Below are positions 1 to 64,000 of a stretch of 64,000 nucleotides of DNA, in pieces. The stretch comes from Malacoraja senta (Eukaryota), in the NCBI GenBank assembly GCA_038087875.1, contig CM075983.1, positions 36,394,001 through 36,458,000 on the forward strand. The letters are read 5' to 3'. Every line of letters starts with the position of its first letter. Within the stretch, counting starts at the first letter, position 1. The position numbers and the translations under genes are program-made. Below the pieces are notes generated by a model. The model saw only the letters and a list, made by a program, of their open reading frames with translations, ran no database searches and was not told the DNA's origin.

Positions 1-1134
1 GCATAAAACCAAATATTTCAAAAGAGTTGTTTTTTATAGAATTATAATTTATAGAATTAGAATCTATAGAATTATAATTAAAGTCAACTACAATTTTTAA
101 TGCTATGGCATGCAGCAAACTTAAGCATTAGCATCAAGTCGGGGGGGGGGGGGGGCAACCATAGTTCAGTAAAAGCCCCAAGAGACCTAAAGCAGATGTT
201 AGGTCCTGGTGAAGCTACAAAACCAAATAGGTACTGAACAGCAAAACTAACGTACTATACAAAGAGCTGCACAAACCTACAGCTAATTGATTGAATATCG
301 CTCTGCAGTCGTGCACATAAAACTGGAGACAGTAGTCAACCCAAGTCTGAGTATTTGGGAGGAGAGGCTTTCAGAACATCCCTCTCCTCAACAACTAAAT
401 AGCTCAGGAGAAAAAGATCAGGGTAATTAAACATCTAACACATCGAACACATATTCTAATGTCCACTCAAGAACTATCCTTACTTACATTGTTGTTCTTC
501 ATACAATGAACAACCATGTGGCATTAAATGATATTTGACGAGTAAAATTATTTTAAATAACTTTTATTACCCCTGTTCAGCGCAGGGGTTGGGATGTTTC
601 CTCTGTATTTGTTGTGTACCAATACAAATGATGGGTTCAATGTAGTTTATGACATGGCCTCAATGATAAGAGTTGTTCTTGTCATCATGTGCGGCACAGA
701 CAATGTGGGCAAAAGCGTCTGGTCCTGTGCTGTACTGTAATACGTTCTTTAAAAAAAACAGAATGAACCCAGGCAAAACTGTCTGCTTCCTTTAATTTGC
801 GAGGATCTCTTCAGTACAACATACTCTCCTCAGAAGGAGATCATCTGCCCCCCTGTTGTTAACCTTTCAGTGCACTGTCCTTACTTGCCTTTTAGTGCTC
901 TCTTCAGACCATACACCCTTGGCTCAGTCATGCTGCCCCCTTCGATGAACAGTTTTGAAAACTGTGGCTCTGCTCCTTTTGATCAACTCTGTTCCTTCAG
1001 AGTCCGATGCTCCCTCCTTTATATAAACCCCATTGTACAGTTACCACATACCCATGTTGAATTGTGCTGGTAGGTGTGTAGTCTGCTATTACTTTCCCAG
1101 TACAGAAAACCAATGATGGTTTAGACCATCACAC

Positions 1135-1429
1135 AGCAGGACAGCGGTAGAGTTGCTTCCTAACAGCGCTAGAGACCCGGATTCGATCCTGACCATGGGT
1201 GCTGTCTATATGGAGTTTGTACGCTCTCCCTGTGACCGTGTGGGATTTCTCTAGAATGCTCTGGTTTCATTTCCACATTCCAAAGACATGCAGGTTTGTA
1301 AGTTAATTGGCATCTGTAAATTGTCTCTAGTGCGTAGGATAGAATTATGGTAAGGGTGATTGCTGGTCAGCATGGACTCAGTGGGCCAAAGGGCCTGTTT
1401 CCACGCTGTAACTCTAAACAAAACTAAAC
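1135..1429 (+). mobile_element. HE1-like V-SINE (tRNA head, V domain, CR1-derived tail)
   Basis: B-box-like GGATTCGATCC, V-domain ggagtttgtacgctctccctgtgacc...caaagacatgcaggtttgtaagttaattgg, tail gggccaaagggcctgtttccacgctgta followed by AAACT-like repeats. Confidence 0.85.
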
Positions 1430-4400
1430 CAATCCCAGGAGTGCAGGCCACAGACATAGAACCACACATCATTTCTTAACTGTACACCTCTCTTGTAGGA
1501 AGCAGCTGCTTGACTGTGAAACATATTTCTGATCAATATGAACTTCGGCCAATAGCCCTCTGCAGCATTAACAGTTATTGGTAACATCCACCCCTCTTTG
1601 TCCTTCAGTAACAAAGTCAAACATTTTCAACCAGGCTGAACTGGACTTCAGTATGAAGTATCCAACAAAAGCTGTCTAAATGGGCATAACATTCAGCTGT
1701 TTGAAAGCAGACAGCTAGGAATAATTTCTAGGCCATTGTTAAACAATGCTCTTCAACCTCACCCATTAAGGAGAAATTCCTGTTCTTCCAACATGAATAT
1801 GCAACAGTCAGGAAGTTTTTTTCCCCCAGCAATATCAAACCAACACTTTACACCGGTAGTATTTATTTTATTTACACCAACCGTATTGCAATTCCACTAC
1901 AACCTTAGAGTTACTTTTACAAAAACAGAGATTGAAAGCCATGTGCTTCTCTCATTTCACACCGTATTGTGCACTAAAACATAATAAAAGATGCACCTGG
2001 CTTACAGGGCTCAGGCAATACTTTACGATGCAGATCAGCAGTAAAATGAAGGCTTTGAATTGCTTCCTCCTCTTACAGATCACACTCACATCAATTACAG
2101 CAATCATGTCACTTTGTGTCCTTTTAAAAACTTTGTTTAATTAGTGACCTACAATATAAGCAATTCATTAACCTTTCACGTACAAAGCTTGAGTCCCAAA
2201 TAATTGAATAACTCTCAGACACGATTGGCTTGCTCTTTTTAAAGGCATTTTCTTGCATTACTGAATCAGCACGAGTGGGTCTCACGGGGTTTATGAATCT
2301 GCCAAATATAAACTGGCTGCCCTCTATTCAGCCATTAGCAATGGACCCCCATCTGTACTTGGGGCTATGAATCTGCACTCAGTATTGCCACCTGCTACAA
2401 CAGTCTTGTTAATGCAGTCAGGCTGACTGTGCATCTGTGAGCTAGCTCTCTGTATAGAAGCTGCATTGTATCTGTATGGTGCATTTGCCCAGCTCAGTGC
2501 CAGTTCTGAGCTCATACTATACTCTTTTTTTAAGATACAGAACCTGTATGTATAAATGCTTAATGACCTCAGGATATCTCACAACAGTTTAAAACCAGTA
2601 GCATCGTGTTGTAACGAAGGACACAGCAGCCATTATGTGCACACCAAAATCACCCATGTGATGTTGGCCTGATAATGTGATGTTTAGAACTGATGTTGGC
2701 TGTGTGGTGAGTATCAGACAATCAGAAGTCCATATCATCATTTGGAATCATATTAACTGTGCAGCAGGATCTATGATTGGAGATTTTTTTTTAATTAATC
2801 ACTGTAAAGCAGCTGATGTCAGCATAACATCTGCTCAGTGAACAGTGTATTGATTCAAAACCAAATGCATTTTCTGGCACTTTTTATATAGAAAAAATAC
2901 CTTGAGGAAATGTTATGATGCAAAGTCTGACAATGAGACATAAAGAAATATTATGGCAAATTACTAATAATAGCAGATTTTAGCAATGATCTGTAAGAGG
3001 AGAGAACCACAAATTATGATAAATGGAACCTTCCCTCCCTACTAACTACTCAATCGCAATTCCAAGAACACACCAGTTGCTTCCCAGTGGACAAAAGAAC
3101 CCCTTCAGGAAAGCTATACCCCAGGCAGCTCACATGTGCCTCCTAGTGGCTGAGTCTGACACCACAAATGTAAGCTGGAGAACTGGTTCCCCGACATCCT
3201 CAGTTGATCACAGCAAGTCAAAACATGGAGAACTCTCTCCACATTACCAAAAAGAACACCCTGATCTCCACAGCGATAAGACAAAGCTATGACTCCTGCG
3301 TACATTTTATTCAAATGTAATTATGTGCCTCAGTTCAAAATATTAAATTGAGTACTTGTATTCTATTGATTGTTGTATTTGGTGGTCTTTGTTTTTGAGT
3401 TGCATGTTTGGAAGTAGCTGTTTCTCTGTGTTTTTTGGCAGGATGTACCAAATACCTCCCTTGTTGCTAAAACTGAGATTCAAATGAATGCACAGTATTT
3501 TCCAGCCCACTCTTTCCCCCTCAACAAGTCCCTAGAAGCAGAAAATCAGTTCCCTTTCCATAAATATGTGCATGCATCTCAGTTTGATAATTGAAGTTTT
3601 GAAAAACAGTTGTTTATTTAATGTGCATTTTAAAGACTGTGACATTGTGAAGGCCTGGTCCATGCTTGTTTTAGCATGTCATATCCCCTCCCCCACCCTC
3701 CTCCTCCACCCCTTTATTGAACGTCAGGCTGTCTACAAAGGTCAAAGTAAATGATTAGCAGTTGGTGCATTTTAAATGTTTCATTAATTATGAGACATTT
3801 CCTACTTGTGACACAATCTCAATAATATGCATAGAGTGCAAAGATTTATAGAACACATCTGGACATTTGGACTATCATTTTATTAGCAAAAACCACAAAA
3901 TATGAGTAAATTCTGCTTCAGTTGTAGTTGCTAGTTTTCCCTCGTCCCTCTGGGCCATATTTTGGCAAAAAGGACAATATTGAAGTTTTACAGGCGCAGC
4001 TCGAAGCTGGCTACCACAGTGCATGCAGCTTCTCCAAGTGCAAGCTGGCCAAAAGTGCTGCAATGTAACAACTACCCCATTCAAAGAAATGTGTCATCTC
4101 CTCTTTGTCTCTCCGTCTTTCCCAACCCCCATCACTTCCACCACCCACCTTGCTTACATTGTCAGATACCTTGTAATGCTAGCAAGCTGATCTCATTCTA
4201 ATACATCCTGGAGCACAGTCTTGTCGTTCCAATGGTTTCATCGCATTGTTTCAGAAAAGTTTAGTGTAAATTTAAACAGGCAAGAGTTACAAACCCAGTA
4301 CATTTCAGTCTTTCCATTGTCAATGAATTTCATCAGACATTCTTTTTAACAGGGGGGTGAAATTAAGCTGGAGGTGTTTTGTTTCATTTAGCCAATATGA

Positions 4401-4785
4401 AACTAAAACAAAAAAAAACTTTTAACATAAAGTTAACAAAAAGTAGCACAAAATAACATGGACAGCTGATTGCCATAATGTGGCCAAAAATTATGTTAAA
4501 TTGTATGTCAATATTAATCTAATCACCACCCAAGTGGCTCAAGTGCCTATGGTACCCACTAGATTTTATGTCCCTGCCTTGTGATTCTGAATTACAAATA
4601 TCTTCCCACTTTAACACTGAGATCAATTGCAGGTCTCTGTAAACTGCAAAGTACAGTGACTTTTGTGGGTCTCACTGGTTACTGTCCTTGAACAGGCATA
4701 GCTTAAAACAACAAGATAGTAAAATGGCATTGACTGTGGCATTCTGTTGTTTCACGAGTCAATGCCTCACAATGCCAGACACCTG

Positions 4786-4867
4786 GTTCTCGACCCGAAA
4801 CGTTACCTATTCCCCAGAGATGCTGTCTAACCCGCCCAGTTACTCCTGCTTTTTGTTTCTATCTTCA
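4786..4867 (+). mobile_element. Penelope pLTR fragment (3' half of hammerhead core plus downstream conserved block)
   Basis: cgacccgaaacgttacctat...gagatgctg...gttactcc, homologous to 52470-52553. Confidence 0.7.
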
Positions 4868-5155
4868 ATCCTGACCTCTGATGTTGTCAGTGTGGAGTTT
4901 GCAAGTTTTCCATGAACAGCTTTGTCCCAAGTGCACCAGTTTTCTCTCATATTCCAACTACATGTCAGTTGGTACGATGATTACCCAGTGAAATGCCTCT
5001 TATGTGAGGTTATCAGTGGAATCTGGGTGGGTTGATTGATGAAAATACGACTTTTTAAAAATGGGTTTAATGTATTAGAATAAATGGATGATTGATGGCC
5101 TGCATGTCTTTAGTGGGCTGTCGAGCCTGTTTCCATGCTGTATCTCTCTTTGACT
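4868..5155 (+). mobile_element. Degenerate HE1-like V-SINE
   Basis: gtgtggagtttgcaagtttt core and tail gagcctgtttccatgctgtatctct. Confidence 0.6.
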
Positions 5156-8100
5156 CCGATTCATAGGGTTTTAGTTAATTTTAACCACTCTGCACTAGTA
5201 TAAATGGCATCATCAACACACATCTGCATTTTGTAATACAAAGCAACTGTGCTGACCTTCATTTTTTCCTCGGGTATTGGTAAGAAGTAATACCAATACA
5301 TAGAGCTTTGTGTAGAAGCTACGTTTTGATGAGAAGATGCCCTCTGGACGACATTAAATGGGATGCCATTATCATGGAAAGAGTCTAGTCTAATCTAAGC
5401 TTTCAGACAGATCACATAAACACCCGATGTGGCCATTTGGATGACAATAGGTCACATGTGAAGGCGCACATTCTTTCCACGGGTGTACCATGCATAATTC
5501 AAACAACACAGGCGTTTTTGTAACCTTTCTGATCCTTGTGGAATGTGCCTGTATTGGGGTATTTCACACAATAGGTTCAACCATAGCTTTTTATAGGTCA
5601 ATAACCTATATTGCAACCCATGCCTGCAGTGGTTTTGACTTTACCTTATCTTGATGAATGATAATTGGAACATGCCTGCAGTACCTTCCTTTAACAAAAC
5701 AGTAGAAATCTAATCTAAGCAGTAAATATTTGACTAAATGGTACAGATTTCCATGCCAGACAACTGAAAAGTGCATTTAAGGGCTTTGAACTGATGCTCA
5801 GTCATAAATTACAGAACACAGCCACCAGAAACTAAAAGAAGAGTTATTATAAATAATCATTTTACATTGCCTTATTTTAAAATATTATTCAGTTGAGTAT
5901 TTGACTAACTATTAATCTTCCTGCCTATAGGGTGTCACAAATGTGCATTGCATTAAAAACACCCACTAATTTTCCCAGTAGTATTCCGAGACTAGGATGG
6001 AAGTCAGACAAAGAACATCATGCATTTAAATAGCACCTGTCAAGCACAAAATGCCCAAAACATTTTTACAGACAACACTTTTTAAATTATAGTGAATGTT
6101 ATAATTTGAGAAGTCTGGAAACCAATTAGCATACACCAACTTCCCACAGACAACATTACAGGGATCAGATAATTTATGCATAAATTAATTCTAGATTCTA
6201 AGGACCTTTTTAATTCACTAAGTTTAGAAAATGAAGGATATCTTTATCAGGATTAATGAGGAAAAAAGACAAAACATTAAATAATAACTGCATTTAAAAG
6301 CTATATCCATCCAAGAGAACACTTGCCCACACTCCCTACACCTTGGTTTGTCTATATTTCCCCCCTCGTCCATTCCCAGTATCTGAGAGAAAATGGCCTC
6401 TGATCCTGGCCTACGATGTGCATATTATGGAACCTGATTCAGATTGCCCCAAAATCCATTTTCCATCTCTTTCCACATTGACATCTCTTCATCTTTACTC
6501 AATTGCTAGCCCAGCATTGTGACTAAATTTGAAGATGCTAATGAGAGATAACACAGCAAAACCCATTTTGCACTGGCTTATAAGGTTCTCCATCATACTG
6601 CCATTTTCATTTTTGAAATAGTGAGCCTTGTTAAATTGTTAGCACATGGTTCAGTTATGTTATTGTGATGCTATCCCACAAAACACACTGCTCCACAACA
6701 GGGTAACTATTGTCTATAAACCAGTTGTGTACACCAGTACATACCAGTTGTGTGTATTAGGGGTGATAAAAGTATGACACTGTTCGGGGGAAGGGTGGGG
6801 GAAGAAAAATGTAAATTTCATATTTACTTGAACTAAGCAAATACAAGACGGCCACCCACAAGTAAAGGACACAAAACACATGTTTAGTTCAGAATATTTT
6901 TTTTCTTAATGGTGGCTAAATACTCTAACCAAGTAATTAATGGGTGAGTTTGTGAGAAGCATGTAGCCCAGGCAATAGGGTAACTAATGTCAAAGGATAT
7001 TAAAATCAATGCTGCCTTCCTTTTGACCATTGTGATCATAGTAGATCAAGACAACATAGACAGAGGCTCATTGCAAAGCAGCTGCTGGAGCCAAACAAGA
7101 GTGAGTTCTGTTGATTCCTCTGCTACAGTCCTACATGAACTGTTTCTTCGTTGATGTCAAGTGCTAGCACAATATCGCCGATGCTAATTCAAATTTGAAT
7201 TTAGCGGGGCTGGGTGTTTGGAGAGATAATGTTCAATGATGCGCATTGATGTACTCAACCAAATCATGATTATTGATATTCAGTGACACTCTCATGAGAT
7301 TTACATGTGACAAAAATTCAAAATGTAGCACCCGTCATGCTGCATCTAAAATCCAGGTTGTGTAGCATGACCTTTTGCATTTAACACGGTATTTTTCCTA
7401 TCCATTTAATATGATGCACCTCAATTATATTTACTTTTTGGTGTATAAAATGTACTTACTTTTCTTTATAATATACAACCTTACCAATTTTTTAGATTCA
7501 GTTTTTTTTTGTTTATAATCAGCGAACAAGGTTCAATTGCACTTTTCCACAAATATTTATTGTATTCAACTACTTTTTTCTATCTGCAGAATAAATTACA
7601 CTTTCAATCTATTATTTAACTGGCATTCACTGCTGTCTGGAGTGCCTCCACATCCAGGATAAAAGGGGGGCAAATGAGCTGAAAAAGAATTGAGGCTTAG
7701 TGTGGTGTAAAGTTTGTGAGGGGAATATTATGTTCCAAACACAACCTACATTCTTCCTACATTCTACAAGGCAAAGAATCCCTTGGACAAACTAGTTGTT
7801 GAAATACTCTTCACTACCCTTTGCAAATTGTACTTTTCAAAACTGATGTAGAATAGGGATTGTTTGAATGACCAATCAACCAGAGGTGGAACTATAAAAC
7901 ACAACCATTTTTTGAATGCCTTCGTCAACCTTTTATTGTAAGTGGGTTAATTTACTCTTTTCAACAAGAAAAGGAAAAAAAAACTTTCTGCAGAACAACA
8001 GGTCAGGAAGAACATTACGTTCAGTGTCTAAATAAGATTGTGTAGATAAAACTTTTGCTAATATAGGAAAGGTTTATTCAACTTTTTAATAAAATGCAGA

Positions 8101-9200
8101 TTCATCTCCCAATATATTTATAATAGCACTATTGATCTCCCACTACTTGTGTTTGTTTCTAAACGATTCTCATTTGTTTCTGCATTCAAACTTCCAGGAT
8201 TTCCTTCTTGTTTTCAGTGTAACTTTTTACAGCTCATGGAAACTTTCACAAACATGTCCATGCTTTCTGTTTTGTTTTCTGAGAATAAAGATTAAAGCAA
8301 TCAATATGTCCTCCCTGTGTTCTTGTTGATGCATCAAAAAGTTTTTCTAGTCCAAACATTTTCACTCTCTTCTATGTTCCACTTTTTTCAGCTACTGTTG
8401 TTACTTCACAACATAACAATCATCTCCTGTTTAATGTTTCAAAAATATCTTAACCTCTTCCTTGCTGTTGTTTCATTTTACAACATATATTGCCAAATCC
8501 TTTGTTTCAGCTTTCACACGCCACAATGTCTGAAAATGACCTGCCTAAAGCAACACTCTCCAGTACCACAAAGTGAATGTTGAAGTTCAAGTATCTTCAG
8601 AAGTGTTCCAAGCAAGGCATTTGATCAAAGATGCTGCTGCGTCCAGCATGGCTCACAATCCACCCCTCAGTCACCCTGATGGTGGAGTAACAGAAATCTT
8701 ACATATCGTTGCAGCACAAGTCAATTGAAGCTTTGTGCAGAGAGCCTAATACGTCAGCACCACTGTTTCACTCACCCTGTTTGCCATATAAAATGTCCAG
8801 GAAAGAATGAGCAGTCCCATTAATTGTATCATTATGTAGCTAATTTGCTCTCCCTTTAATCCTTTTTTAAGTTGAATTTACAATGAAAAGAAATAAGTAA
8901 AAGTAAAATCCAAAACATTCACAACTCCAACACTTGTTTGAATTGAGCCAACTTTACTGAGCCAGTTACCATGTGCTTGTTAACTCCTCGAAAGATAATT
9001 TAAAAAATATGTATGTTTTGTTGAAGAAAAACTAGGTCCAACTAACATTTACTTTGTAAAACTGCAATTCTTTCCAACATCAACTTGATTATCAAAATCA
9101 CATGGCAATAGGAGTGAAACTGATCAAACCATCAATTAAAGGTGGAATCAATAGTCAAGTACCAATTTGGGGTTTGCATGTAAAATGGATGAGTGAAAGG

Positions 9201-9209
9201 ACTCACCTC
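9201..9209 (-). other. Splice donor ending the PCDH19 coding exon (GAG|GTGAGT, intron starts at 9206)
   Basis: Consensus donor right after ...PLPE, where similarity to PCDH19 ends; phase 0. Confidence 0.9.
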
Positions 9210-11663
9210 TGGAAGGGGCATCCCGTTGATGATGAGGTCTGGCTGTTGTTGGGAGCTCTGGGTGTTAGTGAAAGTGTGATACACGTGGTTTCCACTGGCG
9301 TTCCTGGAGTTCTGATTCTCCACATTTAGAAAGGTAGCCTCCGACCTGCGACAACCCAAGGGCAGAGTTTGCTGGTGGTAGTCGAAGTAGTTCAGGGAGG
9401 AGGTGAGGGAAGAGCAGCTGACCACGTTCATTTTATCAGTCTCCTCCATGTCTCTGGGCACGAGCCTGATATCATTCTTGTTGATCTTATTCTTTTTCTT
9501 CGGTTTCTTCTGCTGTCCATAAGAATACTCCGCCACCCTACAGTTGTAAGTCCTGATCTCCTTATTGTCTCGCTTGCACTTGACTGCTACAAAGATCATG
9601 GTCACGAAAAGGATTGCAGCGATGGACCCCAAGGCGATGATGAAGATTAACGATAGGTTCAGGGACCCTGTCGACTCCTGGGCATCTAAGCCAGGGGAGA
9701 GATAGACGGCGACCAAGGCAGTGGCGGAGAGGGCAGACTTGCCGTGGTCCTGCGCCACCACGATCAGTTCATAACTGATCTCGGCCCCGTCTCCGAAACT
9801 TCTGGTGGTCCTGATTTCCCCACTCGTTTGATCCATCTCGAAGAAACCTCGGTCACCATCCACGATGCCGTAGGTCAAGCGGCCGTTGTCGCCTTCGTCG
9901 TAGTCGTCAGCTTTGACCACTGTCACCAAGTAGCCAGAGCCGACGTTCCTGGGGATGTAGACATCGGTGGTGCCATTGACCAAAGGCGGCGCCGTGATAA
10001 TGGGCACATTGTCATTGACGTCCAGGACAAACACCTTCACCGTGCTGTTGCTCTCCAGGGCGGGCGTACCCCCATCTTTGGCCATGACCTTAAACTCGAA
10101 CGACCGGGTCTGCTCGTAGTTGAAGGACCTGAGTGCGTATACGTCTCCCGAGGTGGGGTTGATGGACACGTAGGTGAAGACGGGCATGTCCCTCACCTGC
10201 GACGGGACTATCTGGTAGGAGACGCTGCCGTTCAGCCCCAAATCTACGTCCCTGGCGGACACGGAGAGGAGGTGCGAGCCGGGGGTGTTGTTCTCCCGCA
10301 CGCTGACCTGGTAGAAAGGCTTGGTGAAGTGAGGAGGGTTGTCGTTCTCGTCCGTGATGCGGACGGTGAAGGACTTGGTGGATTGGAGCGAGGGGGAGCC
10401 GCCGTCCTTGGCCTGGATGGTCAGGTTGTAGAAGTCCCTCTGCTCCCGGTCCAACCTCCCATCCACCAGGATGGTGTAGAAGCTCTCGTACTCCTGCAGT
10501 TTGAACGGGACGGCGCCCAACAGTTCGCACTGGACTCTGCCGTTGGCGCCGGAGTCCTGGTCGGAGACTCGCACCAGGCCGATTACGTAGCCGGGAGGAG
10601 CGACCTCGCTCACCTCCACCGTCTCACTGTTGACCGAGAACAGAGTGATGACCGGCACATTGTCGTTCACGTCCACCACGTTCACCGTCACCTTGCAGTG
10701 GGCCGGGATGGAGTTGGGTCCCAGGTCCTTCGCCTGCACGTCGATCTCGTAGATGCTCCCCTCCTCGTAGTCGAGGTTGCCCTTCACCGTGATGGCCCCG
10801 GTCCGGGGCTCCAGTTTGAAGAGTTGCCTGGTGTTGTCCGATACGTAACTGTTGAAGGAATAGACGATTACGCCGTTTGTCCCCTCGTCCGGGTCCGAGG
10901 CATTCAGGTCGATGACCAGCGAGTTGACCGGTGCGTTCTCCAGCACATTGACCGTGTAAGTGGTTTGTTCAAACACCGGGTAGTTGTCGTTGGAGTCGAT
11001 GACTTTAACGTTGAGTTGGGCCGTGCCCAGGTTAGGTGGTTTGCCCCCGTCCAGGGCCGTGATCATGTAGCTGTAGTGAGACTGGACCTCCCTGTCCAGA
11101 GCTTTCTCCACCACCAGCTCGGCAAAGCGGGAGCCGTCCCCCCGACTCTTGATTTCCAGCCCGAACAGTTCGTTGGGCGTTATCTGGTAGGTCTGCACTC
11201 CGAAATCGCCCGAGTCAGGGTCGTAGGCGCTCTCCAGGGGGATCCTGGTGCCCGGGCTGGCCGTTTCCGAGATCTCCAGGTCGATCTGCTCGGTGGGGAA
11301 GCTGGGCGAGTTGTCGTTGATGTCCAGGATCTCCACCTTGACCACACAGATCTCCATGGAATTGACCATCTCCTCCAGCGAAATCACGCATTTGCTGTTC
11401 TGGCCGCACAGCAGGTCTCGGTCGATCTTCTGCTTGGTTACCAGCAGCCCACTGACCGGGTTGATCTCCAGCAGATGCGGCGCTGAGTTGGACAGGACGC
11501 GGAAAACAGGCACCGGCTGCTCCCAAGTTGAGAAGCCAGCGTCTTTCGCTATGTTTCCGATCACTGTCCCGGCTCTCTCCTCTTCCACCACCGAGTATTT
11601 CAAATTAATCACAGCAGCGGCCCGAGCCCAGAAGAGCAGCACAATCAGCAACATCAAACCCAT
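9207..11663 (-). CDS. PCDH19: Protocadherin-19 (delta-2 protocadherin), large coding exon: signal peptide, EC1-EC6, TM, proximal cytoplasmic tail; partial CDS, later exons not found in window
   Basis: Translation matches PCDH19 as I know it: [136 protein letters not shown]. Repeated DxNDN, LDRE and AxDxG calcium motifs. ATG at 11663 (ggcATGG) directly precedes a hydrophobic signal peptide; an alternative in-frame ATG is at 11696. Ends in phase 0 at GAG|GTGAGT. Confidence 0.96.
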
Positions 11664-11759
11664 GCCCGAGCGGTACCTGTTGATTTCTGGATTCATCACA
11701 AACGGCTTCGCGAGGCTGGCATGATGGAAAACAACGACACACAAATCCTCACCGTCCCT

Positions 11760-11937
11760 CTACAGAAGCAATACACGGACAGACACGGAGACGCGCCGAC
11801 ACATTTCCATTCACCTTGCACTTATCCTCAATAAAGTATTTTACGAAAAGGAGCACGGGTCGTGTGGTTTCCCGCTGCAAGCTCCAGAAACTGGTGTGCG
11901 TAGAAAACCTTGCTCCTCCTATTCGTGCAGCACTTAC
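11760..11937 (-). other. Predicted 178-nt intron in the PCDH19 5'UTR
   Basis: Perfect donor GAG|GTAAGT (GT at 11937-11936) and acceptor ctccgtgtctgtccgtgtattgcttctgtAG| (AG at 11761-11760). Confidence 0.6.
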
Positions 11938-12400
11938 CTCAGCACCCAACCGTGTCCAGATCTACAGAGAGGTTGCATGCTGCGGCAGGAGGTTTAATTT
12001 GGATTCAGATCTCAACCCGGAGCTGTTTTATTCCGACCGAAGTTTATTTTGGATCATGCATTCTTCGCAGGTAGAAGGAGCTGTGGGTTGGGAGCCGCTG
12101 CTGCCGGCTGCCGCGGGTCCGACCTCGCCGCGCTGCAATTGCAAAGTGCAACTGGAGAGTGGCGTCTCCGCTCGGTGCGGGCTGAGTCCCGGGACCAGTC
12201 CACCCACAGCCAATGAGAGCCGAATGCAGAGCTTGATCGGCAGCTTCAAATTAACAAGTTCTTTTCAACATTCTCTGGAGCTGAGAGGAGAAGCCGCCAC
12301 TCCTGTGGTTCCATCGCGGAAGGTGGAGCCTGTGATGCGTGACTGAGTGGGAAAGGGAGCGAGCATCTATCTGTGTGATGAGGGTGCGTTTGAGTATGTG
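11938..12400 (-). promoter_or_regulatory. Probable PCDH19 promoter and first non-coding exon, within a CpG-rich domain of about 9.5-14.3 kb
   Basis: High CpG/GC content against an AT-rich background, a CCAAT element near 12209-12213, and position just upstream of the coding exon. The exact TSS cannot be placed. Confidence 0.6.
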
Positions 12401-14789
12401 GTGAACGCTGTTTTTCTATCACTGTGGCTCTTAGGGTGGATGGCTGTGTGTGAACGTGATTTGTGTGAGTGGGTGAGGGTGTACATGTGTGTACGTGAGA
12501 ACGCGTGCTAGCCCGAGCTTGCCTGTATGTGTGCAAAAACAAAAATAAATCAAGTTGCAGATAGCATAGAATTGGACACAATTGTATCCCCCTTTCAAAG
12601 AGCCACTTCGTTAACAGACCAAAAATAAAACAAATGGAATTCATTCTTGGTTCCTTGAAGGACTTTTAGTCTCATTAAAGGGTTGAGAAGTGGAGATTAC
12701 CATGAATGTGATCTAAAGGTTCAATTTGTAAAGACCAGTAAAATCGCGCTGTTTAAATGCCGCAATTATAACCTGTATTAAGAGCAGACAGTGTCCATTT
12801 GCCGCTTTTAATCGCCTCATGAGCCGCAAAAAAATCAGTGTTATTGGACATTAATCCACATAAATGAAAAACCGACATCTCCAACTTACAACCGTATTAA
12901 ATGTTGCCCGCGCGTCTCAGTACTCGGATTTCTGGAGTCTTTGAGCAGAATCTGTGTGTGCGCATCGAAGGGTGGGGGGGTAGAAGAGGGGCAGTGCCCC
13001 TCTGACCCCACTACCACCCAACAAAGCAATTAGTTCAGAGGTCGGACTCCAGACTGTCGGCATTCAGCTCCTTGTGCAAGAAAGTCGTTCTCTGCCACCA
13101 AGTCACCGAGGACCAGCATTCTCCATGCCCAGATAGAAACAAGAGCTGCTTTAAACATATGCGAACCGATGGTTAACTTGCATTGAACCCACTGTCGGAG
13201 TTGCAACCGAAATGATTCAGTAAGGTTTTTTTTCACGACGCTCAATGAGTTTATTTACTTTGTTAATATGTACGTTGATAGCATTCTGTGGTTGAAATCT
13301 GTCCGAACTAGTGATCGATAAAACTGAAGTGGCGCCTGTAATATTTGATGGAGTACCAGAATACAGTCTGAATGAGATTCTGTGCTATTAACAATCCCCC
13401 AGGTAAATTGAAATGGAGGAAAGATTCAGGTAAAATTATTAACGTTGTAATGGCTCTCATATTAAATCATTCGGCGACAGACGACAAGACAACACACATC
13501 AGCCGAATCGTGTTACCCCGGGGAAGACTAAATAGGATGCCTATCTCTCGCTGTCTTTTACGGCTAAATAATAGGAAATTCACAGCCAAGTCGTATTTCG
13601 TTATTTCTATCACTGCAGCCGCCAGGAGAGTCAAAACGAAGATTTTTTAAAAAATTTAAAAAAGGACAAAATTCCTCAAATCGAGCGCGCACCTTTCTTG
13701 TAACAAGATAGCTCCTTGCAGAAGGAGTGGACATGCTGTCCAATGTGGCACATGTGAGTTGTGATTAATCACAGTGGAAGTATCCGAATGCAATGCGACC
13801 TGGTTAGTGAAACAGAAAGTAAATGCACTTGTGTAAACTGAGACATTCATCCGAGACATCAGCCTGCAAAGTGCATTGTGAGCCGGGCCAATGTGAGAGC
13901 GCTGCCGGCATTAACAATTTGTTTACTGGATCGGCAGAGGCCATGCGGTGTGAATTTCATCGGGTCCGCATAACCTCTCATCCGTCTGTTAAATACAATC
14001 CCCGAGATTTGCAATGCAAACTTCAGGGATAGCCGGGGGGGGGGGGGGGGGTTATCTGATAGTTGTGCAGCGACATTTGCGTTCAGTCATTCGGGCTGCT
14101 TTGTGAACAGGGTCGATGCGAACAGTGAGCAGCTACTGTCACCATCCTGAAAGGCGTCCTCGTTGGATCTGGCACTCAAGCCACACGTCCAGGGAGAGTC
14201 AAGAGTGTCCATGGTTATTTGAGCCAATATTACATCGAATACGGCGATGACATGCGAAATAAATTATTATGATTAATTAGATTACATAATTATTTAATTG
14301 AATCCATGTCTAAAACTCCTTTATTAATATACATTGTCTTGAGCAGTGGAAAGGTCTGAGAGAATTAACTTCACTAGCGCCACTCAGTGGGCGAATTGAA
14401 AGGAATTTTATGAACCCGATCAAGGGGACAAGAAGCAGTTGAACGCAAAATAACTCTGCTACCTATTGGGCAATCACGAGAGAATGGTTTCTCAGATACA
14501 TGTTTGACAAACGTACATCGTTTTGCATTTCACGTGTAAGTTCGCTGAAAATCATAATATTTGATGCTTTGATAATGAAATGTCTGATGTTCCACTTGTA
14601 GGTTTGCATTCAGGTATTTGGTTTCCCCACCCCTCCTTACTGAGCTCAGTTGTTAAAACAAAGGATAAAATACTGCAGGCAGGGAAAATCTGAAATAAAA
14701 ACAGTATCGGAAGTACTCAAGAGGTCGGGTAGCCCCCGTGGAGAGTGAAAGTTAATGCTCGGGATGTTATTAAGCTGTGAAGTCAAGGT

Positions 14790-17352
14790 ATTCCATTAAT
14801 TACATCTCCTCCCACCCTGTCTCTTGTAAAGATGCCATTTATTTCTCTCAGTTTCTCCGCCTGTTCCTCATCTGTTCTTTTGACGAGGCCTGGAATGTCC
14901 TCCTCCTTTGGGAAACCAAGTTCATCCCGCCTCACACACACATACAAACTTTGGTTGGTGGTGCTCTCAGTCACACCTCCATTTCATCGAAACATAGAAA
15001 ATAGGTGCAGGAGTTGGCCCTTCGAGCCTGCACCACCATTCAATATGATCATGGCTGATCATCCAACTCAGTATCCCGTACCTGCCTTCTCTCCATACCC
15101 CCTGATCCCCTTAGCCACAAGGGCCACATCTAACTCCCTCTTAAATATAGCCAATGAACTGGCCTCAACTACCTTCTGTGGCAGAGAATTCCAGAGATTC
15201 ACCACTCTCTGCGTGAAAAATGTTTTTCTCATCTCGGTCCTAAAAGACTTCTCCCTTATCCTTAAACTGTGACCCCTTGTTCTGGACTTCCCATAATCTG
15301 GAACAATCTTCCTGCATCTAGCCTGTCCAACCCCTTAAGAATTTTGTAAGTTTCTATAAAACCCCCCCTCAATCTTCTAAATTCTAGCGAGTACAAGCTG
15401 AGTCTATCCAGTCTTTCTTCATGTGAAAGTCCTGACATCCCAGGAATCAGTCTGGTGAACCTACTCTGAACTCCCTCTATGGCAAGCATGTCTTTCCTCA
15501 AATTAGGAGAACAAAACTACGCAATACTCCAGGTGTGGTCTCACCAAGACCCTGTACAACTGCAGTAGAACCTCCCTGCTCCTATACTCAAATCCTTTTG
15601 CTATGAATGCTAACATACCATTCGCTTTCTTCACTGCCTGCTGCACCTGCATGCCTACTTTCAATGACTGGTGTACCATGACACCCAGGTCTCATTGCAT
15701 CTCCCCTTTTCCTAATCGGCCACCATTCAGATAATAGTCTACTTTCCTGTTCTTGCCACCAAAGTGGATAACCTCACATTTATCCACATTATACTGCATC
15801 TGCCATGCATTTGCCCACTCACCCAACCTATCCAAGTCACCTTGCAGCCTCCTAGCATCCTCCTCACAGCTAACACTGCCCCCCAGCTTCATGTCATCCG
15901 CAAACTTGGAGATGTTGCATTCAATTCCTTCGTCCAAATCATTAATATATGTTGTAAATAGCTGGGGTCCCAGCACCGAGCCTTGCGGTACCCCATTAGT
16001 CACTGCCTGCCATTCTGAAAAGGACCCGTTTACTCCTTTGCTTCCTGTTTGCCAGCCAGTTCTCTATCCACATCAATACTGAACCCCCAATACCGTGTGC
16101 TTTAAGTTTGCATACTAATCTCTTATGTGGGACCTTGTCGAAAGCCTTCTGAAAGTCCAGATATACCACATCCACTGGTTCTCCCTTATGCACTCTACTA
16201 ATTACATCCTCGAAAAATTCTATAAGATTCATCAGACATGATTTACCTTTCATAAATCCATGCTGACTTTGTCCAATGATTTCCTGTAATCTGCTCTCAT
16301 CCTGCCTCCCCTGGACAGAATAGGGTTCCCTTGGTCCTCGGCTTGTACCCATTAACATTTGAACGGAGCACATCATTCTTTGATATTTCTCCCAGTTGCA
16401 AAGCGATCTCCCCATCTGTCTCATTCCTCCCCCTCTTTCTGATTTCTGCAGACAACTCTCTCCTTGATTCATTGGTTCCCTCATCCTCCCCCTCCACCGG
16501 AACTCTCCCGTGCAACAATAGGAGATGCAACACTTGTCCCTATATCTCCACGCTCACCACTATCCAGGCAGACAAACAGCATGTGAAGATGTGGAATGGA
16601 TTCACGTGCACCTCCTGCAACCTCATCTGTTATAGATGCTTTCTCTGTGGCCTACTATACATCAGTGACCATCGACGCTTTGCCAAGCACCTACACGCTG
16701 TCCGCAATGTTCACCTTGAACTCCTAATTGCAAGCCGCTTCAATTCCCCTCCCCATTCCCACCCTGACCTTTTTGTCCTCTGCCCCCACTGCCAGGGTGA
16801 GGCCAAACATAACCAAGAGGGACAGTACCTCATATTCTGCCTTGGTGGTCTAATGGCATGAACATCGAATGCTCTAATTTCAGTTACGGTAATTTTCTCC
16901 TTTTAGTCTCTTTAGCCACTCAGATCCTCTTCACCCTTCTTTCACACAACACCTATCCCCCTCTCACGCAGCGTCTTCTCCACCCAGTCCATCTGCCAAT
17001 CACCAACTTGTGTCCCAATAGTTCCCCTGTACCAGCCGTTTTCATCTGCCCACCCAACCTCCCTCTTTGGTCCCCCACAGATTCCATCAAGTGTAGCCCA
17101 TGATCCCTCACCTATCACATCCCAACCTCTGTTGTTGTTACCTCTGCCCCTCTCTCCCCCACACCTGACCACATCCACCAATCCATCCCTCCCTACCTGG
17201 GTCCACTATCAACTGATAGCTTTTGCCCCACCCTCCTCACCTCTTTGTGTAGCCTATCTCCCTTCCACTCTTTCAGTCCAGAGGAAGGGATTTTACCCGA
17301 AACATCAACAATCCATTTCCCTCCACAGATACTGCCTGACCTGCTGAGTTTC
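14790..17352 (+). mobile_element. Old Penelope-like (Neptune-type) element: RT C-terminus, Cys linker, GIY-YIG and pLTR, split by a CR1 insertion at 14991-16283
   Basis: YISSHPVSCKDAIYFSQFLRL (14790-14880), GTLPCNNRRCNTC and FTCTSCNLICYRCFLCGLLYI (16500-16660), degenerate hammerhead core at 17274-17311. Confidence 0.85.
14991..16283 (-). mobile_element. Young 5'-truncated CR1 (HER1-like) LINE, RT 3' half plus 3'UTR
   Basis: [51 protein letters not shown]; same 3' end as the other young copies. Confidence 0.95.
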
Positions 17353-19024
17353 TTGTTTTTTGCTTGGGCAGTTTGTCAGTGAGTTCCAGTTGATTTGATT
17401 TTTTTTTTTTTTTAATAGCATTAATAAGAAATGTGAAGTTATTTCTAACTTCTTAGGCAACTGATGATATTGAAGTTAGGAAAAAAAATGTTTTTATTGC
17501 TTTAGTTGGCTTCAATGCTTTGCAAGAATCTGACTTCATGATTGCCAAAACACAGTTTACATGATACACGGTAAAGAAGAAGGCTGACCGACTCTCACCT
17601 CTGCGTTATGTTTGGACAGTGATTTGGCAAAAAAATGATCCAAAAAAATCTGGGGAATATAAAAGAAAAATAGTGGGCTCCAGTGAGCCACTGCAGCACC
17701 ATTGATTGCTACAAGACGAGGGAGACCTGGAGAGATTCTTGATTTGGATCGGGTTTCACGTTCCCAACAGATTATATTGACACATGAAGGATGCAGAAGC
17801 CCAACTGGAGCAATTTTTAAATCCTTTCAAAACACGTGTACAAAAAAAAAATCTGTCATGAATTTCTTGACAGTGCTGCAGGCAAGCTATGTGACATTTT
17901 TAGCTCTGTGTGTGATAACAGGATTCACAAAACGTGAATATTGCCTGCCATGAAAAGTATATGAAAGACTAAGTTATACTAATGTGCTTTCAATGAAGTT
18001 ATGATTTGTTTGGGGGAAAGAGTTCAATTAATCCTAGATGAAGTCTTGTAAGTGGGCTTTTTACAGCTGGGAACAGACTTCAGTTTTGCAACAATTGAAA
18101 TAAATGACCATATGTTATTACTGGAATAATTTACAATGGTATTTTGCTTTAAAAATGTTTGAATGAGCAACGCTGCTGCCTGCATGCGAGACCATCATTA
18201 ACCTGGGTGTTTCACTACCGATTTATCTGTCAGTTGGTTACCCCTCACTTCATCTGTGATTTATGAGTTTATTTTAATTGTGCTATGGGTGCCAGTATTT
18301 TTTGTGTGGATCTAATCTTAATTTAATACATATTGTTTTTTTTTAGTTTTGGTCTGTTTGCTGTGCATCTACAAGGTTCATGTACTAATTCCTGGAGAAA
18401 GATGCGTGCCAGCTCAAAGCAGACTTGTGTGTCGCTTAATGTATGACAGTACAATAAGTGCTGATGCCACAAAAGTGATATTAAAATAAACAACAATTTC
18501 AATTGATCTGCCAGCTAATCTGGATGTTATCATTTACTATCTCCAATTTCATTATTTCTTAACTTTGTTTGCCTATTGTTACCCAAAATCCATAAACTAT
18601 TCTGGTAGATAATTTATTTCAAATGCTCTTCTTCTAGACTTTGTTCCTTCTTCATCTGTTTATATCTGTGGCTCTTCTGATGCACAGGCTCTTTTGAACA
18701 TTTTTGGCACTGGTACAACTTGCTATTTCACCATGAGTAGGGTTTAATTGACACCTCTCTCCAGATTACTTTTCCAAACAAGCCCCAACTAATCTCTTCC
18801 CTGCTTCGATAAAACCAGTCCTATCAGTGACTGCTTTTTTAAAATCCTTGATTACACACATTTTCTCCAACTAGACCTTGCTGTTATTAGAACCTAACCT
18901 TTGGCCAAATACATAAGCCTGTCAGATGTGTCCTTTGTTGTATTGGGAAAGGTACTGAATCTGCATTCTGTTTTTTGGTTTAACAAGGAAAATATTATTG
19001 ATCGTATATCCAATTACATAAATA

Positions 19025-19142
19025 AGGGTCTAGACCCAAAACATCACCTGTCCATGTTCTCAGAGATGCTGCCTGACCCAATAAGTTACACCAGCACTTT
19101 GTGTCCTTTGTGTATTAGCCAGCATCTGCATTTCTTTGTTTC
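19025..19142 (+). mobile_element. Solo Penelope pLTR fragment with degenerate 16-bp TSD
   Basis: agggtctagacccaaaacatcacc...gcatctgca; flanks tccaattacataaata (19009-19024) and tccaatcacattaata (19143-19158). Confidence 0.75.
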
Positions 19143-21805
19143 TCCAATCACATTAATACCGTTTTCTTCTATTTCTTGTATTATGCATTTCTTTCCAAAT
19201 AGATTTATTGCCTCTCCAAATCCCAAACTCATGTAGTTTACACATTCCACACAATGTCAATAGAGCCATCAGTCCTTTCCTCATATCTGCTTTGATGTCA
19301 TGACTTTGATGTTGATACAGCATAGTCATCATAGCAGAAGATTACCAGGAGGATGGTGAAACAGTTCATGACTGCCCCCTCAGCCTTAATGATAAAAAAG
19401 TAACATCTTCACCAACTCATGGGAATCCTTGGTCCATGATGATTCAAAAAGGAGTATCCAGGATGGAACTGTGAACCTTGACTCTCATTGCCAAGTCCAT
19501 GTGGAAGCCCAGTACAAACATCAGAAAGAGCTGCACCTGCTGCACACTTGTCTACCCACTCCTGCCTCACCTGTATCAGCGACGATGAGTCCCACATTGA
19601 CCCTACCAGTTATATTGGAACCAACAAAACTGGAATAAAATCAAATCACATTTGACCGCAAGGGACCACCTAAGATAAAAGTGGAGAAGATGATAACCTA
19701 AATACTGCTATCTGTTTAGGCTGATGTATAGAACATTAACCAGACATCACACATTTTAGTTAATTACAGAAGGGATTAACAGAAAAATTAGCAAAGGAAC
19801 CCAGATGATTAGGAAATAGGATTTCTTACCACAAGCCAGAGGTGATATATATATATTTATATCATTTTTAATGTTACAAAAGGACAAAATGGCTGACTGG
19901 TAAAAGCAAAGTATTAAGTGGTCAAGGAAGTGAGTAGGAAAATGTGATTGGACAAGTTGGCTGATGGGGAAATCACTCAGAAAAACCTGATGGCTTTGAT
20001 GATTTCCTTTTTTGCTGGTGTGTAACTCTGGCTTTAAGATTTGAACCTTTGGAAGAGTTATGTATTCCCTTAATGGGGACACATTAACAGAGGGCAAATT
20101 AGAAGAAATCCATCAGTGCAAGCTAAAATGTAAAGATTACCATGTATCTTGGTGTTGCCTCTTGCAAATGTGGTATTTGTTACTTGCTGTTATATAGGCA
20201 TAATGCAACAAGGCTAATGTTGCAGATTTGTCTTGGATTGGATTAGAAGGATCCATCATGGGAACTTAATATTATGGTAAACGCTGCTTCAACAGGATCA
20301 AATGTTGTCTGGAGTTCATCCTGAGCCCATGGTATAACAATTTGATAGTCAGGATACGATGGCAGGTACATGTTGAATTATTTTTAACTGTACCTTCCAA
20401 AGTTTGTGGTGGATGGTATTAAATTGCCTGAAGTATGTTCCACATATACTGGAACTCATTTACTGTATCTAAATCATCAAGTACGATGGATATATCCCAA
20501 AGGAATTCCCATCCTGACTAATTTATTTGGCATTATATGGCAGCAGGAGTTATGAATAATAAAAAGGAAGTGCTGGCAGGAAAAAGTAAGCAATGACTGC
20601 AATTACATATGAAACTAGCTATTAAGTGAAGAATAAAATGCACAAAAAGTAATTGTGCCTGCAAATTAACATTATTTTACACATTAATGTGAATTAACCA
20701 TTCCATCAATGCAAGTTCTTTCTTTCCATAACCCGAGCAGGCATAGGCTGAGATGCAACTGCATAGAAAATCTCATCCAATGATTTGAAGCTTGGTGCAA
20801 GACTTAATTTTGACAATTGTTCAGCAACAACAAGGATTTATTTTAGCACCACACTTTCTGCCCTCCAAGAGCAAATGTTATAAAGGTTGTACACAAATTT
20901 GAAGCTTAAAATTATGTATCTAATATTGTACAAACAAAGTTTGTAAAGTGTGAGGCTCTGTTGCTGATTGGACTCAGTAAATTTTGAAATAATACCTTCT
21001 CTTTCTCTAAATTGCGGAATAATTCCCTGATTTGGCCATTGGGGTTAGAAATGTCACGCATCCATTTCTTTAATTTACTCTCCATTTGGCTGTATTGTGG
21101 AGCTCAAATGTGTTTATGTCTTCTCTTCTTGCCATCTCACAGCTTTACTTAAACATTATGACTACCTATTATTATTTTTATAGTTACATAGGGATGAATT
21201 TTGGAGATCCAGGAAATTCCAACACTTTCTAACGTTTCTTATAAGACATTACTGCAATTTCTTTGAAACAAGAAGCATATTTCTTGACATTTGCATTTTC
21301 AAAATACCAAATTATTTGTTTTTCCCAACTTACCCAATGACATATTTAATTTGGAATCTATTTAAGGTCAATAAACATCTTACACATGTTCACACCCCCA
21401 TCAAGGTTCCAATGTTTACCTATTAAAGTTGTTAAGCCTCCTTAAATATCCTCAGCAAAATTAGGCTATGAAGGGTGGAATTGTGATATGGCCATTATTG
21501 AAACATGGTTCAAATAGGCAGAGAAATAGCAAATCAATGTTCATGGTTATAGAGATTTAAGATTAAATAGTGGTGTCAAGCAGAAGGATAAGTGAGGACA
21601 GCCAATGGCAAATGTTAAAGGATCAAATACAACAATGACAAAGCATAGAACAATTAACAAAAGGAATTCATATGTTTTGAACAGTAGGATGGTGAAGGGG
21701 GTTCTTATATTGTTTTTAGTGTGGTAGCAAAATACCAAAAAATGCCAAAAGTGAAAATCTAGACATATTTCTGCGGTGAGAAAACAGTAAATTGGTAAGA
21801 GTTTA

Positions 21806-22026
21806 GGTGGATACAAGGAACTGTAGATGCTGGTTTACAAAAAAGGTACAAAGTACAGTAGTAACTCAGCGGGTCAGACAGCATCTCTGAAAAAACATGG
21901 ATAGGTGACATTTCAGGTCAGCCTCAGACATCTTCAGTGGAGAGAGAAATAAACCCAAACGTCACCTATCCATATTCTCCAGAGATGCTGCTTGATGGAC
22001 TGTGTTACTCCATTATTTTGTGTCTT
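21806..22026. mobile_element. Penelope pLTR fold-back mini-element (older)
   Basis: Two inverted pLTR arms (catggataggtgaca / gtcacctatccata); degenerate 14-bp TSD ttggtaagagttta (21792-21805) / ttggtaaaagtcta (22027-22040). Confidence 0.8.
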
Positions 22027-22505
22027 TTGGTAAAAGTCTATAATAACAACATTGAAGAGTCAATATTGGATGCAGAGAAACAGGACAGAATTCTTTAAAT
22101 GTATTCAGATAATTTTTTTTAGTTTGTTTGCAGCAAGACTAACAAGATAGTGGACTGTTCTGGGCTCATGGTTACTGAATTCTCAACATGGAGATGATAG
22201 GTTGAACGAAAGGTCAGTTTCTATGTTGCATGACTCTAATTAAATAACTCCACGATACTCGTGAGTTGGAAGCAGCATGAGTGGGAGAGTATTTTGGTGG
22301 TAGCGGAGTCGTGGAACCTGAATCTGAAGTAAAACTTCTCCAATGGAGAAATACCAATTTTATTTGGTTATGATATAATTTACCAAAAGTGTACTAGTAA
22401 TGGTTGCCCAATGGCAAACCGTATCAGGCAACATCTGTAGAAAGAGAACTGGAGTTAAAGTATCAGGTTGATGACTAAGATATTTCATTGGAACAGAGTT
22501 CTTAA

Positions 22506-23066
22506 AGGCCTGTCTCACGCGTCTGCGGTCATTGGCGGCGAAACGGGAAGAATCTGCCGCCATAGACCGCGCACTCATGAGAACGTACAATTCCGGGGCC
22601 GTGCGGCGGTGTTCCCAACACCGCACGGTGCTAAAATAAAACCGACAATGTTGAAAACTATATACTCACCGCACAACCTCCACCAGTGATGCACGAGTGG
22701 GGCACGGCCGCCCGCACGGGCCGCCGCCAGTGTGGCCATGCGTCAAACCTCCACTGCCACAGCCTCCACCAGTGAGGCACATGTGCGGCACGGCCGCAGG
22801 CACAGCCACCGCTACAGCGCCGCAATCAGGACGGCCGCCGCCACGAGTCACGTGCGGCGGGCCGACGTCATCGCAGTCGGCCCGCCCTTTTTTTAACTTA
22901 CCGCAAGCACGTGGGACCCGCCGTGTTTGAATTACTCGGCCCCCGCGCAGCATCCGTGCGGCGCTCCAGTGGATAGGCTCGGCGCTCTCGCCGTTGCCGT
23001 GCGGTCCCCGCTACCGGCGACGCCGCGCTTCACCACCGATGACCACAAACAGGTAAGACAGAGCCT
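22506..23066. mobile_element. GC/CpG-rich MITE, PIF/Harbinger-like
   Basis: About 38-bp imperfect TIRs (aggcctgtctcacgcgtctgcggtcattggcggcgaa / ttcaccaccgatgaccacaaacaggtaagacagagcct) with TAA/TTA flanks; no transposase. Confidence 0.8.
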
Positions 23067-23310
23067 TTACTGATGGTGATCAACCTGGACAGTTAACTAT
23101 ATTTCTCTCTCCATTGAAGCTGCCTGACCTGCTTCTTTTCCCACATATTTTTAAATTGAATTCAACATATCAAACATCCATGGTATTTTGCCTCTATGTT
23201 TAATGGTATATCCATCAGCGTATTATAAGAAGACCAGCTGAAGATTCAGAGAAAATATATTTTCACAAGAAATGAATGGGACTCCAAAATCACAAGCCTT
23301 CTGTTTGAAG

Positions 23311-23901
23311 AGGGTGCTCAGGAAGAACAACATCACCCAGAGGATCACTGCTGCTATCCTTTTACCGATGCTCAATTGAGAGCATCTTAACATACTGTAT
23401 ATGCGTGTGGTACACCAGCTGCACAGCGGCTAAGAGGAAAGCGCTCCAGAGGGCAATTGACAACGCCCAGAAGATTATCGGCTGCCCTCTCCTCACCTTG
23501 AAGGACCTACACAGTTCCCACTGTCTCAAAAAATCCAAGAAGATCATAAAGGACATTTTCCACCCCGGTCACTCCCTGTTTGTACTGCTGCCGTCAGGCA
23601 GACGGTACAGATCAATGAGGACAAGGACAAACAATCTCAAAAACAGTTTTCATCCCACAGCAATAAATACACTTAATGTAGCCACCAAATGAGTACAGGT
23701 ACGCTACACACCAAAGGGACTGTGAAATAGACAGAAGAATGTGTTTTTTTTTCATGTTATTTATTTTAGTTGTTTATCTTGGACTTTTGCTCTAAGAAAA
23801 TGTGTGAATGGTGCACTGACTGGTTGGCATTTCTAATTTCATTGTACATGTTTACATGTTATAATGACAATAAAGTATTCATTCATTCATTCATTCATTC
23901 A
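23311..23901 (+). mobile_element. Rex1/Babar-like LINE 3' end
   Basis: FYRCSIESILTYCICVWY...HPGHSLFVLLPSGRRYRS...KNSFHPTAI*, then a 3'UTR with AATAAA and an (ATTC)n tail at 23877-23901. Confidence 0.85.
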
Positions 23902-24015
23902 TACAGCATAGGAAACTAAAAGAAGCTGACTGGAGTAAGAAAAGTATCAATTTAAAAAGGTTCTGAAGGTAGAAAGGAAGTATGAGAAATATTGACAAAA
24001 TAAGCATATTAACCA

Positions 24016-24505
24016 ACATAGATACATAGATACATAGAAAATAGGTGCAGGAGTAGGCCATTCGGCCCTTCGAGCCTGCACCGCCATTCAATATGATCAT
24101 GGCTGATCATCCAACTCAGTATCCCGTACCTGCCTTCTCTCCATACCCCCTGATCCCCTTAGCCACAAGGGCCACATCTAACTCCCTCTTAAATATAGCC
24201 AATGAACTGGCCTCAACTACCCTCTGTGGCAGAAAGTTCCAGAGATTCACCACTCTCTGTGTGAAAAAGTTTTTCCTCATCTCGGTCTTAAAGGATTTCC
24301 CCCTTATCCTTACGCTGTGACCCCTTGACCTGGACTTCCCCATCATCGGGAACAATCTTCCTGCATCTAGCCTGTCCAACCCCATAAGAATTTTGTACGT
24401 TTCTATAAGATCCCCTCTCAATCTCCTAAATTCTAGCGAGTATAAGCCAAGTCTATCCAGTCTTTCTTCATATGAAAGTCCTGACATCCCAGGAATCAGT
24501 CTGGT
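24016..24505 (-). mobile_element. Young 5'-truncated CR1 (HER1-like) LINE
   Basis: RLIPGMSGLSYEERL...RKNFFTQRVVNLWN; 8-bp tail repeat (ATCTATGT)n on the minus strand. Confidence 0.95.
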
Positions 24506-24859
24506 AGGGTCTGCAAATCTGTGATCCTTCACACATCTGTGGAAAGGGTCTGCAAATCTGTGATCCTTCATTCTGATGACATTGCGTTGAGGTCATTGGT
24601 AAAAAAATGAAAGGGGAATTGATGAAAATCTTTCCACCCAAAAAATAAAGAGCTCTGAAACACGTTGCCTTAAACAAGCATTACAATAAAAAACTACTTG
24701 GAAAACTATTATGTAGCATAACATATGGGCCAAGGCCTGGGGAGAGGCCTGGGTTACTCTTTTAGCCAGCGTGAACACACTGGGCTAAAAGGTCGCTTTC
24801 TATGCTTTAAATTTGTATGGTATGTCTATGATATCCAAATGGGGTGGAAAATTGCAACC

Positions 24860-25353
24860 TTCACGTGGTCCGTCCTGTTTCGACAAATGCAATCAACCCG
24901 GCGTGCACAATCAAATAAGATCAAATAATTTCGGGAAAATTGGACACCGAATAATGGAGAGTGAAGACGACCTCCTTCGATCTCCTTCGACCTCCCTTCG
25001 ACCTCCCTTCGACTATGATGAAGACTATCTATGACTACCTTCGACTACCTTCGACTACCCTCGATTACCTACGACTAACATGCCGACCTACTACGACATA
25101 CTACGACTAAACCTACGAGTAAAAAAAGTATTGATTTTTTCCATGGCAACTTTTTTTACTCGCGGGCATTTTTTAACATATTGTAAAAATCGGCGCGACC
25201 TAGCTGAGGCCTCGAGTACGCGGAGACCACTCTCGAGCATGAAGGAGAGTGACGAAGACCTCCTACGACCTCGTGTCGACCATGCTGCGAGTATGAGTCG
25301 AGGGCAAACTCACCTGAACTCGCGGATTAGGTCGCCCAAGTGGGACAGGCCCT
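24860..25353. mobile_element. Harbinger-like MITE, right part, with internal CGACYH microrepeats
   Basis: Right terminus ggtcgcccaagtgggacaggccct|ttaa, related to the TIRs at 22506 and 35491; CpG-rich; left TIR not found. Confidence 0.7.
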
Positions 25354-25379
25354 TTAACCTTTTCATTAGAATGGAGTAT

Positions 25380-25547
25380 GGGATCTTTTGTATTCACCCA
25401 AGAAAGTAAAAAGCTTCATTTTCAGATTTCATCCAGTAGATCCAACAATACCGCATTCCTTGAATTTCCACTCAAGCCTTTGAAGACAGACTCAAGTCCA
25501 TGACCTTGTGACTCAGAGGCAAGAAGTCTAACCAGTGAGCCACAGCC
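25380..25547 (-). mobile_element. Degenerate tRNA-headed SINE, DeuSINE/SacSINE-like
   Basis: gggatctttt...actcaagtccatgaccttgtgactcagaggcaag...cagtgagccacagc resembles the reverse complement of a shark DeuSINE head (recalled, not aligned). Confidence 0.5.
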
Positions 25548-27629
25548 AATCTATTTCTGCCACCATGCATATTTAATTTTTTTTAAAGATATTCTACTCA
25601 GCATGTAGCAAATTACTGGAAAAGACATAAGGCTCAAAACAAGCCTTAATGCAGTTTCCTTTTCATTAACATGCTATTATAATACACAAGAGGCAGGCAA
25701 CAGTTCCTTTATAATGGTGGTGGAAAAGGTTGAATACTGGAATGGACAACATAGCACACAGATAACATAATAAGGTAAATTGTGAGAGCACTTTATAATC
25801 ATAAGTTCCACAATATTTTGTTTTTTTGCATTTGCAATAACTGATGTTGATTTTTTTTTAAACCTATAACAGTGGCCTCCCTCAGTCCCCTGGGCCCCAG
25901 CTCCAATCCTTCCCTCTTTAGTTTGATATGCGTGTCACACCCTAGAGAGTGAGTGACTGTAAATTTCCCAAACTGCATGCCGTGTGCGAGCTCCTGAAGG
26001 CATCAGCTTGTAATGGAAATGCTGAAGCATAGCTCGGGTGTTTACTGCACGCTATCACAGATGATTAGGATGGTGGTCATCATATAAGCATTACAAACTG
26101 CTGGCTGGACAAAAAAACCCAGAGAATTAGAGTTGGAAAAAAAAAATCAGCACTGCAAAAATCTTGACTAAAATGAAGTGCAGGAGGATCTGCAGTGGTC
26201 AGTGGCATGACATGAGTGCGAATAAATCACGTCAAGGAGCTGAGGTGCAGGGATTGACCTTAAATTGGCCATGCACCTTTTATTTTGGTTTAACCAACAT
26301 CAAATAGCAAAATTTCTAATGTGTTTCTTGTTCAGAGGCCTTCTGTTGGCTCCTGACTCATTGGTAGTAATTAATATATTGATCGTGCTCAGAAGGAAAT
26401 CTTTGAGCATCACTCCCTCGATTTTTATTGTAATTTGAAGCTACTCTCTACTTAGAGGCCATTTTCATTGAGCATAAATCCAAAATAGAACAGTCAGATA
26501 TCAGCATCATAGTGCATGATTTACATTGTGGCAATGTAATGCAGAGCATGATTTGAAGTAATGTCAGGAGCATCATTTTGTACATGAAAGAGATATTGTT
26601 TTGGTGGCTTAAATGTACTGTAAGTACGTGTCAGACTATGTGTCAGAGAAATTTAGACAAACACACACAAGGTATAAAATGTATAAATACAAAGCTGGCC
26701 CAGAAAATATAAGCAGAATGAATAGGTTACTGGTAGTTTAGTTCCAGTCAGGGACTCGTGGACCTCAAAGACACAGGAACAGGATATCAGGGCCTTTAAA
26801 TTTATTGTGGTTTCCTCTGTATTGGATACATAGTGATGATTTCATATAGGTTTTCATTGATTGACATCACATACCCACACCATATGTAAACTTATTTACA
26901 ACTTCAGCAGCAAGCTTTAAGTAATAACACAGAAGGAAGGATGTCTTTGAAATTCCAGAAAATGGAGAAACAATCTTCTGAAGCCTGTTTCAAACCAACT
27001 CAAGTAAATAAATGCTGGCAGGATATTAAGTGGCCAAAGCGTTTCTGTGGCACAAAAGCCATAAATAATACAAAACAACCAGTTTGAGCACTTTTATTAA
27101 GGCTCAACCCGATTTAGCAGGTCAGTACAGAAAACCTTAATGTACAGATGAAGTAATCTGTAAAAGTCCAGATCTTTAATCACGCTAACATTTGAATGAC
27201 TCTTCTTTATACGTTATGATGTTATGAATTAATAGGAAATTCCTAAAAGAGATAGCAGGTCAGATCTTGCTCATTTGGTCCCATTGCCTGCAATCACCAC
27301 CTACAGTTCCTCCCCATGCACTTGCTTACCAAATCCTGATGCAGAGGTCCAATATTGTAGTCCTGAAGCAACTTTAGCCATGACTTTAGCCACGAGACAG
27401 AGCAGTGGCAGGGCCTCTGGTGACGCAGCCATGGGGCGATGCCCTGGAAACAGGTCTGATAGCACTGACAGCTGTCAAAACCCCACCCTCAGCCTTAGCA
27501 GCGGCAAAGGGTGTGAGGGATGTTTATAAGCTTTTAACTGTCCTTAATGTTCAAGAGTATTAAAAGAAGGTTAAAATTATTAATTTTAAAAAGTCACCTT
27601 GAAACATAGATGATTACAGAAAATATTTG

Positions 27630-27830
27630 CAAGACTCATTAAGTCAGGCCATATCTGCAGAAAGAAAATCAGTTAACTTTCAGGTCGAGCGCCCTTTGTC
27701 AGTTGAGATGAAGAGATCTGGACCTAAATGTTTAGTGGGTTTCTTCCTATTGATGCTGCCTATTGATGAATGTTTCCAGCACTCTCCATTTTTAATTCAA
27801 ATTTCTAATATCTGTGCATTTTTTTTGTTT
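27630..27830. mobile_element. Highly degenerate Penelope pLTR fold-back
   Basis: agttaactttcaggtcgag...tgtcag and ...gacctaaatgtt...tgatgctgcc...ttccagcac in inverted arrangement. Confidence 0.5.
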
Positions 27831-28829
27831 TAATTTTCAACAAAAATAGTTGAACTCGTTAAATCAAAGCAAAAATGCAAAACTAATTAAGGAAAGTAAA
27901 CTTCCTTCCCCTTTGCCTTCTAATCCCCAGCCTGCAGTACCAATTGAAATCAATGGAGCCTGAGGTTCTGAGAACCAATTGCCCAACATACGTGGTGGGA
28001 AATCTTAACACAACAGGACTCCGCAGTGACAGAGTGAAGTGACAGTTTCAGTGTTCCTGGAACTTGAGTATTTGACAGGGCACATGCAGAGGTCCTGGAC
28101 TTAATGTTGCTTAATCCACTAAATGCTGATGGTCCCATTTACAGTTGTTAGCATGAACATTGCACATCAGTCCAAAATCTTTACACCAGGATGTCACTGT
28201 ACAGTGTGGACGTGAATATTTAATGCATTATTTATTATTTAATATAAAATTAACAATAACTGTATATGCTTTGTTTCAAAGGTACAATTGTGCCACTGAT
28301 ATTTTGGACATAACTTTGGTCCTTAATCTTAATTCATTTTTAATATCATCTGTTTATCCATATCATAAATGTTCCCTGTGGCGTGGATGGGGCTAATGGC
28401 TTAATAATTCAAAAACTGAGCATGCAAAAATAAAACTTACCGAAAGGTTGTTCATACTGCCTTTTTATTTCTGTTTGTGGAGTTACTGCAATGTTAGGGG
28501 CATGTCCACACAGTCCAGTATTGCAACAATCTTACTGACGATGCATTCATATAATTTAACTGGACTATAATTGGCAAGGTCTTCACATCTCATGCCACAA
28601 ATTCCTCTACTAGAACCGGGCCAATGCTTTTATCTTATTGTCCAGACTTGTTAATTGATTTTACAGGATTAAGGTTGTCAACTTTGTAATGAAATCATAA
28701 CCTTGAGCACCAGCCTTTTACAGAGCAAGTGACCACATTGTCCATGTTTTCTTTTGAAATTGTGCACTATATTTGGGAGATTGGGGCCAGAGTTTACAAG
28801 AATTGCTCCTTTGTCATAGACCAACTACG

Positions 28830-29123
28830 ATGGGAGAATCTAAAACCAGAGGGCACAGAGTAAAAGGACATACCTTTAGAATGGAGATGAAGAGGAATTT
28901 CTTTAACCAGAGGGTGGTGAGTCTGTGGAATTAATCACCACAGAAGGCTTCAGAGGTGGTCATTGTGTATTTTTAAAGCAGAGGTTCATAGGTTCTTGAT
29001 GAGTAAGGGTGTCAAAGGTTATGGGGAGAAGGCAGGAGAATATGGTTGATAGGGAAAAATAGATCAGTCATGATCAAAAGGCAGAGCATACTTGATGGGC
29101 CGAATGGCCTACTTCTGCCCTTA
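28830..29123 (+). mobile_element. Older CR1 3' end
   Basis: gagatgaagaggaatttctttaaccagagggtggtg...ggttatggggagaaggcagg...gggccgaatggcctac. Confidence 0.85.
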
Positions 29124-29758
29124 TAAAAAAGAAACTGGAATTAATGGTGTAAGCACAAAGGAAATCTTACACAGTTTCGCACCATCTGAATGGAAGAGGA
29201 AGATTGTACATATTAAGTGGTGGATTATTACAGTAGAAGATTGTAGGCTCTGCTAGACTTGCAGGGTGTTTACTGGTCACAGCTCATTTGGTAAGTGTGA
29301 GTTCTGGGCTGAGAGTTACATGAACATGTAGTCAGAGAGAGTTGGCAGACTACTTATAAATAACAGAAATAAAAGTATTTTTTGAACTGGAAAAGTAAAC
29401 TTGCAGATAGCAAATTGAAAGCACACGGCAATTTCTCTTTTATATGACTTGAGAAACCTCACACCGATCTGCCCTGCCGATCAGTTCATCAAATGCCATC
29501 TGGGAGGCCAAATAGAGAAATGAAGTGTCTCCCACTAAGAATGAAATGAAGTGCCTCCCACAAAGGATCTGAATGGGCAGATTAATGTCACCTGTTCCAA
29601 ATTTTAGGATACATGGCCATGATATCTTCATTTTTGTGGCAGATCACTACAGAGGCACCTGTGGATTCTGTTGAAGGTTGTCCACAATCTTTGAGGTCAA
29701 AGCCAATTGTCCTTGTTGTATGGTCAGTGATGATATAACTACTCTGCACTGGATATGT

Positions 29759-29916
29759 GTAGGAAGGAACAGCAGATGCTGGTTTAAATTGAAGATAGAC
29801 ATAAAATGCTGGAGTAACTCGGTGGGACAGGCAGCATATCTGGAGAGAAGGAATGGGTGGCATTTCGGGTGGTCTGAAACGTCACCCATTCCTTCTCCAG
29901 AGATACTGCCTGTCTA
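29759..29916. mobile_element. Penelope pLTR fold-back mini-element with exact 16-bp TSD
   Basis: Inverted arms (ctggagagaaggaatgggtg / cacccattccttctccag); tctgcactggatatgt at 29743-29758 and 29917-29932. Confidence 0.88.
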
Positions 29917-32900
29917 TCTGCACTGGATATGTCCTATATCCCTTGTATTTGGAGATTGGGTCTGTGTCTCACATGGGTGCTGGCTGGTGTTAAAAATCAT
30001 TGTTGGTAGTGTTTTGTGAATGGGTATGATGTCGTTCTGTTTTATGATAAATGGCAGGTCAGTTCAATCTTACTTTTTTCCCCATTGAAGCCAAGGGTTA
30101 AATTCAAGGAGCATCTAAAAGAAAATTGTGATTTACTATTGTTTGTATGTGCAAGCACCCTAGATCAATTTAGCCCCTGATGTTATAAGGCCTTGTTGTG
30201 AAGCAAATCAGTTCAAAATGCTAAGTTAGCAGATATGTGCCTTGGGGGAGACTCTGTGTGATCTTGAAAGTCAAGAGGAATGTCAGAAGTACAAATAATC
30301 AAATGCAAGTAAACAATTGCTACCTGGCATGAATATTTACGATTCATGTAAATACATTCTCCACAAATGTTTTTTCAAACAAAAAGGTTGGAGCAGAATT
30401 TAAGCACAAATAGAGAGAGGAAATGGAAAGAATAATGTCCTGGCAAGATGCCACCGTAAGGATCTGAGGACATGTTTTATATCTCAGCTTTGACCGTGCA
30501 TCATTTTTTGTCTATGATGCATGTAGAATAGCAACAATCTCAGTTTTGGCCGAACGTTAATATTGGCCAACAGCTGGGATTGAAATCTCTTGCACACTTA
30601 GCTGGCTACTAGGAAATCTTACCATCTGATGGATGATTCTCTCTCATATTGAGCATTCAACTTGGAATTCTCTGTCTTGACTCCTAACAGAAATGCTAGT
30701 TTGTCGCTGTTGAGTTCTTCCTCTTTAAACATAATTTCAGGATCAGATGAACCCTGAACTCAGCATCTATACACAAAGTGTTCAATCCCATATCCTCTCT
30801 CAGAAAATGCTGACAAATTTCCACTACTATAACCTTGCCAGCTTCTGCCGTGAACTTATCTACAAATGGAATCTTAATCCTACAACCTGAACTTCTGGGA
30901 CCTGGCCCACCATGTGGTTTGCCTGCATACCGTTGCTCACACACAAACTCCTATACTGGATGCAAAGAGCCATTCTCACTGACCCTCTGCACCCTGTCTT
31001 CAGGCAGGGAAGTGCAGGTGGTAACTAGTCTTCCAGTGGCATAGTCCTGAGGTTCTCTCCCTGGAACTGTCCTGACAAAACACAAAGCTGGGGGCAGATC
31101 TTTCCCTTGTGTGGTATGAAAGGGCAGTTTGGCCATTCTTAAATATTTCTGACATTTACAGCCTATTTGAAAACATTAAAATTAAATATTAATTTGTAAG
31201 TAAAAATGATTAAAACCTTTTGTCATATAAAATAAATGGAAGTGTATTAAAAGCTACCAAAAAAACTTAGGAATCATTTTAAACATGCAACTAAAATAAT
31301 AAAAACCTATATAACTATTAAACAATGAATCATGATTAATGAGGTAATTAGAAAATTAATTACGATGGAACCTGTTTGAATTCTACTGTTAACCAACAGT
31401 AGATCATTATTTTTGACCAGTTCAAAGTAAAACATTTTGCCTTAATAACCTCCAGACATAAAATAGTCATTGTGTTCCAATGTCTGTAACCTCCTTTAGA
31501 ACTATGAACCTTCAATCTTTACATTGCTTTATTTCTATTGTTTGTGCAGTCACATTTTCCTTCACCCTACCATTGAAGGCCATGTGACTCACTATCAAGC
31601 AGCTTTGTTAAACTTATTTTTGTCATACAATAGAATAACTTCTTAAAATGAGATGCTATTAATGGAGACAACCAGCAAGTCAGGTCATTCACATTTGTGT
31701 CCAACTGGTTTGATTATCTCTCACTCTTCAAATATTCTTTCCCTGACTTATGAATTATTTTTCTCTAAGCTCACTCTCTCTCTTCCTTCGTATCACATCC
31801 CATTCTGCAGTGTCTTATTCTTCTAGCATTTCCGATGTGGTCCGCACAATGATCTCGCCCAGCGGCCCATGTGGCATCCCACACACGTGGCAACCTGAAT
31901 TGTCTCACCGTTACCATCGCACTCTGTATAACCGTGATATCAATTATACCCTGTACAGCCCCACACATCAAGCATGCTGCTCTATCTTTGTCTGTTTGAT
32001 TCATCCAGAGCACCCTCTTACACTGTACAGTACTTCCCTCACCCATCATTTCTGATTTATTTGGTTCCTCAATTACTGAACACCTCAGGCTTATAATTCC
32101 CAATCAGTGATTTCATTATTTTATAACCTCTCTCAATCCCTTTCTTTAAAAACTCTCTTTTCTCCTGACTGACTTCATATTTCCACTTGAACGTTACAAT
32201 TTTTAAAGCATTCCTTTAACCGAAAGCACCCTATTCTCTAATTCCTTTCTTACGTCTACTTCTATCTTATTCTCTTTCTTTATTACCAACTCTTTGATCA
32301 ATCTTTGATCATTTCTTCTCATCTCTTTTGTTTTGCTTGGCATCTGTGTTTGGTTGTAACGGTTCTGTGAGGTGTCCCAGATCACGTTTCTGCAACCGAT
32401 TTGCAGGATTCACGTTCCTGTGTAATTATAAGTTGTGCTGTTTTAATGCATAAGTAGGTAGGAGGATGAGTTAGTTATCTGTTCAGCTCTTTAAAGCTGA
32501 TTATCAGTGTAATAAGATCATGACTGGTCTGTGCCATAAATCCATATATCTGCCTTTTACTTTATTCCATTATAACCTTGGTTAACAATAATCAATCAAT
32601 TTCAGATTAATAAATTAAAAATTAACCTGGAGCCAATTCACATTAATGGAACAGTTCCAATTTTTTACCTTCATCGGTATGTGGACGTCATACCTAAATC
32701 CAGCCCTACGAGATATGGTTCCAATGTTTTGATGATATCTTATGGACTAAGATCTTCTAATAATGGCTGTAGTTATTTCCTGCAAGTGGTATATAACCTC
32801 TATTTGTTCTTCCTATAATTCCTAAACCTGTTCTTAACTTGCGCAAAGCTCTCTGCAAGAACTTCCTGATTGAAACTAGCTCTAACCTGATTGATAAACC

Positions 32901-33125
32901 CGAGATAAATACTTTGACAGCCAGAGAAGCCATACTGCTGGCAGAATCTGCTGTGAAACGTTGTCGACTGGCATGAATACTTATAAATGTCTCAGGTCTC
33001 GTCCAGTGGAGGCAGATTCTCAATTACAGGAAGCTAACACTTCCCAAATGAACATTACGAGGAGTTCACCAGTATAGACATTTCTGCCTTCATTATTCTT
33101 TGTCAGAGGACTACAAATCTGCCAG

Positions 33126-33332
33126 AAGGTAGACAATGGTGCTGGAGAAACTCAGCGGGTGCAGCAGCATCTATGGAGCGAAGGAAATAGGCAACGTTTT
33201 GGGCCGAAACCCTTCTTCAGACTCGCGTCTCGTTGCCTATTTCCTTCGCTCCATAAATGCCTCCGCACCCGCTGAGTTTCTCCAGCACTTTTGTCTACCT
33301 TCGATTTTCCAGCATCTGCAGTTCCTTCTTAA
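33126..33332. mobile_element. Penelope pLTR fold-back mini-element with exact 13-bp TSD
   Basis: About 70-bp inverted arms 33126-33196 / 33231-33301; acaaatctgccag at 33113-33125 and 33333-33345. Confidence 0.92.
33190..33223 (-). ncRNA. Minimal hammerhead ribozyme core, G12 mutated
   Basis: Minus strand agt CTGAAGA A GGG tttcgg CCC aAAA CG TT gcc. Confidence 0.6.
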
Positions 33333-34124
33333 ACAAATCTGCCAGTTGCTTTATGTCTCCAACAACCAACTGTGGAAGCGATATCTGAAATGCACTATTG
33401 CATGTCCAATGATTGCTAATGCAGGTTGTTGAAATCAGCTTCAAAGTTCGCAGATAGATCTAATTAGACACTAAATGCCTTGCCCAACCTAATGACAAAA
33501 TCCACAAGTCCATTGGCATGGTGGATTCATTTTCTTCCACAAGTGGTATCTCTATTTATTTCTTCCACACAGTATTAACCCACTGACCTCTCCCCAGATC
33601 TACTAGTACTTATTTTTTGCAAAGGATAGGTTATGCTTGATATATTAGGCTGCTTGGTGAGTTACTCCAGCTCTCTGTGTCTACCTTCAGCTTAATCCAA
33701 CATCTGCAGTTTCTTCCTACACATGGTGCACATTATTGTGGAAGTTATAAAATAAGGATTGTAAAAATAATTCAAAATATACCACTTCTCAATAAACAGA
33801 TACCTGCAGTGGGGTGGTGGCAACATAACTCTGTGGTGTCCACGTTTCCACTGACATGTCATGGAGCAAGTGCGATCTTGAGCTGGTGAATTGCTTGAAT
33901 AGAGTTGCTCAGGCTCTCATCTTATTTCTCCTACAATTGTGGTTGCACTAATCTTCATCCATGTGTAGGCTGAGCACATTTATGGGGATGTAACAAAATT
34001 CTGGTAATGACAAACATGTTCCAAGGCAGAATGGTATCTTCATTGTATTTCCTTTGCCAAGAATCCAAATATGAGTTTATATAATGTGCATATCTTACCA
34101 CATCTCCTTGAGCTGGGAAAAAGA

Positions 34125-34262
34125 TTCTTGATTAGTACAAGTGTCAGAGGTTATGGGGTGAAGGCAGGAGGGTGAGGTTAGGAGGGAGAGATAGATCAGC
34201 CATGATTGAATGGCAGTGTAGATGATGGGCTGAATGGCCTAATTCTATACCTATCCCTTATG
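34125..34262 (+). mobile_element. CR1 3' tail fragment
   Basis: gtcagaggttatggggtgaaggcagg...atcagccatgattgaatgg...gggctgaatggcctaattc. Confidence 0.75.
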
Positions 34263-34749
34263 ACATGCAACTATTGTTCCTTCTACCAGCAATGGGACAA
34301 CCAAGTGATGTGAGTAATCACCGACAGTCACCTCACTCTGATCTCCCTGATGCCACCAATTGGCATTTGCTATTAGAATATCCTTACAGGAAGCTGGTGG
34401 CCTTCTGACCTCAGAAAAGCACCCCAGTACAGAGAAATTCTATAATCATTATGTTCAAGATCAGGATCTAGATGTTTGAATCACTGATCCAGAGAAATGG
34501 ACTTGAATACCATCATAAAAATTGGGGAACTTCAATTATAAAGTGATTAAACAACTTTGAAATAAAAATAAAATAGCTCCTACCAATAATGGTGGTCATA
34601 AAACTGAGAGATTGTAATGCAACAAATTTGAGCCATTCAGGTCATTACGCCTTTGCTGTTTGCAAAATAGTTGCCCAAGCAAAGCCCATCTTCCATTGGC
34701 GCATTTCTGACATCACTTCCATTCCCCTGAAGATCTTAATTACGCAGAT

Positions 34750-35435
34750 CACATTCAAATATTGTTAAAATCTGATGAGTTTATCTTCCTCAAACAACAT
34801 TGCAGACAGGAGGGTTCAAACTACTATCATCCTCTGGATGACACTTTTCTTTCTTCTCATTCCCGATCTTTCTAAATGTACTGTATGCCCCCTGATTTAA
34901 GACCCCTCTGCTCAAGGAGATTAGGTTTTCCTATTTAAAATATGTAGGTCCCTCATTATTCTATGCACCCATATGAGATCTCCCTTCAGTATCGTCTGTT
35001 CCAAAGAAAACAACTTATCTTTTGCAATCTTTGATTGTATCGGCAATTTTCTTAACCCAGTAACACGATCATAACTCCTCTCTGCCTTTCCTCCAGTGCA
35101 ATCACACATTTCCTGTATTGTGGTGACCAGGACTGTACACAGTACTCGATATATAGCCTGATCTGTGTTGAATACATTTCTAGCAAGGCTAATAAAGCAA
35201 AGTATCCCACAGGCCCTTTTAACCACCTTATTGTTTTGTCCTGCTTCTTGTAGACATATATTCCGAGTTCTCTCTGTTCTTCCATACCACTCAATATTGC
35301 ACTGTCCCTCCCAAAATGCATTTTCTCACACTTTTCTACATTAAAATCTATGATCCACTGTTTCTGCAACTCTCCAAACCATCCATATCTTCCTACAACT
35401 AAAACGTTCCTTCTCACTGTCAACCACACAGCCAT
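34750..35435 (-). mobile_element. Old CR1 RT fragment
   Basis: FNVEKCEKMHFGR, YIEYCVQSWSPQYRK, LFSLEQ..LKGDLI in shifted frames. Confidence 0.8.
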
Positions 35436-35490
35436 TTGTTGTGTTATATTTAAGCTTATTTATCATTCCCACAGTTAAAACTGGGACTTA

Positions 35491-35660
35491 TGGGCCCGTC
35501 CCACTTATGCAACTTTTCAGGCGACCGCGGGAGACTATGCAGACGCCACATGGTCGCATTCATGGTCGCCTTCATGGTCGTGAGGAGTTCCCATATTCTG
35601 GAAAATGGTCGTGGCCTCATTATGGTCGCCGCAAATTTTTCAACATGTTCAACATAAAAA
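35491..35660. mobile_element. Left half of a Harbinger-like MITE
   Basis: tta|tgggcccgtcccactt terminus and tggtcg repeats, truncated at the central AT-rich palindrome. Confidence 0.65.
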
Positions 35661-35689
35661 TAATGGTAGACAATAATTACAGTGGTCCC

Positions 35690-35803
35690 CCCGAAACATC
35701 ACCCATTGCTTCTATCCAGAGATGCTGCCTATCCAGCTGAGTTACACCAGCATTTTGTGTCTATCTTCAATGTAAACCAGCATCTGCAGTTCCTTCCTAC
35801 ATA
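35690..35803 (+). mobile_element. Penelope pLTR fragment
   Basis: ccgaaacatcaccc...gagatgctgcc...cagcatctgcagttccttcctac. Confidence 0.8.
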
Positions 35804-36539
35804 TCAAGTAAGGTTAAAATGAGATTTGCGCCATGCATTCACTGATTATTCATTGAGAACTTAATTAAAACATAGTTTTATTGTCTCAATGTGATAGAAG
35901 GCTTTAATACTGAAATACAGATGAGATAACGGGAGAATTGGTGCCTGCTTCACTCAACAACAACTTGTCTTATACCTTTAAATACTTTATATTACACCTT
36001 AACTCCGAAGGCCATTCACAATAGATTTGTTTCATGTTGTTTCATGCTGAGTCATGTGTGTTTTTTAAACCAGGTAACTGAATTTTCCCCCCAAAATGTA
36101 GGTTTAAAGGAGGAAGGAGATTAAAAAAGTGAGAGTTTTAGGGGGGAAATTGGCATGCATAATACAACTTTCCCAAAACAATCTTCTGCTCCAATTAATT
36201 TTTACACAAAACTTCAGTACTATTGAGGCTTTTTCAGCTGTCCTCCTTTCTACCTCAAATGACTTACCATCTATGGACTGTATGGAGATTATTAATCAGT
36301 TTGCTTCATCTTTCCAAGTCTCAATATCCATGGACCATTGAATATACCTTGTGATTCCATGATCTACCATCCATTTTTAGCGCCTGCCATTTTAGCAGTA
36401 GATGCCCCAAACTATCCTTCTCTGTCCCAGCAAAATATCAAGCACCCATTTATCCTGCAATAATCCTGCACAAATCTCATTTTATTTCACCAATTCTCTT
36501 CATTTTCCTTCCAGATTTTACCATCCACCAAAATACCTG

Positions 36540-36710
36540 AGCAATTTACAGTGGTTACTTAGTCCATCAACCCAAATATCATCAGGGTGTGGAAGAGAAC
36601 CCATGTGATCACAGGGAGAATGTGTAAACTCCCCTCAGACAGCATTGGAGGTCAGGATTGAACCTGTGCCCTTGGAGTTGTAAGGCAACTGCTTTAGCTG
36701 CCCCACTATG
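36540..36710 (-). mobile_element. Degenerate V-SINE
   Basis: tcacagggagaatgtgtaaactcc...caggattgaacc is the reverse complement of the V domain and B box. Confidence 0.65.
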
Positions 36711-38189
36711 AAGACCAACATTGGCCCTATAATTTGTTGAATTTGTGCAAATTTAATTCTATTCATGCCGTTAGAAAAAAATAGTGATTTCCAATATCTA
36801 TACAAGAATCTCACATCTTAAAAATTCACATTCTTTTTGTATGTAAATGATTTTAGACAATAATTACAGTGGTCCCTTCATAACTCATCCGCTAAAGAAC
36901 TTAAATCCAAAGAAGGCTGGAACAAGGAGAGAGATTTGGTAGTGATTTTTTGTGCAACTGGAAGATAATCCCCAAAGCACAGGGCTTAAAAAGGGCAATA
37001 TGTTTTTCTAAAAGTTCAATAAGGTTATTGTTGGAAACACTGTTACAGGATCAGAATCTGAGCTGTAGTCAATAACTTTGCACATTTAATAATATAAACT
37101 CAATTGGCCTATTGCTTGAATTAGATACAGGTTTTCTTTTTCCTTTAAAAGGTTCACACATTATCAGGTCTCACTGCAATGCTCCTAATTTAATGCCTTT
37201 ATTACTGTCTTTTTTCAGCTTTAACATCTAACCAGCCAGCACTGCAGGTATTGTCCTGTGGGAACTATATACTTCATTCACATTGAATGATGACTGAAAT
37301 TCAGGCATTAATCTACAGAGCTTAGCTTAATTTAAATAGAATTTGGAAGAAAAATGGGTCAATTTGATTGTGATGTCCAGTTATAGGTTTCATAGCCTCT
37401 AACACATGCCTCTCCCATGGCAGCAATTTTTATTTTCTGGATGCATTTCAAGTGCTCGTTCAACTGGTAAGGAAGGTGAAAATGCTTCAATGAGATAGGG
37501 TCATATAATATATCTTTGTTTATTGTATTGGTTCAGCTGTGTGCACAAAATGTTATATATTTCATATAGTTGCGACTTCATAAAGGTAAAGATAATTGTG
37601 CTGGAAGATTACTTTACTGTGTTTAAAATCATCTGGGTTTTCTGATGAAACAACATTGTAATGCCAAAGGCAGGCTGCATGGGAATCAAAACAATGCACA
37701 GAACTCTGAGTTTGATCGCAACAAATCAATTACCTGGTGCTTCACTTGTTAAACCGTAACCGTTCCTCGTAGAATAAACCATGCAAACCAGAAATATTTC
37801 AAATTTTGTTTGTGTTTGTGCTGATGTTTCTGACCCTGGCATAATAATCCAGATTTTAGATTTCAAGCATTGTAAATGTCTACTATGTTTTAGAACTCCT
37901 TTTTAAATTATGCTGCTTAGTTAAATTGCCCCTCCTGAATCATCACACTAAAATGCATCATTTCATTTTATTTATGCCCTTCTGAAAGATACCATAATCT
38001 TGTTTACATCTTTTCTGAATTTTGTTCCTTCTAACATATTGAAAATTATACCCTCTACACCCAACCATTTATACTGAAAAACTAATCCATGTGGAACATC
38101 AAAAATGAACACAGAAATGCTGGAAGTACTCAGTCAGGCAAACAGCATCTGTGGAATGAGAAACAAGTTAATTATTCTGTCTTGCTGAT

Positions 38190-38380
38190 GTTCGGAGTAG
38201 TTTGTTGTCCTGACACCATGACACAAGGTTCTCACTTTTTTACTGTACATTGTCTCATTCTTATGATTGATCTGTCTGACCAAAGTGGTATCATTGATGA
38301 ATTTAAAGATGAAGACATGGTACACTGGGATGTTGCAACAAGGGAAGTTAGCATGAGAAGGGTAATGCATACTGGTAGAA
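38190..38380 (-). mobile_element. Rex/Babar-like RT remnant
   Basis: IFKFINDTTLVRQINHKNETMYSKKV resembles KFADDTTLVGLI...DETAYREEV. Confidence 0.55.
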
Positions 38381-39211
38381 ATGATGAAGACCAATGCTTT
38401 TGCAATATTTTTCTTTAATCTTTACAATAGTTGGCATATCTTCTGTTGCTTTTCTTTCCTACTTTTGCTCAGATTTCCTCCCTTTCTAAGAGCAAGTTTT
38501 TGCCAACTTCAATGGAATGCTACTACCTTCATCTTCTATTCCACCCTTGTCCCCCCTTTCATTCCATTCATGTTTAGATGCTGGAAGAGCATTCATTTAA
38601 TTCCTTCTCTGAATTGCTTTGACAATTTGTCTTGTTTAACAGAAACTGCCCAACGTTTTTCATGTAAAATTGGTGGTATAATATGTGCCCATTTCCATAA
38701 TTGCAAATACTCTTTCAGGGTCATTAAGACATTGGCATTAAGATTGTGTAGACTAGGCTGTTGTCAGTTGGGAAATGCACATTATAAGCGACGAGCAAAA
38801 ATAAAATTGTAATCAAAATAATTAGAAAGTCAGATGACTAAATGTCTATTCAGTAATTTATGGTCCAAATGTCGGTATATTTAGCATCCAAATTTTAAAA
38901 TTATATACATTCAAAACGGTAAACAAAAATATTGTATACAATACTGGGATCATAGAATCAAAATGGTGCCTGTATCAAGGATCTGAAACCAAAGCATTTA
39001 AAATATTTCATTCATATTCTAAATTCTTCAAAATTTCTACCTCTATGGGCTGAGAATGCTTAGTCAGTGAGTATAATCAGGTCAGACAATTTATTTTTGG
39101 GTACTGATGGCTCTTTGGGAAAATTGGTAGTAGATGAGCCATTGTGTTTAATGCTAGGGTGGTCTCAGGGGACCCATGTTTCCCATGTTCTCAGTAAACG
39201 TTTTAAAAATA

Positions 39212-39457
39212 TAGGGATACCTTTAAGGTGAGAGGGAGAAAGTTTAAAGGAGATGTGTGGGGTAGGTTTATTACACAGATGAACGTGGTTGCCTGAAACT
39301 TGCTTCCAGGGTGGTGGTGGAGGAATATAGTGGCAGTTACGAGGTTTTTAGATAGGCACATGGATAAGCAAGGAATGAAATGATATGGATCATGAGCAGG
39401 CAAAGGAGACGAGTTGAAGAGCCTGTTCCTGTGCTGTACAATTCAATGTTCTATGTT
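39212..39457 (+). mobile_element. CR1 (HER1-type) 3' end
   Basis: tttaaggtgagaggg...gcctgttcctgtgctgtac...tgttctatgtt tail. Confidence 0.8.
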
Positions 39458-42392
39458 GCCAAAATAAAATTATATTGTTTTGTTGCAAGATGGGTGGCTT
39501 AATACTGATGTAGCTGAAAAAGTTATGATTCTTATATTCTGAAGCAGAAATTGGATGGGTAAAGGCTGTATCCTCCCCCAGATACAGCCTGAAGTGCTGA
39601 GTACTTTCAGCATTTGCTGGTTTTGTTTTAGACTTACAGCATCTGCAGTGCTATGTTTGATATTCAAGGATGAAAAATAAATATCTAATGATGGGAGCTA
39701 CACAATTCCTGACCGTCATTGGTGTAGAACAGTCTTTTATTCAAATTTTCATGAACCAGATGAAATTTCTATTGATGCGAAGCATTTTGAGGAATTAGTT
39801 TGCCAGGCATGAAATTTGCTTCAACCCCAAGCGCCCCAACCTGATTGAGATGCTCTGTTTTGTTTCAAACATGTTAAATTTCACAGAAGTGAGCTTGCAT
39901 TGGGAATGTGTGGTTAGAGCTTGACTGTGTTTATGAATGAGACAATTGTTGACAACAGGAATTGTGTAAAAGAGAAAATAGAAAACCAAGCAGCACAGTG
40001 GAGACAATGAACAAAGCAGGCAGGATAATATCAACGATAAAGGAGATGGAGAGCATTGATACCGAAATACTACATTTAATTGAATGTGTTGTGTAAATGC
40101 CAAGCCCAGAGTAGTTTCAGAAGCTGACACACACGTTCAGAAAAGCTGACACAACCTTGAAAAAGCTGCTAACTCACATAACAACCAGTATTTCAAAGGC
40201 ATGTATTGCCCATTAACCAGACCAAAAGGGCTTTGTCTAGCATCAGTGCTTTAAAATGAATAAATTAATTGAGATATTTCATTACATGGGTTTCCAGGGC
40301 TTACACGAGTATTCCCAAATCACGTTTACATTTTCCCCGTTTTCTGGGAAACACAGTACAAATATGTCAGCAAGGGACCCACGATAATCTCACATTCCTC
40401 CAATATGACCTGATTATTTTTTCGGTCCACAAGGGAAATTGAATGGGATTCCTCTCCAAACACACTGCACCCTGCTCATAATCAGCTTTCCTAATTACTG
40501 GATCTGAGTTTAACATATGTTCCATCATTGCCTATTGATATCTCTCATCCTAGTTTATCTCTTGGGGACTAGTCTCAGCGATTTCTTTCCTGGGCCATCC
40601 CAAAGGTCATCAATAACTGTTCATGTAACATCACCATGGAGGCGCTTGCCTTCCATCATTTTACTGCTGATGACTTGAACCTTAGCTTACATCTGGGGAC
40701 AATCATGCCCCTTCCTGAACAATTTTTACTTGGGAATACATCCCACCTCCTGCCCCAGTTACTCTGCTTTACTGGTGTAGTATGTCTTTTTTTCCCCAAA
40801 TCAGACCTTGGTTTCTTCCATCTGGCATGTACTCTGCCTTTGAGAATCTCATCTTTGTTACGACGCTCATCTCAGCGCTGGCGAATGAGACAGATGCCAA
40901 CTCACTGAATGTTTTTCAATGTATGGGTGACAATAATAAATCAATACCAATACTAATAGATGAGACTATGGTGAGGCTAACTACTGAGCAAAGCTGGTGT
41001 GATATCCATTGAAATACTCGATACATTAGCTGGCCTGTCTAAAAACCCTTGCAAAGAATATCAAAGAATGTGGGCAATTTTAGCTCCAATTTTGTACATG
41101 CGTGGCATGGAGTTTGTAATCCATCCTTTACAACATGGAAGTGATGACCAACCTCAGCACTATCCAACCAAAATTTTATTTTCAATGAGGCTTGGAATAC
41201 AGATGTGGTGTGCTTTGGTTTCCTGTAGGAAAATTGAGGTGATGAGCTACAGCGGGAAGATAAAATTGACATACTGATTTGGTGTCTCTAGGGCTGCTTG
41301 ATTGCCTCAGCATTATTCACAGGGTATTGCAGCTTTTGCCAGGAGACATCTTTGGCTGTGTCTCTGGCCAGCCCTACAATGACTGAGTCCCACTGTTTCA
41401 ATAATGTGGACCTTTGGATTTCAATGCAGTGTCTCCAAATGTCAAGAGAGTTATATACCGACAACAGATCAATAACATTTTACTTGCAGCAGCATAGCAA
41501 GCCCGTAAACACAATACACATAGATAATATGTATCAAACAAAAAAATCAATAAATTAATAACCCCAATTCGTGTGTAAAAACAAAAGATGCCTTGAACAT
41601 AATATAGATGGCATCAGAAGTCCCCCGCACATCTAGCAAGCCTACGATGCTGAATAATCTGCTGCTTGCACTCTTTGAAGGAGAAACTGTTGAGGTAAAT
41701 TCTCCTGTGCCAAGGAGCCTTGGTGTCCTTTCAAATGCAGCAATGCTTTGCAGGTTGGGAGAGGTTGGGCAGCATGGAAGAGTGCTGAGGCAAAGAAATG
41801 CAGAACTACTTGGTCTTGATGGGTCAACATGTGGATTTATCCCAGCTCTGTGATTGCTGATGTACCTGCAGCAGGTAGCAGAGCTCTCACCATCCTCTTA
41901 ATGAAGCAGCATCTTCTGAATCTTTGTTACTCACTTAGGTATACGGGAGAACTGGTCATCAAACAAATGTTGGATTGGACTCCTTGATGTGTCTTCCTTC
42001 CCAGGAAACTGGGGCATCGGCCAACAGACACTGCATGGAATTTTACGTTTGTTCTCTGAGGCATTTGGCGTCTGCTGGGGCCATTCCTCATGCCATTGAG
42101 GGGCCATTCCTCATGCTCCCTATCATAATCAACTCTCAGTGACACAGCAGTCAAACAAAGATTCCTGTCACTTGAAGAGTATAGCTGGAGGCTCCTGTCA
42201 AGACTTCTCAAGGTTAATAACTTTGTCCAAGCGTCTCTGCTCAACAAACCTCATGTAATTGATGAATCATTTAAATGTGGCAGATTTGCTTGGGGAAGAT
42301 GGAAGGAGGCAAGGTGTCTTTCTCCATCTAAACAACAAGTGTCTCAGACATGTTTAACACAAGGCATGAACTGGATTATAAAAACCTGGTAT

Positions 42393-43422
42393 TAGCAATG
42401 ATACAAAATTTTGAGATTTAAAAAAAACAATTCTGCAATTTATTCCATCAGATAAAGCATAAAAATAAGTTTAATTTGACACCTAATTCACTTTCATATC
42501 TTCAGTATTAAAAACGTTATGGCCATTTTCATACTCTGAAATTAGCATCTTGTTCCCTATTGCTTTTCCATTGACTTAACTCAAAAGCTGTGATCAAGGA
42601 CAGTCAAAAGCCCATAACTTTCTTAAAAATTAAGAGAACTGAATGAAATTTTCAGTTATTATAGATTGAAGCATTCTGAAACAAATATGAAACAATCTTA
42701 CTTGGATGACCTGAAATTAAAGCATATAATTAGTTAGTTACCCAATTGTAGCTAATTACAAAATTCAATTACTAGATCTAAACATCTATCCATTTCTTAA
42801 GAAAAAGTTAACATTTTTAAATAGCCTAAGTGTTCAAATAACATTCACACAATAATTCACAATATTACATGATTTTTAAATCTCATTGTCATTAATTTAT
42901 AGGCCAAATGGAAGGAATTTAGTGTTTAATTCCCGTAAATTGATGGCCATTTAAATCATCTTGCGAGTGGGTTTTTGTGGAACGTTGCATTTGCGGTGAA
43001 TTTAAACCTCATATCGGCAGGAAAAATACTGCCAGTTCGTATATTTACATAATGACATTTTCGCAACGTGAAATTTTGATTAAAGGCACCCTTAGAAGCA
43101 AGTTTATATATAAAATAAACGGCTTTCCTTTACCTGTCCCGTACATGAAATCCGTCCCCATTGTCGGCGTTGACGGCTTTCGAAGATTATTTTTAATTTA
43201 CTCCTGTTCGTAAAATATCCAGTGAAGTTTAAAAGAAACTTAATAAAACGGCAGTCGAAGCGATTATTCTTTAGCAGCTAAACAGTCTGACAGACATCGA
43301 TTTGAATAGGCAGGAGAAACAAGGCATTTTAAACCCGCCCCCCTCTCAAAGGCGCCAAAGTCGCGCACACGGGCAGTGACAGAACTGCAGCGCTGCTGAA
43401 GGTAAGTTTTGTTACATACCTA
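42393..43422. mobile_element. Unclassified non-autonomous DNA element, 1030 bp, imperfect TIRs, 7-bp TSD
   Basis: Ends TAGCAATGATACAAAATTT and (reverse complement) TAGGTATGTAACAAAACTT match at 14/19; ctggtat at 42386-42392 and 43423-43429; CpG-rich right half. Confidence 0.75.
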
Positions 43423-45149
43423 CTGGTATGGTATGACTGAAATCAAATTAGCATTGGATGGGGATTAAGGTCAGCAATGCCTACTCGGCATGCTTCCCTC
43501 ATGTGCATGCAACACCCAGACTTCAATACAATCTAATTTGTCAGATGGTAGGCTGTATTGGCAATTGCAGGTATACATACGCATGTGTAGTACCAAAGAT
43601 AATGGTGTGCAGTTGGCCAAATTCATAATCATCGACTGTTGAAATGTAGTTAATTGTAATCCAGCTGAGCTGAACTCTGCGAAGTTTGTGAATGATGTTT
43701 CTATTTCATATTCAAGGCATGTTCAGGGTGCACTTTGGTAATAATGTTGTTTCAGTGGAAATTTGTGAAGTTTTATTTGGTAGACTCAAAGCTACCAATA
43801 CCTGGTTTGGAACTGCCCAAACCCCTATGACCTTAACACCAAGTGATCATGGTGTTAAAAATCATTTAAATTCCATCAGGTGGGGCAGATTTAGATACGG
43901 GAATTAGAAGTGAAAAAGAGCTGAAAGCAGTTACTCTTTGGTCCCTTTCACTCTAATTGGTTATTCTGCAGTTGATTAAGTCTACAGTATCTTTCATGTA
44001 CAAAAATGCAAGAATATTCTCTTTTCACTGGTATATTTTGTTATATACCTCATAACTCGAATCATAATTGTTTATTTAGTTTCTTATCCTGAATGTGACT
44101 ACAACTGTCTCCTAACTCTCCGACGGACATTACAGTGTGGTAATCGTCACCAGTTGTAACTGACAGAAGAATATACTGCATCAAATAAAAGTTGTGTTGA
44201 GTGAGTTATAGCCAGCAATACAAAGTCATGGTCTTGCGACTTATATCAATTGTGTAAGATTTGGTCTTGAACAATATCGCATCACCACCCCAGAGTTGTA
44301 ATAGTCTTTCAACAAATATATTTCAAGCCAATTGCAATGTTTAGTCATATATTTTGAAGTAGTATATCATTAACTTCAAAACAAATACAGCAGCACGAAG
44401 AGCAAAGTTTAGTTTTTTTGTGCATTAAAAAAAAATGATATGGAGGCAATTTAGATTTTTATGAAAACATCATAAAACATTACATAATCAAGAAATGTAA
44501 CAAGGTTTCCACATTATGGATTTCCTCCAGGGAAACAAGAAGGATTGAAAGCAAGCCTTGATTTTGACTTGCTTTCCTACCCACTTGGGAAATTTGTATT
44601 TTCTGAGGTGGTGTGAGTAGTTCAGTTTTATATCAAACTTTATCAAAACCTTTCTTTTGCTTTTTGTTAACAATTTAGGAAATTTAGCATTATCCCATGC
44701 CAAGTATTAAGGGAATGCACCAATTTTCTTCTTTAGACTCTCATTATTTATCACAGGATTATTTTATTTATTTATTTTGGGAGGGTGTGGGTTTTGCTAG
44801 TGAAGCCTACATATATTGTCGGTCCTAAATTGTCCTTTAAAAAGTGATTTACTTTCAAGAACTGCTGTGGTCTTACAGACGAAGGTGTTCCTACAAAATT
44901 GTTGGGGAGCAAGTCGAAAAATTTAGATTCAGTGAGATGAATATGCAAATGATATTTTCCCATGTAGCCACTGTTCGTGATAAAGGTGATAGGTTTTGGA
45001 TGTGCACTCGGAGTAGTCCACAAGGATAACTCTAGTGCATTTTACAGATTCACACATTGCAATCAGTGTGCTGATATTCAGGGGCGGATCTACTGTGAAA
45101 CTATTGAAGCCTAATCCTGGAGGAGCCCCAGAAGCATATTCTTCCGATT

Positions 45150-45300
45150 TAAATCCCGCCGCCCCTCCCCTCCCCTCCCACCGGCTCTCTTGGGAAATGC
45201 GCCTGCGCCGCTCTCCGGTTGGAGCTGTTCCACTCACGTGAGGCGCCACCAATGGCCGGGGTGCTATAAATAGCGAGAGCAGGAGAGAGGCGGCGATTAG
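45150..45300 (+). promoter_or_regulatory. CpG-rich Pol II promoter-like cassette
   Basis: GC boxes 45155-45179, NRF1-like TGCGCCTGCGC 45198-45208, E-box TCACGTGA 45234-45241, CCAAT 45249-45253, TATAAATA 45265-45272. Confidence 0.55.
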
Positions 45301-45568
45301 TCGAGGCGCGGATTAGGTGTGAGGTTTAGTTAAATTAAGGTGGGGTTAAGGTGTGAGGTTTATTTGAGTGGCGAGGTTCAGTGAGGTACGGTTTAGTCGA
45401 GGCGAGGTTTAGTCGAGGCAAGGTTTAGGTGTGAGGAGAAGAGTCATGGGATATGGGGAGAAGGCAGGAATGGGGAACTGATTGTGGATGATCATAGAAA
45501 TGTCTATGGTAGATAAAAATGCTGGAGAAACTCAGCGGGTGATGCAGCATCTATGGAGTGAAGGAATA

Positions 45569-45603
45569 GGTGGCGTTTCGGGTCGAGACCCTTCTTCAGA
45601 CTG
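45569..45603 (-). ncRNA. Minimal hammerhead ribozyme core in pLTR, U16.1 mutated
   Basis: Minus strand cagt CTGAAGA A GGG tctcga CCC GAAA CG cC acc. Confidence 0.65.
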
Positions 45604-46177
45604 ATGTGGAGGTGGGGGGGAGAAAAAAGGAAGAGGCGGAAACAGTAGGCTGTGGGAGAGCTGGGAAGGGGAGGGGAAGGAGGGAGAAATTGGAGAAGTA
45701 AATGTTCATACCGCTGGGGTAAAAAACAACCCAAGCGAAATTTGAGGAGCTGCTCCTCCAATTTGCGGTGGGTCTACCTCTGGCCATGGAGGAGGCCCAG
45801 GACAGAAAATTCGGAATGGGAGGCGGGAGTTGAAGTGCTGAGCCACCGGGAGATCAGATTGGTTAATGCGAACTGAGCGGAGGTGTTGGGCGAAGCGATC
45901 GCCAAGCCTGCACTTGGTCGCACCAATGTAGAGCAGTTGACACCTAGAACAGTGGATGCAATAGATGAGGTTGGAGGAGGTGCAGGTGATGGGAAGGGAC
46001 GAATAGACCATCTGCCTGTGAGAATCTGCCTCACCTGGAAAGACTGTTTGGGTCGGATGGAGTCGAGGGGAGAGGTAAAGCGATAAGTGTAGCATTTCCT
46101 GCCGTTGCAAGGGAAAGTACCAGGGGAGGGGATGGTATGGGAGGGAAGGGTCAAAAAGGGGCAGAGAGTTGTGTGTC

Positions 46178-46334
46178 AAGAGAGAGCAAGATAGGGCTCT
46201 TAAAGATGTGAGTCAGTGGATATAGGGAGAAGGCAGGAACGGGGTACTGATTGGGGATGATCAGCCATGATCACATTGGATGGTGGTGCTGGCTCGAAGG
46301 GCCGAATGGCCTACTCCTGCACCTATTGTCTATT
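46178..46334 (+). mobile_element. CR1 3' tail inserted in the Penelope element
   Basis: ggagaaggcaggaacggggtactga...ggctcgaagggccgaatggcctactcctgcacctattgtctatt. Confidence 0.85.
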
Positions 46335-47036
46335 GAGATGGGAAGATGTGGCCAGTGGTGGGATCTCGTTGGAGGTGGCAAAAATGTCGGAGGATTATCT
46401 GTTGTATGTGACGGCTGTTAGGGAGAAAGTTGAGGACAAGGAGACTCTGTCCTTGTTACGAGTGGGGGGGATGGGGAGTGAGAGCGGAGCTACGGGATAT
46501 AGAGGAGACCCTGGTGAGGGCCTCATCTATAGTCGAAGAGGGGAACCCCTGTTCCCTAAAGAATGAGGACATCTCCGATGCCCTGGTTTGGAACACCTCA
46601 TCCTGGGTGCAGTTGCGGTGTTGACGGAGGAATTGGGAGTAGGGGATAGAGTCCTTACAGGAAGCAGGGTGGGAAGAAGTATATTCCAGATAGTCATGGG
46701 AGTCAAACCCACTGACTCCCATGGCTATCCTAACGTGAGGAACTACTGCAGTGATGTCCTTGGACTAGAATGATTGACTTCCTTGAACCAGAACCATCTA
46801 ACCATATTACATTTGAACTGTTTTATTTCTCAACAGGACACACTTCAGCAATTTTCTACAGTATCAGGGACATGTGAGTGTCAAAACTGCTGGAACAGTT
46901 AAACAGAGGTATAACAAGATTGGAATCACTAGTCTTCAGTATTGCAGCCAGGAGGTTGGCTTGTCCTGTAGCTTTGCTGTATGAAGTGCCCTCAGCCATG
47001 TCTTATATTACAAGGAGTGAAGTGATTTGGCTGAAG

Positions 47037-48222
47037 GCTAGCACTATGGCGCAGTTAGCAGAGCCCTGCCTTACAGTGTCACAGACACCAGTTCAATCAG
47101 ACCAGAGACACCAGTTCAATAGGACATCGGGTGCTCTCCATGTGGACTTTGCACATTCTTCCTGTAACCGCATGGGTTTCCTCTGACTGCACTATTTTCC
47201 TCCCACACCTCAAAGGTGTGAAGGTTGGTATAGAAACATAGAAACATAGAAAATTGGTGCAGGAGTAGGCCATTCGGCCCTTCGAGCCTGCACCACCATT
47301 CAATATGATCATGGCTGATCATCCAACTCAGTATCCTGTACCTGCCTTCTCTCCATACCCCCTGATCCCTTTAGCCACAAGGGCCACATCTAACTCCCTC
47401 TTAAATATAGCCAATGAACTGGCCTCAACTACCTTCTGTTGCAGAGAATTCCACAAATTCACCACTCTCTGTGTGAAAAATGATTTTCTCATCTCGGTCC
47501 TAAAAGACTTCCCCCTTATCCTTAAACTGTGACCCCTTGTTCTGGACTTCCCCAACATCGGGAACAATCTTCCTGCATCTAGCCTGTCCAACCCCTTAAG
47601 AATCTTGTAAGTTTCTATAAGATTCCCCCTCAATCTTCTAAATTCTAGCGTGTACAAGCCGAGTCTATCCAGTCTTTCTTCATATGAAAGTCCTGCCATC
47701 CCAGGAATCAGTCTGGTGAACCTTCTCTGTACTCCCTCTATGGCAAGAATGTCTTTCCTCAGATTTGGTGACCAAAACTGTACGCAATACTCCAGGTGTG
47801 GTCTCACCAAGACCCTGTACAACTGCAGTAGAACCTTCCTGCTCTTATACTCAAATCCTTTTGCTATGAATGCTAACATACTATTCGCTTTCTTCACTGC
47901 CTGCTGCACCTGCATGCCTACTTTCAATGACTGGTGTACCATGACACCCAGATCTCGTTTCATCTCCCCTTTTCCTAATCGGCCACCATTCAGATAATAG
48001 TCTACTTTCCTGTTTTTGCCACCAAAGTGGATAACCTCACATTTATCCACATTATATGTTAATTGGTTGCCGTAAATTGCCCCTGGTGTGAGGGTGAGTG
48101 TGAGAATTCGGGGAAGTTGATGAAAAGGTGGGGGAGTAACACATGGGAGTAATGTAGGACTAGTGTAAAGGTTAGGCGCGGTCACAGCAGTTTGAAGAGC
48201 CCGTTTCCATGCTGCATGTCTC
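47037..48222 (+). mobile_element. HE1-like V-SINE split by a CR1 insertion (about 47232-48056)
   Basis: Head and V domain up to ...aggttggta, resuming at tgttaattggttgccgtaaattgcccct...cccgtttccatgctg. Confidence 0.75.
47232..48056 (-). mobile_element. Young 5'-truncated CR1 (HER1-like), open ORF2 C-terminus
   Basis: YNVDKCEVIHFG...LVRPHLEYCVQFWSP...GYGEKAGTGY* uninterrupted; (TTCTATGT)n tail. Confidence 0.95.
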
Positions 48223-48434
48223 AGCTTGCCTTCTCTGATCGTGAGAATCTCAGGAGGAAGCCAAGGCAATCCATGCACTTGGCAATTCTGGCACAAGAGA
48301 GCTGTTAATAATCAATCTTGCCTATAGCACCTACAAGCCGGCTCTTCTGGATCTGAGGACTATTGCTCTTAGAACCTTCCCCTCGAATTAACTATGTTCC
48401 TTTCCACCACATTCTTGACAAAATGTAGCAGGAC

Positions 48435-48868
48435 TGGAGAGCTTGGGTTATGAGAAAGACAGGATAGACCGAGTTGTTTTTCCCGGAATGTAGGAGGCTG
48501 AGGGGTGAGGTTACAGAAGTATATCATGAGGGGATTAGATAAGGTGGCTTTCCACATTATTTTTCCCATAGTAGAGGCATCTAAAACTAGAACCCATATA
48601 TTTAAGGTGAGAGAAGATTTAAAGGGGACTTGAGGGTCAATGTTTTTACACAGTGGGTGGTGGGTATGTGGAACTAGCTGCCAAATGAAATAGTAGAAGC
48701 AGGTACAATTGCATCGTTTCAAAGATAGTTAGACAGGTACATGGACAGGAAAGGTTTACTGGGATATGGGTCACACACAGACAAATAAGACTAACTCATT
48801 CATGTAGGCAACTTGATTGGCATGGATGAGTTGGGCCCAAGGGCCTGTGTCTGTGCTGTATAACTCTG
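48435..48868 (+). mobile_element. Older CR1 3' end
   Basis: ggaggctgaggggtga...tttttacacagtgggtggtgggtatgtggaac...gggcccaagggcctgtgtctgtgctgtataactct. Confidence 0.85.
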
Positions 48869-48871
48869 TTG

Positions 48872-49350
48872 GTTAAGGATTAGGCTTATTATTGTCGCAT
48901 GTATCGATTGGATTCTATCCAATCAAATCAGAAAATACTATACATATACACCATCAAGCCAAGCCAAAGTACAACAAGTAGATCAAAGGGAAGTTATAGA
49001 GTGTTGACTATAGTTCTCAGCATAATAGTGTAAAATATCCTGAAACATATCCTGCAGTGAGGTAAAGGAGAATGAGACTGTGCCCTAGTTTGGGGAAGGA
49101 CTGTTCTGAAGCCTGGTAACAAATAGGAAGAAGCTGTTCCTGAGTCCAGTGATGCTGTCAAGCTTCTGTATCTTCTGCCAGATGGGAGCAGGGAGAAGAA
49201 GGAATGAACGGGGTGGGAACGTCTTTGATAAGGTTAGCTGCTCTTCTGAGGCAGCATGAAGTTTAGATGGAGTCAATGGTGGGAAATCAGGTCTGTGTGA
49301 TGGACTGGGCTACATCCACAACTCTCCGTAATTTCTTGCAGTCTTGCTGT
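48872..49350 (-). mobile_element. Rex1/Babar-like LINE 3' end
   Basis: Minus strand encodes SLLPSGRRYRSL and then LRNSFF; 3'UTR ends gacaataataagc. Confidence 0.7.
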
Positions 49351-49736
49351 TCCAAAAGCAAGCTATGCCTGTAGAGCTCTCATCTGATGAATTGCTCGTG
49401 GAATTTTCGGTTCTGCGTGTTGTGTGCTGCTCTTACATCTTAATGTAGCCCAAAGTTATACTTTCATCAAAATGGCACCTAATTTTTCAACCTGTCTGGT
49501 ACTGCTCCTGGCATGGCCATCCACACTCCGTATTGAACCCGGGTTGACCCCTGGCTTAGTCGTAACAGTAGAGGGAGGGATTATGTAGGACAATGAAATT
49601 AAAATGGTGTACATTTCCGCTGCTGTGGATGGCTCACAATGTCTCGTGGATATCCACTTTTAAGCTGTGATATCAAATCTATTCCATCTAGTGCAATTAT
49701 CTTGGACTTTTATCCTCACAAGGACTGGCTATGGTC

Positions 49737-49933
49737 TAGAAGGAACTGCAGATGCTGGAAAATCGAAGGTAGACAAAAATGCTGGAGAAACTCAGCGGGT
49801 GCAGCAGCATCTATGGAGCGAAGGAAATAGGCCTGTCTGAAGAAGGGTTTCAGTCCGAAACGTTGCCTATTTCCTTCGCTCCATAGATGCTGCCGCACCC
49901 GCTGAGTTTCTCCAGCATTTTTTGTCTACCTGT
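49737..49933. mobile_element. Penelope pLTR fold-back mini-element with exact 9-bp TSD
   Basis: Arms 49767-49832 / 49865-49931 (one mismatch, one 1-nt bulge); gctatggtc at 49728-49736 and 49934-49942. Confidence 0.92.
49833..49867 (+). ncRNA. Minimal type I hammerhead ribozyme core, all core nucleotides intact
   Basis: ctgt CTGAAGA A GGG tttcag TCC GAAA CG TT gcc; predicted cleavage after 49864; stem III reduced to the palindrome ACGT. Confidence 0.72.
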
Positions 49934-51092
49934 GCTATGGTCATATCCACCTGTGTTACTAGGGATTTGTGTTTTGGCCGTAGGAAATCTTTAAGGCAAA
50001 GACGATTTCCCCACAACCTGATCAACACAATCTAGTCGGTTGGTCCTTTGGAACTTGGCCAACTTGCTCATTGGTGGTACTATCAAGCCATACTTGATGA
50101 ACACTAAAGTCCTTATGCAGCTTTGGGCCTTGCTACATTCAGTGGTGCTTCCAAATGTTATTCAACATGCAGGAGCACTGAATCATCACCTGATTTATTT
50201 GGATTTAATTTCAGTTGTAGAAGTTATGGATAGGATAGGTTTGGAGGGATATGAACCAAACACAGGCTGGTTTGTCTAGTGTAGCTGGGACATGTTGGTC
50301 GGTGTGGGCAAGTTGGGCCGTAGGGCCTGTATCCACGCTGTATCACTCTATAACTCTGTTGTTCCATTCATTTCCAGTTTAAGTCAAGCTTGTCAATTTA
50401 TAGTAGTTATTGAGAATAGTGAGACAAGACTGCATGGAATGTAAAGCATTGAACATTTACAGAGAATCACAAGCAAAAAAAACATGAAAATGAATGAGTG
50501 GTTGGATTGCCTTGAATTAAGAATGACTCATATAATATCAATTATTGGAACTCTAGAAATTTCAAAGAACATTTCAAAGCTCCGTAGGCAATATTTTAAA
50601 AAACCTGTTGGAATTTTGTAAGGATATGAAGTTAGTAGGTGACGACTAAAAGGACCTACATTTTCAGAATGACGTTAAATGTTTTTAGACAGATGATAAA
50701 TTATGATTGTAATTTTCTCTTAATGAGCAGTTACAGGTATTGAGTACGCAATGAAGTTCTCTTCTACTGTATATCCTCTATGATTTGTTGCATGGAAGAA
50801 AGAAATAGGCAGCTACTTTTTCTAGCGTTTTGACCTAGGAAACTGTCTGTCAAATAGCCTTGCTACAAATTGATCCATGTAGCCAAACTAAGCTTCTTAC
50901 CTCTCACATGCGCTTCCATTAAAACACTTTCATTTACCTGCAACTATGCTTGTTTTCATTTCAAAATCCTTCTGCAACATTAGTTCATGACTATTCCTCC
51001 TTGAAGCTCAACTACATTAGTTTTCTCGAAAACATTTCTGCCCACCAAATGTCACACAGAGTCCTAAATTCTACTGCTGACGTAATATTTAC

Positions 51093-52554
51093 GACCGTAG
51101 AACCAACCAATCCCCATCTACTAATACTCTCCTCCGCCTAGCGGAGCTGGTCCTTACCCTTAATAACTTTTCGTTTGACTCCTCCCATTTCCTCCAAATA
51201 CAAGGTGTAGCTATGGGCACGCGCATGGGCCCTAGCTATGCATGCCTCTTTGTAGGGTATTTGTTCGAGACGTACAGGGGCCCTATCCCCGAACTCTACC
51301 TCCGCTACATCGACAACTGCATTGATGCTACCTCCTGCACCCACACAACTCACTGACTTCATCCATTTCACCACTAACTTCCATCCGGCACTCAAATACA
51401 CCTGGACCATTTCTCACATTTCCTTACCATTTCTTGGCCTCACTATCTCCATTGCAGGTGATAGACTACTGACCGACATCCACTATAAATCCACGGACTC
51501 CTATGGATATCTGGACTACACTTCTTCCCACCCTGCTTCCTGTAACGACTCCATCCCCTACTCCCAATTCCTCCGTCTACGCCGCATCTGCACCCAGGAT
51601 GAGGTGTTCCACACCAGAGCATCAGAGATGTCCTCATTCTTCAGGGAACGGGGGTTCCCCTCGTACTATAGATGAGTCTCTCACCAGGGTCTCTTCTATA
51701 CCCCGTGACTCTGCTCTCACTCCCCATCCCCCCGCTCGTAAAAAGGGCAGAGTTCCCCTTGTCCTCACTTTCCACCCCACCAGCCATCACATACAACAAA
51801 TAATCCTCCGACATTTTCGCCACCTCCAACGTGATCCCACCACTTGCCACATCATCCCATCTCCTCCCCTGTCTGCTTTCCACAGAGACCGCGCCCTCCA
51901 TAACTCCCTGGTCAATTCGTCCCTTCCCACCCGAACCACCCCCTCTCTGGGCACTTTACCTTGCAACTGCAAGAAATGCTACACTTGTCGCTTTACCTCC
52001 CCCCTTGACTCCATTCAAGGACCCAAGCAGTCTTTGCAGGTGCGGCAGAGGTTCACCTGCACCTCCTCCAACCTAATCTATTGCATCCGCTGCTCTAGAT
52101 GACAGCTGCTCTACATCGGTGAGACCAAGCGTAGGCTTGGCGATCGCTTCGCCGAACACCTCCGCTTGGTTCGCAATAACCAACCTGATGTCCCGGTGCC
52201 TCAGCACTTCAATTCCCCCTCCTAATCCGAATCTGACCTTTCTGTCCTGGGCCTCCTCCATGGCCAGAGTGAGGACCACCGTAAGTTGGAGGAGCAGCAC
52301 CTCATATTTCGCTTGGGTAGTTTGCACCCCAGCGGCATGAACATAGACTTCTCTAATTTCAGGTAGTCCCTACTTTCTCCTCCCCTTCTCAACTCTCCCT
52401 CAGCCCACTGGCTCCTCCTCTTCCTTTCTTCTTCCCCCCCCCCCACCCCTCACATCAGTCTGAAGAAAGGTTTCGACCCAAAACGTTGCCTATTTCCTTC
52501 GCTCCATAGATGCTGCCTCACCCGCTGAGTTTCTCCAGCATTTTTGTCTACCTA
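51093..52554 (+). mobile_element. Young 5'-truncated Penelope-like (Neptune-type) retroelement: RT, Cys linker, GIY-YIG, pLTR; 10-bp TSD
   Basis: LVLTLNNFSFDSSHFLQIQGVAMGTRMGPSYA, LRYIDN, YLDYTSSHPASC, CNCKKCYTC, CTSSNLIYCIRCS...LYIGETKRRLGDRFAEH; few frameshifts; taatatttac at 51083-51092 and 52555-52564. Confidence 0.95.
52456..52490 (+). ncRNA. Minimal hammerhead ribozyme core in pLTR, G12 mutated
   Basis: cagt CTGAAGA A aGG tttcga CCC aAAA CG TT gcc. Confidence 0.6.
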
Positions 52555-52639
52555 TAATATTTACTAAGCAACATTGCCTTTCACGGATATAGATCTTCAA
52601 AACCGTCCACAACGCACCCTAGTTTGCATTTTAGTTTTG

Positions 52640-53175
52640 CCCAAGTCAGTCATATTATGATTACAAGAGCAAATCAGGCACTAGGTCATTGGCCACCTCT
52701 GAATTTCCCAAAACATTTCCAGCACCAACAGAGCACGAGTCAAATGTTGGATGAAATACAGTCCATTTGCTGGATGGGTATAACTCCGGTAGCATGCAAG
52801 ATTCTTGATACCATCCAGGGTAAAGTACATCCATAATTTTAAACATTCATTTCATCCACTACTACAATGTTCCTATAATGCATAAATTCTACAAATTGCA
52901 GTGCAGAAATCCACAAAGAGTTCTTCATCAACCACTCACAAACTCCATACCATCTAAAACATAATAATCTTTTCCTCCAAACTGCATTCCGTTAAGACTT
53001 AAACATGTATTGCTTATTCATCCTGACTCAAAGTCTTTACAATCCCTTCATTAAAGCACTGCGGGACCACCTCCAACATCTGTCCTGCAGTGGTTTAGAA
53101 GGCACCTCACTACTGCCTTCACTGGACCTATAAGAGTTGATCCAGGTAGCATCACCAATGTTACAAGAATGAATT
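52640..53175 (+). mobile_element. Ancient CR1/L2-clade LINE 3' remnant (related pieces at about 44775-45030 and 49400-50200, minus)
   Basis: gatgaaatacagtccatttgctggatggg...cttgataccatccaggg and ctgcagtggtttagaaggcacctcactactgccttc motifs. Confidence 0.5.
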
Positions 53176-54359
53176 TGAAGAATGGACCAATGGATGTGAC
53201 CATTGTTGATCTATTGTCCAAAGAGAACTCTTCCATACACTCTGCATCCACCCTAGCTGATGCACACTCAGTTTATTACTGGTAGAATGTTCCCTTACTA
53301 TTATTCCCAGATTCAAACAATTCCAAATTTGACTGTAATAATATGTATCTCATCAGGTTCAGAAATTCCTACAGCATACATCTAGTCTAAGCACATGTTC
53401 TGAATGGAACTCAAGAAGGAGTATTCATGTCTAGAATCTTATCCCCCAGATGGTAAATAAGCTAAATAAAGCAGCAGTATAACACGCTCGAGTTCTGAGA
53501 TTTGGTTCCAGATACTGCCACTAAATGACCTAAATATCCAGTACTGCCACTGATATTTAGTACATTTAGTGTTACTAACCATGGTTAATCCTCGAGACAT
53601 TAAGTTTTTTTCTGCCCTGTCTTCAATTTTCCTATTGTTCCTGGTTAGCCATGAGTGACATGCTGAGCAGAATAAACCCATTAGTCTACACCACACAAGG
53701 CATTTTTGCAGCACACAACTAATTCTTGTTGCAAGCCCTTATATTTCATAACCAAAAACAACCCTCAAATTGCAAATTTCTGGACTTGCTAATTAACTCC
53801 ATAACTATCCTCAAACCGGTATTTATTATGACCTCAAAGTTCAATTGCATGACAGTTTTCTTTAAAATAGAAAATTGAAAGTTGAAAATTGATCATTTTG
53901 GAGTGGAGTATGACAGTGCAACTTCACCAGGCACTTATTCTCATTCATCAGCCTTGTAACCCGCCGTTATTTGCTCATCAGGAATGCATGTGGTAATGTC
54001 ATTCACCATGCAAATCACCTTTTGGTCATGTATACTGCTATTCTGTGAGCACCCATGATTGGGCACTTTCTGAACAACATGGCCTAAATACATTAGCATG
54101 AATGGTGAATACCTACAAGGGAAGGAAAAGATTCACCTATATTTTGGGGATTCCTCCCTGCATTGAAATAACCGTGCAACATTTTTCACTACTCTGATTT
54201 GCAGACCCTGCAATTCCACTTCATCCCACAAAATCGACTCTCACTTCCACCCACAACCCACCTCCCCTTCCCCAATACTGCCATCTCCTCTGGTAAACAC
54301 CATTCTCCAATTCTTTCTTCGCTACATTACCCATTGTATTGGGGCTGCCTTCTGCATTC

Positions 54360-55440
54360 CTGCAGAACTTGTTAATTTGTTCCATTTCACTTATAACTTC
54401 CACCCTGCCCTTAAATTAACTTGGATTATCTCTGACACCTCTTTTCCCTTTCTCGATCTCTCTGTCTCTATCTCAGGGGACAGATTATCTACTGACATAC
54501 TACAAACTCACTGACTCCCTCAGCTACCTTGACTGCACCTCCTCCAATCCTGCCTCTTGCAAGAACGCAATCCCTTACCCTCAATTTCTTCTGCTCTGCC
54601 GCATCTGCTCCAAGATGAGACTTTTCACTCTAGAACATTTGAGATATCCTCCTTCTTCAGTAAGTGTGACCCCCCCCCGCCCCGCTGTTTGTGAGTTGCT
54701 CCGATGTTCCAGGGAAAACAATCCAAATGTATCCAGCCTCACCTTGTAGCTGAAACATTCTAATCCAGGTAGCATTTTGGTAAACCTCCTATGTACCCTC
54801 TCCAAAGCCTTCACATCCTTCCTGTAATAGGACAACCAGAACTGAATGCAATGCTCTAAATGCAGCCTAAACAAAGTTTTATAGACCTGCATCAAGACTT
54901 GATGCTTATACTCAATGCCCCTAGCAATGATGGCAAGCACACCATACACCTTCTTTATCACCTTATCTACTTGTGATGCCACCTTCCTTGAGCGATGAAC
55001 CTGGATTTCAAGATCCCTCTGCACATCAATGCAGTTAAGGGTCTTGCCTTTAACTGTATACTCTCCTCTTACATTCAACCTCCCAAATTGCAACACCTCA
55101 CACTTGCTCGGATTAAACACTACCTGCCATTTCTCCACGTCTCCTATCTGACACCCTTTTGGCTCCTTTTAACCTCTAGCTGAAGTCACTTACTCCATCT
55201 ATCTGCCAATCATACCCCCCTCACCTGTATCCACCTAACTTGTGCCAAGCACTGCCCCACCCCACCCCACCCCTCTTTTCCAGCTTTCTCCCCCACCCCC
55301 CATACTCCATCAGTCTGATGGAGAGTTCTGAGCCACAACATTGTCTGTCTATTCCCTTTACAGATCTGCATTGACTGCTGTTCTTCCAGCACTTTGATTT
55401 TTGTTAATATTTTACCATCTGTAGTTGCTTGCGTCTCCAC
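54360..55440 (+). mobile_element. Old Penelope-like fragment plus pLTR, split by a CR1 fragment
   Basis: NFHPALKLTWIISDTSFPFLDLSVSISGDRL; degenerate core cagtCTGATGg at 55311. Confidence 0.8.
54695..55137 (-). mobile_element. CR1 RT fragment
   Basis: KWQVVFNPSKCEVLQFG...LEHCIQFW...RRFTKMLPGL. Confidence 0.9.
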
Positions 55441-56077
55441 TGCCTCCATGATGTGCTGCCATTTCCAGCACTGATCATAATTATAAAAGTCAAGACTTCG
55501 CACCGCAGATCTCTTTGTAATTGTAAGTCTTTAGTTCCCTCTACACTCCCCAACAAGTCTTTTGTTATTTTCCAGCATTTTTTGTTTTCAAAATATCTGC
55601 TCACATTTGTCTGTCATGCTTTACTATTAAGTGTGATCGTTCTCTTCCATGCCTCCCACATTTCAGGCAAGTTACTTGCCTGCGAAACCTGCAACTCAGT
55701 GTGCTTTCTTTGTTCCATCATGTAGTTCCATCATGACACAGCTTTCTATCTCTTGGCACATTCAATTGAGAGGAATCACGTCCAATGTTTGGTATTCCAA
55801 TGTAGCCGCAGGGTTTAAATTTCATAATTTCATCAACAGGCGCTTCTGACATTGTGTCTCTGTATCTCCCTAATTCACTCTTTCAAATTCTGGAACCATT
55901 AACAGAGATAAATGATTAATGAAAGAGTTCATAGTGATAGCCAATATTCTTACTGTGGCTTTCTTCCAAATAGACCATCACTGGAGCTTTTTAATCGTAA
56001 CTTTACAACTCTAAGGAGCAGTTACACACATCATTCAATCTTTAAAAGGATGACAGCATTTCAGGAAAGAAGTGTGA

Positions 56078-56334
56078 GGACACAAGAAACTACAGATACT
56101 GGATACAAGCTACTGGATCGTGAGATAAAACAAAGTGCTGGAGGAAACCAACAGGTCAGGTAGCATCTGAGGAGGAAATGGACAGATGATGTTTTGCGTC
56201 GGGACTCTTCTTCAGACTCCAGGCATCTCCAGACTCCAGACTCCAGACATCTGAAGATGGATCCTGTCCCGAAACTTTGTCTATCCATTCCCTCCACAGA
56301 TGCTGCCTGACCTGCTGAATTCATCTAGCATTTT
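56078..56334. mobile_element. Penelope fold-back with two outward-facing degenerate hammerhead cores
   Basis: Minus core about 56186-56218 (ctgaaga agag tcccga cgc aaaa catc), plus core 56251-56280 (ctgaaga tggatcctgtccc gaaa ct tt); spacer of ctccaga repeats. Confidence 0.8.
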
Positions 56335-56469
56335 TTTTTATTTTTTTTTTTTTTATTTTTTTATTTTATTTTATTTTTTAGAAGTACGGTAGATTACAGT
56401 ACTGTACAACACGTATATATTAATACATTTTTTGTACCGCTTCACTTTAAAGTTTAAAAAAGTGAAGCG
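56335..56469 (-). mobile_element. Short poly(A)-tailed retroposed fragment (L1-like 3' end) with terminal inversion
   Basis: About 50-nt T-rich tract, ~60-nt body, 12-bp inverted repeat 56437-56448 / 56459-56470, gcatttt on both flanks. Confidence 0.65.
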
Positions 56470-56736
56470 GCATTTTGTTTTTTTAAGATATGTCACGTGC
56501 TTACATGATACATATATGTATTCGGTTCCATTCCCACAAAAAAACATAAATCTCTAAACATCTCTGAACATGAAACAAAAATAGAACAAGAGGTGGAAAT
56601 GCTCAGAAGGTCAAACAGCTTCAGTGAGGAAAGAAACGGAGTTAACGTTTCAAGTTGAGACTTTGCATTGGATTTGAAAAATAGAAAAAAAGCATTTTTC
56701 TGTTGCAAAGTTACAGAGAATGGGCAGAGTTAGATG

Positions 56737-57013
56737 GCAGGGCAGCCTGGTGGCACAGCGGTAGAGTTCCTACCTTACAGCGCCAGAGACCCAGGTTCGA
56801 TCTTGACTACGGGTGCTGTCAATATGGAGTTTGTACATTCTCCCTGTGACCCGGGTGAGTTTTCCCTGGGAGCTCCAGTTTCCTCCCACACTCCAAAGAT
56901 GTACAGGTTTGGAGGTTAATTGGCTTGGTAAGTTTGTAAATTGTCCCTAGTGTGTGTAGGATAGTGTCAATGTGCGGGAATCGCTGGTCAGCGCAGACTC
57001 GGTGGGCTGAAGG
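56737..57013 (+). mobile_element. HE1-like V-SINE
   Basis: A box tggcacagcggt, B box ggttcgatct, V domain, CR1-derived tail start. Confidence 0.9.
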
Positions 57014-59974
57014 CTACCCAAGTGGAATATGAGATGAGGTGTGGTTGTCTGAGCTTACATTGGGCATCATTAGAGCAATGTAGGAGGTTGAGACGCCAGA
57101 CGAGAGTGGGACAGAGATTTAAAGAGTTAGATACAAGAACCTCAGCATCATCCTTGTGAACTGATTGGGATTGTAAAGGGTTTGCACAACCTGCTTTTGG
57201 CTTCTCCAAGGGTAGAGACAATTGCATTGCGGTCAACAAATCAAGTACACTGAAATGGAAGATATGAATCTCTGCTAATCCCTTGGAGGATTGGTCCTCT
57301 CCTGATCAATTCCTGAGCTTGAAATGGTAATCTTCCTCATTTCTAAATCCCATCCGTCAAAAGCCGCACTCCACTGCCCTGCACCAAGGTCTGTGCTGGT
57401 GACTCATACTCAAGAAAGGAACTTGGATACAAAATTTCAAAACCTTAATGTGCCTGATACTGTGGATCTTGAGTTTATCTGACATTTCCTGCTGCAGACA
57501 AAGACCACATAATTTGCTGTGCCCATTGTAGTGCTTTCAGAAGGCATATGAGATGTGCACAGCAGGTAGTCATAAAAACAAATCCTGTAGGCACCTGTAA
57601 AATTCTTGCATATTTGGTCAAGAATTTAGTTCTTGAACAATTGGTGAAACTTAGAGACATTGCATAAACAAAAGAAATAAAAACAAAAGAGTTGCCATCT
57701 GCAATAATGTTGGAAATTACATGGTGCTGCACATTGACAAAGCATAGGTAAACAGTATATTGCCAAGTCATGAATGGCCAATGTCAAAACGAATACTTGG
57801 ACATTTTCTGACAATGTCCTTTTTGTTATAAACAATACTGGAATGTACCTTGAAAATATTTTAATTTTAAATGAAACTGAATACTATTAACGCCATGGTC
57901 ATCTATCAGGAACTATAAAAGCTTCCATTCACTTAATGTGCATTCTAGTTTGCAAATCGAGGACATCGTGCGTGAATGTTTCCAAGACCAACATATTAGC
58001 TCTTCATCTCCACTTGCGTTTCTTGAATATGACGGCTGACTACAAACTGATTGTATGGAGATTCAATTCCCAGCTTGAAAACAGGATTCCCGTGCACTTT
58101 TCACATCCCATCAATTGAGCAGACATAGTACTAAGTGCAGGAGACAGTGCACACCATTATTATGTGAACAATTTGAGTCTCTACAGCAATTATCATTCCT
58201 ACATTACTTTTAGGATTGCAGTGCAAGGCAATAGTTGCAAAGGGGGAAATCTCTTGTTCTACACCAGAAAGCAGTATGGAGGTTTTCTTCTCAAGAAAGA
58301 CTGAACCGGGTTTCAACTCTTTGGTCTGAAAAAGAGGAATTTAGGGATAGGTTACAAGAGGTATTGATATCATGGAAGCTATTAATAAGGAAGAGGAAAA
58401 ACATTTGTTTTCACTTGGAGGAAATCAGACTTAATGACCGTATAAGTAGGAAACCTGCCAATAAATCTAACAGGGAATATCTAGCTTAGTGAGAATGTGA
58501 AGCACACTATTGCAGAGAGTAATTTAAACAAATAACACAGTCATTTAAAGAGAAACCAGAAAAGCACCCGAAGGAGAATGGAAAGAAAGAGATGTTGATG
58601 GTATTAGACAAAGATGGTCAGGATGGTTTCATACACTGCATAAATACTGCCATGGGTCTGTTATACTGAATGGCCTGTTTCTGTACCAGAACTATGTTGA
58701 AACGTGAAATGTTCTTTTATAATACTCTTGGGAGGGAGTTTCACATTGAAATTATTGAAAAAAAACATCACAAGCAGGAAGTACCACAGATTGTTTTGAT
58801 GAAACAACAACCTTCACTTTGCACAATTGCTTCTTGAAAGGTCGGCATGACTAACACAACTCTAAAAATGCCTACACAATCTCCAGTCATTTCACAATAT
58901 AGGAAAGGCCTTTTTTTTTCTAATTTGAGCTGAAATGAATTGGTGAATGTGGCTTGTATTATTAAATCAATTTTGGACTTTTGTTTGATTACTGATGCAG
59001 TTAAGAAGAAATTTCATGAGATGACCTGATCTTTCTCATTAGTGTGATGTTTGATTCTTTACTTCCTTCACGTTAATTAAGTCAGAACTTTTCCTTGATT
59101 ATACAGACATACTTGAGAGATGTGAAGCAGAATAGGCAGACTAATCTGTTCTTGTTTTTTTTGGCTATCTCACAAAGATAAGGAAAATAATCGTATTCAA
59201 AGAATGACATTTGTCCGAAAAAGCACATAGTGCCATAGAAACCTGTGGTATCCCTTTAATCATAATATTAAAATGATTTCTGTATTTTACCTTCAGTGAT
59301 CTGCTGATATGATCAAACCAGATGAATAGGTCTCTGATGAAGCATTTCTCACAACTCACTTGAAGATGCATTTTAGTACTGTGTATATTTTCTGCAGTTA
59401 AAGTTTTATATGAAAAAGTGCTTACATTGTTTTTGATCTTATTTGCCTTTTGATAAACCCTCAAACTTTGAACATTCCTCCTCCTGCCTCGGCCTTCTTC
59501 CTGCATCAATATGACTTTGCACAGCTTGTTACTGAGCTTTCCTCATAGTGTTGATCTCTGCCTGCGGCTAGAGGGATAAATTACTGAGTAGGTGGTACCC
59601 TTCTTTCCCACCTTTTTCTTCTCCAAGGAAATGAATTCAGGTTCAAATGGGAAGGGCTGCTGCACAGAAGCACAACTTACATTTGAAGAGCACATTTTAC
59701 AATTTGTATTTTTCCCTGTTGGAATAACCCTAAAACTTTACACAATATTCTATGCAATTAAAAGTGATTTTAAGACAGATGATGAAAAGTTTGGTTAAAG
59801 AAGAGTTTTAATTAACAAACAAAATTCTAATTATTTACCCTATCTATGCCTCTCACATATGTTGGACTATGAATAATGGTGGCGCCCACATGTGTAATAT
59901 ATGCAAAAAGTATTTCACAATGCAGTTGCATATGTGAGAAATAAAGCACGATTAACTATTGACTATATATTTCG

Positions 59975-60350
59975 ATCAGGTCTTCCCTCAGCTTCGTGTG
60001 CTTCAGTGTAAACATTCCAAGTTTGTCCATCCACTACTTGTAGCTAATACCCTTGAATCCATACATCATTTTGGTAAACCTCTTCTGCACCCTCTCCAAA
60101 GCGTCCACATCCTTCCTGTAATGGGGCTACCAGAACTGCATGTAATATTTCAAAAGTAGCCTGACCAAATTTTAATAAAGCTGCAACATGACTTTCCTGA
60201 CTCTTATACTCAATGCCCTGACTGATGAAGGTAACCATACCTTTGCCTTCATTACCACTCTATCTAATTATGTTGCTACGTTCAGGGAAGTGCAAACTTG
60301 GACCCCAAGACCCCTCAGTACATCAATAACATTAAATGTCTTGCCATTTA
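59975..60350 (-). mobile_element. CR1 RT fragment
   Basis: FISQGIEYKSQE; ttggtaaacctcttctgcaccctctccaaagc. Confidence 0.85.
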
Positions 60351-60664
60351 TTCAGTTATTGTACATAAATATTGGTTTGCACTACTCCGATTTTACATTG
60401 GAATCTTGCACCGTTCTGCTGCTTTGCATTCATCATTGTATTTATTGTTGTACCTGTCATTATGTATGTATACTGTTTACTCTGTGAGCTTCATGTAAAC
60501 AAGGCATTTTGTTGCCTGTAAAGAGATGAACACAGAATTCAACCACTGCTGGGATTCATGTGCAGCATGAGATGTAAGAAGGATAACACATGCTTGAGAT
60601 CCCACTCGAAGAGGTGGAGAGAGGTTCTGCATGCTCAGGGGGCTCATATGCTAGTGAAATCCAA

Positions 60665-60953
60665 GATTGCCTAACAGCGCTTGGAGTGCCAGAGTTCGAT
60701 CCCGACCGCAGGTGCTGTCTATATGGAGTTTGTACGTTCTCCCCGTGACCTGCGTGGGTTTTCTCCGAGATCTTCGGTTTCCTCCCACACTCCAAAGACG
60801 TACAGGTTTGTAGGTTAATTGGCTTCGGTATAAGTAAATTTGTCCCTAGTGTGTGTGGGGTAATGTTAATGTGTGGGGATCGCTGGTCAGCGCAGACTCG
60901 GTGGGCCGAAGAGGCTGTTTCTGCGCTGTATCTCTAAACTAAACTAAACTAAA
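60665..60953 (+). mobile_element. HE1-like V-SINE, young
   Basis: gttcgatccc B box, CpG-rich V domain, tail ctgtatctct(AAACT)n. Confidence 0.9.
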
Positions 60954-61974
60954 TTGTGATAGTAGGAGAGAGTAGTCAGGGAATGAGAAGCCTCAATACA
61001 TTGGACACAGATCCAGAATTATTAATATCAACGGAAATAAGCACAAGTTGCTTCCAACAAGAATTCTATACAACACTCACACACTTACCAATATTAAAAC
61101 AATGTCACTCACACATGCACATGCGCATGCACACACATGAAGTATGCATCTATCTATTCAACCACATTTGACATGTTCACACACATTGTATCACAACTAT
61201 GAAATGGGGATCCCAACCACAGATTAGAGGAAGGCATGCTGTGAATCACAAGGTCAGGAGGAGAGGAGAATGCTGATAAGATGGACATTGCAGGAAACTA
61301 TGGTGGATTGGAGGTCATTGAGCATGACTGTAATCATATGTCTAATCTTCCTTTGACCATTCTAACAACACTGCTAAAAGTATTTGTGTGGCTTGAACTG
61401 TTCTAACAACTGCTCCTTTCCCACATCTTTTGGCCATTTTTATTTCAAATACTCAAGAAATATAATCAGGACCCAGCACTAAAGATCACATCCTAAACAA
61501 TACCATGTGACAGCATTTGAGTCACACTCATCAGCTCAGATCTTGGCCCTTTGCACACAATGCAGGCTAGCTTAGAATAAGTTTTTGGATCTGGTGAGTC
61601 ACCAGGTATGAATGCATCATTGTCAAACCAGAGAGAAAAGACCATTTGTGTGCATCACAAAAGGCCTTGACTCTCTGAGCACTCCTCTCATCAGCACCGT
61701 CTTTGTGTGCTCATAGTATAAGCTCATGTGTCTGCTCCACAGTTGAGGAGTGTACATTGAGATCTTTGAATGTTATGTGTATCTGATGCACAAATTTGAT
61801 TGTCAGATCTGCAGAGTGCCACATCATCATCTCCAACCACCATCTTCTCCCTCTCCCACCTTCTCTTCATCCTCCTCTTCTTTTCCCTTTGCCCTGCTCC
61901 TTCTGTGCTTGGTTTAGAATATTATCAGTGGGATGCTAAAGGAATCAGCGTGGAGGACTCATTTATGGTAATGA

Positions 61975-62885
61975 CAGAAGGTAATGTATCCATATTTGCT
62001 GATGATATGATGCTAGAGGGGAAAGAGATCAGGGAGGAGGACACATGGGATTCGTAAAAGCCCTTAAACAACTTAAGCGAATGGACAAAAGAGTGACAGA
62101 TAGAGAACAGTGTGAAATGTGAGATTGTAAATATAAAATAATGTGTTTTACATGGAAACCAGTGTTAATTTGTGCACAGAGGGGAGTGAGTTCACTGGAT
62201 ATGAGATGCAGAAAAACAACAGGCAGTTATAGCAAACTCTTAAGAAGATAAGTATTATGTTGGTTTATCTTGCGATGCGCAAGGAATAAGGATGCAGTAA
62301 GGATGCTTTGCTGAGATTGCATGGGGACCTGAAAGGGCCTGTTTGGAGTTGTGTTGCAAATTTGGTCTCATACCAGAGGAAGGCTTCACTCAACCTGGTT
62401 TCAGTGCAATGCAACATCACCAGGCTGTTTATTGGGATGAGGAGTTTGTCTATCTGGAGAAAATAAGACTTTCCATATTCACTTGCGTTCAGAAGCATTC
62501 CAAATGATCTGTCGGGGACCTACATGCCAAAAGTCGACAAAGAGGTGCCTGTGAGAAGCTGCTTCATGACATTGGAAAGTTCAAAACCAGGAGATATCAT
62601 CTCCAGAGAAAGAATCAACAGTGGCCATGATTGAGGTGAAGGGCATTTTGTTTCTACAAAAGGTTATAAAACCTTTGACATTCTCAACCCAAAGTCTGTG
62701 GAAGCTTATTGAATAAATGAATTCAAGGCAGAAACTGATACAATTTTGGATATAGCGGGTTTAAGAGTTAAGGTGATCTGGTGGGATTGTAAACTTGAGG
62801 CAACGGATCAGCTGGAGTGGCATTGAATGTTGCAATAGATCTCTGAGGCCATATGACCTCTTCCTGCTCTTATTTCCTGCTCTTC
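61975..62885 (+). mobile_element. Ancient CR1 3' fragment
   Basis: VSIFADDMMLEG and a degenerate 3'UTR ending ggccatatgacctcttcctgctct. Confidence 0.65.
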
Positions 62886-63183
62886 TTTTGACAAAAAGCC
62901 CAAGATTGATATGCAGAGCACAAAACATAACATTGAATTGTAGAGTGGTTATGTTAAAAGGAGACCATTTAGTCCATTATGTCTTCAGCTCTTGAAATAG
63001 AGTTTATTCCCACTTCCCTGTAATTATCTGTAACCAGTGTGATTCGTAATTGTTTAGGTTTGCATCTATGAAGTCGAAAACTCCATAAATTTTCAAGTAG
63101 CCTGCAACCTGGGCAGATCCACATGCCTGTGCTAGGTGCTGTCCACATCTCAAGCAGAGGCTGAGCTCCCTCTCTCCCTAGAT

Positions 63184-64000
63184 AAACATAGAAACATAGA
63201 AAATATGTGCAGGAGTATGCCATTCGGCCCTTCGAGCCTGCACCACCATTCAATATGATCATCGCTGATCATCCAACTCAGTATCCTGTACCTGCCTTCT
63301 CTCCATACCCCCTGATCTCTTTAGCCACAAGGGCCACATCTAATTCCCTCTTAAATATAGCCAATGAAATGGCCTCAACTACCTTCTGTGGCAGAGAATT
63401 CCACAGATTTACCACTCTCTGTGTGAAAAATGTTTTTCTCATCTCGGTCCTAAAAGACTTCCCACTTATCCTTAAACTGTGACCCCTTGTTCTGGACATC
63501 CATAACATCGGGAACAATCTTCCTGCATCTAGCCTGTCCAACCCCTTAGGAATTTCCATAAGATCCCCCCTCAATCTTCTAAATTCTAGCGAGTACATGC
63601 CAAGTCTATCCAGTCTTTCTTCATATGAAAGTCCTGTCATCCCAGGAAACAGTCTGGTGAACCTTCTTTCAGAAGGCTTTCGACAAGGTCCCACACAAGA
63701 GATTAGTATGCAAACTTAAAGCACACGGTATTGGGGGTTCAGTATTGATGTGGATAGAGAACTGGCTGGCAGACAGGAAGCAAAGAGTAGGAGTAAATGG
63801 GTCCTTTTCAGAATGGCAGGCAGTGACTAGTGGGGTACCGCAAGGCTCAGTGCTGGGACCCCAGCTATTTACAATATATAAATGATCTGGATGAGGGAAT
63901 TGAATGCAACATCTCCAAGTTTGCGGATGACACGAAGCTTGGGGGCAGTGTTAACTGTGAGGAGGATGCTAGGAGGCTGCAAGGTGACTTGGATAGGTTG
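63184..64000 (-). mobile_element. Young CR1 (HER1-like) with internal inversion: 3' end on minus (63184-63667), upstream RT on plus (63668 to window end)
   Basis: Minus: RRFTRLFPG...GTGY* and tail. Plus: FQKAFDKVPHKRLVCKLKAHGIGG...[10 protein letters not shown]...SKFADD. Confidence 0.95.

What the first reader, a model, noticed from the sequence alone, without database searches (positions are those of the whole stretch)
49737..49933. TSD-flanked ~200-bp hairpin element with an intact hammerhead ribozyme core as its loop
Seen: 66/67-nt near-perfect inverted arms close a 32-nt loop reading ctgt-CTGAAGA-A-GGG-tttcag-TCC-GAAA-CG-TT, and the unit is flanked by an exact 9-bp TSD. Established: CUGAnGA...GAAA...UH is the hammerhead core, and Penelope-like elements are known to carry minimal hammerheads with a tiny palindromic stem III that cleave as dimers. 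Inference: the inverted arm could act as an extended stem I with a 4-nt bulge. The inverted copy also starts exactly at the predicted cleavage position (the complement of 49865 onward), as a cDNA of the 3' cleavage product would. This coincidence occurs in only this one copy.
Basis: partly seen in the sequence, partly recalled or inferred. Interest (0 to 1): 0.85.

Follow-up and report, generated by a model that had tools for sequence, protein, structure and literature searches.

The report
Penelope-type fold-back mini insertion with hammerhead
This is a real, recently inserted ~195-bp fragment of a Penelope-like retrotransposon: two short copies of the element's ribozyme-bearing 3' end joined head to head, a layout already known for these elements. 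That one copy stops exactly at the ribozyme's cutting site is no more than chance would give.

Summary
Observation confirmed. Arms 49767-49832 and 49865-49931 are 98% complementary, the 32-nt loop carries every conserved hammerhead core base, and an exact 9-bp repeat flanks the unit. Contigs from three related species cross the site without the element. So it is a lineage-specific insertion, and the true TSD is probably 13 bp.

It is a short Penelope-like element (PLE) insertion of the known inverted type. One arm is a sense copy running from the hammerhead's 5' edge to the "no-tail" terminus. The other is an inverted copy carrying the 30-nt PLE "tail" at its outer end. In a longer window copy and in a Leucoraja erinacea locus, the same sequence lies just downstream of an RT/GIY-YIG ORF.

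The ribozyme core is intact in sequence, but helix II is degraded and the catalytic fold is predicted 5-11 kcal/mol above the MFE. Helix III can form only in a dimer.

The claim that the inverted arm records a cleaved template is not supported. Among 49 arm copies in 174 kb, only this one ends at the site (~0.2 expected by chance). A family-wide contig lay-down shows no step there. The recurrent 5' end is the hammerhead's 5' edge instead.

The scan has noted this fold-back family in this genome many times before.

The parts
49725..49736 (.). Left copy of the target-site duplication (CTG-GCTATGGTC; exact 9-nt core at 49728-49736)
   Evidence: D2, exact 9-nt repeat; empty-site contigs of three related species join 49724 to 49930.
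49737..49766 (-). 30-nt PLE 'tail', the segment between the two alternative 3' termini. It is present only on the inverted arm.
   Evidence: alignment: TCGATTTTCCAGCATCTGCAGTTCCTTCTA follows GTCTACCT in c1-inverted and c2-inverted, but not in c1-sense, c2-sense, c3 or c4. Literature: PMC8557442, PMC11167929.
49767..49832 (-). Inverted arm: antisense copy of positions +1..+66 downstream of the hammerhead cleavage site. Its inner end is exactly at +1.
49833..49834 (.). 2-nt junction filler (CT) between the two copies
   Evidence: Canonical copies read ATCA before GTCTGAAGA. TSD-verified solo units start at G of GTCTGAAGA.
49835..49864 (+). Minimal hammerhead motif. GU, C3-A9 = 49837-43, bulged A 49844. 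Helix II is 49845-48/49853-56 with loop UUCA. G12-A15.1 = 49857-60, CG 49861-62, U16.1 49863, U17 49864. Predicted cleavage is 49864|49865.
   Evidence: No Rfam hit, but Rfam also misses the consensus-like copy c4.
49865..49929 (+). Sense arm (+1..+65), ending at the 'no-tail' terminus GTCTAC(CT). Bases 49930-31 (CT) could belong to the element end or to the TSD.
49930..49942 (.). Right copy of the target-site duplication (CTGTGCTATGGTC)
33126..33332 (-). Sister fold-back (c2) of the same subfamily, with its own 13-bp TSD (33113-25 / 33333-45). Sense arm plus HHR lie at 33126-33222. The tail-bearing arm (33223-33332) reads GTCT[22 nt missing]CGTT|GCC, and its G12 is mutated.
45508..46179 (-). 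Longer 5'-truncated PLE copy (c4). The order is GIY-YIG-type ORF (45706-46179), pLTR with polypyrimidine tract, HHR (45572-45601), arm, no-tail end.
52458..52553 (+). Simple sense copy (c3) of the same subfamily with upstream pLTR. It ends at GTCTACCT and its G12 is mutated.

Best explanation
The unit is a dead-on-arrival, ~195-bp insertion made by an endonuclease-positive Penelope-like element (PLE) of a skate-like genome.

What it consists of. It is two short cDNA copies of the same stretch of PLE RNA, the segment from the pLTR hammerhead to the internal sites where PLE reverse transcriptase starts. They are joined head to head.

How it most likely formed.
- The GIY-YIG endonuclease cut both target strands about 13 bp apart.
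- Each 3'-OH primed reverse transcription at one of the two adjacent internal initiation sites. One started at ...GUCUACCU (right end, no tail). The other started ~30 nt further 3' (left end, with tail).
- The right-hand cDNA ran 95-97 nt, to the 5' edge of the hammerhead. That edge is the recurrent 5' terminus of this family's short units.
- The left-hand cDNA stopped after 96 nt.
- The two 3' ends were joined with 2 nt of filler, and repair duplicated the target.

Status now. The hammerhead is a passenger. Its core bases survive, but helix II is weakened and it needs a partner molecule for helix III. No transcription or cleavage of this copy is shown. The coincidence of one arm's end with the cleavage site is best treated as chance.

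Shown versus inferred. Shown: the insertion, the TSD, the two termini, the PLE linkage, and the fold energies. Inferred from PMC11167929 and PMC8557442: priming on both strands and joining of the cDNAs.
For: Insertion. Empty site in three related species; both junctions confirmed in contigs of the best-holding run. The arms differ by 1 substitution plus 1 indel in 66 nt, while the flanks differ 5-7% between species, so the insertion is young.

PLE identity.
- In c4 the same pLTR-HHR-arm follows an ORF with a GIY-YIG motif (Pfam E 0.003).
- That ORF is 79% identical to L. erinacea P0002, which carries RVT_1 (5.6e-19) plus GIY-YIG.
- In L001 that ORF (10001-10711) is followed 56 nt later by the repeat (10767-10917).

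Termini. Four no-tail ends fall at GTCTACC(T), and two tailed ends lie 30-33 nt further on. This matches the '30-40 bp tail, often at one end only' of PMC8557442. It also matches the two adjacent internal RT start sites and the cleavage and extension of both strands shown in vitro in PMC11167929.

Fold-backs.
- Seven fold-backs carry a full tail at one end only: c1, c2, c5, c7, c10, L003 5437-5624 and L002 1862-1982. An eighth junction, c6, has only a very short inverted piece and a tail on its sense arm. I saw no fold-back with a full tail at both ends.
- TSD lengths vary: 13, 13, 16 and 17 bp.

Recurrent 5' end at G of GTCTGAAGA. It is TSD-verified in two solo units (L002 3765-3896; L001 924-820) and is seen in at least four more arms.

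Hammerhead state.
Against: - No PLE ORF lies inside this copy, so the link to the PLE machinery is by family.
- Priming on both strands has been shown only in vitro, for an Anolis Poseidon element. Those authors saw no strand preference between the two start sites, whereas here each fold-back has one tailed end.
- c1 and c2 share both inner breakpoints within 0-4 nt. That is unlikely for fully random truncation and hints at preferred RNA 5' ends or some other regularity.
- The exact end at the cleavage site is also what a cleaved template would give.
Confidence: 0.78

Rival explanations
1. First reader's reading, nested within the PLE explanation. The inverted arm is a run-off cDNA made on the 3' product of in vivo hammerhead self-cleavage. 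Its inner end at C49832 would then be a fossil of ribozyme activity.
For: - The arm ends exactly at the complement of N1.1.
- cDNA ends in this family often coincide with a defined RNA position: the hot spot at the HHR 5' edge, 6-10 of ~30 resolved ends. So template-end run-off is a common way for arms to end.
- The best-supported 'go-back' joint in the family lay-down joins a 3' end to exactly the first base after the cleavage site (52545+GTG->52488, depth 381).
- The PAc hammerhead cleaves when its protein is present (PMC11167929).
Against: - Only 1 of 49 arms in 174 kb ends there, and it is the copy that was picked for that reason. About 0.2 hits are expected by chance at any one position (P~0.19). 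Leaving it out, 0-1 of 48 gives an upper bound of roughly 7-10% for such ends.
- There is no step in depth at 52487|52488, and no loose-end class at the site among the best supported.
- The sister fold-back c2 continues 4 nt (AACG) past the site and is best read as an HHR with a 22-nt internal deletion.
- The subfamily has a GUU site, a 2-bp helix I and no helix III. PLE min-HHRs cleave poorly in vitro (PMC4209133).
- In Anolis, no RNA-seq ends were found at the site, and cleavage was not needed for insertion (PMC11167929).
Confidence: 0.18
2. The fold-back is itself the mobile unit: a hairpin SINE or MITE-like element with terminal inverted repeats that moves as a whole. On this view c1 and c2 descend from a fold-back master copy.
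For: - c1 and c2 align over their whole length (87.7% over 204 nt).
- They have the same order of parts: tail, arm, junction, HHR, arm.
- Their sense arms start at the same base.
Against: - The junction fillers differ (CT against AACGAGACGCGA).
- Other fold-backs have different inner breakpoints: -11/-28, -14/-8, -28/-12, +44/+4.
- Both outer ends coincide with the two termini that single-arm copies also use, as expected if each end is an RT start site.
- TSD length varies from 13 to 17 bp, unlike a transposase-made TSD.
- The arms are unequal (one-sided tail).
Confidence: 0.04
3. The hairpin-embedded hammerhead is a working RNA device at this locus. Candidates are a retrozyme-like circRNA source, a self-cleaving hairpin, or a small-RNA precursor.
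For: - The core bases are intact here, unlike c2, c3 (G12A) and c4 (U16.1C).
- A 66-bp stem would be a Dicer substrate if transcribed.
- Generic miRNA-precursor models score on it, but below threshold.
Against: - There is a single HHR, so no unit can be excised. Retrozymes need tandem HHRs (PMC7229834 abstract; bioRxiv 10.64898/2026.07.22.740005).
- Helix II is unstable and the catalytic fold lies 5-11 kcal/mol above the MFE.
- The element is absent from three related species, so it is not conserved.
- The Rfam miRNA hits occur on both strands and reflect only the long stem.
- No expression data exist for this copy.
Confidence: 0.03

Closest known systems
Inverted / partial-tandem insertions of endonuclease-positive Penelope-like elements (Penelope/Poseidon, Neptune clades), with pLTR, hammerhead and one-sided 30-40-bp 'tail' (Craig et al. 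2021, PMC8557442; Frangieh et al. 2024, PMC11167929)
   Same: - Head-to-head 5'-truncated copies.
- A 30-nt tail at one end only.
- Two alternative 3' termini ~30 nt apart.
- The hammerhead upstream of the termini (67 and 96 nt here; about 85-92 nt in PAc).
- TSDs of variable length.
- Linkage to an RT plus C-terminal GIY-YIG ORF.
   Different: - Extremely short: about 96 nt per arm, with no ORF and no pLTR body.
- The family's short units have a sharply defined 5' end at the hammerhead's 5' edge. I did not find this described in the papers read.
- Here each fold-back uses one tailed and one untailed start, whereas PAc showed no strand preference in vitro.
PLE minimal hammerhead ribozymes (Cervera & de la Pena 2014, PMC4209133)
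   Same: - CUGANGA core.
- An unpaired base at the 5' end of helix II.
- GAAA.
- Helix III reduced to a 2-nt palindromic insertion (ACGU), so activity is expected only as a dimer.
- A very short helix I (2 bp) in the canonical context, as in D. virilis Penelope.
   Different: - In this copy the inverted arm supplies a 66-bp 'helix I', offset by a 4-nt bulge.
- Helix II is weakened to G-C, G-C, G.U, U.G.
- The cleavage triplet is GUU, rather than the wider family's GUC.
Animal non-LTR retrozymes (Cervera & de la Pena 2020, PMC7229834; Li et al. 2026 preprint, 10.64898/2026.07.22.740005)
   Same: Short, non-autonomous, hammerhead-bearing sequences related to PLE pLTRs and present at high copy number.
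   Different: Retrozymes are head-to-tail tandem units whose two hammerheads release a monomer that circularises. This unit has one hammerhead and an inverted, not tandem, partner.
L1 'twin priming' 5' inversions (own knowledge: Ostertag & Kazazian 2001)
   Same: The second target strand also primes reverse transcription, giving an inverted segment joined to a direct one inside a single TSD-flanked insertion.
   Different: In twin priming the inverted and direct parts are different, adjacent parts of one RNA. Here both arms copy the same 66 nt and both outer ends are RT start sites. One copy in L002 (8088-8200) does look like the L1 type.

Membership tests
Penelope-like element (EN+) insertion | The repeat is physically linked to an ORF with a reverse transcriptase followed by a C-terminal GIY-YIG endonuclease | tested here: met
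   Met for the family, not for this copy.
- c4: ORF 45706-46179(-) has a GIY-YIG motif (E 0.003, below the Pfam cutoff) directly upstream of pLTR-HHR-arm.
- It is 79% identical to L. erinacea P0002 = RVT_1 (5.6e-19) + GIY-YIG.
- In L001 the ORF is followed 56 nt later by the repeat.
Penelope-like element (EN+) insertion | [quoted passage not shown] | tested here: met
   A 30-nt tail lies at 49737-66 only. The same one-sided pattern holds in seven other fold-back junctions.
Penelope-like element (EN+) insertion | An inverted 5'-truncated copy adjacent to a direct copy, forming inverted repeats | tested here: met
Penelope-like element (EN+) insertion | A hammerhead motif in the pLTR | tested here: met
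   Sequence motif at 49835-64. The family consensus is GTCTGAAGAAGGGTYTCGACCCGAAACGTC, read from loose ends and from copies.
Penelope-like element (EN+) insertion | A true insertion with a target-site duplication | tested here: met
   Empty site in three related species. The TSD is 13 bp (12/13 now) with an exact 9-bp core.
Penelope-like element (EN+) insertion | Preference for AT-rich targets or microsatellites | tested here: inconclusive
   The consensus of flanks before the tail terminus is A/T-rich across the family (loose ends at 49738). This copy's target, CTGTGCTATGGTC, is not.
Hammerhead ribozyme (PLE min-HHR type) | Conserved core: C3 U4 G5 A6 N7 G8 A9, G12 A13 A14, A15.1/U16.1, H17 | tested here: met
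   All are present at 49837-43, 49857-60 and 49863-64. Sister copies c2 and c3 have G12A, and c4 has U16.1C.
Hammerhead ribozyme (PLE min-HHR type) | A stable helix II closing the core | tested here: not met
   GGGU/GUCC gives 2 G-C plus 2 G.U pairs. The hairpin alone is predicted unfolded (0 kcal/mol), against -3.4 (c4) and -3.7 (c2). The MFE pairs GUUUC with GAAAC and so sequesters G12-A15.1.
Hammerhead ribozyme (PLE min-HHR type) | Helix I flanking the cleavage site | tested here: inconclusive
   The 66-bp arms pair from G1.1 outward but leave a 4-nt bulge next to C3. The register with canonical U2.1.G1.1 and G2.2-C1.2 costs a further ~6 kcal/mol.
Hammerhead ribozyme (PLE min-HHR type) | Helix III, or a palindromic substitute that allows a dimer | tested here: met
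   A15.1-C-G-U16.1 (ACGU, within AACGUU) is self-complementary. The monomer cannot close it (sequence; concept from PMC4209133).
Hammerhead ribozyme (PLE min-HHR type) | A match to the curated Rfam hammerhead covariance models | tested here: not met
   No hit at gathering score or at E<=10. The test is uninformative, because the consensus-like copy c4 is missed too.
Hammerhead ribozyme (PLE min-HHR type) | Self-cleavage | not testable with these tools
   Needs in vitro transcription or 5'-OH RNA end mapping.
Non-LTR retrozyme | Head-to-tail repeats with a hammerhead in each unit, so that a monomer can be released | tested here: not met
   There is one hammerhead, and the partner copy is inverted and lacks it.
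MITE / DNA-transposon fold-back | Symmetric terminal inverted repeats and a TSD of fixed length | tested here: not met
   The termini are unequal (one-sided tail). TSDs are 13, 13, 16 and 17 bp in different copies. Single-arm copies use the same termini.

The most novel reading that the evidence does not exclude
Copy ends in this family may report the 5' ends of the template RNA. The sharp, TSD-verified terminus 2 nt upstream of C3 would then be the start of the PLE short transcript. The arm ending at +1 in this copy would be a run-off on a self-cleaved template. If so, a genome-wide count of ends at +1 against -30 would give a direct in vivo measure of hammerhead cleavage during PLE retrotransposition, which has never been shown.
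Probability: 0.18. Interest if true: 0.6.

Novelty: new member of a known kind. Interest (0 to 1): 0.25.

Why it matters
As it stands, this is one more copy of a very abundant Penelope-derived repeat, in a layout already described for these elements. Its main value is as a clean, datable example. There is an empty site in three relatives and the arms are near-identical. It shows both alternative reverse-transcription start sites used in one event, one on each strand. That fits, and slightly sharpens, the in vitro model of PLE integration.

The role of hammerheads in the PLE life cycle is still open. This copy alone does not bear on it. The family's precise 5' terminus at the ribozyme's edge, and the huge copy number in skates, would however make a proper genome-wide breakpoint test easy.

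Tried and rejected
- Rfam scans at gathering score and at E<=10. No hammerhead hit, but the models also miss consensus-like copies, so the result is uninformative. The miRNA/psbJ hits occur on both strands and are generic long-stem matches.
- Family-wide breakpoint histogram from public contigs. Only the best-supported rows are returned, and these are Logan contigs, not reads. I could see a smooth depth profile with no step at the site, and no loose-end class there among the best, but not a full histogram.
- Automated local-alignment calling of 5' ends. It mis-called several copies: TSD-verified -30 ends were called -36 and -42, and BLAST HSP ends were taken as truncations. I hand-curated instead, so the counts are approximate.
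- Searched the window for the c2 filler and for the tandem joint seen: nothing.
- Reading the filler CCTG as templated upstream sequence. Rejected because a solo unit with a 13-bp TSD (L002) starts at G of GTCTGAAGA, and its 'CCTG' there is target sequence.
- Equal-length arms (96 vs 95-97 nt in c1, 98-102 vs 97 in c2) as a sign of coupled synthesis. This does not hold in c5 or other fold-backs, so it is left as a remark.
- MITE, retrozyme and small-RNA-precursor readings: see rivals.
- Notes of this scan. Many first-reader notes describe the same family, but none is a follow-up with data.

Full report
OBSERVATION.
- Arms 49767-49832 and 49865-49931 are complementary, apart from one mismatch and one extra T.
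- They enclose 32 nt reading CC-U-GU-CUGAAGA-A-GGGU-UUCA-GUCC-GAAA-CG-UU.
- GCTATGGTC is repeated exactly at 49728-36 and 49934-42.
- The arm on the left ends at C49832, the complement of G49865, which is the first base after the predicted hammerhead cleavage site.
- The left arm continues 30 nt further outward (49737-66) with no counterpart on the right.

IT IS A REAL, RECENT INSERTION. I laid public contigs on 49300-50400.
- Single contigs from three related species (runs X3, X5, X12; flanks 5-7% diverged) run 49300-49724 and then straight on at 49930-50250. The 205 nt between are absent.
- The empty site reads AAGGA|CTGTGCTATGGTC|ATATCC. The duplication is therefore most simply 13 bp, with the left copy having since lost one T. 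The element proper is 49737-49929, and the CT at 49930-31 is shared between the element end and the target.
- Contigs of the best-holding run (X1, possibly the assembly's own sample) cover both junctions without mismatch.
- The two arms differ by one substitution and one indel in 66 nt, far less than the flank divergence between species. The insertion is young.

WHAT THE ARMS ARE. Other copies in the window show that the sense strand of the family reads: pLTR body, ACATCA, GTCTGAAGAAGGGTYTCGACCCGAAACGTY, cleavage site, GCCTATTTCC...GTCTACCT, and optionally TCGATTTTCCAGCATCTGCAGTTCCTTCT.
- The right arm plus loop of the finding is therefore an ordinary sense copy. It starts at G of GTCTGAAGA and ends at GTCTAC(CT).
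- The left arm is an antisense copy of +1..+96, including the optional 30 nt.
- Copies c3 (52458-52553) and c4 (45508-) end at GTCTACC(T) without the extension. The inverted arms of c1 and c2 carry it.

LINK TO PENELOPE-LIKE ELEMENTS.
- In c4 the pLTR-hammerhead-arm lies directly downstream of an ORF (45706-46179, minus strand). This ORF carries the GIY-YIG motif with its C-x2-C insertion (Pfam E 0.003; sequence).
- That segment is 79% identical to a Leucoraja erinacea protein, P0002, which has RVT_1 (5.6e-19) followed by GIY-YIG.
- In the L. erinacea locus L001 that ORF (10001-10711) is followed 56 nt later by the same repeat (10767-10917).
- RT plus C-terminal GIY-YIG, a pLTR with a hammerhead, complex inverted insertions and a 30-40-bp tail at one end are the published hallmarks of EN+ PLEs (PMC8557442).
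- Frangieh et al. (PMC11167929) showed in vitro that a Poseidon PLE nicks and extends both target strands. Reverse transcription starts at two adjacent internal RNA sites, and the tail is the stretch between them. The hammerhead cut site lies roughly 85-92 nt upstream of those sites. Here the distances are 67 and 96 nt.
- The finding thus shows, in one event, one start at each site on opposite strands.

THE FAMILY.
- Summed contig depth over the arms is 10^5-10^6 times single-copy depth in all four species laid. This is not a copy number, but it shows a very abundant repeat.
- I fetched five 20-24-kb loci of L. erinacea. With the window this makes 174 kb and 49 arm copies.
- Fold-backs are common. 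Examples are c2 (33126-33332, TSD 13), c5 (29759-29916, TSD 16), c7, c10, L003 5437-5624 (TSD 17) and L002 1862-1982.
- Seven fold-backs carry a full tail at one end only, and I saw none with a full tail at both ends. c6 (a very short inverted piece joined to a tailed sense arm) fits the same pattern.
- The scan's first readers have noted this fold-back family in this genome many times.

THE HAMMERHEAD.
- All conserved core bases are present, and the extra A before helix II is the 'usual bulged base' of PLE min-HHRs (PMC4209133). The ACGU palindrome stands in for helix III, so activity is expected only in a dimer. Such motifs cleaved poorly in vitro (same paper).
- In this copy helix II is GGGU/GUCC: two G-C and two G.U pairs. 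ViennaRNA predicts no stable hairpin for it (0 kcal/mol), against -3.4 and -3.7 for c4 and c2.
- The MFE of the loop region pairs GUUUC with GAAAC. The two hammerhead-compatible conformers are 5.3 and 11.1 kcal/mol less stable.
- The 66-bp stem can serve as helix I only with a 4-nt bulge abutting C3.
- Rfam finds no hammerhead, but it also misses the consensus-like c4, so that result says little.
- 'Intact' is therefore true of the core letters only.

THE COINCIDENCE AT THE CLEAVAGE SITE. I hand-curated the 5' ends of the 49 arms. The automated calls were too crude. Positions are relative to the cleavage site, and -30 is the G of GTCTGAAGA.
- About a dozen arms continue into the pLTR.
- Six end firmly at -30 to -32, and up to four more do so less clearly. 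Two of the six are solo units with clear TSDs: L002 3765-3896 (GAAGCATCACCTG) and L001 924-820 (CTATTATTGT). The sense arms of c1 and c2 are also among them.
- Two end at -28.
- About twelve are scattered inside the hammerhead and about seven inside the arm.
- Exactly one ends at 0, and it is the finding itself. L004 12249 is doubtful.

Roughly 20 scattered ends over ~95 positions give about 0.2 expected at any one position, so P of at least one is ~0.19. This copy was also selected for the coincidence.

Laying family contigs on c3 gives a depth that rises smoothly across 52487|52488. Bin-to-bin increments are 2.2, 2.6, 1.6 and 4.3 million. The largest, at 52494, is explained by a sister subfamily being clipped. 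No loose-end class at the site is among the best supported.

The sister fold-back c2 runs 4 nt past the site. It is best read as GTCT[22 nt deleted]CGTT, a hammerhead with an internal deletion, so its tail-bearing arm originally reached the -30 edge too.

Against this stand two hints. cDNA ends in this family clearly favour one defined RNA position, so template run-off is common. And the best-supported go-back joint joins a 3' end to exactly 52488. I therefore keep the cleaved-template reading as a rival at about 0.18, not as the explanation.

MECHANISM (best reading).
- Staggered cuts about 13 bp apart were made on both strands.
- Each 3'-OH primed on PLE RNA at one of the two internal start sites.
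- The untailed cDNA ran to the template's recurrent 5' terminus at the hammerhead's edge.
- The tailed cDNA stopped 96 nt in.
- The two 3' ends were joined with CT filler.

Shown: the insertion, the TSD, the two termini, the PLE linkage and the hot spot. Inferred: dual priming and joining (from PMC11167929 and PMC8557442), and the reason for the 96-nt stop.

The element has no ORF and is absent from relatives. I have no evidence of any present function.

COMPARISON AND NOVELTY. This is a new copy of a known kind of structure. It is not a retrozyme, because it has a single hammerhead and an inverted partner. It is not a MITE, because its termini are unequal and TSD length varies. I did not find the sharply defined 5' terminus of the short units at the ribozyme's 5' edge described in the papers I read. 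It deserves a genome-wide check, but it lies outside the finding as given.

Noticed in passing
L002:3765-3896 (TSD 3752-64 / 3897-3909); L001:820-924 minus strand; window 49835, 33222: Short units of the family have a precise 5' terminus at the G two bases upstream of hammerhead C3 (GTCTGAAGA). It is TSD-verified in two solo copies and shared by several fold-back arms. In longer copies this position is preceded by a long polypyrimidine tract plus CAG, and it sits in TCAGTCT, which fits an initiator consensus (own knowledge). This suggests the template RNA starts, or is processed, right at the ribozyme's edge.
   Followed up: partly
window 52545 -> 52488 (table 5c): The best-supported 'go-back' joint in the family-wide contig lay-down joins ...GCATTTTT+GTG directly to the first base after the hammerhead cleavage site (depth 381, roughly 15-20 copies' worth). 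It could be a tandem array of hammerhead-less arm units. Its origin is unexplained, and it was not found in the window.
   Followed up: partly
window 49752-49762 and 49779-49789 (and their complements in the right arm): Each of the two alternative 3' termini is preceded by a copy of the same motif: TTYTCCAGCAT...GTYT(A)CCTTC, with ATGCTGGARAA repeated 27 nt apart on the antisense strand (D1). The duplicated module may be what positions the two RT start sites.
   Followed up: no
window 33223-33234: The junction of fold-back c2 reads TCGC-GTCT-CGTT before the arm. That is the first 4 and last 4 bases of the hammerhead with the middle 22 nt missing, a sign of deletion near the palindrome centre.
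   Followed up: partly
L002:8088-8200: A copy whose inverted piece is only the hammerhead (+3 to -29), joined at a CTTCAG/TCTGAAG centre to a sense copy that jumps from TCTGA to +37. This looks like L1-type twin priming with a microhomology jump, unlike the usual PLE fold-back.
   Followed up: no
window 9132-11744 (minus strand): An 870-aa ORF with five or more cadherin repeats (Pfam 4.7e-83), probably a protocadherin variable exon. The finding may lie in a protocadherin cluster.
   Followed up: no
window 47328-48296 (minus strand): A 322-aa ORF equal to the C-terminal part of a CR1/jockey-like LINE reverse transcriptase (hits up to 96% in ENA contigs, 92% in L. erinacea). It lies between c4 and the finding and is unrelated to the PLE.
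   Followed up: partly
window 49300-49373 and 50226-50372: Two other very high-copy repeats flank the locus, with depth 10^5-10^7 in all four species. They were not identified.
   Followed up: no
window 49865-49931 and family arms: The arm contains an ATG 22 nt after the cleavage site (CCATAGATGCTGCC). It opens a frame that reads through both RT start sites. This recalls PAc, where the ORF begins at the hammerhead and RT starts inside the ORF's 5' end.
   Followed up: no
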